NCBI GenBank assembly: GCA_963665115.1
Contig: OY762007.1
Location: 6,816,001 to 6,880,000, forward strand
Direction: 5' to 3'
DNA from: an uncultured Rivularia sp.
Lineage (GTDB): Bacteria; Cyanobacteriota; Cyanobacteriia; Cyanobacteriales; Nostocaceae
Length of the DNA stretch: 64,000 nucleotides
Below, one piece after another: positions 1-64,000 of this stretch. The translations under genes and the position numbers were made by a program. How positions within the stretch are numbered: the stretch's first letter is position 1; every line of letters begins with the position of its first letter. The notes beneath the pieces were generated by a model. It was not told where the DNA came from, searched no databases, and saw only the letters and a list, made by a program, of their open reading frames with translations.

Positions 1-165
1 CCCAAATATCCACTCTACAAACAATTTGCCCAACTCACCCAACTTGAAGAAGAAGCAGGATTATATGAAAATCCCCGCGAAATCGGAACCCTTAAAGGCT
101 GGCAAAAATGTTTAGAAGAACATGATGTAGAAATTAAAGAACATCAAGTTAGAAAAAGGGAATAG
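1..165 (+). CDS. 3' end of a putative DNA phosphorothioation-associated methyltransferase (partial, runs off window)
   Basis: Frame 1 is open to TAG at 163-165 and reads PKYPLYKQFAQLTQLEEEAGLYENPREIGTLKGWQKCLEEHDVEIKEHQV. This resembles, from recall, the C-terminus of the TIGR04096 family (P.YP.Y..FA.LT..EE..GL.....IGT..GW...L). Confidence 0.55.
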   Translation, partial: PKYPLYKQFAQLTQLEEEAGLYENPREIGTLKGWQKCLEEHDVEIKEHQVRKRE

Positions 166-183
166 GGGATTGGGCATTGGAAA

Positions 184-420
184 TAGTTAGGAGTAGGAAG
201 TAGGGAGTAGGGAGTTATGAGTAGGAAGTAGGGAGTAGGGAGTAGGGAGTAGGAAGTAGGGAGTAGAGAGTAGGAAGTAGGAAGTAGGGAGTAGGAAGTA
301 GGGAGTAGGGAGTAGGAAGTAGGGAGTAGGAAGTAGGGAGTAGGAAGTAGGGAGTAGGAAGTAGGAAGTAGGGAGTAGGGAGTAGGGAGTAGGGAGTAGG
401 AAGTAGGGAGTAGAGAGTAA
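184..420. repeat. STRR heptamer tandem array (GGGAGTA/GGAAGTA)n
   Basis: About 33 tandem 7-mers; typical Nostocales short tandemly repeated repetitive sequence. Confidence 0.95.
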
Positions 421-560
421 ATCACTTTTTTATTATTGTCATAAATGTCGGTACTTCTGCTCGTCTATTTTTACTCGCTACTTGTTACTCATTACTCATT
501 ACTCACTACTCACTACTCACTACTCACTACTCACTACTTTAATAATGTCCCCTTGTTTCC
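413..560 (+). repeat. Dispersed composite repeat, copy 1 (unique ~55-bp core + TACTCAC array); inverted copy at 29385-29520
   Basis: GTAAATCACTTTTTTATTATTGTCATAAATGTCGGTACTTCTGCTCGTCTATTTTTACT matches the reverse complement of 29453-29511 with one mismatch; the flanking arrays are also shared. Confidence 0.9.
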
Positions 561-1093
561 CCCTCTCCCCCTCTCCCCCTCTCTCCATCCCCCATTCGGC
601 GTATTGGCACAACAATAAAATACAACTGTGTCAAGATATCGTTCATGTTTTAATTAACTAAAATTTTTTCATGCCAGGGTGTAAGCATCGAGTAATAGAT
701 AAATGTGTTTTGTAATACTTTACAAATCTATCGATGCTTTGGTAACAAATATGTCTATGCTCTTAATGCTATAAATCGCGGTTACTAGAACCGAGTTTGC
801 AGCAAAGAGTTGTTATAAGGTTACTTGCTACCATTACAGGGACTCTGGCTGAAGAATAATCTTTGAGTAAATTCGGTATCAATTGTTAACCTTAACACTT
901 GATGCTTGATACGCAGCGAGTAAAATAAATGACTTTTTTTATAGGAAAGCCTTCCTATTCAAAATAATTGCGATTAGCGGTTTACGATTAAAAACGCTGC
1001 ATATGCTCAACTAAATTTAAATTGCCAGTGTTTGCCCCTTGGAACCAATAATTCTTATTCGCGGAAACCAAGATAAAAAAAGGAAATAGATTT

Positions 1094-1498
1094 ATGGGGC
1101 AAGAATTCGTTGGTATTGTATCGATTGTGATTCTAATGGCGATAGGGGTTATACTCGGCTATGTTCTTTCTCAATTAATTTTGGGATATTTGACGCTGAA
1201 TTTGATAACTTTTCTGGGAACCCTTAGCTTAATAATTATTTTCGGCACTTTATATTTTGTTCTATTTTGGGAGTTTAAAAAGCGTCAGTCGCACTCGTTT
1301 TCTCCACAACCATCATATCCAACACCAGAACCCACAGCCGATGCACACCTGCAAAATCAACTCTTTGCTTTAGTTGGTGGTGATAAGGGCACTGCAAACC
1401 GCTTAGTCGAACAACTAAAGCGAAATCATCCCGAGATGTCAGAAAATTGGTATTGGCAAAGGGCGATCGCCGACTTGGAAAGGGACAGGGGGCGCTAA
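1094..1498 (+). CDS. Hypothetical membrane protein (two N-terminal TM segments, conserved cyanobacterial C-terminal domain)
   Basis: ORF with AGGA RBS, hydrophobic N-half, and C-terminal LVGGD..TA.RL......P..SE.WYWQRAI.DLERDR motif. Confidence 0.85.
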   Translation: MGQEFVGIVSIVILMAIGVILGYVLSQLILGYLTLNLITFLGTLSLIIIFGTLYFVLFWEFKKRQSHSFSPQPSYPTPEPTADAHLQNQLFALVGGDKGTANRLVEQLKRNHPEMSENWYWQRAIADLERDRGR

Positions 1499-1542
1499 AA
1501 TAGTTTAACTAAACTAAAAACTAATTACTAAATTTTCTACAC

Positions 1543-1761
1543 ATGGCAATATTACGTCAATACATTGCTCCCTTAATCGCAGTACTAATTTTCGGCTTAG
1601 CGTTAGTAGCAGTTAGCGCCCGGATCTTTTTACCCTCGGATATGGCAGCCCCCGCACCCATCGAAGAAGATGGAGGTGTCGGAATGTGGGAAAATGGTAC
1701 AGCACAATTTGTATCTTTAACTTCTCCGAGCTTGCAAAATAACAGTAATAAAGAAGTATAA
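1543..1761 (+). CDS. Small conserved membrane protein
   Basis: MAILRQYIAPL...ALVAVSARIFLPSDMAAPAP, a single TM cyanobacterial hypothetical family. Confidence 0.8.
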   Translation: MAILRQYIAPLIAVLIFGLALVAVSARIFLPSDMAAPAPIEEDGGVGMWENGTAQFVSLTSPSLQNNSNKEV

Positions 1762-1784
1762 ATAAGCGAGCGAATACATCATTA

Positions 1785-2276
1785 GTGGCAGAAAAACTAC
1801 TACAGGATTACACAGTTCGTTCCGGCTCAACCTTGGATAGAGCGCTGCTGGTAAAATTCATGCAGCGCACTTACCAAGATATGTTTCCGCAACAAGATTT
1901 TTCACATTTATCGCAAACAGTCGAGCAATATCTTTCTACAAACACCCCCTTATGGTGGATAGAATATTCAGCAGAGAAAAAAGAACAAGTAGATATATTC
2001 CCCACCACTCCAATTGCTTGCTTGTGGATGGGAAACGCCATCGATCAAATTAGCGGATTGCGTCACGCACACATATTTCTTCTCTACGTAACTCCAGAAC
2101 ATCGGCGCAAAGGTATAGGAACAGCCTTAATGCAGTACGCCGAAAACTGGGCTAAACAAAGAGGCGACAACCAAATAGCACTCCAAGTTTTTCAAACAAA
2201 TACCCCCGCCCTAAATCTCTACAACCAGCTTGGCTATCAAACCCAATCCCTGTGGATGATTAAACCTTTACAGTGA
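1785..2276 (+). CDS. GNAT family N-acetyltransferase
   Basis: Acetyl-CoA motif V.PEHRRKGIGTALM and N.PALNLY..LGY. Confidence 0.92.
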   Translation: MAEKLLQDYTVRSGSTLDRALLVKFMQRTYQDMFPQQDFSHLSQTVEQYLSTNTPLWWIEYSAEKKEQVDIFPTTPIACLWMGNAIDQISGLRHAHIFLLYVTPEHRRKGIGTALMQYAENWAKQRGDNQIALQVFQTNTPALNLYNQLGYQTQSLWMIKPLQ

Positions 2277-2420
2277 ACAATTATCAATTATCAATTATCA
2301 ATTGGGCACTGAAAAATAACTCCTAACTATATTTTCTCCTTGTCCCCTTGTCTCCCCATCTCCCCCTCTCCCCATCCCCTCCTCTTCCCAAAAATACTAG
2401 GTAATGGTAATTTTAAAATT

Positions 2421-3179
2421 ATGTATGATGCAGATGACCATTACCTACTTGATGTCGAAGCGGAACTAGAAAGCCCTCTAGATAAGATGGAGCCGCTAAG
2501 TGCGGAGTCGGAAGCGGCAAAACCGAATCCGGAGGAGATGTTAGCGCTGCTTGAAAATCCCCAGCCCCAGCAGAGAATGCTGGCGGCACGTGCTTTTTGT
2601 GATATTGAAGATGCTCGCGCTACTCCTCATTTAATTCGCTTATTAACAGATGTTTGTCCTTTGGTGCGGGTAAGTGCAGCATATGGCATTGGCCGCAACC
2701 CCAGTCCTGATGCAGTTGAAGCGTTGATTGACCAATATAATCAAGATTGGAATGGTCACGTGCGAAAAGGTGTTGTTTGGGCGTTGGGGAATTGTCGAGA
2801 TGCGCGTTGTTTAGCGCCTTTAGCCGATGCTTTAAGAACCGATATTTCTGCCGTGCGATTGTGGGCTGCTAGTTCTTTAGCACAAATGGCAGAAGTGGGT
2901 TATGAAGCTGTTGTCGGTGCAATGCCACCTTTGATTGAAGGCTTAGTAAAAGACTCTGTGCCAGCAGTGCGAAGTAATTGCGCTTGGACGATTGGACAAT
3001 TATGCCGCGAATTACCTTCTAATATTGTTTACGCTACTGCTATTGATGCTTTGATTGAAGCTTTTGCTGAAGACGGAGATTTGGGAGTGCGTGAGGATAC
3101 TAAAGCCGCATTATTAGGAGTGGGCGATCCTCGCGGACTTCAATTAATCGAAACTCTCGAACAAGAAGGCTGGTTTTAA
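2421..3179 (+). CDS. HEAT-repeat (PBS lyase-like) protein
   Basis: Repeated VR..AA.ALG units. ATG at 2421 preferred because the upstream in-frame extension is repeat-derived. Confidence 0.88.
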   Translation: MYDADDHYLLDVEAELESPLDKMEPLSAESEAAKPNPEEMLALLENPQPQQRMLAARAFCDIEDARATPHLIRLLTDVCPLVRVSAAYGIGRNPSPDAVEALIDQYNQDWNGHVRKGVVWALGNCRDARCLAPLADALRTDISAVRLWAASSLAQMAEVGYEAVVGAMPPLIEGLVKDSVPAVRSNCAWTIGQLCRELPSNIVYATAIDALIEAFAEDGDLGVREDTKAALLGVGDPRGLQLIETLEQEGWF

Positions 3180-3988
3180 TGCAGCCAAGAGCGAACAGTT
3201 ATAACCTGCAATTAACTTGAATAAGATCAAAAACCGCAGCAAGTATGTAGAAATGTGAAGCTTGATGCCCGTTTGATCTGAGGTTTTAGGGTATTTAAAT
3301 AATTTGAGACGGTAGTAAAGCACTTTCAGTAGCCAAGAATTAGGGCTCATACTGGAGAATATACGTATAACTGTGGGTGAAAGCGGTTGCCTTGAATCTA
3401 TTTATTGAAAGCTACAGCCACAAAAAGTCTTTCTTGGGATTTAGATATAGGTAATTATCGCTTAGTTTTCTATAGAGGGGAAGCTCTAAGCACTGCATAA
3501 GACTTAAATTTTGTTTTGAGAATAAGGAAAAATCGTTGAGCAGCAACGAAGAATGCAGTTAATCGGAAACAAGCTGCTCTCATCACTTGCTAGAGAATAC
3601 TAGGTTTTGCGGCTTATACCTATTGTCTTTTCATCACCTAGTTTTTAGAAGTTAAACCCATAAAACTACGAGAATTTCTTTCAATATTTGATTCTTCATA
3701 AAGTTTTGTCCTAAACATCTATAAGTTTTTACAAATCATAAGAATAACTCACTTTTAGACAGCTATTCGTATTACATCTACTAGGCAATCAGATGTATTT
3801 TAAAGTCCGATCATTTTAAGTAGTTTACCTGTTTTTGTTCGCAAGATTAAGTTGCGATAAATACTGTGGGTAAGGGATGACATATTCACTTACGCCGAAA
3901 TACTATACAAATATGGATACGAGGAAATACACAAACCAACTATCCAACACACAATTAAAAAAAACAGTATTTTCTAGAGAGATTAACA

Positions 3989-4700
3989 ATGAAAAATTTG
4001 AAAAAGTTAGTAAAAACCCTCGCAATTTCTACTTTAGGTTTAGGTATTGCTACAGCATCGATCTCCGAAGCACAAGCAGCTTCATTAGTTCCTCAAAGAG
4101 AAGGTGAAATCAAAACAAACCTTGGTTGTCTATTCGGTGTTCCATGTATTGATACAGAAGCAGAACTTGGTTACACAGTTACAAGTTTCGGATTTCAAGA
4201 CTTCGATCCAAGCCGCTTGTTTTCTGATGACAGAGGTACTGTAAATAATTACGCAATGGGGATTACATTCATAGCTGACGACGAAGGAACAACACCAGAT
4301 GCAGAGCAATATTTTTTACGTCCGGTAGCTTTTAAAGATGGTATAGTTTTTGAAGAAGGACGTTTGGAAGCTGGTTTGTTTGAGTTCTATTTTGGCAAAA
4401 CTATTAGTGAGATAAAACTAGACTTCTTCGATGTTGAGTATGCTAATTCCACCAAGATATTTGTCGGTGGACAACTAGTCGAAACTGTTGCAAACGGACC
4501 CTGACAGCAATATCCAAAGTGTAGTATTAAAAGATTTGAGTAAGTTTACAGTCCAGCTTGGTGAAGCCGGAGGTAAATTCGGTACTGGTGACGGTGTTTC
4601 ACTGCAAGTTAGCGTACCTGAATCTGAAAACGTTATCGGCTTGAGCGCTTTAGCAGTTGCTGGTGTACTTACCCTCAAACGTCGCAAAAGTGCTTCATAA
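3989..4700 (+). CDS. LEVG-like PEP-CTERM exosortase target protein (+1 frameshift near 4499)
   Basis: Signal peptide, LVPQREGEI and GRLEAG motifs; second frame ends VPES-TM-KRRK. Removing one C in GGACCC joins the two ORFs. Confidence 0.82.
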
Positions 4701-4854
4701 AAAGCTTGAATCCGAAAGCTAATTTCTCCTTACTTACTTAGTTAAAGGGTTGCATCTCACCACTTAAATATTTGAAATTTTATTTATTGCAATTTCTACC
4801 AGGATTTACGCATCTACACCAATAAAAATATTCCCTTCTCTTTAAACTTCTACC

Positions 4855-4910
4855 GAGTAGATAGATAATCTAACCTTTAGTGGTTAAGTTATCTAACTAC
4901 TCATTTTTTT
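4855..4910 (+). terminator. Long hairpin + T-run, probable intrinsic terminator
   Basis: GAGTAG-ATAGATAA...TTATCTA-ACTACTC followed by ATTTTTTT, downstream of the PEP-CTERM gene. Confidence 0.65.
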
Positions 4911-5256
4911 GGCTTTTTTTACTTTTCAAATACTTAGCAATATTACTGAATTGTTCAGCGTTATCACTGAAAAAATCTTTATTAGTTTGAAGTTGGATGT
5001 TGAAAATATGAAAAAAACAGTATTTCTTCGGTGTAAATAGCAAATAGAAGCCAGTCTTAAATAATTCATTTGACAACTATCAACGCAATTTCTCGGAAGA
5101 ATATTCGATTTTTCTCTCAAAATAAAGTTTGGATTAATTCTGTTGCTTAGGGCTTACGTTTTTGCAAGTTTGTCTATTAGCTTAGTAAGTAATCGAGGCG
5201 AACAAAACAAATTAGTTACCGCCTCATTTAAACAAAGAGAAGAAGGGAAATTAATA

Positions 5257-5997
5257 ATGCGTAAGTTTAACGTTATTGCTGCTGTTTTAGGTTTAGGTTT
5301 AGGTTTCGCTGCTGCTGCTCCTGCTGCAAATGCTGCTAACTTGATACCTCAACAAGAAGGTGAAATTGAATTGACAAACCTTCAAAGTCTTGACCCCAAT
5401 CAGTCTATTAATACTAATCCTTTCGGTTTTAGCGTTACAAGTTTACAGTTTGACAATGATAATTCTCAGAATATAAATTACGGACTTAGTAGATTATTTG
5501 TTGATTCCAAAGGAACTGCAAACGATTACGGTGCAGTTAAATTCGGGACAAGAGATGGTGGAACAACCGAAGGTGATGGAGAATATTGGCTTCGTGCTGC
5601 TGCTATTCAAGACAATGGCGTAGCTTCTGAAGGTGGAGAATTAGAAGTAGGTCGTTTCTTATTTGAATTTCAAAGAGAATTAGAAGAAATTACAATTGAT
5701 TTCTTTGATGTAGAATCATTAGGCAGCGGAGTTCTTGAAGTGAACGGGCAGAGTGTTACAGATCAGATGCTAGCAATCGGAGCTGACGGTAATACCCAGT
5801 CATTAACGTTAAATAATGTAAGTTCTTTAGTGCTACAACTTGGTAATACTAACGGTGTAGGACAAGGTGACGGTGTAACCATTTCAGGAGTACAAGCAGT
5901 TCAATCCGTACCCGAACCCACAACAACTTTCAGCCTTGGTGCTTTAGCTGTAGCTGGTATGTTCGGTGTCAAGAAGCGCAAAAATCTCAAAAAGTAG
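5257..5997 (+). CDS. LEVG family PEP-CTERM protein
   Basis: Signal peptide MRKFNVIAAVLGL..AANA, LIPQQEGEI, GELEVGRF, C-terminal VPEPTT-TM-KKRK; ATG 5257 follows AAGGGA. Confidence 0.9.
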   Translation: MRKFNVIAAVLGLGLGFAAAAPAANAANLIPQQEGEIELTNLQSLDPNQSINTNPFGFSVTSLQFDNDNSQNINYGLSRLFVDSKGTANDYGAVKFGTRDGGTTEGDGEYWLRAAAIQDNGVASEGGELEVGRFLFEFQRELEEITIDFFDVESLGSGVLEVNGQSVTDQMLAIGADGNTQSLTLNNVSSLVLQLGNTNGVGQGDGVTISGVQAVQSVPEPTTTFSLGALAVAGMFGVKKRKNLKK

Positions 5998-6186
5998 ATT
6001 ATTTAAACACAAGAACACTACAAAACCTTTTTTTGAAAGCTTCTTTTTAATCAGCTATTAACAATACTTGGAATATACCCGTTGCAAAAGCGCGGGTGCA
6101 TCCAATTTCAAACAAACAATTTTTTTTAATAGGAGGCTTTAGTCTCATGCTTTTTGTATAGAATTTTTAATTTGATGTGACATTTT

Positions 6187-6223
6187 ATTGGAGTATAGAA
6201 TCAATTTCTATGCTCCAATTTTA
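6187..6223. terminator. Hairpin terminator between convergent genes
   Basis: ATTGGAGTATAGAA-tcaat-TTCTATGCTCCAAT then TTTT. Confidence 0.6.
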
Positions 6224-6248
6224 TTGTTAGGGAGCTTTAATACAACAT

Positions 6249-6770
6249 TTAACTTCCGAACACCTGCGGCCAAGTAGTAAAAACAAAAAGTATGACTGCT
6301 GAAAGAGCTAAAAAACCCTGAATAATATTTCCAATCAAACTACCTACAACAATTCCCACACCAGCTTTAACTGCTACTACTAAATCTTTTCGATAAATTA
6401 ATTCACCAATAATTGCTCCTAAAAGCGGCCCGATAAAAATTCCTATCAAAGGGCCACCAACAACTAAAAAAGGTGGCAGTAATCCAAAGAATGCTACTGC
6501 TAAACCAATCATTGAGCCAATTTGTCCCCATTTACTTGCACCAGCTTTTTTTGCTCCCCAGTATGCAGCTAAAAAATCAATCCCCATACTCAGCAGCAAA
6601 ACGACTCCGGTAACAATCAAGGGTACGCTAATAGCAGCGAAAGAACCTTTAATAAATCCCCAAATAATAATTCCAATTAAAATCAAACTCGTCCCCGGAA
6701 CACCAGGAACAACAGCACCAATTACACCCGCAAGCATCAAGGCGATTATTAATCCGTAGATAATTTGCAT
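6249..6770 (-). CDS. DUF456 family membrane protein
   Basis: G.IGAVVPGVPG, GAKKAGASKWGQIG and GPLLGAIIGEL motifs. Confidence 0.88.
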   Translation of the reverse strand: MQIIYGLIIALMLAGVIGAVVPGVPGTSLILIGIIIWGFIKGSFAAISVPLIVTGVVLLLSMGIDFLAAYWGAKKAGASKWGQIGSMIGLAVAFFGLLPPFLVVGGPLIGIFIGPLLGAIIGELIYRKDLVVAVKAGVGIVVGSLIGNIIQGFLALSAVILFVFTTWPQVFGS

Positions 6771-6948
6771 ATTTCTTAGTTATTAATTATTAATAATGGG
6801 CATAGGGCATCGGGCATCGGGCATAGGGCATCGGGCATCGGGGAGATGGGGAGACAAGGGGACAAGGAGAGATAATTCTTAGATACTCATAACTATTTCC
6901 AATGCCCAATGCCCCATTCCCTATTCTCAATGCCCAATTCCCAATTTA

Positions 6949-7584
6949 TTATTTTAAAGTAACAGCTAATTTATCGGCGATTCCAGCTATCCAATTTTCA
7001 TCTTGTTTGGTATAACTGCGTGGAGCGTGCGCTCCTAAAATTATGACTCCTTCTTCGCCAATTGGTTGACAAATGACACCTTGAGTATTACTTGGTAAAT
7101 AATCAAATTCAACTCTTCCGGGATACACTTTTAAATCTACTAAATAAACTGGCTTATGCTTTTCTAAAACTCTTTTTAATATTGCTCCGGGTGTAACTTC
7201 CGATTTTTCTCCTAAAATTCCACGACGCAATAAAACTTTGCCTTGATAGTAAACTACTACGCAACGAGTTACTGTATTTGTCAATAATAAATGAGATGCC
7301 CAAGCCAATTCTGTTTTTACAGCATCTGATAAATCGGGAGCAAGAATAAAGCCTTGTTCACCTATAAGTTCTACGCTGTCTGGTGTTTTCGGTTGTACTT
7401 GCTGCCAAATTAAACCCGTTAATATCAAAACAGCACTTAAAATTACACCAAGCACGTCAGCACGAGCTTGAGATTCTGTTAGTTGGGGTGAGTACAAACG
7501 GTTAATTAACAAAAGTACAGCGCCTAACCCACCCACAACGACAGGTAGACGCTTTAAAAAGCGATTGGGATCTGGATTAGCCAT
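6949..7584 (-). CDS. Cofactor assembly of complex C subunit B (CCB2/CCB4 family, cytochrome b6 heme ci attachment)
   Basis: ELAWASHLLLTNT, VYLVDLKVYPGRVEFDYLP.NTQGVICQP and PRSYTKQDE.WI motifs. Confidence 0.82.
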   Translation of the reverse strand: MANPDPNRFLKRLPVVVGGLGAVLLLINRLYSPQLTESQARADVLGVILSAVLILTGLIWQQVQPKTPDSVELIGEQGFILAPDLSDAVKTELAWASHLLLTNTVTRCVVVYYQGKVLLRRGILGEKSEVTPGAILKRVLEKHKPVYLVDLKVYPGRVEFDYLPSNTQGVICQPIGEEGVIILGAHAPRSYTKQDENWIAGIADKLAVTLK

Positions 7585-7592
7585 TTTTATGT

Positions 7593-7661
7593 AGTTATGA
7601 GTTATGAGTTATGAGTTATGAGTTATGAGTTATGAGTTATGAGTTATGAGTTATGAGTTAT
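7593..7661. repeat. Heptamer tandem array (AGTTATG)n
   Basis: About 10 perfect copies between rpaB and the CCB gene. Confidence 0.95.
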
Positions 7662-7813
7662 AAATTACCGATAGGGATTTTGAAACTTTCAAGCTCAAGA
7701 TTACTTAAAAAAAAAGTACCGTATTATATCCAACTCTTCACTCTTCACTCTTCACTCTTAACTCTTAACTATTCTTATTCACTCCTAACTCCTCACTCCT
7801 CACTCCTAACTAT

Positions 7814-8542
7814 TCATTCATCCCCCGGTTCGATTATGCGTTGAAACAAGTAGCCCGTACCTCTTGCTGTCAGAATTAATTCTGGATTGGAAGGATCGTC
7901 TTCTAATTTGGCTCGCAAACGGGAGATATGTACGTCTACTACGCGAGTGTCAACATGACGTTCTGGTGTATATCCCCAGACTTCTTGTAAAATTTCCGAA
8001 CGAGAAAAAGCTTCTCCCGAACGACTTACTAAAAGCTCTAACAGGTTAAATTCCATTCCTGTCAATCGAATGCGTTCGTCACCTTTATAGACTTGACGCT
8101 TGTTTGTATCGATTTTGATAGTACTTACGTGTATTACCCCAGAACTAGGAATTCCAGAAGCACTAGTTTTGTCTACTCGTCTAAGTACGGAACGAATGCG
8201 AGCTTCTAGTTCTTTAGGGGAAAATGGTTTTACTACATAGTCATCAGCACCGAGTTCTAAGCCGGTAATTCTGTCTGCTACATCTCCTAAAGCTGTTAGC
8301 ATAATAATTGGGACATCGGATTCTTTACGTAATTCTTGACAGACACCATAGCCATCTAGCTTTGGCATCATTACATCTAAAACTACTAAGTCAGGAATTG
8401 CTTTACGAAAGGTATCTAAAGCTTCTTCCCCATCGCCAGCCGTGACCACATCGTAGCCAATCATTGAAAGGCGCGTTTCCAAAATCCGGCGAATGCTGGC
8501 TTCGTCATCTACCACCAGGATTTTTTCTTTATGGCTCTCCAA
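7814..8542 (-). CDS. rpaB: OmpR-family response regulator RpaB
   Basis: MESHKEKILVVDDEASIRRILETRLSMIGY...LILTARGTGYLFQR; TTG start at 8542 with AGGAG 8 nt upstream. Confidence 0.95.
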   Translation of the reverse strand: MESHKEKILVVDDEASIRRILETRLSMIGYDVVTAGDGEEALDTFRKAIPDLVVLDVMMPKLDGYGVCQELRKESDVPIIMLTALGDVADRITGLELGADDYVVKPFSPKELEARIRSVLRRVDKTSASGIPSSGVIHVSTIKIDTNKRQVYKGDERIRLTGMEFNLLELLVSRSGEAFSRSEILQEVWGYTPERHVDTRVVDVHISRLRAKLEDDPSNPELILTARGTGYLFQRIIEPGDE

Positions 8543-8733
8543 TCTCAACGCTCCTTAACTAAAGTTTTTCTTCATGTTAATTTTTAGTACCATTTTTAGT
8601 ACCATATTATTAAGATATCATTCCAATTATTCATTCGTAAAAACCTCGAAGGTATTACTATTATTAGATTTTGCTTCGTTCAAGAACTTAAAAGAAAATT
8701 AAGATTATTTAAGATTATTTAATAAGATTAAGA

Positions 8734-10348
8734 ATGGCTAAGCCAAAAACCTATTACGTTTGCTCTGAGTGTGGTGCGGAAACTCCTCAATGGTTGGGTA
8801 AGTGTCCGGCTTGCAACACCTACAATTCTTTACAAGAGGAAATTGCCGTACAATCCTCAACGGATATACCTTCTCGGGGTGTGGGTGCTTGGCACTCTCA
8901 GATGAGTAAGAAGAAAACCTCCAATAAACCAGCTAAGCCACGAGCATCTTTAAAACTTGACCAAATTAGCGATCGTCAAGTTGAGCGTTGGAGTTCTGGT
9001 TATGGTGAGTTAGACCGAGTTTTGGGTGGTGGAGTGGTTCCGGGTTCTATGGTATTAATTGGTGGCGACCCCCGGTATTGGTAAATCTACTCTGCTATTG
9101 CAAGTATCAAATGCATTGTCTCAACAGTATCGCATTCTTTATATCTCTGGAGAAGAATCTGCACAACAAGTTAAGTTAAGGGGTTCGCGTTTGGGAGTTG
9201 CTCAGAAAGAGCATGAAGAAGCTAACGCCAATGGTGCAGTTACAGTATCAGAAAAGACGATAGAGGAGAAAAATGGAAAGATTACGGTAGTAGAAGAGAC
9301 GAAAAGTAGAGAAGAAAAAGTTAAATCTGCTAAGGTCAATAGCGATTTATATATCTTACCCGAAACAGATTTAGAAGAAATTTTAAAGGAAATCGAGTCT
9401 CTCAGACCAAATTTAGCAGTAATTGATAGTATTCAAACGGTATTTTTTCCAGCGTTAACTTCTGCACCAGGTTCGGTGGCACAGGTGCGCGAATGTACTG
9501 CGGCTTTGATGAAAGTTGCAAAGCACGAAGACATCACCATGCTAATCGTAGGACACGTTACCAAGGAAGGAGCAATTGCAGGTCCCAAAGTTCTGGAACA
9601 CTTGGTTGATACGGTGCTGTATTTTGAAGGAGACAGGTTTGCTTCCCACAGACTATTAAGAACCGTAAAAAATCGTTTCGGCGCTACCCATGAAATTGGT
9701 ATTTTTGAAATGGTGGCGCATGGTTTGCGAGAAGTCCCCAACCCCAGCGAATTATTTTTAGGTAGTCGTGATGACCCCGCACCGGGAACTGCTATTGTGG
9801 TAGCTTGCGAAGGTACTCGTCCGATAGTAGTAGAATTACAAGCTTTAGTAAGTCCGACTAGTTACACTTCTCCGCGTCGAGCTTGTACCGGAGTAGATTA
9901 TAGTCGTTTGGTGCAAATTTTGGCAGTGTTGGAAAAACGTGTCGGAATTCCCATGTCTAAGCTGGATTCTTACGTCGCTTCTGCTGGAGGGTTAAGCGTA
10001 GAAGAGCCAGCAGTCGATTTAGGAGTTGCGATCGCAATTGTTGCTAGTTTCCGAGATCGAATTGTAGACTCCGGTACCGTATTAATTGGTGAAGTTGGAT
10101 TGGGGGGACAAGTGCGATCGGTATCGCAAATGGAATTACGGTTAAAAGAAGCAGCCAAACTAGGATTTACGCGAGCAATTGTTCCCAAAGGACAGAAGTT
10201 TCCCGAATTAGATATAGAAATTTTGCCAGTTTCCAAAGTTATAGACGCAATTATTGCAGCAATTCCCCAGCAGACTTTGACGGATGAAGATTTAGAAATG
10301 GATGATATTGATATGGAAGATATTGAAATAGAAGATATGGAAGATTGA
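8734..10348 (+). CDS. radA: DNA repair protein RadA/Sms (+1 frameshift at C-run ~9067-9071)
   Basis: Zn finger CSECG...CPAC, Walker A GGDPGIGKST split across the frameshift, KNRFG motif and Lon-like C-terminus. Confidence 0.93.
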
Positions 10349-10478
10349 GGAGATAGGGTAGAAGGGGTTTGTTTAAGTAGTGAATAACAAGTAGCAAGTA
10401 GCAAGTAAGGAATAGATGGTTGAGCAGCCCGGTTGATAATTAGAAGCGATGAGTACTTAGTACCCTTCGTGCAAGATG

Positions 10479-10577
10479 TATGTCCTAACGGACACGCTGC
10501 GTTAGTGGAGTGAGACGATAGTCTTAGGCAGCACTACGATATTTTCACTTTTATGTCCTTCGGACACGCTGCGCTAA
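10479..10577. repeat. Two copies of SDR-like small dispersed repeat TATGTCCTnCGGACACGCTGCGYTA
   Basis: Copies at 10479-10505 and 10552-10577; related to 13133-13156 (reverse) and 19101-19127. Confidence 0.75.
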
Positions 10578-10679
10578 TGCATTATACAATTTAGCTGCAC
10601 ATCAGCTTATTTCATTGATTATATTTGTATATATTTTCGGCAAAGCTTTATAATGCTTACTAAGAATAATGGTGAAAAC

Positions 10680-11081
10680 ATGGCAGATATAGTTGATATT
10701 GCTGTTAGTGCTGATTCTTTTAATACCCTAGTTCAAGCAGTACAAGCTGCTAATTTAGTAGAAACATTAAAAAGTCCCGGACCTTTTACAGTTTTTGCAC
10801 CTAATGATGAAGCTTTTGCAAAATTACCAGCCGGGACTATTCAAACACTGTTGCAAAATATTCCTGGGCTAGCAAGAATTCTCACATATCATGTTGTAGC
10901 GGGCAAATTAATGCAGGCTGATTTAGCAAAATTGAAAACTGTAAAGTCTGTGGAAGGTTCCCCTATTAATATTAATTGTACCAATAATTTTGAAGTGAAA
11001 AATGCCACAGTTTTAGCAGCAGATATCGAAGCTGATAATGGTGTAATCCATGTAATTGATAAGGTTATTCTTATGGGTTGA
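10680..11081 (+). CDS. Fasciclin (FAS1) domain protein
   Basis: [20 protein letters not shown] and [10 protein letters not shown] motifs. Confidence 0.93.
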
Positions 11082-11478
11082 TAGCTTCGGTTCTTTAGTA
11101 CAAAGGAATGCTTTAAAATAGTCATTTTAAGGCAGTAGGGAGAAAATAGAATAAAGTCATTAAAATTTAAACATATATAATAATAAATCCTTACATAGCA
11201 ATTGTGTGAATAATTTTTACTAACAATGACCGCATACTAACAACTGAAGAACCAAATTTTCTTTATTTAAAATCTACAAAAAAATCACAACATTGTATTA
11301 ATAATGTTAACTATTTTGTTGTGCATGGTTAAGACCTAATTAAAAAGCTCTACCTGTAATAGACTTGTAACTATATTCAAATATTTTTAAACCATTCCGT
11401 TTATTTAAGTAGTAAGAGCCTGAGTTGGTTGCAATAAATTACAATTATCATCAGTAAACTGCTCACCGTCCACCGATA

Positions 11479-12693
11479 ATGCGTATTTTATTTTTACATC
11501 CTAATTTCCCGGCTCAATTTCGTCATTTGGCTGTAGCTTTGGCGCAAGATGCAAAGAATCAAGTTGTTTTTGCTACCAATCGTCGTGAAGGTTCATTGCC
11601 AGGAGTTATCAAAGCTATTTATGGTTCGAGTAGAGAAGTTCGTGGTGAAACTCACCATTATGTCAGACCATTAGAAAAAGCTGTTCTTCAAGGGCAAGGT
11701 GTTTACCGTTTAGCGGAAGAATTAAAGCAAAAGGGTTTTATTCCAGATATAGTTTACGGTCATTCGGGTTGGGGACCAACTTTATTTATCAAAGATGCTT
11801 TTCCCAAAGCTACTTTACTTTGTTATTTTGAATGGTTTTATCAAGCACATGGTTCCGACGCTGATTTCGATCCTATAGATCCCTTAACTCCCGATGATGA
11901 AGCTCGGATTCGGATCAAGAATGCTCCTATTCTGATTGACTTATACAGTTGCGATCGCGGTTTGTCTCCGACTAGTTGGCAGCGTCAGCAGTTCCCCCCC
12001 GAATATCAAAGTAAAATTACTGTTCATCATGATGGTATTGATACAAATTATTTTCAGCCGCAGCCAGGAGCAAAGTTAGTTTTACCCAGAATTAACCTCG
12101 ATCTTTCTGATGTGGAAGAAATTATTACTTATGTTGCCAGGGGTATGGAACCTTATCGAGGTTTTCCGCAATTTATCGAAACCGTTGCGTTACTTCAACA
12201 AAAAAGACCGAATTGTCATGTTGTAATTGTTGGTGAAGACAGAGTTGCTTATGGAAAGCAGCTTCCCAATAATCAAACTTACAAGCAGCTGATGCTGGAA
12301 AAAGTACCGCTAGATATGACAAGAGTTCATTTTACAGGCTTGTTACCTTATAGTGAATATCTGCAAGTATTGCAAGCTTCTTCGGTTCACATTTATTTAA
12401 CTCGTCCTTTTGTTTTATCCTGGTCAATGTTGGAAGCTTTATCTACAGGTTGCTTGATAGTTGCTTCAAATACAGCACCCGTAACTGAAGTAATTGAAGA
12501 TGGTGTCAATGGTTTGTTAGTAGATTTCTTTTCACCACAGGAAATATGCAATCGGGTTGAGGAAGTACTTAATAATCTCGATAAGATGTCTTCGATTCGA
12601 GAAAAAGCTAGAGAAACTATTTTACAAAAATACGATCTAGCGCAGTTGCTACCGAAGCATTTGGAGTGGATACAGCAAGATTTGAAAGCTTGA
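11479..12693 (+). CDS. Glycosyltransferase family 4 protein
   Basis: MRILFLHPNFPAQF, GHSGWG, RGMEPYRGFPQF and PFVLSWSMLEA motifs. Confidence 0.92.
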   Translation: MRILFLHPNFPAQFRHLAVALAQDAKNQVVFATNRREGSLPGVIKAIYGSSREVRGETHHYVRPLEKAVLQGQGVYRLAEELKQKGFIPDIVYGHSGWGPTLFIKDAFPKATLLCYFEWFYQAHGSDADFDPIDPLTPDDEARIRIKNAPILIDLYSCDRGLSPTSWQRQQFPPEYQSKITVHHDGIDTNYFQPQPGAKLVLPRINLDLSDVEEIITYVARGMEPYRGFPQFIETVALLQQKRPNCHVVIVGEDRVAYGKQLPNNQTYKQLMLEKVPLDMTRVHFTGLLPYSEYLQVLQASSVHIYLTRPFVLSWSMLEALSTGCLIVASNTAPVTEVIEDGVNGLLVDFFSPQEICNRVEEVLNNLDKMSSIREKARETILQKYDLAQLLPKHLEWIQQDLKA

Positions 12694-13124
12694 TTTAACG
12701 AGCGAAAAGGGGAATAGTGGAAAGGACTACTTAGAACTAATTAAGCGGACATGATACTTCATATTCTAATAAATCATGATTTAGAGAAATAAATTACGAA
12801 ATATTGCTATTTTTTTATTGTAAAAGTAGTTTATTTTTTACATAGTATGCTGTTTGCATAAATAGATATATTCACCCCTATTATATTCATATATACAGTT
12901 ATACATTTATATTAAGCAGGAGGGCAAAAAGAGAAATTTATTTGACTACTTTGTAAGCCCAGTAAAATTGCCTCGATACACTATTATAGATTGCCGAAGT
13001 ATAAAGTTATTGTATTTTTCGGAAATAACGGTTGAGCGGACTGTATTCATAGATAGAAAGCAAGTTTGACAACTACAAGCTTTCTCACAAGCTATAGCGA
13101 TTCTAAATAGAAACCGATTGATTT

Positions 13125-13201
13125 GTAGTGCGTTAGCGAAGCGTGTCTGAAAGACAAGCATCTTGCTCGCTCGGTACTAGCGAGCATCTTGCTCGCACTA
13201 C
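13125..13201. repeat. GTAG...CTAC REP-like doublet interrupted by a 24-bp SDR-like insert (13133-13156)
   Basis: GTAGTGCG|insert|AGCATCTTGCTCGC...GCGAGCATCTTGCTCGCACTAC; removing the insert restores the left palindrome. Confidence 0.8.
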
Positions 13202-13282
13202 GGAAATTAATTGGAATGACTATATATTCTTAAATGTCAAGCAAACTAATACTTGTAATTTGTAAACTAAGAGAAATTAATC

Positions 13283-13816
13283 ATGAAATCTAATCTGAAA
13301 GTTTTATTGTTATCTTTAGGTATGATTGTAAGTTCAGTTGGTACTATTGGTGCTGTAACTGCTCAACAACCTAGCCAAGCTTCACCAAAAAATTCATTAA
13401 GTCTTCAACAAAACAACTTTATTCAAGCATCAGCAAAGCAAGTTCGAGATAGAGAATGGAAAGCCTTCTTTAGTAGTCAATATGATTATTGGGATGCTCG
13501 CGTACTTGCAGATTACTGGGGACAATCGATCGGTGAAGCAAAAGCGAGAATGGGTAGAAAAATTCTTTGGGGTAAATCTGATGTTGCAATTCTCGAACAA
13601 TTTTTGGTAGATGCAAGATTTAAAGCTTTACAGAAAATGCAAAGTTCTAGTCCTTCTTTAGAATTATATGGCGAATCAAAGTACAAATACGATGATGCAG
13701 CAAAACTTGCTAAACTTTGGGGTGAGCGTTCCCCTTGGGAAGCAAAAATACGGATTGAGAAAAACTTAATTTTAGGTCAACAAGAGGTTATTGAACAAGC
13801 TTTAAGAGCAAGATAA
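13283..13816 (+). CDS. Secreted hypothetical protein with internal duplication
   Basis: Signal peptide and two repeats of Y.Y.DA..LA..WG.....EAK.R....I..G. Confidence 0.85.
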   Translation: MKSNLKVLLLSLGMIVSSVGTIGAVTAQQPSQASPKNSLSLQQNNFIQASAKQVRDREWKAFFSSQYDYWDARVLADYWGQSIGEAKARMGRKILWGKSDVAILEQFLVDARFKALQKMQSSSPSLELYGESKYKYDDAAKLAKLWGERSPWEAKIRIEKNLILGQQEVIEQALRAR

Positions 13817-13938
13817 ATCAATTAATTATTAAAGTAATTATTAAATATTTTACTGTGTCGCAAAATGTTTTAGATATGTTACTAGGTGGGCTTATTACCT
13901 ACCTATTTTTTTGTCTTCAATAACAACTAATTATATTT

Positions 13939-15051
13939 ATGTCTAAATTAAACTGGAAAATCGGCTGTGAGATTGAATTATTAGCACCAAAAGGTTTAAG
14001 TAGAAAAGATTTAGCAGAATCAATAGCAAAAGCAAATAATGCAACAGTACGTCGGATATTTTATCCTCAATCCGAACCAAGTCAGGTTCCGGGAACGCCT
14101 TTATTTCATAATCTAACTTTAGGCTTTGAAGTTATCGATCGACAAGGAAATTTAATTGCGAAATGCGTTGACGATTTAACTCTTCAAGATGATTTAGATA
14201 AATCGCATCCATCGAAACCGGGATGGTATCGAATTGTTAGCGATGACACTCGATTTTTGCAATTAATTACCTGTCAAGCAAAAGCCGAACAAAGTAAATC
14301 TGAAGTTCTTCACCCCATCGCCGATTTATTTGGAACTCATGTAGAAGAGGGAGTCGAAGGAATGATGCGCGTTACTGATAATACTGGTAATCCGATTGCG
14401 ATCGCAGCATTGTTACCAGGAGAGCGAGAGCGCCCCTGCGAGCTAATTTCACCGCCTATAGATACAAATCATTTAGAAAAATTAGAAGTTCTTTTAAAAA
14501 CAGCGCGTCTGCTTAATTTTACTGTTCCCGTTGAAGGTGCAACTCACATTCACTTTGATGCAAAACCATTATGTTCTGCAAATGTATTTACTAATTTAGT
14601 TAATGTTTTTCATGCACATGGTCAAAATCTAAAAAAATTAATAGGAACTAACTTCAAGTGCAGGCGTTTGGGCAATTGGGATATAGCTTTACTAAAACTA
14701 GTTAACGAATCCGGTTTTCGAGAATTACCGTGGCAAGAGGCTAAAACGCGACTTGCTAAACTTGAATTAACAAAATACTGTGACTTTAATTTAAAAAACT
14801 TAATTCATCCCGTACCAGATAAACTTACCTTTGAAGCTCGTATTTTTCCTGTTTGGCTTGATTCACAACCTATAATCGAAGCTGCGGCTTTATGCGAGGC
14901 AATTCTTCGGTATGCGATGAGTGAATTTCAGATACCGCCTACTGCACCTCTAGAATGGGAATTAAAATCGGTGCAAGAATTTATTAAATTACTTCCAATT
15001 TCAACAGATATTCGCGATATTTGGTTATCTCGTGCTGCAACTATTAGTTAA
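13939..15051 (+). CDS. Putative amidoligase (Amidoligase_2 / glutamine synthetase-like COOH-NH2 ligase family)
   Basis: IGCEIE, CELISPP, THIHFD, KYCDFNL and TFEARIF motifs. Confidence 0.78.
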   Translation: MSKLNWKIGCEIELLAPKGLSRKDLAESIAKANNATVRRIFYPQSEPSQVPGTPLFHNLTLGFEVIDRQGNLIAKCVDDLTLQDDLDKSHPSKPGWYRIVSDDTRFLQLITCQAKAEQSKSEVLHPIADLFGTHVEEGVEGMMRVTDNTGNPIAIAALLPGERERPCELISPPIDTNHLEKLEVLLKTARLLNFTVPVEGATHIHFDAKPLCSANVFTNLVNVFHAHGQNLKKLIGTNFKCRRLGNWDIALLKLVNESGFRELPWQEAKTRLAKLELTKYCDFNLKNLIHPVPDKLTFEARIFPVWLDSQPIIEAAALCEAILRYAMSEFQIPPTAPLEWELKSVQEFIKLLPISTDIRDIWLSRAATIS

Positions 15052-15087
15052 ATATATAGCAATTATAAATAAGTGATGATAATGAAT

Positions 15088-15118
15088 AAACCCGGTTTTT
15101 TCAAAAAACCGGGTTTCT
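15088..15118. repeat. Palindrome AAACCCGGTTTTTTCAAAAAACCGGGTTT (terminator-like; related copy at 24745-24772)
   Basis: Near-perfect inverted repeat just downstream of stop codons at both sites. Confidence 0.7.
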
Positions 15119-15461
15119 TAACGCCTTATTTTCAACTTGTTAAACCTATACCAAGCGCATAATATCTTTTCTTTGTTAAGAAGCGCCGATTTTATAGATA
15201 ATTTAATTACGACTATATGCATCTTGAGGAAGTTCCTTAAATTTCAACATCCATAGGAGACTAGATATAGAACCACCAAATATCTATCGAATATTGGAAG
15301 TTGGTTGCATTCGCTGGCTACTGACATACCGCCAATTGAGAAGCGGGAAGTTTTAACTTATCGCTGATTCTCAACACAGGCTTTTCTTCAATACCCAGCA
15401 CTTCAATTCAATACCAGTATTAAAGCTACGATTTTTAGAAAATACATGAAATGGAGGATTT

Positions 15462-17990
15462 ATGCGAGCAGTACTTATGGCTGGAGGTTCCGGAACGCGG
15501 CTTCGTCCGCTAACTTGTGACTTACCTAAACCAATGGTGCCCATCCTCAACCGGCCAATTGCCGAACATATTATCAATCTTCTCAAAAGGCACGACATTA
15601 CAGAAATTATCGCTACCTTGCATTATTTACCAGATACAATGCGAGACTACTTTCAAGATGGTAGCGATTTTGGCGTACAGATGACTTACGCTGTCGAAGA
15701 AGACCAACCTTTAGGTACGGCAGGTTGTGTAAAGAACATTGCCGAACTTCTCGATGATACGTTTTTGGTGATTAGTGGAGATAGTATTACTGATTTTGAC
15801 TTAACAGCAGCAATTAAATATCACAAAGAAAAGAGATCCAAAGCAACTTTAATTTTGACTCGCGTTCCCAATCCAATTGAATTTGGAGTAGTTATTACTG
15901 ATGAAGAAGGAAGCATCAAGCGATTTTTAGAAAAGCCTTCCACCAGCGAAATTTTCTCCGACACGGTTAATACTGGCGCTTATATTTTGGAACCCGAAGT
16001 TTTGGAATATCTACCAGCTAACCAAGAATCTGACTTTTCCAAGGAGTTATTCCCCCTACTGCTGGAAAAAGGCGAACCAATGTATGGTTATGTTGCTTCC
16101 GGTTACTGGTGCGATGTGGGACACTTGGATGCTTACCGCGAAGCTCAGTATGATGTACTCAACCATAAAGTTAAAGCTGATTTTCCTTACAAAGAGGTTT
16201 CACCCGGTTTGTGGGTTGGTCAAAATACTCACATCGAGTCTTCAGCAGTAATTGAAACACCAGCTTTAATTGGCGATAACTGTCGTATTGGCAATAGAGT
16301 TCAGATTGAAGCCGGAACCGTTATTGGAGACAACGTTACTATTGGTGCCGATGCCAATTTAAAACGTCCAATAGTGTGGAATGGAGCAATAGTTGGTGAC
16401 GAAGCTCAATTAAGTGCCTGTGTAATTTCTCGGGGTACTCGTGTAGACCGTCGCGCTCACGTACTCGAAGCTGCGGTAGTCGGTTCGCTTTCCAGCGTGG
16501 GAGAAGAAGCCCAAATAAGCCCTGGAGTGCGCGTCTGGCCTAGTAAAAAGATTGAATCCGGCGCAATCTTAAATATAAACTTGATTTGGGGTAACACAGC
16601 CCAACGTAATTTATTTGGACAGCGCGGCGTTCAAGGATTAGCCAATATTGACATTACCCCAGAATTTGCCGTTAAGTTGGGTGCTGCTTACGGTTCTACT
16701 TTGAAACCAGGTTCCGAAGTGACGGTTTCCAGGGATCAGCGGACTATCTCCCGCATGGTAACTCGGTCGTTGATAGCTGGTTTAATGTCTGTGGGTATCG
16801 AAATTCAAAACTTAGATGCAACAGCTTTACCAATTGCTCGCACCATCATACCTAACATGAAAGTAGCAGGCGGTATTCACGTGCGGGTACATCCCAACCG
16901 TGCCGACTACCTCCTGATTGAATTTATGGATAATAAAGGAATCAATATTCCTAAAGCCAAAGAAAAGAAAATCGAAGGTGCATATTTTAAAGAAGATATG
17001 CGACGAGCGCAAATTCATGAAATTGGTAATGTTGCCTATCCTACCCAATTAGTTGACCGTTACTGCAACGCTTTTGAAAATCTTTTAAACATCGACACCA
17101 TTCGTCACAGTCGAGCAAAAGTGGTGATTGACTACGTTTACGGGGTGTCTGGGGCTGTATTACCGCAGATGTTAGATAAATTTGGTGCTGATGCGGTGGT
17201 ACTAAATGCCAGCTTAAATAAACTCGCCACCTCAGAAACCGATCGCGAAGCCTTATTAACTCAATTAGGCCATGTAGTCGAAGCACTCAAAGCTAACTTT
17301 GGCGTACAGGTAACGGCAAACGGCGAGCAAATGATCTTAGTTGATGAATCCGGTATTCCCATTCGTGGGGAAATGCTCACAGCCTTGATGGTAGACATGA
17401 TGTTAACTGCCAATCCCAGAGGAAGTGTAGTAGTACCAGTTCATTCTTCTAGCGCTGTAGAACAAATCGCTCGTCGTCATGACGGTAAAGTGATTCGTAC
17501 CAAAGCAAATTCCACAGCATTAATGGAAGCTTGTCAACAAAATCCCAACGTTGTTTTAGGTGGTAGCGGCGACACCGGGTTTATTGTTCCAGCACTGCAT
17601 CCCGGATTTGATTCGATGTTCTGTATCGCCAAGTTGATTGAAATGCTAACAATTCAAGAACGTTCACTTACCACAGTACGTTCCGAATTACCCCGCGTAA
17701 TTCACAAAACTTACACCACTCGCTGTCCTTGGACGGTTAAAGGTGCATTAATGCGTCACTTAGTAGAAACTCATCCCCCAGAGCAATTGGAATTAATTGA
17801 CGGGGTGAAAATTTGTCAACCCTACGAAGACAGTTGGGTACTAGTTCTACCAGATGCAAGCGAACCATTAGTGCATCTATTCGTTAACAGCAACGATCGC
17901 GACTGGGTAGACGAATCCTTAAGAAAATACCGCGCCCGCGTTCAAGAATTTGTCGAAACAGAGCAAGAGTTAGCTGTGGCGGAAGTTTAA
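15462..17990 (+). CDS. Mannose-1-phosphate guanylyltransferase / phosphomannomutase-like fusion
   Basis: [20 protein letters not shown]-transferase, hexapeptide LbH region, then PGM/PMM-like domains (LFGQRGVQG...). Confidence 0.92.
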
Positions 17991-18160
17991 TGGTGATGGG
18001 GTGATGGGGTGATGGGTAGAGGGGGTAGAGGGGGTAGAGGGGGTAGAGTGGGGGAAGGATAATCACTTACTTGCTACTCCTAACTCCTAACTCTTTCCCA
18101 ATCCCCAATGCCCCATGCCCAATTACCAATTACCCATTACCAATTACCTATTCCCAATTC

Positions 18161-19553
18161 TCATTTTTCAAACGGTAATGACGGTGAGTTGCTTTTAGGA
18201 AATATCGCTAGTTCGGTTTCTGGATCGAAGAAGTGAATTTTCTCTGGGTTTAGGGATAACCATACTTTTTCTCCCGTATTTACCAATTTTTCGGGGGGTA
18301 CTCTCACTTGCAACTCATCTGATGCTAAATAATCTTTTTGAAATTTTGTTTCAATTAGTTTGACTGCAAGATAACTATCGTTACCGAGATTTTCTGTCCA
18401 TTCTACTTGTGCTGGTAAATTCTTAGTCGCAGGTAGGCTTATATTCCAGTGTTCCGGACGAACTCCTAATATTAGGGTTCGTCCGTTGTATTTTCGTAAA
18501 GCATTGCCCCAATCTTCTGGTAGGGTTAAGCGAAAATCACCCTTGGTTATCAAACGAGGCGATTGAAATTTTACCTCAATAAAATTCATGGGCGCGGAGC
18601 CGATAAACTCTGCCACAAAACGGTTTGCAGGACGATTGTAAATTTCTAATGGGGGAGCAACCTGCATTATTTGACCTCGATTCATCACTGCAACCCTATC
18701 GCCCATTGTCATTGCTTCTGTTCGATCGTGTGTAACGTAAATTGTAGTTATTCCCAGTTGACGTTGCAGCTTGACTATCTCAGCACGAGTTTGCATTCGC
18801 AATTTGGCATCTAAATTAGATAGCGGTTCATCCATCAAAAATACTTGTGGGTTACGAGCAATTGCACGCCCTAATGCTACTCGCTGTCTTTGTCCCCCCA
18901 GACAATTCTTTGGGATATCTATTTAACAACTCTTCTATTTGCAATAATTTAACTACATTACTTACCCGTTCGTTTACTACTTGCTCTTTATCCGAAACGT
19001 ACCGCAAACCTTTCGGTAATTTCCTTGTAGCCGCTACCACTAAATTTTCTGCTATTTTTGATAATTCATTTAATAATTTCCCCCTATCTCCCCCTTCGGG
19101 TATCTCCTCCGGAGACGCTTCGCTAACACCACTTCTCTCAACGGAGGGAACCTCCGCACGAGAGTGGATTCCCCATCTCCCCCTCTCCTCTCTCCCTGCT
19201 TGAATTCTCAATCCAAAAGCAATGTTGTCATACACCGTCATGTGGGGATAAAGGGCGTAATTCTGAAACACCATTGCAATATTTCTTTGAGAAGGTGAAA
19301 GGTAGTTTACAGCACGATTTTCTACCCAAATATTACCTCCGGTAATATCTTCTAAACCTGCAATTAACCGCAGCAATGTACTTTTTCCACAACCAGAAGG
19401 TCCCACCAACACCATAAATTCGCCATTTTCGACGGTGAGATTAATTCTCCGCAATACGGGAGCGCTTTCGCTGCGATGAGTATTATCAGATGCAACTTTA
19501 CTTTTATGGGTGGGAAAACTCTTGTAAACGTTTTCTAAAACAACTTGCGCCAC
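18161..19553 (-). CDS. Sugar ABC transporter ATP-binding protein (MalK/UgpC family; +1 frameshift ~18895; in-frame repeat insert)
   Basis: [26 protein letters not shown](QRQR) broken at a G6 run, [12 protein letters not shown] and C-terminal TOBE region. Confidence 0.9.
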
Positions 19554-19894
19554 GAGTCCTTCCGTGCTTCAATACTTTTCGGTTTGCGCTAATAATACAG
19601 CTTTGAAAAATTAAAAGAAAGTAAATAAACTTATCTCAAGTATTGTTACCTTTATGGAACCATTTTAAATACTCAGTGATAATACTGTTGGCAGAGAACC
19701 ATTTTCACTTCAATTGAAATCAAAATTTTTTATTTTGTGCTTTCTGAATCTTTCTTCGTCAGCCTTTTACATTCACAATATAAATGTAAAGTTTTTCTAA
19801 TGTGTGAAGAGTAAGGCTATTTTTCTTCGCCTGATATTACTTAACAGAGATTCAGGTGTGCCCGCGCAGACAGATTTATTTGTGAAGGCACTTT

Positions 19895-20110
19895 ATGTAT
19901 AGTACTAAAGAACTAATTAAGTATAAGAATTACGTTATACAGCCGTATCATCATTCTCACGAAGCGCCAGATAAACAATGGGGATATCGGATATGGAAAG
20001 GTTATGAATTAATGTGCGTAGATGAAATTGGCACTCAATCCTCTTTAGAGGCTATAAAGGCTGCCATACAAGAAATTGAGAAAGGTGTTCTATGTCGATT
20101 TTGTCAGTGA
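19895..20110 (+). CDS. Small hypothetical protein
   Basis: 71-aa ORF, GAAGG upstream, protein-like composition. Confidence 0.55.
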   Translation: MYSTKELIKYKNYVIQPYHHSHEAPDKQWGYRIWKGYELMCVDEIGTQSSLEAIKAAIQEIEKGVLCRFCQ

Positions 20111-20148
20111 AAAACCCGCCCCCGAGCCAACGCTATAGTTAAGGTTCA

Positions 20149-20352
20149 CTAACTCTCATATTCATAAATTTTACTATCTGAAACCCGATAATCGCGAGAT
20201 TGCATTACTTCCTGTTCCGCTTCTTGCAAAGCTTGCTGGGCTTCTTCCCTTGTCTTAAACCCTTTAATACTTGTTTTGAATCCCTCAGCCGCATCGGTGT
20301 TATTAGCGCCTAAATTCAGCTTTTTAGATTGTTCTATGTAATATCCAAACAT
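20149..20352 (-). CDS. Small hypothetical protein
   Basis: 67-aa ORF with GFKTREEAQQAL motif, convergent with the previous ORF. Confidence 0.55.
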   Translation of the reverse strand: MFGYYIEQSKKLNLGANNTDAAEGFKTSIKGFKTREEAQQALQEAEQEVMQSRDYRVSDSKIYEYES

Positions 20353-20598
20353 TCACTTAGTAATATATAGGGTGACTATAATTCGTAATTCGTAATTCGT
20401 AAAAATATAATAAAAGCACTGTAATAATGGCGATCGCCCCGATTGAGAACTTTCCAAAAACCTCAATATTTACAATTTAAACGACTTGTATACTATTTTA
20501 CGAGAACAATCATACAACTTTCTTGCAGAAATGAAAGCTGACTTCCGCCAAACTTATGTTCAAATTTACCACTATTTTCTTTACCGATCCGAGCCGTA

Positions 20599-20630
20599 AA
20601 GATCCTGTATTCATGCGTGGGGAGTGTCAA
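20599..20630 (+). mobile_element. Decayed IS200/IS605-family (tnpB) right end
   Basis: ...ATTCATGCGTGGGGAGTGTCAA resembles the subterminal-hairpin arm + TCAA terminus of cyanobacterial IS605/IS1341 right ends. No tnpA/tnpB ORF is adjacent. Confidence 0.45.
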
Positions 20631-20693
20631 CTAGCTGCCTTTATCCCCACAAAATAAATAAAGCAGCTTTAAAATTTCAAAATGCCCCTAAAT

Positions 20694-20707
20694 GGTACAA
20701 TAGTACT
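20694..20707. promoter_or_regulatory. Cyanobacterial LexA box upstream of ssb
   Basis: GGTAC-AAT-A-GTACT fits the Anabaena LexA consensus RGTACNNNDGTWCB; about 200 bp upstream of ssb. Confidence 0.7.
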
Positions 20708-20905
20708 GAATGCAGAATCAGCAGTCAGGCAAAGTTACCGAACAGTTGTAAATAACAGTTCGTAGCTTTCGCTTGGCTTTTATCATTAAAATAGCTTGCA
20801 GGTTAGATTGTCTAATATTTTTTTGTTACGAAAGTTTGAGAAACAGAAAAAAGTTGAGCATAAATTGATATTTGTCACAGCAAGCGTAATTTTAGGAGAT
20901 TTTTT

Positions 20906-21457
20906 ATGAACAGTTGCGTATTAATGGCAGAGATTATTCAACAACCCGAGTTGCGCTATACAGCGGACAATCAACTAGAAATTACACAAATGCTGGTACA
21001 GTTTTGGGGAGCAAGAGATAACGATCCACCAGCAAACTTAAAAGTAGTCAGTTTTGGTAAGTTAGCAAAAGAGATTCAAGAAAATTATAAAGAAGGCGAT
21101 CGCGTTATTCTAGTAGGTCGTTTGAGTATGAATACGATCGAACGTCCGGAGGGTTTCAAGGAGAAGCGTGCTGAAATGACAGTGCAGCAAATCCAACATA
21201 CAGCAGGAGGTTTTGAGACAAATCCGATGCAAACACAAACTCAATCAATACCCTCAGTACCCATAGCAACTCCCCAAGCACAAACTGTAAATCCCGTACC
21301 TCAAGCAGCTAAGCCAGTTTCGGCTAGAAGCATTAACACAGCACCTTCTCAAAACGTTCCGCAACCCGAACCCGTATCCCAACCGACAAATTACGAACCA
21401 AGCACCTATCCGGCGATGGTAGAAGAAGACATCCAAGAAGACGACATCCCGTTTTAA
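20906..21457 (+). CDS. ssb: Single-stranded DNA-binding protein (cyanobacterial type)
   Basis: MNSCVLMAEIIQQPELRYT OB fold, Pro/Gln-rich linker, acidic DDIPF tail; AGGAG RBS. Confidence 0.92.
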   Translation: MNSCVLMAEIIQQPELRYTADNQLEITQMLVQFWGARDNDPPANLKVVSFGKLAKEIQENYKEGDRVILVGRLSMNTIERPEGFKEKRAEMTVQQIQHTAGGFETNPMQTQTQSIPSVPIATPQAQTVNPVPQAAKPVSARSINTAPSQNVPQPEPVSQPTNYEPSTYPAMVEEDIQEDDIPF

Positions 21458-21469
21458 ATATTACACAAT

Positions 21470-21499
21470 GTAGAGACGTTGCCGGGCGCAACGTCTTTA
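21470..21499. repeat. GTAGAGACG-type REP palindrome
   Basis: GTAGAGACGTTGC-cgggc-GCAACGTCT; same family at 53699, 54674, 62262 and 63755. Confidence 0.75.
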
Positions 21500-21768
21500 T
21501 CCGTAATGCATAACAAATAATCGGCTGTATATTTTCTATTCGCTTTACCTAAATTTAACAATCCAAACATTCGTTACTTTAGTTACCGTATCGCTTGCAA
21601 CATTTGCTATAACCTATTTATAATATTTGGTCTACTTTTAACAGCAAATTCAACTTAGATGTAAAAATTCAAAAAAAAATACTTTCTACTACTGACAAAA
21701 ATAAATCTGCTGTTAAAATCCAATTAAATTAAAGTTAAATCCTTCTTAAGAATCTACCCCCGACTTCC

Positions 21769-23634
21769 ATGAGAGAAACAGTCCTAGACGTTCGCAATTT
21801 GCAAGTTGAATTCTCTGATGATGGCAACGTTGTCAAAGCAGTAAACGGAATTTCTTTTCAATTACATAGAGGAGAGACTTTAGGAATAGTAGGGGAGTCG
21901 GGGAGTGGAAAATCAGTCACATCCCTTGCAACAATGGGTTTGTTGCAAAATCCCGGAAAAATTAGTGGTGGTGAAGTTTGGTTTCGTCCCCAAGAAAACG
22001 GCGAAGCATTGAACTTAGTAGAGCTACCAGCGAAAGAAATGCAGCTTTACCGGGGTGGCGACATTGCCATGATATTTCAAGAACCAATGACTTCCTTGAA
22101 CCCGGTTTATAACATTGGTTTTCAATTAACAGAAGCAATTTTACGACATCAGAATATTTCTAGTGCAGAAGCTCGTCAAAAAGCAATCGATAGTTTGGTG
22201 GAAGTTAAACTTCTTCCCGACGACGAGCAAATTCGTCAAAATTTAATTGAAACATCGCCAAAAGCTTTAGACGAACAACAGCTCGCTCAGCTAGTAAAAC
22301 AACATAAAGAAGCAATATTAGAACGCTTTCCCCATCAACTTTCCGGGGGACAGTTGCAGCGGGTAATGATTGCAATGGCAATTTCTTGCAACCCACTATT
22401 ACTAATCGCTGATGAACCTACAACCGCTTTAGACGTTACCGTACAGGCAACAATTATCGATTTGCTGGGAGAATTGCAGCAGAAGCGCGACATGGCGATG
22501 ATTTTTATTACCCATGACTTGGGATTGATTGCAGAAATCGCCGATAAAGTAGCGGTAATGTATAAAGGTGAAGTAGTCGAACAAGGTGACGCAGCGCAAA
22601 TATTTACAAATCCCCAACATCCTTATACCAAAGGCTTGCTCGCTTGTCGTCCGACTTTAGACCGTCATCCTCAAAAGTTGCTGACAGTTTCTGACTACAT
22701 GAGCGTAGAAGAAACACCCACTGGAGAGGTAGTAATTAAAGCAAAACAACCAGATGAACCTGTAGAAGTAACTTCCGCTGACATTGCTCAAAGATTAGCA
22801 ACATTAGAACAACAACAACCACTTTTGCAAATTCGTAACTTGCAGGTTGGTTATCCCGTAAAGGGAATGTTCGGTGGTACAAAGCGTCATTTTATGGCGG
22901 TAAAGAATGTTTCCTTCGAGGTAAAAAAAGGAGAAACCTTGGGATTGGTAGGAGAATCTGGTTGCGGTAAAACGACTCTTGGTAGAAGTTTACTGCGATT
23001 GGTAGAACCTTTAAGCGGTCAAATACTTTTTGAAGGAAGAGACATTACCAAACTCAAAGGAAAAACCTTACAAAAACTGCGTAGAGAAATGCAGATTATC
23101 TTTCAAAATCCTTTTAGCGCTTTGGATTCGCGCATGAAGGTAGGTGATGCAGTTATGGAACCTTTGGTAATTCACTCTATCGGTAAAACAAAAAAAGACC
23201 GACAACAACGCGCAGTTTACTTGTTAGAAAGAGTAGGGTTGGATGCTGATGCAATGAACCGCTATCCGCACCAATTTTCAGGAGGGCAGCGTCAACGGGT
23301 TTGTATTGCTCGTTCTTTAGCCTTGAATCCCAAGTTTATTATTTGTGATGAATCGGTTTCCGCTTTAGACGTATCTGTACAAGCGCAAGTACTTAATCTG
23401 CTTAAAGAGTTACAAGAAGAATTCGGATTAACCTACATCTTTATTTCCCACGATTTGAGCGTAGTTAAATTTATCAGCGATAGAATTTTGGTGATGAATC
23501 GCGGTGAAATAGTAGAAAGTGGTAACGCGCAGGAAATTTACCGCCAACCAAAAGAAGAATATACTCAAAAATTAATTGCATCTATTCCTACAGGTAGTCC
23601 AGAAAGGATGCGGAATCAATCAGTTACCAGTTAA
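21769..23634 (+). CDS. Peptide/nickel ABC transporter ATP-binding protein (duplicated ATPase)
   Basis: Two Walker A ([16 protein letters not shown]), two SGGQ signatures and HPYT motif. Confidence 0.94.
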
Positions 23635-24026
23635 CAGTTAACAGTTAGGAGTTAGGAACTAGGAATTTTTTAACTTTTAGCTTTTGACCTTTGACTTTTG
23701 ATCTTATATATTAACCTCTCTTTTGGCAGATAGAAATGATGAAAATGTAAACCCAAAGAGTGATGAATCATCAAAATAAATAGGAGAGACTGTGAAGAGA
23801 AAATTAGTCAAAAAACCTGTCGAATTAATCAGTTATTTGTAGCTAGTCATAACCGCATATAAAAATGTCGGATTATAACAACAGTTGGCTGTTTTAACCA
23901 GATAATTAGCCTTTTTTGGTTGATTGTTAAGGGGCATATTCATCACAAATTACCAATTGCTGAATTATTTTGACGGGATTAAAACCTAATTTTGATAGAT
24001 AATTTTTGGTTAGACGAGGAGAAAAC

Positions 24027-24717
24027 ATGGTAGATAGAAAATATAAGCGTGCAGTTGGTACATTTGCAAGCCGTGGAGATGCGGAAAAAGCGCTTTACAA
24101 ACTCAGAGATTCTGGCTTTTCTATGGACAGAGTTTCTCTGTTGGCAAAAAATGCAGACGGTAACGATCAAATTGCTGGTGCCGACGTAAACAGCGAAACC
24201 TAGCGGAAATGAAGCTCAAGAAGGTGCTGGAATTGGTGCTACCACTGGTTCTGTTTTAGGTGGTTTGGGCGGTTTACTTGTAGGTTTGGAATCATTATTA
24301 ATTCCTGGAGTTGGTCCTTTCCTTGCAGCAGGTACTATCGCAACAACCTTGGCTGGTGCTGGATTGGGTGCTTTGTCGGGTGGTATTATTGGTGGTTTGA
24401 CTGGTATGGGTATTCCCGAAGAGGATGCCAAAGCTTACGGTGATAGCATTGATAACGGTTATTACTTGATAATAGTAGACGGTTACGAAGATGAAATAGA
24501 CCGTGCCAGTTCTGTTTTGAGCAGTCACAATATTGGTAATTGGAAAGTATTTGACGCAGAAGCTCCTAAAGGTGCGGTTGCTACCGCTCCAGCAACTCCT
24601 GTTGCTCCTGCTGCTCCTGCTACTCCCGTTGTTGAAAAAGAAGTTGTTGATAGAAAAACTGTAGTCGATCGCGATGTGGTAGAAATTGTTGATAAAAGAG
24701 ACGAGACTCTTCGCTAA
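24027..24717 (+). CDS. General stress protein (YflT-like, Gly-zipper membrane protein; +1 frameshift ~24197)
   Basis: RAVGTF.SR.DAEKAL..LRDSGF, then GAGIGATTG...IPGVGP...G.GIPEEDAKAY. Deleting one base at GAAACC joins the frames. Confidence 0.82.
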
Positions 24718-24770
24718 TTGATTTAACTAAAGTAAATTTGTTTGAACCCGGTTTTTTTAAAGCCGGGTTT

Positions 24771-24974
24771 TTAGCCGTCTGGAAATTGCCAGCAGGAAAT
24801 TCGTTCAACATTATTGCTACGGCAGTTATTACAAATTGCATCAAAGGATGAATCAACCCACTCGTTATTGCAACTCCGACAATGACAAAAAATATTATTG
24901 CGGTTGGCAACTTTTATCTTTTCCTGCCATTGAAAAATAATAGACTTGTTTTCCTCGGATTTAAAATCAGACAT
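24771..24974 (-). CDS. Small Cys-rich (zinc-ribbon-like) conserved protein
   Basis: CHCRSC...C..C.S.NVERISCWQFPD. Confidence 0.75.
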   Translation of the reverse strand: MSDFKSEENKSIIFQWQEKIKVANRNNIFCHCRSCNNEWVDSSFDAICNNCRSNNVERISCWQFPDG

Positions 24975-25215
24975 ATTTAAAATTCACCTAAACAGGTTGG
25001 CGTTGAAAATCGTAATGATGACCATTTTTTGAATTCAAAATTACCATTACCTAAAGTCCAATCGCTTGAAGCGGGGTGTGGAATGCTTTGATATTTCTCT
25101 CCTTTTAAGGAGAGGTTTAGGTTTATATCCTTAATTTTGAATTTTGCATCTTGAATTTTGCATTCATAAATGGTCATAAATTTGTTAGACTAACGCCATC
25201 TATAGCTATAAATTG

Positions 25216-25785
25216 ATGAAAACACAAAGCCATATAGTAGTAATTACGGCTTCTGCTGGAGGGCTTAATGCGATTAGCGAAATTTTATCAAAATTACCAT
25301 CAAATTTTCCCGCACCTATTGCCATAGCACAACATTTAGATCCCAAGCGCCCTAGTATGATGGCAGAGATTTTGGATCGGCGATCGCCATTATCTGTAAA
25401 ACAAGCGCAAGCAGGAGATAAATTATATCCTGGTAAGGTTTACATCGCTCCACCCGATTTACATCTTTTAGTAAATCCGGATGGTTCTTTATCTTTATCT
25501 CACTCAGAAAAAGTGCATTTTGTTCGCCCTTCTGGTGATGTACTATTTAAGTCAGTTGCAGCTAGTTTCAAAGATAAATGTATTGCGGTTGTCTTAACTG
25601 GTATGGATGGAGATGGTGCTGCGGGAGTACAAGAAATCAAGAAGATGGGTGGTATCGTTATTGCTCAAGATAAAGCTACTTGCAAATATTCTAGTATGCC
25701 GGATTCAGCAATTCAAACCGGAGATGTAGATTTTATCGTACCTCTCGAATCTATTGCACGCTCTTTAATGTATTTAATCCTGTAA
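25216..25785 (+). CDS. cheB: Stand-alone CheB methylesterase (no receiver domain)
   Basis: ASAGG, AQH, RPS.DVLF, LTGMDGDGA.G and SSMP.SAI motifs. Confidence 0.9.
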   Translation: MKTQSHIVVITASAGGLNAISEILSKLPSNFPAPIAIAQHLDPKRPSMMAEILDRRSPLSVKQAQAGDKLYPGKVYIAPPDLHLLVNPDGSLSLSHSEKVHFVRPSGDVLFKSVAASFKDKCIAVVLTGMDGDGAAGVQEIKKMGGIVIAQDKATCKYSSMPDSAIQTGDVDFIVPLESIARSLMYLIL

Positions 25786-26779
25786 TTTAGCAGGACTTAA
25801 TATCAATGGTTTATTAAATTTAGATTGAGGTTATCTTTGAAATACTGCTGTAGTTATGAAAATTTTTAATTCCAATCATAAGATATAGTAATGATTAATT
25901 TTGTATAAGATTTAATCGCCACATACAATTAAAGCATTCTATGTGGCTTTTTACTGGTTTGATAATAATAAAAATTTAGGTTATAGCCGTAGTTGGTGTG
26001 TTAAAAAACATTTTCAAAAACGGAGCAGCAATTTCTAGGTAGGAATTAATAATTAATATCAAGCATAAATGAGAATTCTCTTTGTATAGCTTCGGTTACA
26101 AAGTTTTTCTCAATATCATGCTGCATACTATGTATAAAATAAACGTAATAATAGAAATAATGCTTCTGAAGTGAGAAACTGCGCTAAAACTTTAGCTGAA
26201 AAGACACAAACAGCCTCTATACAAAGATTATAAGCTTAAAAAACAATATTTTTATTCATCCAGTCTGCTTTCTCTATTTACTACTTCCAGATCCAGCGTT
26301 CCCTCTTCTACGACTGCTTATTTAGTATAGCAAGTACGGCTACGGTCAAAATTTATAATCGAAAAGAATATGTCTAAAAGCGTACTTATTATTTATTTAT
26401 TAACAATCTGAAAAATGTCGCAGGGAAGACAGGATAGCTGAAAATTAAGAATAATTAATAAAGCAGATTTTTTATTGTATAATTAACATTCTAACTTCAT
26501 TTCAATATGATGCTCTGCATAAAAAATAGTATAAAGTAAAAAAAGATTAGACTCATTTCTCTAGGTAATTTTGTAAAAGTTTGCTTTTAGTTGCAATGTA
26601 AAACTGTATTTTGATATTTTAAAAATGGTAATTAATTGATAAAATTAACGCATATTACAGCAAGCATATAATTTGAGATTCCCGACTTATAAATAGAGCT
26701 AACCCCTGCCGTCCGTAGGGAAAATTGTATAAAAAATCAATCAGTTACCCGTAATTCTCTTATTAATTACTTAAAACTA

Positions 26780-29386
26780 GTGACATCCGCAAATATTCTT
26801 CAACATTTGCAATCTACTAACTTGCTGAAAATGCGAACTGTGTCAGAAGTGATGCACAAGACGGTAATTTATGCATCTCCTACTGCTTCTTTACTTGAAA
26901 TCGCTCAGATGATGGCAGAGAATAAAATTAGTAGTATTGCGATCGCCCAAAAAGGATTGGTAGGAGTAGGAAGAGCAGTTTATCCCATCGGAATCATTAC
27001 AGAACGGGATATAGTGCGATTTCAAGCTTTAAAAGTGGATTTAGATCGGATTAAAGCAGAAAAGGTCATAACTGCTCCTTTATTTTGCCTTTATCCAACT
27101 GATTCGCTATGGAAGGCTCATTTGGAAATGCAGCGCAGAAATTTGCGGCAATTGATAGTACTCGGAGATGAAGCTGAATTAGTCGGAATTGTGACTCAAA
27201 GCGGTTTGTTAGAAGTATTCGATGCTGTAGAAATCACTTTACCCAGCACAAGTTTAGAGCAATACTCAGAAGAAAAAACAGCTCGCTTAAGACGTGTAAA
27301 CCAACAGTTGCAAAACGAAATTAGTCAAGGGGAACAAAGACAAAAATTATCTTCTCAAGCTTCGATTGAATTAGAAAAACAAGTTGCACAAAGAGCTGCC
27401 GAGCTGATCCAAATCAACCGAGAATTAAGCACGAGTCTTGAAGAACAAGCTGTTTTTGAGCAGGAATTGCGCCAGCAAAACGAAGAATTATCTATAGCAA
27501 CTGAAAATGCTAGGTTAGCGCAACAGCGTTATGAGGATTTATTCGAGTTTGCGCCGGATGCATATTTAGTTACTGACGTAAATGGAATTATTCAAGAAGC
27601 TAATCGTGCGGCAAAGAAGTTATTTTGCTCGCCCCATAAATATCTTATAGGTAAACCAATATTTGTTTTTATTGCAGAGTCGGATCGCCGCAGCTTTCGT
27701 ACCCAAGTAAACTTACTACAGCCGGTACAGGATTGGGAATGTTGCATAAGTCTGACGAAAGTCAAGCCTTTTAACGTCGCAATTACCATGACCAGCGTCT
27801 ATGACTTTCAAGGTAAACTGGTGGGTAAGCGGTTGATGATTCGCGAAATCGGCGAACGCGGGCAGAAACAAAATAATATTCAACAGCAAGCTGCTTTACT
27901 CGATATTACAACAGATGCAATTATGGTTTGCGATTTGGATAACCAGATATTGTTCTGGAATCGAGGCGCAGAAAATTTGTATGAATGGCTTGAAGAGGAA
28001 GCTAAAAGTCAGAATATTCAAGAACTTTTACATCAAGATATTTCTTCTCAATTTGAATCGGCTTTTTTTAGAGTCTTGCAAGAAAACTCCTGGCAGGGTG
28101 AATTGCAACAAATTACAAAAAACGGTAAACAGATAGTTAGCTATAGCCGTTGGACTTTGATACGCGACGAACAAAGTCAGCCAAAATCAATATTGATAGT
28201 CAACACTGACATCACCCAGAAAAAACAACTCGAAGCCCAATACTATCGAGCGCAACGTTTGGAAAGCCTGGGAACCTTAGCCAGCGGTATTGCTCACGAC
28301 TTGAATAATATACTGACTCCGATTCTTACAGGTACTCAACTACTGCAACTTAAACTCCCCCATCTAGAAGAGCGAAATAAATTTCTCCTCAAAATGGTTG
28401 AAGATAACTGCAAGCGCGGTGCCCAACTTGTCAAGCAAATTACATCTTTTGCCAAGGGAGTAGAAGGCGATCGCATTCCCATACAGCTAGCACACCTGAT
28501 AAATGAAGTTAACCGGATTATCGAAAGTTCATTTCCTAAATCAATTGAATTTAGTAGCAAAATATTAACTGAACTTTGGACAGTAGAAGCGCAACCAACC
28601 CAGATACATCAATTGTTAATGAATTTATGTATTAATGCTCGCGATGCCATGCCGGAGGGAGGCAGCTTAACTATCAAAGCCGAAAATAAATTTATCGATG
28701 AAAACTATATCAGCATCAATCCGGAAGCAAAAGTAGGTAATTATGTAGCGATAACCATTGCCGATACTGGATGTGGCATATCGCAAGAGATATTAGAGCG
28801 AATTTTTGAACCGTTTTTTACCACAAAGCAAGCAGGAAAAGGTACGGGATTGGGACTTTCTACAACCATTGGCATCGTCAAAAGCCACGATGGTTTTATC
28901 AATGTTTCCAGTCAAGTCAATAAAGGCAGTAAATTTGAAGTATATTTACCAGCTAACAACCACAGTCAAGAACTAAAAAAAACTTCTGATTCGCAGATAG
29001 AAGACGGCAACGGGGAATTGATTGTAGTGGTAGACGACGAAGAATATATTCGAGAAATCACCAGAAATACCTTAGAATCCCACAACTACAAAGTATTCGC
29101 TGCTGGTGATGGCTTTGAAGCTTTTTCGTTTTACATTCAATACAAAAATCAAGTTAGCTTAGTTGTAATCGATATACAAATGCCTTCTATAGATGGCTTC
29201 AGAGTTATTAAAGTTTTGCAACGAATGAATCCCGATGTCAAAATTATTGCTATCAGCGGACTTGGTTCCAATCGTCAGCGAATAGATGCAAACGGCATCG
29301 AAGTAGAAGGATTTTTATCCAAGCCTTATACGCTAGGGGAATTATTAGAAGTAATAAAAAATGTTTTAACTGGGAACAAGGGATAG
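26780..29386 (+). CDS. Hybrid histidine kinase (CBS pair - coiled coil - PAS - PAS - HisKA - HATPase - receiver)
   Basis: GIITERDIV (CBS), GIAHDLNNIL, NLCINARDAMP.GG, FFTTK..GKGTGLGL, VVDDEE...DIQMP. Confidence 0.93.
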   Translation: MTSANILQHLQSTNLLKMRTVSEVMHKTVIYASPTASLLEIAQMMAENKISSIAIAQKGLVGVGRAVYPIGIITERDIVRFQALKVDLDRIKAEKVITAPLFCLYPTDSLWKAHLEMQRRNLRQLIVLGDEAELVGIVTQSGLLEVFDAVEITLPSTSLEQYSEEKTARLRRVNQQLQNEISQGEQRQKLSSQASIELEKQVAQRAAELIQINRELSTSLEEQAVFEQELRQQNEELSIATENARLAQQRYEDLFEFAPDAYLVTDVNGIIQEANRAAKKLFCSPHKYLIGKPIFVFIAESDRRSFRTQVNLLQPVQDWECCISLTKVKPFNVAITMTSVYDFQGKLVGKRLMIREIGERGQKQNNIQQQAALLDITTDAIMVCDLDNQILFWNRGAENLYEWLEEEAKSQNIQELLHQDISSQFESAFFRVLQENSWQGELQQITKNGKQIVSYSRWTLIRDEQSQPKSILIVNTDITQKKQLEAQYYRAQRLESLGTLASGIAHDLNNILTPILTGTQLLQLKLPHLEERNKFLLKMVEDNCKRGAQLVKQITSFAKGVEGDRIPIQLAHLINEVNRIIESSFPKSIEFSSKILTELWTVEAQPTQIHQLLMNLCINARDAMPEGGSLTIKAENKFIDENYISINPEAKVGNYVAITIADTGCGISQEILERIFEPFFTTKQAGKGTGLGLSTTIGIVKSHDGFINVSSQVNKGSKFEVYLPANNHSQELKKTSDSQIEDGNGELIVVVDDEEYIREITRNTLESHNYKVFAAGDGFEAFSFYIQYKNQVSLVVIDIQMPSIDGFRVIKVLQRMNPDVKIIAISGLGSNRQRIDANGIEVEGFLSKPYTLGELLEVIKNVLTGNKG

Positions 29387-29635
29387 GGGGGGACAAGGGG
29401 ACATTATTAAAGTAGTGAGTAGTGAGTAGTGAGTAATAAGTAATGAGTAACAAGTAAAAATAGACGGGCAGAAGTACCGACATTTATGACAATAATAAAA
29501 AAGTGATTTACTCCCTACTCTCTACTTCCTACTCCCAACTCCCAACTCCCAACTCCCAACTCCCTACTCTCTACTTCCTACTTCCTACTTCCTACTTCCA
29601 ACTCCCTACTCCCTACTCCCTACTCCCTACTCCCT
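29385..29635 (-). repeat. Dispersed composite repeat, copy 2 (inverted relative to 184-560)
   Basis: Same GGGGACATTATTAAAGTAGTGAG..., same ~55-bp core and TACTCCC array. Confidence 0.9.
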
Positions 29636-29650
29636 TAAGAGGTAATACAT

Positions 29651-30667
29651 ATCGAACAGCAAAAAAATATCATAGCGATTGGTACTTCGGCAGGTGGAGT
29701 AGAAGCGCTTTCTTTTTTAGTTAGTCATTTGCCGGAGGATTTGAATGCTGCTGTAATGATAGTTTTACACGTGCCTACTCACGCTACCAGCGTTTTGCCG
29801 AATATTCTTAAACGTGCCGGAAAATTACCAACCTGTCATCCTCGAGATAATCAAGAAATTTCTCCCGGTTGTATTTATATTGCTCCGCCAGACTATCATT
29901 TATTAGTCAAGCCGGGATATCTTAGCTTGGTGCGAGGGCCAAGAGAAAACAATCATCGTCCTGCAATCGATCCTTTGTTTCGTACTGCCGCACGGGCTTA
30001 CGGAAAGCGAGTAGTTGGAGTAGTGCTTACGGGGGTACTTGATGATGGTACTGCTGGATTACAGGCGATAAAAATGCGCGGTGGCGTAGCAATTGTGCAA
30101 AGCCTGGATGATGCTGTTTATCCGGGAATGCCGCGCAGTGCAATTGAAAATGTCGAAAATATTGATTATATTCTGCCTTTGTCGGAGATTCCTGCCGTTT
30201 TAGTAGGACTAGCTAATACGCCTATTGAAGCCGAAGCCGAAAATCCCGTTTCTCACAGGATGGAAATTGAAACTGATTTGGTGGATATGGATATGCAAAT
30301 TTTAAATAGCGACGATAGGGCGGGTAAACCTTCAACCTTTGGCTGTCCCGACTGCGGCGGTACTTTGTGGGAATTGGAACAAGCTAATTTGTTACGTTTT
30401 AGATGTCGCATCGGTCATGCTTACTCTTTGGAAAGCTTGCTAGCAAAGCAGTCTGACGCTTTAGAAGATGCATTATGGTTTGCTTTGCGGGCTTTGGAAG
30501 AAAAAGCTTCTTTATCAAGACGTATGGCAAAAAGAATGCGCGATCGCAATCAGAATTTAGCCGCACAACGATTGCAAGAACAGGCAGAAGACGCTGTTGC
30601 TCGCGCTAATGTGATCCGAGAAACTTTACTTATAGGAAAGACAATTCTCCTAGATAAACCAAAATGA
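29651..30667 (+). CDS. cheB: CheB methylesterase with C-terminal Cys/His (zinc-finger-like) and helical extension; probable ATC start
   Basis: In-frame IIAIGTSAGGVEAL catalytic-Ser motif lies upstream of the track's TTG (29729). AAGAGGT lies 7 nt before ATC 29651, with an in-frame stop at 29636. CPDCGG...CRIGH motif present. Confidence 0.85.
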   Translation: MEQQKNIIAIGTSAGGVEALSFLVSHLPEDLNAAVMIVLHVPTHATSVLPNILKRAGKLPTCHPRDNQEISPGCIYIAPPDYHLLVKPGYLSLVRGPRENNHRPAIDPLFRTAARAYGKRVVGVVLTGVLDDGTAGLQAIKMRGGVAIVQSLDDAVYPGMPRSAIENVENIDYILPLSEIPAVLVGLANTPIEAEAENPVSHRMEIETDLVDMDMQILNSDDRAGKPSTFGCPDCGGTLWELEQANLLRFRCRIGHAYSLESLLAKQSDALEDALWFALRALEEKASLSRRMAKRMRDRNQNLAAQRLQEQAEDAVARANVIRETLLIGKTILLDKPK

Positions 30668-31036
30668 TCTTATGCCCTTATCACGTACTTTCTCTTTCAC
30701 TTTATATCCTCTAATCGACCGCGTTTCTTCCGAATTAATAAAGACGGAAACTCGGTTTTTTAATGCTTCAAATTATTAGAATCAAATTATTATTATAAAT
30801 TATCAATAAATTGAGCGCTTACTTGCATAATTATTAACAAAAAAGGTTATTCAAAGGTTCTTCAGTAGTTGCTATCCTTATAGTAAGAATACTCCAAAAA
30901 ATTTTATTAGCGTTCCCATACTGCGGCTCAGCTTGTGCTGTTTTCTAATCTCTAACAGTTATGTGACTCCGCCGAGCTATCGCTAACATAAATAAAAACG
31001 GAGTTTTATAAAAAATTATCATAGGGAAATATTATA

Positions 31037-32885
31037 TTGAACAACACACCAGCAGACCCCGAATTAGAAAATTTATTACAATACATCAAAAGCAACCGTG
31101 GTTTTGATTTTATCGGCTACAAACGTGCCAGCTTAAGCCGTCGTATTCGCAAGCGGATGCAAACAGTTGCTGTAGATAATTTCAGCGAATACTTGGATTA
31201 TTTGGAGGTTCATCCCGACGAATTTGTTGAATTATTTAATACGGTTTTAATTAACGTTACCTCTTTCTTCCGAGAAACCTAAAGCTTGGGAATATATTGC
31301 TAATGAAATTATTCCGCAAATTATTCACAAACGAGAACTCGATAAACCAATTAGAATATGGAGTGCTGGATGTGCTTCCGGAGAAGAAACCTACACCATC
31401 GCGATTCTGTTAGCAGAGGCTTTGGGTATGGAAAAATATTCGCAGTGGGTGAAAGTATTTGCGACAGATGTGGATATGGAAGCACTCAGCTACGCTCGTC
31501 ATGCAAATTATAGCTTCAAAGAAATCCAGAATATTCCCTCAGAACTTGTAGAAAAGTATTTTGAACGCATAAACAATCATTTCAGCATTCAAAAAGAACT
31601 GCGTCGCGGGGTTATTTTTGGTCGTCACGATTTAGTACAGGATGCCCCTATATCTAGAATTAACTTGTTAGTATGTCGCAATACTTTAATGTATTTTAAT
31701 AGCGAAACCCAAAGCAAAATTCTTGATCGCTTTCATTTTGCATTAAATAGCAGTAGCTTCTTGTTTTTGGGTAAAGCTGAAATGTTGTTTAGTCGCAATC
31801 ATTTATTTTCAGCATTAGACTTAAGGCAACGAGTTTTTACCAAAGTTCCTAACGGTAACTTTCGACAAATGGTTATGGGAATGGGTTTCTCAGAGAATCA
31901 ACAGCAAGTTCCAGAGATAATCGATCGCAACCACATTTATGAAGCAGCATTTGAAATAGATCCGGTTGCTCAAATAGTCGTAGATATTAAGGGTATGGTA
32001 ACATTAGCCAACCAACAAGCTCGTAGTATTTTTAACATTAACCTTAAAGATATCGGTCGTTTGTTGCAGGATTTAGAAATTTCCTATCGCCCTGTAGAAT
32101 TGCGATCGAGAATCGATCAAGTTTATAGCAATCGGAGTCAGATATCTTTAAAAGACATCGAATGGTTCAATCCAGATCGCGAAACCAATTATTTTCTTGA
32201 CGTACAGATTATACCGCTAACTCACGAAAATACTGCCGAACTGTTGGGAGTAAAAATAATCTTTAGCAACGTTACCCGCTTCAAACATTTACAACAAGAT
32301 TTAGTCAGCGCAAATCAGGAATTAGAAACAGCTTACGAGGAACTTCAATCGACTAACGAAGAATTAGAAACCACAAATGAAGAGTTGCAATCTACTGTGG
32401 AAGAACTAGAAACTACTAATGAAGAGTTGCAATCTACTAACGAAGAATTAGAGACAATGAACGAAGAGTTGCAATCGACTAACGAAGAATTGCAGACAAT
32501 GAACGAAGAAATGCGTCAAAGCGGGGATGAACTTAATCGGGTAAACAGCTTTTTAGAATCTATTTTGACCAGTTTACGTTCTGGAGTAGTAGTTGTAAGT
32601 CCAGAATTGCACGTTTTAATTTGGAACCGTAAAGCAGAAGATATGTGGGGATTGCGGTTTGACGAAGTTTTTTCACACCATTTCATGAGTTTAGATATCG
32701 GTTTACCCATAGAACAACTTAGACAACCTTTGCGAGCAATTCTTAATGCTGAGACAGTAAATTATGAATTAACATTAAGCGCAAGAAATCGTAGAGGTAA
32801 ATCAATTGAATGCAACATTATTTTAACCCCACTGAATAATTCAACATCGGATATTCAGGGAGTAATTTTATTAATGGAAGAATGA
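31037..32885 (+). CDS. cheR: CheR methyltransferase - PAS - coiled coil - PAS protein (+1 frameshift ~31276)
   Basis: GFDF.GYKR.SL.RR, INVTSFFR, RIWSAGCASGEETY, CRNTLMYF and (EELQSTNEELETTN)n. Confidence 0.9.
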
Positions 32886-33167
32886 TAATTAGAGCATTAA
32901 TATAATAGTTAGGAGTTAGGAGTTAGAATAAGAGATAATTGTTTTTTGCCCCTGTTCCTAGATCCGGCGTTACCTTTTACCTCTAATTCGACTATTTAAT
33001 ACTGCATAAAAAATACTGCTATAAATTAAAAAAAGAAGGTATCAATTTTATCATTAGGAATATAGAATTAGAGATTATATGGGTATAAAGGTAGATAACA
33101 ATTCTTCCCAAAATAGATAAGTTTAGAATTAGATATTAATATCAGCAGAATAAAACAGAGGTATTCG

Positions 33168-34499
33168 GTGAATTTTGACAGATTCGTTCGTAAAGTAGAG
33201 GGAGTGCGCCACGAAGTAAATTCTCTACAAAGCCGCGTTATCAAAAAAATACCTCTGCAGCAAGAGGATTTAGTAGCAGAAACATTTGAACAATTAAGTC
33301 TCAGTATAGAAGAACTCAATGTAGCAGAAGAAGAATTACACCAGCAAAACGAAGAATTAATCGGATATCAGGAAGAATTAGCCAAAGAACATCAACGTTA
33401 TCAAGAATTGTTTGATTTTGCTCCCGATGGCTACCTTGTAACAGATACCTACGGTAAAATTATCGAAGCTAATCTTGCTGCATCACAACTATTAGCACTT
33501 GAGAAAAACAGACTCGCTGGTAAACTGATAATTGTTTTTGTTCCTCAAGAAAAACGTGGAGAATTTCGCAAACAACTACGCAACCTGTACGAACAAAAGC
33601 AAATAAAAGATTGGGAAATTGATTTACAGAATTATTGTAAAACCTTATTTTCTTGTGAAATCAACGGCAGCACAATAAACGACAAAAACGGTAACTGTAT
33701 CGGTATGCGTTGGCTATTACGGGATATTAGCGCTCGTAAATTAGCAGAAGCCAAAATCCGCTTCGTAGAACTGCAAAATTTTAAACTAGAAGAATCATCG
33801 CGCTTAAAATCGCAAATTGTAGCGGTTTTATCTCATGAATTGCGAACACCTTTAAACGCAGTTATAGGTTTTTCCGACGTACTTTTACGATTAAACAAAA
33901 AACAATTTTCTCCTCAGTCATTAAATATAGTAGAAACAATTATCAGAAATGGTAAAGAGCTATTAAAATTGATTAATAATATGCTTGATTTTGCCAAATT
34001 AGAAGAAGGCAATCTGACTATTAATTTGCAACAATTTAATATTAAAGAATTAATTAAAAAAATTACAGAAGATTTGTGCATTTTTGCAAATCAGAAAAAC
34101 ATTGGTTTAGAAACTCATATAAATATCCAAAACGTTATAGTTATTAATGACCCAATTCGTCTTCAAAAACTACTAACCAACTTAATTTACAATGCCATTA
34201 AATTTACAGAAACTGGTAGCGTATCAGTTGAATTAAAAGAATTAAACCAAGATAAAATAATTATAACTATTCAAGATACAGGTATTGGGATTTCAGAAAC
34301 AGATTTAGAATATATTTTTCAAGCATTTAGACAAGTAGATCAAAGCAAGACTCGTAGCTACCAAGGAACGGGATTAGGATTAGCAATAGTCAAACACTTA
34401 TTAGATTTAATGGGAGGAAACATTACCGTAGAAAGCTTACTTGGTGAAGGCTCAATATTTCGCGTAGAGTTGCCGAGAACAGTTATCAATTATCAATGA
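33168..34499 (+). CDS. PAS sensor histidine kinase
   Basis: SHELRTPLNAVIGF, NLIYNAIKFT, DTGIGI, GTGLGLAIV; GTG start with GAGGT RBS. Confidence 0.93.
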   Translation: MNFDRFVRKVEGVRHEVNSLQSRVIKKIPLQQEDLVAETFEQLSLSIEELNVAEEELHQQNEELIGYQEELAKEHQRYQELFDFAPDGYLVTDTYGKIIEANLAASQLLALEKNRLAGKLIIVFVPQEKRGEFRKQLRNLYEQKQIKDWEIDLQNYCKTLFSCEINGSTINDKNGNCIGMRWLLRDISARKLAEAKIRFVELQNFKLEESSRLKSQIVAVLSHELRTPLNAVIGFSDVLLRLNKKQFSPQSLNIVETIIRNGKELLKLINNMLDFAKLEEGNLTINLQQFNIKELIKKITEDLCIFANQKNIGLETHINIQNVIVINDPIRLQKLLTNLIYNAIKFTETGSVSVELKELNQDKIIITIQDTGIGISETDLEYIFQAFRQVDQSKTRSYQGTGLGLAIVKHLLDLMGGNITVESLLGEGSIFRVELPRTVINYQ

Positions 34500-34538
34500 A
34501 CAATTATCAGTTAGCAGTGAGCAAGTTATCCATTAAAC

Positions 34539-34592
34539 GCCCTCACCCTTGAAGGGTGGGGCTACAGGAACAAAGCCTGCCTTCGCAGGCTG
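34539..34592. repeat. REP-like double hairpin between convergent genes
   Basis: GCCCTCACCCTT-GAAGGGTGGGGC-TAC then AGCCTGC-cttc-GCAGGCT. Confidence 0.65.
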
Positions 34593-34656
34593 AAAAACAA
34601 TAAAGGCGGTTTTTTTCAAGGAACACCAAAATTGATAATTGATAATTGATAATTGT

Positions 34657-35559
34657 TCATTGTTCATTGATAACTGCTTCCGCGATTCTCAATTTAGCAG
34701 AGCGAGAGCGGGGATTAGTCGAAATTTCTTCTTCTTGAGCAATAATCGGTTTTTTGGTTAATACTTTTAACAATGATGAATCTTTGAAACTGTGCTTAAC
34801 TATTCTGTCCTCTAAACTATGAAAACTGATGACTGCAAATTTACCGCCTTCAACAAGCGCATTTGGTGCTTTTTCTAAAAGAGTTTCTAAAGATTTTAAT
34901 TCATCATTTACAGCAATTCGTAAAGCTTGAAAAACCCGAGTTGCGGGGTGAATTCTGCCATAACGATATTTCCGAGGAACGCTGTAAGATATGGCTTCAG
35001 CTAATTCAGTTGTGGTATGAAACGGGCGCTTTTCAACAATACGTCTAGCGATACGTCGTGACAACCTTTCCTCCCCATATTTAAAGAAAACATTCGCTAA
35101 TTCCACTTCATCCCAATGATTTATTGCTTCAGCAGCAGTTAAAGATTGTCTTCTATCCATTCGCATATCAAGTTCGGCTTCATTGCGAAAACTAAAACCC
35201 CTCTCCGGATTATCTAAATGGTAAGAACTGACTCCCAAGTCTGCAATAATACCGTCAAAAGTATTGTGTGGAAAATTATATTCAGCAAAATTGCTGCGGA
35301 CAAATTCTACACGAGTTCCATATTCAGCCAAATTATTTGTTGCTGCCGTCAAAGCATCTTCATCGCGATCGATCGCAGTTATTTTTGTATCCGGTGCCGC
35401 CGATAAAATTAACCGAGAATGTCCACCACCACCAACAGTTGTATCCAAATAATGCCCGCCTTCGCGTATCGCCAAACCTGAAATAATCTCTTTTCCCAAA
35501 ACCGGAATATGTGAAAAAGCGGGTTCTGCATTAGATGCTGTTGGCGATTCATTAGTCAT
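34657..35559 (-). CDS. rsmH: 16S rRNA (cytosine1402-N4)-methyltransferase RsmH
   Basis: [44 protein letters not shown] and [10 protein letters not shown] motifs. Confidence 0.97.
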
Positions 35560-35622
35560 AGTATCTTATTATGAATTATTAACGTGCCCTGATGCCCGTA
35601 CCACAAGAATTATATCTAGATT

Positions 35623-35689
35623 GTAGGGTGTGCTACGGCATTATATCTGTCTGGGGAAATGAAAGATATAGTTCAAGCTGTGACGCACC
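35623..35689 (+). repeat. GTAG-headed long-loop hairpin (same family as 43097-43165)
   Basis: GTAG-GGTGTGCTACGGC...GCTGTGACGCACC. Confidence 0.6.
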
Positions 35690-36135
35690 AGAATATTGAA
35701 TAATTAAACAAGCGATAAATGTTAATTTATTCGCATTAAATTTGATGGGTTTTTCGCACACTCACTCGGGGTAGAATATAACCCGTCAAATTTAATGAAA
35801 TCAACCACTAATTAAATCAGCGTTGAAATTTAGATTGTGACGAGTGAGTAGGAGCAAGGCTTTTAGACATTTAAATGGCTTCTCAACAGGAATTCAATTA
35901 TAAAAAAGAGCAATTTCGGCGTTGCTCCAACTTCAGGAACTATGTAATCCTCAGAATTAGACATAATAATGCACCTTACCGCGCTTCATCCTTCATAATT
36001 AAGAAAATGCTGCTTAATTTATCTTCACTCTCCCGAAAAGCAGGCATGAGCAAATATTTGATTCACAATATTTGGTTAAAATAACTAAACTTAGGGGTGA
36101 GTGCAACAAGAGTCTAAAGGGAGAATTACTAGTTT

Positions 36136-37320
36136 ATGGCATTAATGGAAACTCGCACCGAACCGATGGTGCTGAACATGGGACCGCACCATCCTTCGAT
36201 GCACGGCGTTTTACGTCTAATTATGACGTTAGACGGTGAAGACGTATTAGATTGCGAACCCGTTATCGGCTATCTACACCGGGGAATGGAAAAAATTGCC
36301 GAAAACCGAACTAATGTCATGTACGTTCCCTACGTGAGTCGGTGGGATTACGCAGCGGGAATGTTCAACGAAGCCGTTACCGTCAACGCACCGGAAAAAT
36401 TAGCCGACATCGAAGTTCCCAAACGTGCCAGCTACATCCGCGTCATCATGCTGGAATTGAACCGCATCGCCAACCACTTATTGTGGTGGGGGCCATTCAT
36501 GGCTGACGTAGGCGCACAAACTCCCTTCTTCTACCAGTTTCGCGAACGCGAAATGATTTACGATTTATGGGAAGCCGCTACAGGTTATCGCATGGTAAAC
36601 AACAACTACTTCCGCATTGGTGGTGTAGCGGTTGATTTACCTTACGGTTGGGTAGATAAATGTATGGAATTTTGCGAATACTTTTTACCCAAAGTAGACG
36701 AATACGAACGCTTAGTTACGAAAAATCCCATATTCCGCCGTCGTGTAGAAGGATTGGGCGTAATTACTCGCGAACAAGCGATAAACTGGGGATTATCTGG
36801 CCCAATGTTACGCGCTTCTGGCGTGAAGTGGGACTTAAGAAAAGTTGACCACTACGAATGTTACGACGATTTTGACTGGGATGTGCAGTGGGACACCGTT
36901 GGAGACTGTCTCGCTCGCTATACAGTAAGATTGCGGGAAATGCGCGAATCGGTCAAAATCCTCAAGCAAGCCCTCAAAGGACTTCCTGGCGGCCCTTACG
37001 AGAACCTTGAAGCAAAACGGATGCAGGAAGGTAAAAAGTCCAAGTGGAACGACTTTGAATATCAGTATATTGCTAAAAAAGTTGCTCCAACCTTCAAGAT
37101 TCCTAATGGTGAAATCTATTCCCGCGTAGAAAGCGGTAAAGGTGAATTAGGAATTTATTTAGTTGGAGAAAATAACGTCTTTCCTTGGCGTTGGAAAATC
37201 CGTCCAGCAGATTTTAATAACCTGCAAATTTTACCCGAACTATTAAAAGGCGTAAAAGTAGCAGATATTGTTGTGATATTAGGTAGCATCGACGTAATTA
37301 TGGGTTCCGTTGACAGATAA
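36136..37320 (+). CDS. ndhH: NAD(P)H-quinone oxidoreductase subunit H
   Basis: [32 protein letters not shown] and C-terminal GSVDR. Confidence 0.98.
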
Positions 37321-37576
37321 ACCCACTTTAGATTTTAGATTTTGCGAAAAGTTGAGGAAGAGTTGCGTGCGGGGGTTCCCCCCGTTGAGCAAACTAACCC
37401 ACACCTTACGGTGAACGGGTGTAGATGTTCTTCCCCTCAAACTTTCCAAGACAGATTTTGGATTTTGGATTGTATTTGATAATTCAAAATCTAGAATCTT
37501 TTTTTATTTTCTTAGGGAATGGGAGGGGGAAGAGGGGGAAGAGAGGGAAGAGGGGGTAGAATTCTTAGAATTTTTT

Positions 37577-37605
37577 GTAGCTAGGGAGCAAGATGCTCCC
37601 ACTAC
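37577..37605 (+). repeat. 29-bp REP-like element; exact inverted copy at 39957-39985
   Basis: GTAGCTAGGGAGCAAGATGCTCCCACTAC is the exact reverse complement of GTAGTGGGAGCATCTTGCTCCCTAGCTAC. Confidence 0.85.
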
Positions 37606-37658
37606 ATTCACAACCTTTAACCTTTAACCTTTAACCTTTAACCTTTGACCTAAATCTC

Positions 37659-38213
37659 GTGATTTCTCAAATTATATTTTTACTGTTCTTCCCTGCTTGT
37701 CTGGGGATATTAAGACAAGTTATCTGGGCTTCGGAATTAACGCATCAATTATTAGCTGTGGGAATATTTTTCTTTTGTATAGAACAAGCTAATATGGCGA
37801 ACCAGGATTTACAACAAGTTGCTAATGCTAAAACCAAAGTTAAAGATGCTCGCTTAGATATTTTTCATCATATTACTATTATTACAATTATTATAGAATT
37901 AATCGGGTTTTATTTATCATCAATATATATAGGTGGTGGTTCTCTTTTAATTTTATTCGGTTTAATTTGGTTTAATCTATTTGCTAATATAAAAATTAAT
38001 CTCTCAGCTAAACATATAATTCAACCTTGGCATATTACCGAACGTCTACCAGTTTTAATTGCCGATTTAGTTGGATTGATTTTAGTTAATCTGTGGATGT
38101 TAAAAATTGCCGATATTTGCATATCCTGGGGACTTTTCGCAATGGCTGTAGTTTTCTGTGGTATTAAATTGTTTTTATATTTTAAGTCTTTTAATTTGGT
38201 TCGGGAAGTGTGA
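37659..38213 (+). CDS. Hypothetical multi-pass membrane protein
   Basis: 184-aa hydrophobic ORF with CIEQA.MA.QDL motif. Confidence 0.75.
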   Translation: MISQIIFLLFFPACLGILRQVIWASELTHQLLAVGIFFFCIEQANMANQDLQQVANAKTKVKDARLDIFHHITIITIIIELIGFYLSSIYIGGGSLLILFGLIWFNLFANIKINLSAKHIIQPWHITERLPVLIADLVGLILVNLWMLKIADICISWGLFAMAVVFCGIKLFLYFKSFNLVREV

Positions 38214-38334
38214 AAATTTATTATTATACTCGTACTGAAGAGTCAAAAAGTTCGTAGTAAGGGGTTAAGCCCTTCTTCTCAGAGGACTAAAGTCCTTACT
38301 ACAAACCGATGAAAATTAATAAAATTTGATATTT

Positions 38335-39579
38335 ATGGAATACAACCCTCAACTCTACCAAGAAATTACCAACCGCATCACCGCAAGCCCTCAACAACGC
38401 ATCACTTTCGCCGAATACATGGACTTAGCGCTATATCATCCAGAATACGGTTACTATTCTCAAAAAGCCGCATTAGGAAAAGAAGGCGATTTTTTTACTT
38501 CCGTCCATCTCGGTGCTGACATAGGTGAAATGTTGGCAATTCAGTTTATGGAAATGTGGGAGATATTAGGTCAGCCAGAAACTTTTAATTTAATAGAAAT
38601 GGGTGCGGGGCAAGGATATTTAGCAGCAGATATTCTTAACTATATTAAACAAAAATATCCAGATTTATTCAAAGCTTTAAAATATACAATTATCGAAAAA
38701 TCACCAGGATTAAAACAACTTCAACAACAACGTTTAAAAGAATTTGAAGTTACCTGGTGCAACTTAGAAGAAATACCAAACAATTCCGTCACCGGATGCT
38801 TTTTCTCAAATGAATTAGTAGACGCTTTCCCCGTGCATCAATTCAAGATAGAAAACGGAGAATTGCGCGAGATTTACGTTACTAATGTAGAAAATTCTAC
38901 CCCCTCTACCCCCTCTTCCCCCTCTCCCCCCTCTCCCCCCTCTCCCCCCTCTCCCCCCTCTCCCCCCTCTCCCCCCTCTCCCCCCTCTAATCTTTTCACC
39001 GAAATTACCGACAAACCTTCAACACCAAAACTGCTTGATTACTTAGACTCCTTAGAAATAGACATTAATCAATATGCCGATGGATATCGTAGCGAGATTA
39101 ATTTAGCAGCTTTGGAATGGTTAAGTGTAATAGCTCACCGTTTGCAGCGCGGCTATGTGCTAACAATTGACTATGGATATATTAAAAACCGTTATTACAA
39201 TCCCAGACGCGATCGAGGCAGCTTACAGTGCTACACTCAACATCATCGCCATAACGACCCGTATATTAACATTGGACAGCAAGATATCACCGCTCATGTT
39301 GACTTTACAGCCTTAGAAAAAAATGGCGATCGCCTCGGTTTGCACAAAATTGGTTTAACGCAACAAGGATTATTTTTAATGGCTTTAGGATTAGGGGAGC
39401 GTGTAGCATCTCTATCTCAATCCAAGCAACCTTTATCTACCATATTGCAACGTCGCGACTCATTACATCAACTTTTAGATCCAATGGGGCTTGGTGGTTT
39501 CCACGTTTTAGTTCAAGCCAAAGGATTAAAAGAAACAGAAAAATCTCAGCAACTCAAAGGTTTTATTCAGCCATATTAG
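38335..39579 (+). CDS. SAM-dependent methyltransferase, MidA/NDUFAF7 (DUF185) family
   Basis: ITFAEYM.LALYHP.YGYY, GDFFTS, EMGAG.G.LA, SNELVDAFP, IDYG and QDITAHVDF motifs. Confidence 0.92.
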   Translation: MEYNPQLYQEITNRITASPQQRITFAEYMDLALYHPEYGYYSQKAALGKEGDFFTSVHLGADIGEMLAIQFMEMWEILGQPETFNLIEMGAGQGYLAADILNYIKQKYPDLFKALKYTIIEKSPGLKQLQQQRLKEFEVTWCNLEEIPNNSVTGCFFSNELVDAFPVHQFKIENGELREIYVTNVENSTPSTPSSPSPPSPPSPPSPPSPPSPPSPPSNLFTEITDKPSTPKLLDYLDSLEIDINQYADGYRSEINLAALEWLSVIAHRLQRGYVLTIDYGYIKNRYYNPRRDRGSLQCYTQHHRHNDPYINIGQQDITAHVDFTALEKNGDRLGLHKIGLTQQGLFLMALGLGERVASLSQSKQPLSTILQRRDSLHQLLDPMGLGGFHVLVQAKGLKETEKSQQLKGFIQPY

Positions 39580-39753
39580 GAATTTATCTCAAAATCGCAA
39601 AATCTGTCGATGCTTAGTTTGGGGGAAGAAAATCTACACCCCCAACTTTCCGCAAAAGTTAAAATTTTATTCGTCTTACATCAATTACCACTAATAGTTG
39701 TTCTAACATAGTAGCGATCGCAGTGCTATATAAACACAACAAAGGTAATAATT

Positions 39754-39849
39754 ATGTCTACTCACGATTTATTAATGTTAATTGGATTACTTACTCCCGG
39801 AATCTTGCTATCAGTAATCATTATGGTGACATTCGCCGCTGGAGGCTGA
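39754..39849 (+). CDS. 31-aa single-TM micro-protein (Norf4-like)
   Basis: MSTHDLLMLIGLLTPGILLSVIIMVTFAAGG with AAAGGT RBS; below the ORF-track cutoff. Similarity to Synechocystis Norf4 is from recall. Confidence 0.7.
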   Translation: MSTHDLLMLIGLLTPGILLSVIIMVTFAAGG

Positions 39850-40108
39850 TTTAAGAAAGTTAGGAGTAGGGAGTAGGGAGTAGGGAGTAGTGAGTAGAGA
39901 GTAGAAAGTAGTGAGTTAGGAGTTGGGAATTTATAAATATGTTGCGATTAATTTTCGTAGTGGGAGCATCTTGCTCCCTAGCTACAAAATTAAATCCTTA
40001 AAATTCTCCCCCCTCTACCCCCTCTACCCCATCTACCCCGTCTCCCTCTCCCCCTCTCTCATTTCAAATAATCATTTAAAGACTAAATATAAGAAAAGGA
40101 ATTAAAAC

Positions 40109-40984
40109 ATGAAGGTGGCATTTCTGGGTACTGGATTAATGGGGCAACCGATGGCACAAAGGTTGTTAGAAAAAGGTGTCGAATTAATTGCTTATAATCG
40201 TACCCCAGAAAAATTAGAACCCTTAAAAGCAGCAGGAGCCGAAGTTGTAGAAAATCCCCATCAGGCGATCGCCGCTGCTGATTATGTGGTACTTATGCTT
40301 ACTAATACGGCAGCAATTTACACTGTATTGCTTTCGGATATGTCTTCTCGGAGCGTCAAAGGAAAACAAGTTATCCAAATGGGAACAATCACCCCTACAG
40401 AAAGCAGAGAAATTAGAGATGCAGTAGTTTCTGCTGGCGGCGATTATATCGAAGCACCAGTACTTGGCAGTAGACCTGAAGCCAAAGATGGTAAATTAAT
40501 TGTCATGGTAGGCGCACAAAAGGATCAATACAGATACAGCTTAGAATTATTAAAGCATTTTGGCCCAGATCCAATACTTGTAGGTTCCGTAGGAAGTGCC
40601 GCAGCATTAAAATTAGCTTTAAATCAACTAATAGCATCTTTGACATCTGCCTTTGGTTTGAGTCTCGGATTTATCCAAAGTCAGGGTATTAAACCAGACG
40701 TATTTATGCAGATTTTGCGTGAAAGTGCGGTTTATGCACCTACCTTTGATAAAAAGTTGCAGCGTATGGTAGATGGAAATTATGCCAATCCCAACTTCCC
40801 TGTAAAGCATTTGGTTAAAGATACAGAGTATTTTATTGAAGAAGCCAAAGAAGCAGGATTAAATGTTAGCAGCATTGAAGGTGTTAAAGAAATTCTCGAC
40901 ATGACAATGAAAATGGCAATGAAAAATGAAGATTATTCATCCTTGTTTGAAGCGATTAAAGCCGGAGAGCATGGGGAGAGTTGA
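40109..40984 (+). CDS. NAD(P)-dependent oxidoreductase (3-hydroxyisobutyrate/6-phosphogluconate dehydrogenase family)
   Basis: FLGTGLMG, YNRT, EAPVLGS, KLALN and KD motifs. Confidence 0.92.
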   Translation: MKVAFLGTGLMGQPMAQRLLEKGVELIAYNRTPEKLEPLKAAGAEVVENPHQAIAAADYVVLMLTNTAAIYTVLLSDMSSRSVKGKQVIQMGTITPTESREIRDAVVSAGGDYIEAPVLGSRPEAKDGKLIVMVGAQKDQYRYSLELLKHFGPDPILVGSVGSAAALKLALNQLIASLTSAFGLSLGFIQSQGIKPDVFMQILRESAVYAPTFDKKLQRMVDGNYANPNFPVKHLVKDTEYFIEEAKEAGLNVSSIEGVKEILDMTMKMAMKNEDYSSLFEAIKAGEHGES

Positions 40985-41008
40985 GGATTGGGGATTGGGG
41001 ATTGATTT

Positions 41009-41038
41009 GTAGGTTGGGTTGAGGAACGAAACCCAACA
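41009..41038 (+). repeat. GTAG-REP, short-loop form
   Basis: GTAG-GTTGGGTT-GAGGAACG-AAACCCAAC; opposite orientation to the array units downstream. Confidence 0.85.
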
Positions 41039-41141
41039 TAATCTAGGAAACTCAACGAAATAATTCAACTCAAAATAAATATCAAAATATCCAATAAAAC
41101 AACACACCTTATTTTAAAAATGTATGTTGGGTAATTTCATC

Positions 41142-41230
41142 TGAAATCAAAATATTGATGTTGGGTTACGACGCAATCGTGCATAAGAAGGTTAATTATT
41201 AAATCTTGTCGTGCGTCTAACCCAACCTAC
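41142..41230 (-). repeat. Cassette-boundary hairpin unit A
   Basis: TGAAATCAAAATA..GATGTTGGGTTA-C-GACGCAAT-(AT-rich)-GTGCGTC-TAACCCAAC-CTAC. Confidence 0.9.
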
Positions 41231-41327
41231 CACTATTTACACAGTATAAAAAGTAACCATGAGGTTGATGATTGCGATTTAGCTATGTAATGATTTAAAC
41301 AATCAGATTTAATAAAAAGTTTATATC

Positions 41328-41687
41328 ATGAAACCGTTGCAAATAATTGTTGGACTATTGGCTGGCCATTTTATAGGGAAAGCCATGTGGGCTGCACTTT
41401 TTTGGCTTCCAGGAATGGTAGTTGCAGCTAAAAATCTTAGTGGGGGTGGTAGTTTACATTTAGGGTGGTTTTCGTTGGCATATATTGCAGCTGTAGCAAT
41501 ATCAATTGTGTTGTGGATTGTTGGTAATCTTTGTGTTTATGCATTGCTGCCTCGTGCTGGTGTCACTTCGGCAATTTTGTCAGCCGTAGTAGGAATTTAC
41601 ATTGCAGTTTTATCACTACCCTGCCTATTATTCGATTGGGATGGAGGCTTATGTCAAACCATAATTTGGACAGGTTGGTGGTTCTAA
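41328..41687 (+). CDS. Hypothetical membrane protein (cassette cargo 1)
   Basis: 119-aa, 3-4 TM segments, Trp-rich C-terminus; lies between units A and B. Confidence 0.7.
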   Translation: MKPLQIIVGLLAGHFIGKAMWAALFWLPGMVVAAKNLSGGGSLHLGWFSLAYIAAVAISIVLWIVGNLCVYALLPRAGVTSAILSAVVGIYIAVLSLPCLLFDWDGGLCQTIIWTGWWF

Positions 41688-41728
41688 TTAGCTTTAAAAA
41701 CACGCTAAAAAATAGTTTACGTTTCCTT

Positions 41729-41815
41729 TGAAATCAAAATATCAATGTTGGGTTACGACGCAATGTTTATTAATTTATCAATCATTTAGAATTCCGTGCG
41801 TCTAACCCAACCTAC
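41729..41815 (-). repeat. Cassette-boundary hairpin unit B
   Basis: Same arms and leader as unit A, different loop. Confidence 0.9.
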
Positions 41816-41841
41816 AATTTGTGCCAGTTGATTGATTTGCT

Positions 41842-42789
41842 ATGGATGAATATGAGGAAATGCTCAGGTTGAATGCTTTGGAGGAAGAAATTATTAAACG
41901 TTACGAAGCTGGGGAACGAAATTTTGCTGGTATTGATTTGAGATTTATCAATATTAGCTATTCCTGTTTTATGGATATCAATTTCAGTGAAGCCAATTTG
42001 CAAGTGTCTTCCTTCCACAACATTTATTTGGTTAACATCAACTTCACTAATGCCAATTTGAAGGGATCTCTTTTCTCCGGCTATTTGATTGGTTGCAATT
42101 TGAGTAACACCAATCTCCGGGAAGTTGATTTTGAAGGTACCAATTTGACTGGGGTTGATTTGACTGGTGCTGACCTGAGTGGTGCTGATTTGAGTAGAGC
42201 TAAATTGATTAGGACTAATTTGAGCAATGCCAATTTGACTGGTGCCAAGATTACTCCAAGTACTATCTTCTGCAACACTATTATGCCAGACGGAAGAATT
42301 GAGAATAAGTCTTCCAAGGTCATTGATTCCCAAGAATTGCTCAGGCGTTATGCCGAAGGGGAGAAAGATTTCCGAAATATTTTCTTGGATAGAGTTGACT
42401 TGAGTGGGGTTAACTTGCAATCGATTAATTTGTGCGGCGCTCATTTGAGCCATGTCAATTTGCAAGGTGCTTTCTTTGAGGGAGAGATATCGGCTCACTT
42501 CATCTGTTGTGATATGAGAGATGCTCGGTTGATTTGTACCAGTCCTGACTACGGGAATCAACCGAGTTTTACTTGTTGTGACTTGCGAAGAGTTCAAATG
42601 GGTGGGGGTATAGACACTTTCGGTGCTATCGGCAACAACTTCCAAGGTTCCAATGCCCATTTCCGTTGTGATGACGGTGATATCTTTATTCACAACAGCA
42701 CTTGGTTTAATGGAGAGTTCATTGCTGGACCTGTTTGGTTGATGGAATATTGGGGAAATATTAGAGAGATTGACCCCAGTGACTTTTGA
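41842..42789 (+). CDS. Pentapeptide-repeat protein with two tandem modules (cassette cargo 2)
   Basis: RYEAGERNFAGIDL and RYAEGEKDFRNIFL module starts, A(D/N)L repeats, TIMPDG linker. Confidence 0.88.
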   Translation: MDEYEEMLRLNALEEEIIKRYEAGERNFAGIDLRFINISYSCFMDINFSEANLQVSSFHNIYLVNINFTNANLKGSLFSGYLIGCNLSNTNLREVDFEGTNLTGVDLTGADLSGADLSRAKLIRTNLSNANLTGAKITPSTIFCNTIMPDGRIENKSSKVIDSQELLRRYAEGEKDFRNIFLDRVDLSGVNLQSINLCGAHLSHVNLQGAFFEGEISAHFICCDMRDARLICTSPDYGNQPSFTCCDLRRVQMGGGIDTFGAIGNNFQGSNAHFRCDDGDIFIHNSTWFNGEFIAGPVWLMEYWGNIREIDPSDF

Positions 42790-42836
42790 TGAATTTGTAG
42801 AACTTTTATCCGCCATCAAAGTTGAGCAATTTCGTA

Positions 42837-43207
42837 TGAAATCAAAATACCGATGTTGGGTTACGACGCAATTTAAATTAATTGATTAATAATTAAATCT
42901 TGTCGTGCGTCTAACCCAACCTACCACTACTCTTGTGGGATGGGCATCCCTGCCCGTCCGAATGTACTGTCAAAACCCTGATCTTGGGTTACAACGCAAT
43001 TTTAATTAATTGATTAATAATTAAATCTTGTCGTGCGTCTAACCCAACCTACCACTAATTATTTCAATATTCCTTCCCGGATTCCTATATTATGATGGTG
43101 CGTCACGGTATTTTCGAGATTGTAATTTAAAGATTAAACATATTCGTACCGTGACAGCACCCTACGACTATAATCCATGAAATCAAAAGACTAATGTTGG
43201 GTTACGA
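42837..43207 (-). repeat. Stack of hairpin units C (42837-42924), D (~42970-43052), variant E (43097-43165), truncated F (43178-43207), plus a GTGG-REP (42935-42959)
   Basis: All are co-oriented with A/B. C, D and E end in CTAC; F lacks the right arm. No ORF lies between them. Confidence 0.88.
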
Positions 43208-43231
43208 TTGCTCACTGTTCACTGCTCACTG

Positions 43232-45467
43232 CTAAAGTTTCGGCAAAATCTCCGGCAACAACTGCCCTGGAACTTTAGACAAAGCTACGTTTTGTCCCTG
43301 AATTCCTAATTCCGAATGGAAGCCGCGAATTGTTTTGACTATATAACTAATTGTATTTTGATGGTTTTCTGATTCTTGATTCATTCCTGTTAGGGCTTGT
43401 AGATGATTATCTAATGCTTTTTCTAAATATTGGGAACGAATTTTTTTATCTTCTGTAAAAAATTTGTCTGTGCCTATTTGATAGTTTGCTAAACCTAAAT
43501 TATTATGAGTTGCGAACAAATCAAAGCTCAAAGATACACCTGTAAGTGAATGTGCTAAAGCTAAGGCTTCGTCGTAAGCTTCAATACACATTTTTAAATA
43601 ATTTAATTTCTCGTGTTTATCTGTATCTGGTTGATTTGCTAAGTGCCAATAAGCTGTACCCAAGTTATTTTGAGTTGCAGCACAAGCTGTGGGAACGTTG
43701 GCTGGTGTCCGATATTTTAAGGCTTCATTGTAAGCATTAATAGCTAATTGTAAGTATTCTACTTCTCGGTCGTATTGTGCAAGGTTCCAGTAAGCTGTAC
43801 CAATATTGTTTTGAATCATGCCGTATTTCAACGGTTCTTGATCGGAATTATAGTAAACTACTGCGTGTTCGTAAGCTACTACCGCTTGCTTTAAATTGAT
43901 TACGGGCTGATTGTATTGCGCTAAATGCCAGTAAGCCGTACCTAAATTATTTTGGCAAGCTGCATACTTTAATGGTTCCATTTCGGCAGTACGAAAACGT
44001 AGAGCTTCGCTATATGCTGTTACTGCATTTTGCCAGTTTTGATCTGGATTATTAAAACGAGCTAAATCGCCGTAAGCCGTGCCCAAATTATTTTGCACTC
44101 TGGCATAAGTTTCCGAATGGGTTTCTGGTGAAATTAATTTCAGGGCTAATTCGTAAAATTCAATACCTTGCTCGATATAAGCTGGCCCCCTCTTGAGAAT
44201 TGGGTGGAGTGCGGTACAGCATCCAATAAAGCGTACCTAAATCGTTCAATACGTCTGGCACGGAGGCTGAAGAATCATCATAAGAAATTGATTCCTGATA
44301 TGCCAGAATCGCCACCATCAAGTTTTCTAAAGTTGATTGTCCTTCTTCGATGCGGACGCGATATATATTTCCTAAACGATAATAAGCAGCCCCAATATCT
44401 TTTTCGTCAGCTTGTTGGGAATGTAAATCCTCAATTTCTTGCAGGATTTGCTGTACTTGTTCGTTTTGAAGAGGTGAGTCAACTATTGTGGTGCTAATCG
44501 TTGTTAATATTAGCTCGGTTAACTCTTTGCTAATGTGAGGCAAATCCGAGGCTGACGGAACAAGATTGCTCGAACTACTTTTTTGTAGCAGTTCGGTATT
44601 TTCCTCCTGCTGCATTCCAGGAGTAAATATTTCTAATTGCGATAGCGGATTTTCTTCTTTTACAGCAAAAGATTCCGTTGCTGATTCTAAGCGGTTTTCC
44701 GATCGTTGAGATGGTGGAAACTCAAAATCTTCCTCAAAATCTAAATCACTAGGAGGCGTTGTTAACTCTTCATTAATAGTGGGTTGTTCCACAGAGTCTA
44801 AATCTAAACTTCTCTGAACGGCAAAACGTCGTGCTGCACTTCTATTGGGACTTGTTGGAGTTGGTTCTCCAGCAAACAAAAATACACCCGTTCGAGAACG
44901 CCAGAACTGTGGCGCAGACTGTTGAATTGCACGCAACCACGGACGTGGAACCCATAGTAACAAGCTTGAATCTAAAAATCTGCTATCTGCTTGACTTGAC
45001 AGTTGCTGTTCTGTCAAACGCAGGTAATGTAAAAATAAACGTTGTATGGCAACAGGTTGTCTAGTTAACTGTTCCGTACCCACCATTTGAAATGACGGAA
45101 TAGGCAAAGCCTTACCCGGCACATCTTTGGAACCACCAACAACTGGCGGAGGATAATTACTTAACCATTGATTTATTTGCGCTATGGGATTTGGATCGTT
45201 TAAATTCAACCGTAAAGTGACTAATCGCGGATAAGCTGGTGTACTAGCTTCAGATTGCGTATCAATTGGCTGATACAGAACCTGTCCTACCGGATATGCC
45301 AAAGTTGAATGCAAACGAGCCGCTACCTGATTTCTCAGGTTTAAATCATCACATACCGCTATGAAAATTTGTCTTCGCAAGTTGAGTCCCAAAGCAAGTT
45401 TCAAGCGGTGATATACTTGCCGGTTCCAACTAGAATTATTAGAGTTTACAGTATCGTTTAAGCTCAT
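43232..45467 (-). CDS. Tetratricopeptide-repeat protein (+1 frameshift at G-run ~44188)
   Basis: Repeated (A..QNNLGTAYW.LA) TPR units; deleting one G gives continuous EGPAYIEQGIEFYELAL. Confidence 0.85.
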
Positions 45468-45820
45468 AGCGGCTCATCATCAGCCAAATGCAGTTTACCG
45501 AAAGTACTCCTAAAAAATGGGGAAACCTTCTTACAAAGCCTCTCTGTAAAAATAAGGTTCCGTCCATTCTTTATAGAGAAATTATTATCTTCCCAAAAAT
45601 GGGTATATATAAGCAGCAACCTTAGTTGTGACTATGACTACGGTTTTCAAGTATTTATTGCATTGTTCAGGAAAAATCCGCTCTTTCAGGTTTCACTGAG
45701 TAAAAAGTTTTATTTTATACTTTTGAATCTCTGGCATTCTAACAAATAAAAAATCAGGCTCCTTTAAAAAATGGAACCTGTTATACCAAAAGTAAATAAA
45801 TTTTTCGTATTTAACTTTTC

Positions 45821-46000
45821 TTAAGCAGCATTAGACACTGAGAAGGCTACAAAAAATACGCCGCCAAGCAATGCAAGAGCAGCAACTCCCAGCACAACAT
45901 AGGTTATTTGTTGTTTTTTATTAGGAGGATCGGCCTTGTAAACCTTTGGTTCGCGAGCGAAATTATTTAAGAGGCCGCCTTCTTCTTTGGTATAGGGCAT
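45821..46000 (-). CDS. psb34: Photosystem II assembly factor Psb34 (Ssl1498 family)
   Basis: MPYTKEEGGLLNNFAREPKVYKADPP...TM; 59 aa, missed by the ORF track. Confidence 0.85.
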   Translation of the reverse strand: MPYTKEEGGLLNNFAREPKVYKADPPNKKQQITYVVLGVAALALLGGVFFVAFSVSNAA

Positions 46001-46069
46001 AAATTAACATCCTTCTTATTGTCTTCGTATTATTTTACATTACGAGTGTAAGCGGTCTTTATCTGAAGT

Positions 46070-46300
46070 GGGAATGGGGCATTGGGCATTGGGCATTGGG
46101 CATTGGGAATTGGTAATTGGGAATTGGTAATAGTTAGGAGTTAGGAGTAGGGAGTAGGGAGTTAGGAGTAGGGAGTAGGGAGTAGGGAGTAGGGAGTAGG
46201 GAGTAGGGAGTTAGGAGTTAGGAGTTAGGAGTTTTTTATCTCCTTGTCCCCCTCTCTTCCCCCTCTTCCCCCTCTTCCCCCTCTTCCCCCTCTTCCCCCT
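46070..46300. repeat. STRR cluster: (GGGCATT)n, (GGGAGTA/GGAGTTA)n and 9-mer (CCCCCTCTT)n
   Basis: Direct tandem arrays. Confidence 0.9.
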
Positions 46301-46302
46301 CT

Positions 46303-48375
46303 CTAACTAACCGTTCCCGTCAAAGGAGAGGAAGCACTGGCATAATCCTTCATTGGCATTCTTCCGGATAGATATGCTAATCTTCCGGCTACTGCTGCCA
46401 TGCTCATGGCTCGTGCCATTGCGGGTGGGTTTTTTGCTCGGGCGATCGCACTGTTAATTAATAAAGCGTCTGCGCCCATTTCCATTGCTTGGGCTGCTTC
46501 GGATGGGGCACCTATTCCGGCATCTACTACTACTGGAATGTTGGCGTTTTCGATAATAATTTTGATGTTGGCGGTGGTTTGCAATCCTTGTCCGGAACCT
46601 ATGGGGGCTGCTAAGGGCATTACTGTTGCACAACCGACTTCTTCTAGGCGTTTTGCTAGCATCGGATCGGCGTTTATGTAGGGGAGTACGGCGAAGCCTT
46701 CTTTTACCAGTTGTTCGGCGGCTTGCAGGGTACCGATAGGATCTGGAAGTAAATATTTTGCGTCGGGAATTACTTCTAATTTGACAAAGTTATTATCTTC
46801 TTGTCCGAGAATTTTCGCCATTTCTCTTCCCAAACGGGCTACGCGAATTGCTTCTTCTGCGGTTTTACATCCTGCTGTATTGGGTAACATCCATATTTTG
46901 TTCCAGTCTAAGGCTTCTGCTAAACCTTCATGTCCGGGAGCATTGGTTTGAACTCTGCGTACTGCAACTGTAACTATTTGGCATTCGCTCTTCTCTACGC
47001 TTTGCTGCATCTCGGCAATATTTCGATATTTACCCGTACCTGTCATTAAGCGCGATGTAAATTCTTTACCAGCAATAATTAGTTTGGCATCTTGAATAGA
47101 ATCTTGAACTGGTAACTCAGCTAGATCGTTTTTTTGCGAAGACAGTGAAGAGGTATTGCCGTTGGAATTAACCTTATATGTCAGCATGGGGGTAGTAGAT
47201 GTTGAATTATGGAAGCGTGAATAATGGAAGCTAGCTAATAAATCGGATTTTTCGGATTTTTCTTCTAAAATTAAATCGGCAAGTAATTGTGCTGTAATCG
47301 GTGTTAGCAGAATACCATTGCGATGATGACCAGTGGCAAATATTAAGTTTTTGCACCAGCTATTACCAAGAATGGGTAACTCGTCGGGAGTAGCGGGACG
47401 AAATCCACACCACAATTCTTCGATGGGATAATTTTGCAGTTGGGGATATAGCCGGATAGCTCCTTGAAGTAAAGTTTGAATGCCTAAAGGTGTATTTCCA
47501 GGAGTAAAACCCACATCTTCACTGGTAGCTCCAATTATGATTCTTCCATCGCGTCTGGGTACGATGTAGACATTATCTCCATACAATACTCTACTCAAAG
47601 GTAATTCCGAGCCAGAGAATGGTAGTTTGACGCTCAACATTTGTCCTTTGACAGGACGCACGGGTAAAGGCAATAATTCACTAGACCAAGCTCCCGTTGC
47701 TAACACGTATTTAGAAGCGCGAAACGTGCCAGCATCCGTTTGTACGCCCTTGACTTCTCCCTGCTGTTGAATAATTCCTTTTACGGTAATACCTTCAGTA
47801 ATTTCAACACCAAGATTTTCAGCAGCATTTAAAAGAGTTTGAAATAAAGCGCGATTATCAACTTGACCATCTTCAGGGTACCACCAACCGCCGATTACTT
47901 CTTCACTTAATCCCGGTTGGTATTGATGGATTGCTTGTTTATCTAACCAGTATTGATTGGAGGGGGTAGAGGGGGTAGAATTTCCGACATTATCTCCTTG
48001 TCCCCTTGTCTCCCTTCGGGTTGCGCCACTTGCTACAACGGGGGGAACCTCCGCAACGCAGTGGCTTACCTTGTCTCCTTCTCCAAAAACCGGGGCCAAA
48101 ATACCGCAAGCCCAATAACCAGTATCTAAACCTGTAATTTCTTCTAATTTTCTCGTCCAATCTGGATATAAATATAGCGAACGATTGCACAATTGCAGCA
48201 TAGCCGTGTTGGCAATTCCTTCGGCAGAAGGTGCGAGCATTCCGGCTGCGGCTGTGGCTGCTGCTGCTTTGTTGTTTCGGCTTATCGCAGTGACTTTTGC
48301 ACCGCGTAGTTTGAGTTCAATGGCTGTTGCTAAGCCGATAACACCGCCACCAATAATTAAAATCTCACTAGTCAT
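46303..48375 (-). CDS. thiG: Glycine oxidase ThiO - thiazole synthase ThiG fusion
   Basis: [22 protein letters not shown] and GHHRNGILL (ThiO); [22 protein letters not shown] and DAGIG.PS (ThiG). Confidence 0.95.
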
Positions 48376-48614
48376 CGATCGGGCAGTTATTAGTTGTTAG
48401 TTATAAATAACTAGTAACAAATAACTAGTAACTTCGAGACAATTTGTGAAGTAAATCTTAAGCTCTTGATGGTATGGTCAAAACTGGGTTTTTGATAGAA
48501 AAGGTATGAGATAATTCAATACCCCCTCAAGCGCAAACCCCCAGTAATGTTTTTAGTGTTCGCTTTCCCAATAACCATCTACATCCGATAACTGCTAACT
48601 GCTAACTGGCATTT

Positions 48615-48983
48615 TTACCATAAAGCGCGAATTGGGGCATTATTACCAGATGTGTTTCTTTGACTGTTGCTTGGTGATTGTGCCGTAGAACCAGTTCCAG
48701 ATGTGCTGCCTTGAGCGGTTGTTGTCGCACTGCGGATAATTGTTGAGTCAGTATCGCTGTCGTTCTGGGCAACGCTTTCCTGGCCGCTTTGTCCAGAAGA
48801 GCCACCATCACCAGTAGCGGTACTATTAACATTAATATTGGCTGGAAGAACTTGCGATTCTCTTCTCTTTGCAGGATTTTCTGCGGTGTTGCGTCCGTCC
48901 ATAGGAAAATTAATTCCTAACAATGTGCCTAGCAAGATCGCCAAGCCTCCAGCCATCAAAATTAAAGGTGTCCATCTACCCAT
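48615..48983 (-). CDS. Hypothetical protein (N-terminal TM, low-complexity tail ending PIRALW)
   Basis: GGAG upstream; P(I/V)RALW terminus typical of a cyanobacterial family. Confidence 0.75.
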   Translation of the reverse strand: MGRWTPLILMAGGLAILLGTLLGINFPMDGRNTAENPAKRRESQVLPANINVNSTATGDGGSSGQSGQESVAQNDSDTDSTIIRSATTTAQGSTSGTGSTAQSPSNSQRNTSGNNAPIRALW

Positions 48984-49403
48984 TTTCTGTTTTATCTCCT
49001 TTTCAAACGAAATGGTATCTTGTATTACTTACCGATCTCTCAATTTTCCGGAATCTGAAAAAGACGGCTTTTGACTTATGTCAAAAATTTTTCAGTTAGT
49101 CAAATCGTTCGTTCTGCGAACGTTGGATTTGAACTATACAGCTATTGCAGTCTGTAAACTTACTCTTATTACTAACAGTTGATTGTTAATTACTGTATTC
49201 ACTGCTGTTATAAAGGTCAATGCCATTTTGCTGCATGATTAAAAATTTAGCCTTAGACTTACAAACTGCAACACGCTCGATTGCATAGAAATATTGTCTT
49301 AGATTGAGCTAAAAGAACAGGCATCTTACGTTACCAAACTGGCAATTTATTGTTGTATATTGACACATTGCCATCTTCAGTTGTTGCTCTACTCTCTATA
49401 ATT

Positions 49404-51012
49404 ATGACCGTAAATTCCTCACATCAACTTTGGATCTACGACACCACGCTACGAGATGGTACTCAGCGTGAAGGTTTATCAGTTTCGCTGGAAGATAAAT
49501 TACGTATCGCAAGAAGACTAGATGAACTGGGAATTCCTTTTATTGAAGGTGGTTGGCCTGGGGCTAACCCTAAAGACGTACAGCTTTTTTGGCAATTGCA
49601 AGAACAACCGCTTAAACAAGCTCAAATTGTTCCTTTTTGCTCGACTAGACGACCGAACAAATCGGCAAGTACCGAACCAATGCTGCAAGCTATTCTTGCG
49701 GCAAATACTTTGTGGGTAACTATTTTTGGTAAGTCCTGGGATTTACACGTTACCGAAGGTCTGAAAACAAGTTTAGCAGAAAATTTAGAAATGATTCGCG
49801 ATACTATCGAGTATCTTCGCGGTCAAAATCGTCGCGTTATATACGATGCGGAACACTGGTTTGATGGTTACAAAAACAATCCCGATTATGCTTTACAAAC
49901 TATAAAAACTGCTATTGCTGCTGGTGCCGAATGGTTGGTTTTATGCGATACAAATGGCGGTACTTTACCTCACGAAGTTTCTCAGATAGTTACCGATGTA
50001 ATTAAAAACTGTCCTCAAGATATTCAATTAGGTATTCACACTCATAACGACTCGGATACGGCGATCGCCAATGCTTTAGCTGGGGTAATGGCAGGCGTGC
50101 AGATGGTACAAGGTACAATTAACGGATATGGCGAACGCTGCGGTAATGCCAATCTTTGTTCTTTGATTCCGAATTTACAATTAAAGTTGGGTTACAACTG
50201 CATTACTCCTAAAGGGCTATCTCAACTTGGGAGCGCTAGTCGGTTTGTCAGTGAAGTAGTCAACCTTGCTCCTGACGATCACGCTCCTTTTGTCGGACGT
50301 TCGGCTTTTGCTCATAAAGGGGGTATTCATGTATCGGCAGTGCAAAGAAATCCGCTGACATACGAACACATCGAACCAGAAAAAGTCGGCAATTGTCGTC
50401 GCATAGTAATTTCCGAACAAGCAGGAGTCAGCAACGTTTTAATGAAAGCCCGTGGATTTGGCATTGAACTTGATAAAAACCATCCAGCAACGCGGGAAAT
50501 ATTACAGCGTCTTAAAGAATTAGAAAGTCAAGGATATCAATTTGAAGCAGCAGAAGCTAGTTTTGAATTATTGATGCGTGAAGCTCTGCAAACTCGTCCT
50601 TCCTGGTTTCAAGTCAAAGGCTTTCAAATTCACTGCGATTTAGGAAAAATCTTAGAAACGACCAAAGCTCTGGCAACAGTTAAAGTCGCCGTTAACAACG
50701 AAGATATTTGGGAAGCAGCCGAAGGAAACGGGGCCAGTTGCAGCATTAGACGCAGCTTTACGTAAAGCTTTGATTAAATTCTATCCGCAAATCGAGACAT
50801 TTGAACTAACAGATTACAAAGTCAGAATTCTCAACGGACACACCGGAACCTCAGCCACCACCCGCGCAATGGTGGAACTAGGAAATGGCACTCAACGCTG
50901 GACAACAATAGGAGTTTCTAACAATATATTAGAAGCCTCTTATCAAGCAGTAGTTGAAGGATTGGAATACGGTTTACTTTTACACTCGCAATTGAATGTT
51001 GAAGTTGGGTAA
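49404..51012 (+). CDS. cimA: Citramalate synthase (+1 frameshift at G-run ~50731)
   Basis: YDTTLRDGTQ.EG, EGGWPGANPKD, HTHND, GERCGNANL and AFAHKGGIH; AEGNGPVAALDAALRKAL restored by deleting one G. Confidence 0.93.
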
Positions 51013-51210
51013 TGGGTAATGGGGGATTGGGCATTGGGTATAGGGCATAGGGCATTGGGGATGGGAAGAAGGGAAATAATGGGATAAAGACGATCTTAAT
51101 ATGCAGACCTTTGACCTGAATAAATATTCACAACTCCCAGCTCCCAACTCCCAACTATGCCCAATGCCCAATGCCCTATGCCCTATGCCCCATTCCCCAT
51201 TCCCAACTTA

Positions 51211-51441
51211 TTAAATATTGTCCCAAGCTTGGGCTACGACTTGACTTAACCAACGACGTTGCTGTTTATCAAGTACGGCATCTTCTGCTAAAAGTTGATT
51301 TGTTAATTCTTCTAATGATTGACCTTGAGAACGGACTAATTTTATTACGCCTGCTATTGCTACAGCAACAAGTTCCTCATCAACCGGCTGTTGCTTCATA
51401 GCAAATATTTCTTGAGGGTTATCTGGGATGGGATAATTCAT
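51211..51441 (-). CDS. Conserved hypothetical protein
   Basis: MNYPIP..PQEI...PVDEELV..AIAGV...GQSLEEL motif. Confidence 0.8.
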   Translation of the reverse strand: MNYPIPDNPQEIFAMKQQPVDEELVAVAIAGVIKLVRSQGQSLEELTNQLLAEDAVLDKQQRRWLSQVVAQAWDNI

Positions 51442-51598
51442 GGCGTGTGTGTGAATAATTAAAGGAACAAAAAAACTTGCAAACTCTTAAACTTTCTTTA
51501 CAGAATATTTATTCAACTGATAGGGCGGAGTGTACCGTGATTTACGACTTTCTTAAATCTGTCTTAATGAGTAGATTTTGGGGAAATTGCCAACAAAA

Positions 51599-53710
51599 AT
51601 GAAAGAAATTCTTTACTTAGAAATCCCAACGACTGATACAGCAGTAGTAAGGAACTGGTTACAAACTGAATTTGAACCGGGAACTTATAACAAAATATTA
51701 ACGTCTGATGGCATTCGCTTGAAGTCGTCCGATACTACAGCTGTTGTTGCAGATATTACGGAAAAGTTACCTAACGAATTATCCGTATTCCTGTGGAATG
51801 TGCAGCGAACCACGTATTTAAAGGTGTTTCGATGGGGCGATAAATTTCCACAAGAGACACAAATTTTACAGAAGCTCACTAATCAGATACATAATCGCTT
51901 TCCTCATCATTATCCCGAACCACCAGCGATTGATTTGTCCAAAGAATCAATCTTTGAAGCTTTAGCTGATTATTATCCTCTTACCGTTAAGTATTTTCAG
52001 AAAATGCCTAACGGAGAATACGATCTCAACCGCGCTTATTGGTGGGAACAACGTTGGCGCGAAGGTGTAAGGAATCCCAAAGAGCCGAGGCAAGTTATCT
52101 TTTCGCATGAAGGAAGTTTGGGAGATAGGGAGAAAGAATTTTCCCCCTCCCCCACTTCTACTTACGACTTAATCTACATCGGCGGTGCATTGGGAGTTAT
52201 TCATGCGGCGGTGATGGCTCGATTAGGCTATAAAGTGCTGTTGCTCGAACGCTTGCCTTTTGGAAAGATGAATCGGGAGTGGAATATTTCCCGTTTAGAA
52301 ATTCAAAGTTTGGTAAATTTGGGTTTACTGACTTCTGCTGAAGTGGAATCAATTATTGCCCGAGAGTATAAAGACGGATTTAATAAATTTTTTGATGCTT
52401 ATATTCCCGATCAACTCAAAGCTCCAATTCTACATACACCAACAGTTTTAAACATAGCCCTGAAGTCAGAAAAATTACTTAAACTGTGTGGCGATAAACT
52501 GCAAGCAGCAGGCGGCGATATTTGGGATGAAACGGAGTTTATCAAAGCTGATATTGATGCATCTCAAGTTATTTTGACGGTAAAAGATTTACCATCGCAA
52601 AACCAACATCTTGTTAGTGGAAGATTGCTAGTAGATGCAATGGGAACGGCATCACCGATTGCATGGCAACTCAATCCAAAACGCGCTTTTGATAGCGTAT
52701 GTCCGACAGTCGGAGCAGTTGTCGAAAGCGGATTTGAGCCTCAAGTCTGGGATTCAAAATACGGTGATGTTCTTAACAGTCATGGAGATGTTTCGCGGGG
52801 AAGACAGTTAATTTGGGAATTATTTCCTGGAGAAAACGAAGAATTAACTATTTACTTGTTTCACTATCACCAGGTAAATGCTGAGAATCCCGGTTCCTTA
52901 ATGGAAATGTACGAAGACTTTTTTACCATCTTGCCAGAATATCGTCGTTGCGATATGGACAAATTAACCTGGAAAAAACCTACGTTCGGATATATACCGG
53001 GACATTTCAGTGTAGGAAGTCGCGATCGCACTGTTGCTTTTAATCGTTTAATCGCAATTGGTGATGCGGCATCGCTCCAGTCTCCTTTAGTATTTACCGG
53101 CTTTGGTTCCTTAGTTCGCAATTTAGAAAGATTAACGCAACTTTTAGATACAGCGCTCAAGCACGACTTACTTTCTGCAAAGCATCTCAATCAAATTCGC
53201 GCTTTCCAAAATAATATTGCCGTAACTTGGATGTTTTCTAAAGGTATGATGGTTCCCACCGGAAAATTTATACCGCCAGAACGCATCAACGCCATGCTGA
53301 ATAACTTCTTTGGGTTATTAGCTGACGAGCCTATAGAAGTTGCCGATAATTTCATTAAAGATAGATTTAATCTATCAACTTTCAATCGACTTGCATTAAA
53401 AGCAGCGAAGAAAAACCCCGCATTACTCTTGTGGATTTGGCAACTTGCGGGTGCAAAAGATTTACTTAGATGGGTTGGTAACTACATCGACTTTACTCGC
53501 CACAGCATAGTTAGCGCCGTATTTGGTAAATGGTTCGGGAAACTTGTCCGCCAGATACAGCCAAAGCTAGAACCTCGCTTTCCTGCATTGTGGTTGCGAC
53601 TTTTAGCCATGAATTATGCACTTAACGCTGGTAAAGCACTTTCCCAAAACCAAAATTATCAACCCAAAGTTGAAAGTAATCAGTTGACAGTTGACAGTGT
53701 AGAGACGTAG
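51599..53710 (+). CDS. cruA: CruA-type lycopene cyclase (FAD-dependent)
   Basis: MKEILYLEIPT N-terminus, YIGGALG, NREWNISR, DAMGTASP and GDAASLQSPL.FTGFGS; ~700 aa. Confidence 0.8.
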   Translation: MKEILYLEIPTTDTAVVRNWLQTEFEPGTYNKILTSDGIRLKSSDTTAVVADITEKLPNELSVFLWNVQRTTYLKVFRWGDKFPQETQILQKLTNQIHNRFPHHYPEPPAIDLSKESIFEALADYYPLTVKYFQKMPNGEYDLNRAYWWEQRWREGVRNPKEPRQVIFSHEGSLGDREKEFSPSPTSTYDLIYIGGALGVIHAAVMARLGYKVLLLERLPFGKMNREWNISRLEIQSLVNLGLLTSAEVESIIAREYKDGFNKFFDAYIPDQLKAPILHTPTVLNIALKSEKLLKLCGDKLQAAGGDIWDETEFIKADIDASQVILTVKDLPSQNQHLVSGRLLVDAMGTASPIAWQLNPKRAFDSVCPTVGAVVESGFEPQVWDSKYGDVLNSHGDVSRGRQLIWELFPGENEELTIYLFHYHQVNAENPGSLMEMYEDFFTILPEYRRCDMDKLTWKKPTFGYIPGHFSVGSRDRTVAFNRLIAIGDAASLQSPLVFTGFGSLVRNLERLTQLLDTALKHDLLSAKHLNQIRAFQNNIAVTWMFSKGMMVPTGKFIPPERINAMLNNFFGLLADEPIEVADNFIKDRFNLSTFNRLALKAAKKNPALLLWIWQLAGAKDLLRWVGNYIDFTRHSIVSAVFGKWFGKLVRQIQPKLEPRFPALWLRLLAMNYALNAGKALSQNQNYQPKVESNQLTVDSVET

Positions 53711-53760
53711 CAATGCTACGTCTGATTGTACGGTGCGTTACGACTTTGGTCTAACGCACC
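53699..53760 (+). repeat. GTAGAGACG REP (53699-53723, supplies the cruA stop) + GTAC-headed bulged hairpin (53728-53760)
   Basis: GTAGAGACGTAGCAATGCTACGTCT; GGTGCGTTA-C-GAC-tttg-GTC-TAACGCACC. Confidence 0.8.
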
Positions 53761-54014
53761 AAAATTTATCTGTATTTTACTTCAGTGAAAACCGCTATAA
53801 TTTTAATTACTTGTGTAAATATTGATTATTATCTAATCGATTAAAAAAACACTAATTTTGGTTTGTTTTATTTACAGAACTTAGGCATGAATTACGCGGT
53901 TACGTCATTACGAACGAAGTGAAGTAATCGCAAAGTTTTGTTTTTCTCGCAAATGTGTAAGCCCTAATTTAAACTGATATATAATTTATACCTTTATAGC
54001 TATCAAACCTCTAC

Positions 54015-54637
54015 GTGACAACAGTTAACGATTCACAGTTTAAAAGCTATTTAGAAGCCATCAGCGAAAATTATAAATGCTGGTGGAATCTCTACACGTT
54101 GACAGATGCCGAAGGTAAGAAAAAGCAAGAAAAGCAAGAAAAAGAACAGCTTTCATCACCTTTTGATTTTGGGTTGATGGTGCATAGCGTGGAAACCCAA
54201 ACAAAAACAAGAAAAGCAAGAACAAGAAAAGCAAGAGAAAGAAAAACAAGAGAAAGAAAAACAAGAGAAAGAAAAAATAGAACGTTTACCTGTGTTAGAA
54301 GGTATTCGTAAATACGCTAATAATCATGTGTTGTTAGTGGGTAAACCAGGCTCGGGTAAATCGACGGCTTTAGCACGGTTATTGTTGGAAGATGCACAAG
54401 CGGCAAGTTCAAGAAACCACACAACCATTCCTGTACTTGTAGAATTACGCTATTGGCATGAACCAGCCGATTCAAGATACATCCGCAATCAAGTTTGCTG
54501 AAGGTTTTTATGATGGATTGGGCTATGATTCGGAAAAGCAAGATATGTTTCAAAGAGCTTTTCAAGAAGGTTTAGTCGCGATTAAATTAGATAATATTTC
54601 TCAAGCTGAGATTCCAGTTATGAAAAAAAAATATTAA
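54015..54637 (+). pseudogene. Internally deleted NACHT(STAND)-CHAT gene remnant
   Basis: N-terminus through Walker A GKPGSGKST and IPVLVELRYW joined out of frame to CHAT-like C-terminus GMNQPIQD.SAIKFAEGFYDGLG...IPV. Confidence 0.72.
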
Positions 54638-54673
54638 AACAAAATTAAATTATCAAATAAATTAACAAAACAA

Positions 54674-54698
54674 AGACGTAGCAATGCTACGTCTCTAC
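54674..54698 (-). repeat. GTAGAGACG REP, inverted partner of 53699-53723
   Basis: AGACGTAGCAATGCTACGTCTCTAC. Confidence 0.85.
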
Positions 54699-54719
54699 AC
54701 CCCTAGCTTTTAATCCCCA

Positions 54720-56486
54720 TTACTCCATCTCCCCATCACCTTTATGGGGAAATTTTGGTAATTCTACAGATGCAAGGGATTTTCGCCCTTTAGGTGGACG
54801 TTTGGGATAAATCAATGGTGAAGGAGAATTATTATGGGAGTCTGTATCGCTTGTTATATCGAAAGCTGGGGCATTCTGGGATAAGTCAAAAGCTGGAAAA
54901 TGCGAAACTTCTTCCCAGTAATCTTGAATTTCATAATCTTGAGTTTCGTTGATACTACTGTCATTCATGGATGAGGTGAAAGTTACTGTATGCTCATCCT
55001 CAGTAAAGGAAGTTTGATGAGTTTCAACATTCACGACACCATCGTTATTAGTTCCACGAGGTTCGATAACAGTTTTCCAAACAGGAGCTTTATCTTCATC
55101 TTCATCGGTTTCTGTATCTTGCTCTTGGGGAGATTGTGAGGATACAGATTCTGTTTGAGAAGCAAAAAATGTTTGGATAACGCTGTCTAGTTGTTCTTCT
55201 AAATCGGATGGATCTGATGGGGGAACTACTTCAATAGTTGTTTGCTCGGTTGCCGAATCTAACGGAGGAATTACTCGATTGACAGTTATTTCCTCGGTTG
55301 CCGAATCTAACGGAGGAATTACTCGATCGACAGTTGTTTCCTCGGTTGCCGAATCGCGATCGCCTAAATCATTATTTACATTGTTATCTGTTTGAGTCTC
55401 GTCTGTATATTCGTCTTTGTTTATATCGGCATGAGCGGTAAATTCCCAAGTAGAAGATTCTTCGGGAATTGAATTTTCGCTGTCATTAGCTGCCAATGTT
55501 GTGAGATTTTCTTCCCAAAGGTCATTTTGTATCTTATAGGAATCTGCGGGAGCCGACCAAGGTTTAATCGACTGCATACTGCTTATACCTTTGGTTCGCT
55601 TAGGTTTATTTAACTGCGAATTATTTGTTAGATTGAGGAAATTACTGTCGCTATCATCAAAGGTATCGCAACCAGGAATTGATGTTTCCAAACTCTTTTC
55701 TAGGGCAGCTTTGAATTGTAAAGTTTGACGCTGCTGGCGCTTGAGTCTAGTGCGTAACTCCCGACAAGCATTTTCCGAGTGCGATAAAAGCCTCGTTTGT
55801 TCGCTGTACTTATTTTGGATCGAAGCACATTCTCTTTCCAACTGAGCCAGACGTTGCTGATTCAATTCGAGCTGTCCTCTATATGACTCAGCACGGCTTT
55901 CATGACGTTGAGCATTTTGTGCGGAATTTTCTAACTGTTCAAACAAAGATTGTATCTGTGCTTGAGCAGCGTTTAATTCCTGAGTTTGCTGTTTCAACAT
56001 CGATTCTGCAACTGTTGAACGCTTTCTTTGTCGCTGCAAAGCTGCTTCTGATTCGCTTAAAGCGGTAGTAAGTTGCTCCGCTTGCTCGTACAGTTGGTTG
56101 TTGGCGTTTTGTAATTCTCCGTTTAATTCCAGTAGTTTCTCAAATTCCGCATTAACTATCCCTTGTTGCTCGACGTTAGGTTCAGCAACCCAATCTGAGT
56201 CAGTTTCCTCATCGAATTGAGGCGATCGATCCTCTTGAGCATCAATAGTTATTTCGACTTCTGTATCAATATGTTCTGTGACTTCCTCTTCCTCCGAGTA
56301 ATCCGCAGCCGGAGACGGCAGGGATTCTTCAGTAGCTGGAGCTAGCAACAGTAATTCTCTCGCTTTATGTTCGCCAGCTAAAATCGAATAAAAAGGATTA
56401 ATCGTCCCTTCAGACGACTGTGGCGAATCAACATTTAAATTTTTAATATTAGCCCCATCATCCGGGGTTTGGGCTTCATACATCAC
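54720..56486 (-). CDS. Coiled-coil acidic hypothetical protein (conserved cyanobacterial family)
   Basis: Long coiled coil, CRELRTRL.RQQRQTLQFKAALEK and terminal PSPL.YP.RPPKGRKSLASVELP.F motifs. Confidence 0.85.
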   Translation of the reverse strand: MMYEAQTPDDGANIKNLNVDSPQSSEGTINPFYSILAGEHKARELLLLAPATEESLPSPAADYSEEEEVTEHIDTEVEITIDAQEDRSPQFDEETDSDWVAEPNVEQQGIVNAEFEKLLELNGELQNANNQLYEQAEQLTTALSESEAALQRQRKRSTVAESMLKQQTQELNAAQAQIQSLFEQLENSAQNAQRHESRAESYRGQLELNQQRLAQLERECASIQNKYSEQTRLLSHSENACRELRTRLKRQQRQTLQFKAALEKSLETSIPGCDTFDDSDSNFLNLTNNSQLNKPKRTKGISSMQSIKPWSAPADSYKIQNDLWEENLTTLAANDSENSIPEESSTWEFTAHADINKDEYTDETQTDNNVNNDLGDRDSATEETTVDRVIPPLDSATEEITVNRVIPPLDSATEQTTIEVVPPSDPSDLEEQLDSVIQTFFASQTESVSSQSPQEQDTETDEDEDKAPVWKTVIEPRGTNNDGVVNVETHQTSFTEDEHTVTFTSSMNDSSINETQDYEIQDYWEEVSHFPAFDLSQNAPAFDITSDTDSHNNSPSPLIYPKRPPKGRKSLASVELPKFPHKGDGEME

Positions 56487-56914
56487 TCTTCACCCACCAG
56501 CTTCAATTTGAAAGCAGACACAACGGTATAATTCTTCATTATTGATGCTGTCTTAACAAAATCTTCTCTTTAAGGCAAGACATACTTCCCCCGATACAAG
56601 TAATTAATTATCGGCTTTGTTGCCAAACACCCGTTAACAGCGCAAAAATCGAATTTGAGAAATATTTACAAATTCAATACAGTGCAAAACAATTGTCATC
56701 AAACAGCAATTTTTAATTAATTCACCGTGCTTCACAATTGCTTCAAATAATTTAGATATTGTATTCTAATGTAGCAAATTACTCCCCCCTATAGGCAAGT
56801 GATAGTTGTAACAGGGGGAGGGGGGAGATGGACAAGTAGCGAGTAAAGAGTAATGAGTAAAAAGTTGAATTTACAAGCGACTTACAACTTTTAACCCCTA
56901 ACTTATAACGATTA

Positions 56915-57031
56915 ACTCCCTACTCCCAACTCCCTACTCCTTACTCCTTACTCTCTACTCCCTACTCCCTACTCCCTACTCCCAACTCTCTACTCCCTAC
57001 TCCCAACTCCTTACTCTCTACTCCCAACTCC
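56915..57031. repeat. STRR heptamer array (TACTCCC variants)
   Basis: Tandem 7-mers. Confidence 0.9.
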
Positions 57032-58529
57032 TTAAGGAAGCCAACGAGGATAAAAACCTACGAAAGGAAGTTTTTCGGGTTTTAGTTCTGCGTTAAGATT
57101 ACCGTCGCTAATTGGTAATAAAGGCATTAACCATAAACTGCTTGTGCTAATTTCTTGCCCGTCGTCTGTTTTTAAAGGGTTTCGTGTAAATGAATTAGAA
57201 GTATCTGTTGTTGATACAATTTGGTCGAATAATAACCCCAAACCATCGGGAGACAAACTCATATGTAAGTCTCGTTTGTCGGAAGGTAATATTAATATTG
57301 GTTTCTGCTGTCCGGTTTTAAGATTAATTGCGACCAAATATGGCTGCTCTTGATATTCTTCTCCAGGTAATAACTGGGTTAATAAACAGTAAAGCGTGGG
57401 TGAGGCTGGATCGAATTCACACTTTAAAATTGAACCTGTAGTTTTTATTAGTTCTTTTTCAGTGCCTTGGTTATCTACTAAAAATAAGTCTCTTGTGTAA
57501 TCGGTGTTGAATTTGATTAAAACTGCTTGAGAGCCATCTTTAGAAAAAGCTTGCAGTACACCAAATTGTGGGAGAAAATCTAGAGGCTTGCTAGCGTCTG
57601 TTTGTATCGGCAGTATTGCCGTTCCTTTTCCTTGAGCAACTGCTACGGCTTGACTATCAGGAGTTATCAGAAAGTCTCCTCCTGGTTTCTTCGCTTTTTA
57701 TACGTTGGGGTTCGCCGTTTTTACTGTTATCTTCGACTGATAGAAACCATAGCCCAAAATCACTAGGATTATTTTTGTGTGCCCTTTGTAAAACTATAGT
57801 TTTTCCGTCGGGGGATAAGTCAAATTTAAGGATTTGATATTCTTTACTATCTAAAACTAAATCAACTTTACCTGGTGGTTTTGCCTTTGTTGCTTTATCT
57901 GCTTTAATACCTGTGGAAACTGTATATAGTTGAGCCGATAAAATATCTTGACTATTTCTTGTATGAGCCGAAAATAGAATTCTATCTCCTTGAGTGAATG
58001 GCTCAAAATCCAATACTATCAAGTCTTTAGGAGTTAATAATCTTTTATTCTGTTGGGTTAAGTTGTATAGAACTAGCCTTCCTCTTTCTTTATTTTCTGC
58101 ACCTAAGTAAAGAATAACTCTGTCGCGGGAAACAAAGTTACCTGTAAAAGGTTGGATAACTTTCTTTGTTCCTTTCGCAACAGCAAATTTATCTTTAGCA
58201 TCTTCTAACTTTACTTTATAATTTTCTCCGTAAGGGGCTGGAGTCAAAAGTGTATAAACCATTCTTCGTCCTGCCCAACTTATTTTTCCAGCCAAAGGTG
58301 GTTCGATTTTTAAATTATTTTCTACACTTTCAATGTCCATTGGACGACTAAAAGTAAGACCAAAAGATATATCTTCGGCTCCAATTTTTGAATTTTCCCA
58401 GCTAAAGTTGCGAACGCTTGGTTTAACCGCATCACCTTGCAATATTATCAATCCAATCAATACGGTTAATACTATTATTAGTGCTAAAGATGCTTTATCT
58501 AAGGGCTGAATATTTTTTTTGCTTATCAT
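57032..58529 (-). CDS. Membrane-anchored Ig-like (Big_5) + beta-propeller/TolB-like protein (+1 frameshift ~57690)
   Basis: TM, LTFSRPMD..SVE, LSPDG repeats; deleting one A in GAAACC joins the frames through PGGDFLITPDS to YPRWLP. Confidence 0.82.
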
Positions 58530-58718
58530 TCTATTTTAGATTTTAGATTTTGGATTGATAGTTGTTAGTTAATAGTTGTTAGTTGATATTTGTTGAACAC
58601 TATCTCAGTAATTATGCTCTATATAAACGCTATAATATAACAGAATATAAGGCTCTATTACCTACTCTATTATGAATTTTAAAACATCTTCTACTAACCA
58701 TCAACCACTAACAACTAT

Positions 58719-59492
58719 CTAATAACTATAAGGATTTTTAGGTTGAGAAACTTTTTTCATAGAATTCGAGATAATTGTTAATTGGCGTTTTCCTGAAAGA
58801 GTTTGTGTTGCCATTTCTCCTTCTACTTCAAACCAACTATCTTTTTTAAATTCTTCTCTTGTTTGACCTTGTTTTAATTTTACGGGTAAGCCTACTGGGT
58901 AAGCATCTGCGGCACAACAAGTAAGCACAAATCGTGCTAAGAATAAATATTCATTCCCTAAATCTGGCGGGTGAATCACAAATCCTTTTACCTTTACTTT
59001 TTGTCCGGTATATGCATCTGGTTCTGGATAAACGCTCAACGTGCGCGTCCAATCTACTAAGGAACGTTGTTCGGGACGAACGGAAGTGCGGAATGACTGC
59101 GGTTGGAGACGAGAATTTGCTTGCCCGAATTCAGCTACCCCTCTTTGTATTGCTTTATCGCTGGCAAAAACTTGGGGTGCAACTGCAAACCCTAAAATTG
59201 CGACTACGATTAATAAAAAGCTACCCAAACGAGGGGGTATCAAGTTCATATGTTGAACATCCCGCTCGGCTTCGCGTTGTCGCAAAAGCTGCATTCCTTT
59301 AGTAATACCAATAATTATTAATACGATGCCAGCTACAACAACTAATGCAAAGTAATTAGGGTGAATAAGTAAATACAGCTGTTGTGAGAGCCAATATTTT
59401 AATAATAAAAATCCCCATGCCGTAATTGCAAGGACATCTAACCAAGGAAGTAAATTCTTTAAAGTTTTTGATGGACGTTTTCTGTAACTCAT
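58719..59492 (-). CDS. TIGR03943/DUF1980 (YcgQ-like) putative permease subunit
   Basis: LLIHP, RFVLTCCAADA and PKNPY motifs. Confidence 0.9.
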   Translation of the reverse strand: MSYRKRPSKTLKNLLPWLDVLAITAWGFLLLKYWLSQQLYLLIHPNYFALVVVAGIVLIIIGITKGMQLLRQREAERDVQHMNLIPPRLGSFLLIVVAILGFAVAPQVFASDKAIQRGVAEFGQANSRLQPQSFRTSVRPEQRSLVDWTRTLSVYPEPDAYTGQKVKVKGFVIHPPDLGNEYLFLARFVLTCCAADAYPVGLPVKLKQGQTREEFKKDSWFEVEGEMATQTLSGKRQLTIISNSMKKVSQPKNPYSY

Positions 59493-59627
59493 TGCCTATT
59501 GATTATGGGTGTGAGGAAGCGAACACATTAAAATCGATGGAAAGCGAAATTTACCATTAACACAGACACGGACTTAAATCATTTCACTCTCGAATTATCA
59601 ATGAATAATATATTAATATTGAACTTT

Positions 59628-60686
59628 TTAAATAAAATGTAAATTGACTATCAGACAAAACAAAAACGTTAATTGCGCTGCTAATACGAAGAGATAAATA
59701 ACTGCTTTAGGTTTAAATATTGATAGCATCAAGCCAATCCCTTTTAGGTCAATCATCGGACCAAAAACTAAAAAGGCTAATAAAGAACCGCTTGTAAAGC
59801 TCGAAGCAAAAGACAAAGCAAAGAAAGAATCAACAGTAGAACAAATAGATACAACTGTTGCTAGTACCAACATTGTAAGTATAGAAACAATTGGACCTAT
59901 ACCCAAACTGAGAATTAATTCGCGGGGTGCTAAAACTTGAATTGCTGCGGCGATCGCACTTCCTAAAACAAGTACTGCACCTAGTTCGCGTAATTCTTGT
60001 ATGGAATTTTCTATGACAAGTCGCATTTTGTCCCAGAAGGGTTTATTCGGACTATAAGCAGGAAGAGTAGCTTCGGTTGCCGCAGTTTCCATCCGCACGG
60101 CTTGCCCGCCAAGTTTGCCACCTAATAAATAAGTACCGGGCTTTAAGATGCTCGGTACTGCTGTTTCTTTTTCTAAGTCAGAACCTTCGAGAAGTCCTTT
60201 TGCCAAAGCTTTTTGCGGTTGATTAAATTTTAAATAGCGAGCAAGTGTTGGCTGAACTATAGGACTTAAGTCTTTTTGAAAGCTGAAAATGTAGCCGATA
60301 ATTGTGGCTATTAATAAAGAAAATACTACTCTTAATACTACTATTTCCGGCTGGTCGCGGAATGCAACCCATGTCACCCAAATTACAATTGGATTGATTG
60401 TTGGGGCTGCGAGCAAAAAACCAATAGCAAAAGGTGTAGGGGCACCCTGAGTTATCAATCGCCGCGCTACCGGAACGTTACCGCACTCGCACACGGGGAA
60501 CAAGAAACCCAAGAGACTTCCACAAACAGCTGCAAGTAAGGGATTTTTTGGGACTTTTTCTACCAGCGCCCGCTCGTCAACAAAAAACAGCAGCATACTG
60601 GAGAACAAAACTCCTATCAACAGAAAAGGAATCGCCTCCACTAACAAACTAAGGAATATGGTATAGCCATTGCTAAGTTGATTCAT
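59628..60686 (-). CDS. Permease, DUF318/ArsP_1 (YcgR-like)
   Basis: FPVCECGNVP, LLAAPTINP, SICSTVD.F.A and FGPMIDLK motifs. Confidence 0.92.
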   Translation of the reverse strand: MNQLSNGYTIFLSLLVEAIPFLLIGVLFSSMLLFFVDERALVEKVPKNPLLAAVCGSLLGFLFPVCECGNVPVARRLITQGAPTPFAIGFLLAAPTINPIVIWVTWVAFRDQPEIVVLRVVFSLLIATIIGYIFSFQKDLSPIVQPTLARYLKFNQPQKALAKGLLEGSDLEKETAVPSILKPGTYLLGGKLGGQAVRMETAATEATLPAYSPNKPFWDKMRLVIENSIQELRELGAVLVLGSAIAAAIQVLAPRELILSLGIGPIVSILTMLVLATVVSICSTVDSFFALSFASSFTSGSLLAFLVFGPMIDLKGIGLMLSIFKPKAVIYLFVLAAQLTFLFCLIVNLHFI

Positions 60687-61761
60687 AGGTGTCGTTTATT
60701 TTGACTTTCAAGTCCGCTTTGATATTATCGGATATGTTTCGTTATTTTAGCGAAATCGGGAATACACGCACGTAGGTAAAGTAAACTATACATCATTTCT
60801 ATATTTATTCCCGCAAGTTTAGATAATTTTTCAGTAAATTACTTTTTCAATTAGCGCGGAAATAAACCGATCTTTTGATTTAGAAACCTTGAATAGCCTA
60901 TAACTCTATAACTAAGATTTAAACCCCGTACTATATGCATTTTGGTCTTTGTTCATGTGAAGATATTAAATCAGTTCTGGAAAAACAAAGAATCAATGAC
61001 TGAAAACGAATAAAAAACTTTACGGAATGTATTTCGATTTTTATTTATACCTCAAGAATAAAGAACATGACTTGGCTATATTGTTAGAGCATAATCTAAA
61101 TACAAATGGTTCCAACTTTATAGTTTAAGTTCTGAAGTAAGAAATTGTTATCAGTCTTTTTCTATACTTACAGTAATTTAACTTTATATGATGTCATCTT
61201 TGACGCATTTTTAGAAAAAGACAACCTATTGTTAAAGCTGATGGTATTCATCTTTCAAATTCTATTTGATGTGAGATTTACTCCGGCAAAAGTAATACTT
61301 AAGCTTTAGTATCATCTCCCGGAGGAAGTCTTAATACTGTTTTCTGCTTTACTCTGCGATTCTTGTTATGCCTTGCGATAGAGTTTTATAGCATCACAAA
61401 ATTTAATTCGGTCAAATATGCCTAAAAACAGCGAAAAAATCCGATCATAGCGAATATTTTTGGTTTTTGCTGTCGATTCAGCCCTATGCTCTTTGTTAAT
61501 AAATACAGATATAAAGTCTTTTTATTATTTAACAAATTAATATTCACTATTATTTACCTCAAGTTTCAATCCTTCGGATGAAGACATCAGGAAAAATTTA
61601 AGGGATGATATAAACAGTTGATTAAACAGAAAGTTTAGCAACTCTTAATTATTAAGATAAAGTTTAAATTGCGTCGGAAAGACAAAATACAAAATTTTAT
61701 CTTCATTTAATAAATAAAGAAGAGTTGTTTAGTGGTGGAGGAATTTAAAGGAATTTAAACT

Positions 61762-62217
61762 ATGAAAACTCAAATTATCGCAGCAGCAGCAGCATTAACT
61801 ACTATGTTTTTAGGCGCTCCTGTTCAAGCCGAAAAGCCTGTAGTATCGCAAGAAGCATTAGAGCTAACTGAAACAAGAGAATGTTACGCTTGTAATTTAA
61901 GAGGTGCCAATTTAAGAGGCGCTCATTTAATTGGTGTTGATTTAAGAAACGCTAATTTAAGGGGTGCTAACCTTGAATATGCTAATTTAAAAGGTGCTGA
62001 TTTGACAGGTGCTGATTTGAGAGGTGCCAATTTACAAGGTGCTTATATTAATGGCACAACTTTGGATAAAGCTGATTTGACTAATGCCAACTTGAGAAAT
62101 TCTCAGCTATACAGCGCTCAATTAGAAGATGCAACATTGGTTGGTGCGGATTTAGCTGGTGCGAACGTATTTAATACTTCAGTAGGTGTTGGTGGTCAAT
62201 ACCTCGAAGAACAATAA
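61762..62217 (+). CDS. Exported pentapeptide-repeat protein
   Basis: Signal peptide, C..C.L and A(N/D)L repeats. Confidence 0.92.
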   Translation: MKTQIIAAAAALTTMFLGAPVQAEKPVVSQEALELTETRECYACNLRGANLRGAHLIGVDLRNANLRGANLEYANLKGADLTGADLRGANLQGAYINGTTLDKADLTNANLRNSQLYSAQLEDATLVGADLAGANVFNTSVGVGGQYLEEQ

Positions 62218-62261
62218 TAAGACTTTTAACTATTACGAATAATTTTATAAATAATTTTTAT

Positions 62262-62288
62262 GTAGAGACGCAAAATTTCGCGTCTCTA
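62262..62288. repeat. GTAGAGACG REP palindrome between convergent genes
   Basis: GTAGAGACGCAAAATTTCGCGTCTCTA. Confidence 0.75.
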
Positions 62289-62307
62289 TTTTTGCGTTTC
62301 TACACTA

Positions 62308-63651
62308 TTATTCACCCGTAATCGACAAACCTTCAACCCAAATCCGGGGACAAACTCCTCCGGGAGTTAATTCTCCTTCCTTCTCAACAAAAACAATTGA
62401 TTTAAGAAGTTCGAGAAAATCTCCAGCTATAGTTGCCGAATCAATACTAGTTTTTTCTCCTTTATTGATCAACCAACCGTCAAAAGGTAAAGAGAATGAA
62501 CCTTGTAAAGCCCTGACTCCTGCATGAAGTGCCTGTAAATCATCAACCAAAATAACATTTTCAGCAGTGTCTAAACTAAACTGTTGTTCTGGTGCTTCAC
62601 TTGCAAAAACGTGATAAAAGTTAGGACTGATGGTAACTTTAGCACCGATATTAGCATTACCCGTCGGTTGAGCATTCATCCGCTTCGCAGTACCCGCACT
62701 ATGAAGAAAATTCTTCAAAACTCCGTTTTCAATTAACGATATCTGACGAGTAGGAGTACCTTCACCATCAAATGTTTCTGCACCAATATTTGCTGAATGC
62801 AGTGCATCATCGTAAAGCGAAAGCAAAGGAGAAGCGATTTCTTTATTTATATCGTCGGGAGTAGATAAGCTCTGCTTATCAAGAATACTTTGAGCGTTAA
62901 ATAAATTAGAAAAAGCACCGAGCAAGCTTAAAAAAGCATCTGGTGAAAACACAACCATATACTTACCAGTCGGAATTTTTCGATAATTCAAGTGACTGAT
63001 AGTCTTTTCGGCAGTTTCTTTGATGCAGCCATCAATATCTAAATCGTTAACGCCATAACTAATTCTAAAAGCACCACCACTACGCGGTTTTCTACCTTCC
63101 TGCTCAGTTTTACTGTAGAGAAAAACGGATGCCAAAGAGTGTGATTCGGCTCTCATTGCACCATCACTATTAAGATAAAATCGGTCAATTTCTCTTTGCG
63201 ACAAAGAATTATAAGGTACTCCCTTAATCGCTTCATGAGCAGCAAGTACTTCTTTTTCTGCTGCTAACAGACTATCTATCAAAGATGGAACCGGGGCTTG
63301 AGGGGCTTTTTCTTTAGATGTACCGTTGTTTATTGCAGCTTTAGCTTCGGGGCTAAAATCGGGTACATTTTCTTTGACACCAAACGTACTTGCTTCAAAT
63401 GCAGTTTTTAAAGCCAACTCCAACCCTTTGGAATCTACATCTGTAGTACTTGTGACACCCATCGTATTGTCTTTATTCCAGACTCTAACCGTGACACCAG
63501 AAAGATTGGTTGCTTTAACTTGCTTCGGCTCACCTTGGTCAACTTGAACGCTGGTTGAATCTACTGATGAACCGAAAATATCAAACTTTTTAATACCAAG
63601 TTTATTGGCACTTTCCTTCGCAGAAGCTGCTATTTCCTGTATGTTAGGCAT
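62308..63651 (-). CDS. pmbA: TldD/PmbA family protein (PmbA/TldE-like)
   Basis: FDGEGTPT, LIENGVL, PTGNA, GSFSLP; no HEXXXH seen. Confidence 0.85.
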   Translation of the reverse strand: MPNIQEIAASAKESANKLGIKKFDIFGSSVDSTSVQVDQGEPKQVKATNLSGVTVRVWNKDNTMGVTSTTDVDSKGLELALKTAFEASTFGVKENVPDFSPEAKAAINNGTSKEKAPQAPVPSLIDSLLAAEKEVLAAHEAIKGVPYNSLSQREIDRFYLNSDGAMRAESHSLASVFLYSKTEQEGRKPRSGGAFRISYGVNDLDIDGCIKETAEKTISHLNYRKIPTGKYMVVFSPDAFLSLLGAFSNLFNAQSILDKQSLSTPDDINKEIASPLLSLYDDALHSANIGAETFDGEGTPTRQISLIENGVLKNFLHSAGTAKRMNAQPTGNANIGAKVTISPNFYHVFASEAPEQQFSLDTAENVILVDDLQALHAGVRALQGSFSLPFDGWLINKGEKTSIDSATIAGDFLELLKSIVFVEKEGELTPGGVCPRIWVEGLSITGE

Positions 63652-63754
63652 AATTATTAATGAATAGGGAATAGGGAATAGGGAATTGGGAATAGGGAAT
63701 TGGGAATTGGAGAAGAAAGATGAAGGGATAATTCTTAACTCTTAACTCTTAACT

Positions 63755-63783
63755 GTACAGACGTAGCACTGCTACGTCTCTAC
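63755..63783. repeat. GTA(C/G)AGACG REP palindrome
   Basis: GTACAGACGTAGCACTGCTACGTCTCTAC. Confidence 0.8.
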
Positions 63784-63803
63784 ACTCCTAACTCCTAACT
63801 CCC

Positions 63804-64000
63804 TTACCGTCCGCCAACGGTAATCGAATCAACTTTGATATGTGGCTGTCCTACAGTAGTATAAATGCTACCACTAACAGAGCCGCAGAAACCTGGTGCT
63901 AAAGACAAATCGCTCGAACACATGGAAATTTTATTCATGATTTCTTGAGCTTCGCCGATCAGAATAGCTCCTTTCAAAGGTTTCGTCATTTTACCGTTTT
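63804..64000 (-). CDS. tldD: TldD family metalloprotease, 3' end (partial)
   Basis: KGAILIG...GFCGSVSG....[13 protein letters not shown]. Confidence 0.88.

Follow-up and report, generated by a model that had tools for sequence, protein, structure and literature searches.

The region analysed is a window of 64,000 nucleotides from the genome of an uncultured Rivularia sp. (G000 in the comparisons below), in which a short array of imperfect hairpins and two cargo genes lies between a dehydrogenase gene and the 3' part of a TPR-protein gene (Table 1).

Table 1. Features of the hairpin array and its flanking genes (window coordinates, 1-64,000).
Feature	Position	Strand	Remark
NAD-binding (3-hydroxyisobutyrate-type) dehydrogenase, left flanking core gene, 291 aa	40109..40984	+	Pfam PF03446 and PF14833; syntenic anchor in congeners
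Short GTAG REP, 29 nt; left-hand partner of unit A in a REP dimer (BIME)	41009..41037	+	Same dimer recurs in RAYT array
BIME spacer, ends in TGAAATCAAAA leader (41142)	41038..41159		About 80-86% identical to sister-array spacers
Unit A, long bulged GTAG REP, AT-rich loop	41160..41230	-	GTAG on minus strand
Cargo gene 1, 119-aa hydrophobic orphan protein	41328..41687	+	Putative membrane location, from composition
Unit B, leader 41729-41746 and long GTAG REP 41747-41815	41729..41815	-	
Cargo gene 2, 315-aa pentapeptide-repeat protein, 'ELLERY..GER.F' N-terminal type	41842..42789	+	PF00805
Unit C, leader and long GTAG REP 42855-42924	42837..42924	-	
GTGG-tagged short hairpin, other repeat family, between C and D	42934..42960	+	50 genome copies
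Unit D, degenerate leader and long GTAG REP 42983-43052	42966..43052	-	Loop shares 97% identity with that of C
Unit E, long GTAG REP, second arm type (GGTG..)	43097..43165	-	
Unit F, leader and left arm only	43178..43207		
TPR-protein gene, 3' part, right flanking core gene	43232..44098	-	Gene split in this genome; product has 744 aa in G013 and G226

The array of units in one orientation, first noticed in a sequence-only reading of the window, is real: the right arm TGCGTCTAACCCAACCTAC has exact matches at 41212, 41797, 42906 and 43034, all on the + strand, whereas none of 100 shuffled versions of the window gave four or more such matches. The leaders begin at 41142, 41729, 42837 and 43178, that of unit D being degenerate, and the leader spacer is 6 nt long, not the 5 first given. 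By folding, units A-E form single-stranded DNA hairpins (z -3.3 to -6.1). The single unpaired base (C on the top strand, G on the bottom) that the same reading had placed in units A-D is found as such in A, B and C, but unit D has a mismatch in addition. The oppositely oriented short REP said to head the array is present, although it is not a separate element and forms one BIME with unit A; similarly, units C-F do follow each other with no gene, but the GTGG-type hairpin between C and D had been overlooked. The two cargo genes are co-oriented, and the spacing was confirmed, the genes ending 41 and 47 nt before the next unit and gene 2 starting 26 nt after unit B. A contig of run X1 crosses 41206-42921 with 0 differences; X1 is possibly the source sample, and the contig therefore backs the assembly only. 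There was no excess of promoters in the array (4, against 7.9 in shuffles), and the same was judged for terminators (3 against 1.6).

The protein of gene 1 has no match in Pfam or NCBIfam. Its homologues form two clusters in the protein database, the best scores in the ESM Atlas are 0.89 with unnamed clusters, and the gene is found in 3 of 26 congeners, always at this locus. The closest homologue of gene 2 (68%) lies in the RAYT array of G022. For its N-terminal type, 'ELLERY..GER.F' is a label coined in this analysis; a REP follows 9 of 28 genes of this type, against 143 of 6370 genes. The first-slot pentapeptide genes of G003, G007, G021 and G226 have no REP upstream, and a wider search for linkage of pentapeptide genes and REPs gave 3 loci only, in 2 of 121 genomes, with a REP of the family at 0 of the 3, and lends such linkage no support. 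An antisense open reading frame of 335 aa over gene 2 was handled as a shadow frame.

The hairpins proved to be GTAG REPs, as proposed earlier, by their GTAG foot, their bulged stem and their genome-wide family; what characterises REPs and BIMEs is an imperfect hairpin with this tetranucleotide at its 5' foot. The unit is accordingly not a local feature, as the family has 315 copies in the genome, 214 long and 84 short ones among them. A long REP has about 70 nt in all and an AT-rich, hypervariable loop of 28-41 nt, a form abundant in this genus only; 212 of the 214 long copies are intergenic by the ORF calls of this analysis, and the G bulge is present in 186 of 212. Columns with compensatory stem changes exceed all 500 shuffles (for example 201 paired, against a shuffle maximum of 136), a signal that is inflated by subfamily kinship. 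The units had no Rfam match at E<=1, and a structured RNA family was rejected on that ground. In sister arrays the basic repeat is a dimer of a short and a long REP (BIME), and of the ten strict copies of the leader in the genome nine fall within three cargo arrays, with four at the RAYT gene and three here. Scatter of the unit over random intergenic sites, which had been named beforehand as evidence against a cassette system, applies in part, 119 of the 190 REP clusters being single.

The sequence-only reading assumed an enzyme encoded elsewhere; as a candidate, a cognate gene for a REP-associated tyrosine transposase (RAYT) was found outside the window (G000:C1:786400-786942), flanked by the same REP subfamily as the window array. 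Its product matches NF047646 with 202.9 bits (cut-off 80) and E. coli TnpA-REP 4ER8 with an E value of 2e-46; H59, H61 and Y130 align with the catalytic residues, and Q is found at the place of E. coli R104, which contacts GTAG (PMC6006769). The RAYT array also holds a pentapeptide gene similar to that of the window, and TA-like and orphan cargo genes are found at sister loci. RAYT occupies the same locus in 14 of 27 genomes, and the RAYT-less alleles of G001, G012, G022 and G226 still have hairpins there. Arrays are also found in species without this RAYT, with 80 copies in G021 and 43 in G226.

At the dehydrogenase-TPR site, 19 congeners are empty, have REPs only or have other genes inside; three of these alleles are without REP and cargo and four have the membrane module, although the congeners are related and the allele counts are not independent. 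The count of 19 omits G015 and G006 (TPR anchor only) and keeps G014 (one anchor). The membrane gene takes the first slot here, and in G013 it lies behind a related pentapeptide gene; the latter is only 40% identical, so that identical cassettes have not simply changed places, and exact reordering of the same two cassettes was rejected. At another locus a PIN-gene pair is present in 5 congeners and replaced by a single REP in 6 (26 loci, 15 of them not comparable). Modules of gene plus unit are thus gained, lost and differently placed among congeners with boundaries at the hairpins, in support of the initial reading. The converse, cargo that is stable irrespective of hairpins, holds for some bracketed genes: 19 of 26 congeners retain a hexapeptide-transferase gene that lies between direct REPs here, although the REPs themselves vary, and an RF-domain gene with a REP bracket is kept in 4 of 5. 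The flanks of the REP-bracketed loci at 4568 kb and 2470 kb were not found in 5 relatives, which gave partial matches. Run X4, from a close strain, left the membrane gene and the 5' half of gene 2 uncovered, but no contig bridged the gap and this was not counted as a loss.

For three REP-bounded modules, the transfer tracts end at hairpins and identity drops at the REPs. Between G000 and G004, the RAYT gene is 95.4% and the PIN gene 95.1% identical, with at most 91.9% in 73 random orthologues; between G000 and G013, the membrane gene reaches 98.1%, with at most 93.5% in 20 flanking genes and 98% or more in 1 of 109 random genes. The RAYT module was passed from lineage to lineage without a change of locus, and the RAYT tree rejects the G000+G007+G016 clade of the neighbouring dusA (p-AU 0.000165). 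The junctions of local duplications lie 0-9 nt 5' of GTAG in 12 of 30 cases, against about 2.3 expected, an enrichment that could be explained by REP movement alone. Some deletions and duplications, in G013, G004 and G024, run from a REP foot into an unrelated neighbouring gene and end there at a point with no repeat. The junction dinucleotide in E. coli is C|T; neither this signature nor any other shared dinucleotide was present among the foot junctions or in the RAYT deletion of G019. Circular cassettes were not seen in the assembled contigs of the runs, nor was a cleavage product. Back-joints 42924->41843 (X6, X12) and 42789->41005 (X12) do occur in these contigs, and were not counted as circles because mapping of a repeat onto one of its other copies would account for them equally well.

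The array consists of group-2-type GTAG REP/BIME hairpins of a REP-RAYT system, and we consider it probable that its genes are gained, lost and exchanged as hairpin-bounded blocks, with RAYT together with inter-repeat recombination as the likely route. More generally, the sequence comparisons suggest that REP/BIME arrays are likely gene-exchange points, through RAYT plus repeat recombination. RAYT would bind the folded REP on one strand and make two cuts, one close to the GTAG foot and one more distant, so that the stretch between two same-strand REPs could be excised, or neighbouring DNA pulled in, and rejoined at another REP. A bracketed gene might then be deleted, amplified or taken from incoming DNA by RecA-type recombination between direct REPs. 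For the window array, the model contains no integrase, attI site or shared promoter. It is tempting to go further and suppose that a domesticated RAYT runs an integrase-free cassette system: genes between same-strand REPs would leave as single-stranded circles and enter other REP arrays, neighbouring DNA would be captured, and pentapeptide, TA-like and orphan cassettes would be shared throughout the genus to the benefit of the host; we hold this only tentatively. A strict cassette system is disfavoured by the many single clusters, the stable bracketed genes and the lack of a circle or cleavage signature in our data.

Another account, to which we give somewhat less credence still, is that RAYT only spreads REPs locally and has no direct share in the movement of genes, and that homologous recombination or slippage between direct REPs deletes, duplicates and swaps blocks, also with incoming DNA. 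It would fit with exactly one REP being left at empty sites, with the persistence of arrays in species without this RAYT and with the absence of a cleavage signature at the junctions. Loops of direct REP pairs around genes exceed the 99th percentile of background in 8 of 16 pairs and those of inverted pairs in 0 of 8, as concerted evolution predicts; the window loops are not unusually alike (0.51 for A/B, 0.65 for B/C). Against it stand the events in G013, G004 and G024 that end in an unrelated gene, the hairpins retained in RAYT-less alleles and the short within-unit homology of merely about 70-220 bp with a variable loop. Duplication of the REP on insertion was also considered and rejected: 8 of 16 direct pairs agree with it, but those of the window array do not, and the loops around the hexapeptide gene are similar too although that gene shows no mobility. 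That REPs merely gather at gene 3' ends in tolerant, variable intergenic regions, perhaps with a role in mRNA, that gene gain and loss has other causes and that the cassette look is coincidental, appears improbable to us. Convergent gene ends do hold 68 of 212 intergenic long REPs (32%, against 17% of gaps), most clusters are single and stable bracketed genes exist, but this account is at odds with the clean single-REP empty sites, the transfer tracts ending at REPs, the excess of REPs behind ELLERY-type genes and the 40 close pairs of REP sites (11.5 expected, maximum 23 in 2000 simulations), and the PIN-gene, 7211-kb and RAYT loci already refute it for the most part.

The array also has the outward look of an integron-derived cassette cluster (CALIN), with attC sites recombined by an integron integrase: there is one co-oriented gene per repeat, a bulged hairpin with a variable loop, TA-like and orphan cargo at sister loci, and modules of gene plus site are gained, lost and repositioned as units, although counter-examples exist. 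The order of the attC consensus is RYYYAAC ... GTTRRRY, and the units read GTTGGGT ... ACCCAAC on both strands, the reverse order, as noted in the sequence-only reading. That reading's link to integrons was not borne out, with 0 matches to TIGR02249 (IntI) in the genome; a CALIN needs no IntI, and this alone is not excluding. None of the 12 Phage_integrase matches is near the window or the RAYT arrays, and there is no tyrosine recombinase near either main array. Together with the GTAG foot, the units flanking RAYT and the lack of an Rfam match, this makes an integron origin highly improbable.

The retention of RAYT genes in single copy, and of REPs by the hundred, is a standing puzzle in the literature on bacterial genomes (PMC5581495, PMC3333891, PMC8266576). 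A host benefit of RAYT through a cassette pool would, if true, explain this retention, and hairpin-bounded exchange, if true, would give REPs an integron-like role in gene shuffling. Should the modules be moved by RAYT, an HUH nuclease would take the role of the integron's enzyme; should they not, these cyanobacteria still turn over accessory genes preferentially at REP arrays. In 2012, gene capture by BIMEs was proposed on in vitro work in which E. coli TnpA-REP cleaved at a distance from the REP and recombined (PMC3333891), and captured flanking genes or fragments were seen in a few cases (PMC3333891, PMC2817692). The idea rested on these few cases, and one genus here gives several matched filled and empty loci which, with a defined RAYT and defined hairpins, make it directly testable. 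In the mainly open literature we found no paper on REP-delimited multi-gene arrays in cyanobacteria, and supplements (PMC3333891 Fig. S7, PMC3733652) may hold cases.

The nearest known system is the REPtron of E. coli K-12 (TnpA-REP/RAYT group 2, subclass 2.2; PDB 4ER8; PMC3333891, PMC8266576, PMC6006769), with which our locus shares a closely homologous RAYT with its catalytic residues, a single RAYT locus with variable BIME number, and REPs with GTAG foot, bulged stem and inverted-dimer pairing; B2 strains of E. coli, as described there, resemble the RAYT-less alleles that keep hairpins. Unlike in E. coli, the REPs have an AT-rich loop of 28-41 nt and are paired with a short REP, whole genes, differing from species to species, are found in several non-RAYT arrays, the RAYT module was passed between lineages at one locus, and the dimers are repeatedly accompanied by one pentapeptide family, also beside a Nostoc RAYT (L211). 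The REPIN/RAYT systems of Pseudomonas and Nostoc punctiforme (PMC3116915, PMC3337134), for which the uptake of useful DNA was raised as a possibility, likewise have doublet units and tandem clusters with flanking DNA, and are in part cyanobacterial, whereas the doublets here are heterodimers of a short and a long bulged REP, with genes as cargo. Integron arrays and CALINs (PMC8618304) are similar in outcome: small genes follow one another, each having a folded site of ssDNA type, there are empty slots, orphan and TA-like genes are among the cargo and exchange is genus-wide, but here IntI, attI and the attC core order are lacking and the candidate enzyme is an HUH nuclease. Our arrays are also short (1-3 genes) and spread over many loci, with most repeats solitary. 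Elhai (2008) reportedly described small dispersed repeats of Nostoc as GTAG-tagged palindromes, often in dimers. The GTAG-12/15/16 families (PMC3733652) are also GTAG palindromes of filamentous cyanobacteria, often arranged as dimers.

The array between the dehydrogenase and TPR genes is one part of a much wider repeat family. Its unit is a member of a GTAG REP family with 315 copies in the genome under study, G000 (214 long, 84 short and 17 intermediate), which fall into two arm types. The bulge is a G in 186 of the 212 distinct long copies, whose loops measure 28-41 nt with an AT content of 77%. Covariation is seen in several stem columns (e.g. 201 paired, where shuffles reach at most 136), though subfamily relatedness inflates the signal. 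Long copies prefer convergent gene ends (68/212 against 17% of gaps, on our own ORF calls), the same preference as that of REPs in general. All seven genomes of the genus contain the strict long-loop pattern, in 8-117 copies each; among 194 others from the same taxonomic family it is found in 8, at 1-7 copies. The sequence-only reading had the units bracketing genes in arrays, which holds for several cargo arrays, but 119 of the 190 clusters formed by the family are single.

Within the window, which spans G000:C1:6816001-6880000, four full right arms were recovered, a number of matches reached in 0 of 100 shuffles, units A-E fold as single-stranded hairpins (z -3.3 to -6.1) with one unpaired base in A-C, and the strand of the two cargo genes and their spacing to the units are as described earlier. 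Minor corrections concern the leader preceding the unit, which is present but with a spacer of 6 nt instead of 5, the short REP heading the array, which is present but makes up one dimer together with unit A, and the stack of units C-F, where a GTGG-type hairpin between C and D had been overlooked. The stretch 41206-42921 shows no differences to a contig of sequencing run X1, which is possibly the source sample.

Features of the window (positions without prefix) and of other parts of the genome under study
Feature	Position	Remark
Methyltransferase ORF	38326-39579	in-frame Pro/Ser heptamer-repeat insert; 417 aa against 395 aa in relative G226
Short REP	41009
Units A-F	41142-43207
Full right arms	41212, 41797, 42906, 43034
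Gene 1 (membrane gene)	41328-41687
Gene 2 (pentapeptide gene, ELLERY-type, our label)	41842-42789
GTGG-tagged hairpin	42934-42960	separate repeat family, 50 genome copies
C run in TPR gene	44185-44190	one extra base; gene split into 435- and 288-aa ORFs
Second array	G000:C1:785826-788959
RAYT gene	G000:C1:786400-786942
Slot between two REP feet	G000:C1:787189-787259	71 nt; seemingly first codons of a deleted gene
Further RAYT-like Y1 genes (three)	G000:C1:4654828-4655277, 2099562-2100227, 2547527-2547970
Three small genes incl. Phd/YefM antitoxin	G000:C1:4568845-4570877	between two long REPs, loops 95% identical; no comparable site found in relatives
REP foot abutting short repeated motif	G000:C1:7956647 (minus-strand count)	motif recurs 721-939 nt away; presumably resembles a CRISPR repeat

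The units had been likened to integron sites, with a REP-associated tyrosine transposase (RAYT) or a tyrosine recombinase flanked by the same hairpins as the candidate enzyme. The former was found: a Y1 search of the genome gave a weak match within a second array, where a gene for a 180-aa protein lies between the same units as in the window; the array also holds two pentapeptide genes, and a dimer of one short and one long REP (BIME) follows each. This protein scores 202.9 bits against the RAYT model NF047646 (cut-off 80) and aligns with E. coli TnpA-REP (4ER8, E 2e-46), with H59, H61 and Y130 at catalytic positions and Q replacing R104 of the E. coli enzyme; its closest named carriers bear the labels Rivularia, Calothrix, Plectonema and Richelia, suggesting that G000 is a Rivularia-type heterocyst-forming cyanobacterium. 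Ten strict copies make up the leader subfamily, four of them flanking the RAYT, three in the window and two in a third cargo array. None of the 12 tyrosine recombinase matches in the genome is near either main array, and no integron integrase was found in the genome. By every sequence test run the system is of the REP/BIME-RAYT kind; it is not an integron, though its outcome is like that of one. RAYT paralogues (44-66% identical) were seen in congeners G003 (locus L177), G007 (L186, L190, L191) and G001 (L184), several flanked by REP arm types of their own and one at a locus lacking it in G000.

Nineteen alleles were read between the dehydrogenase and TPR genes. Neither REP nor cargo is present in G012, G008 and G020, REPs only in G009, G019, G017 and G010, decayed pentapeptide genes or remnants in G001, G005, G011 and G018, and other pentapeptide genes before the first short REP in G003, G021, G007, G014 and G226. 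Of the 26 congeners, only G013, G002 and G226 were found to share the membrane module with G000. Its place differs: gene 2 comes after it in G000, and in G013 it stands behind a pentapeptide gene that agrees with gene 2 at the 5' end but has an overall identity of 40%. The closest homologue of gene 2 (68%) lies in G022 within the dusA-Mg-chelatase array, the RAYT site in other species. These varied alleles, the module order and the homologue at the RAYT locus indicate that the cargo is not vertically inherited and has no single fixed position. The proposed gain and loss of gene-plus-unit modules is supported at this locus, as is their differing placement, though not a reordering of two identical cassettes. 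Some bracketed genes elsewhere are kept, namely a hexapeptide-transferase gene between direct REPs that themselves vary (kept at 19 of 26 loci, absent at 5, 2 cut off) and an RF-domain gene (kept in 4/5). Two further features were seen in the interval. G017, G011 and G226 (L055, L062, L064) carry, between two direct E-type REPs, an AT-rich segment of 359-395 nt that is absent in G000 and is possibly a non-coding module; its copies are 75-79% alike, contain no ORF longer than 21-59 aa and, where composition was measured, are about 80% AT. G001 (L049) has a 15-nt slot flanked by one long and one short REP; it is similar to the leader found with gene-2-type modules, as though the gene had been excised between the two feet.

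Filled and empty states were matched at other loci too. A PIN-domain gene pair lies in G000 between two REPs with identical loops; in six congeners one REP stands in its place with the flanks unchanged, and five have the pair, the remaining 15 of 26 loci having other downstream genes and not being comparable. At the locus at 7211 kb, three REPs and two genes are common to G000 and G003, with one REP in G001 and G007 (three orthologous loci counted, two paralogous matches dropped). The locus at 154 kb is empty in G003 and holds a different gene in G007; G013 has the same genes as G000, G016 an additional gene flanked by repeated REP triplets, and G001 other genes with no REP detected. The RAYT itself sits at one common locus in 14 of 27 genomes; the hairpins are kept without it in G001, G012, G022 and G226, G019 has an internal deletion and in G003 the array is rearranged.

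Between G000 and G004 the RAYT (95.4%) and PIN gene (95.1%) exceed 73 random orthologues (at most 91.9%, median 84.8), and between G000 and G013 the membrane gene (98.1%) exceeds 20 flanking genes (at most 93.5%); of 109 random genes, a single one reaches >=98%. In 100-bp tiles, high identity begins and ends at REPs, sharply for the PIN pair and more weakly for the membrane gene. The RAYT tree rejects a G000+G007+G016 group (p-AU 0.000165) that neighbouring dusA recovers (support 80/92). Such patterns suggest transfer of the RAYT, PIN and membrane modules between lineages; no donor is claimed.

E. coli TnpA-REP, according to PMC8266576 and PMC3333891, depends on both GTAG and the bulge; it cleaves single-stranded DNA on the 5' or the 3' side of the REP, also at some distance from it, and rejoins it. 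In the latter source, sequestering of genes by BIMEs is put forward as a possibility, and precise tnpA-REP loss with BIMEs staying behind is reported. Here each dimer has an outward-facing GTAG foot on each strand, so that any gene enclosed by two dimers is bracketed by direct REPs of the same strand. We consider it fairly probable that RAYT cutting creates and places the gene modules; direct repeats would in addition recombine with one another and so delete and spread them. Neither a circle nor a cut was seen in the sequences compared. Junctions of local duplications lie 0-9 nt 5' of GTAG in 12 of 30 cases against about 2.3 expected (p 9e-7, some not independent), with no shared dinucleotide, and in G013, G004 and G024 some of these junctions connect fragments of adjacent core genes to a REP foot. 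Recombination between repeats alone, without the RAYT moving genes, is a serious though less probable rival, because a REP is retained at empty sites and species that lack a RAYT of the G000 type still have arrays. REP sites are clumped (40 neighbouring sites lie within 2.2 kb, where 11.5 would be expected and 2000 draws gave no more than 23), and loops of direct REP pairs around genes exceed the 99th background percentile in 8/16 cases and those of inverted pairs in 0/8; the window's own pairs are not among these eight.

Pentapeptide genes of the ELLERY type have a family REP within 80 nt downstream in 9/28 cases against 143/6370 genes; three of the nine prompted the test, and 6/25 remain without them. 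Among 14 loci outside the genus, Nostoc record L211 has RAYT, REP dimer and an ELLERY-type gene together and L220 has one next to short REPs, with none among the ORFs listed at the other 12.

Relative to the literature compared (the sources cited and PMC3733652, PMC6006769, PMC5581495, PMC2817692, PMC10462680, PMC3184786, PMC3337134, PMC3116915 and PMC8618304), the long hypervariable loop, the several multi-gene arrays away from the RAYT, the matched filled and empty alleles and the REP-bounded transfer tracts appear to be new. No description of such REP arrays in cyanobacteria was found in the text of the literature searched, and a term search of 10.1101/2021.07.10.451892 gave no match; figures and supplements may bear on family assignment or prior cases.

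The TPR gene bordering the array is 744 aa in G013 and G226, and the extra base that splits it in G000 is absent in 5/5 relatives compared; it is either an assembly slip or a recent frameshift.
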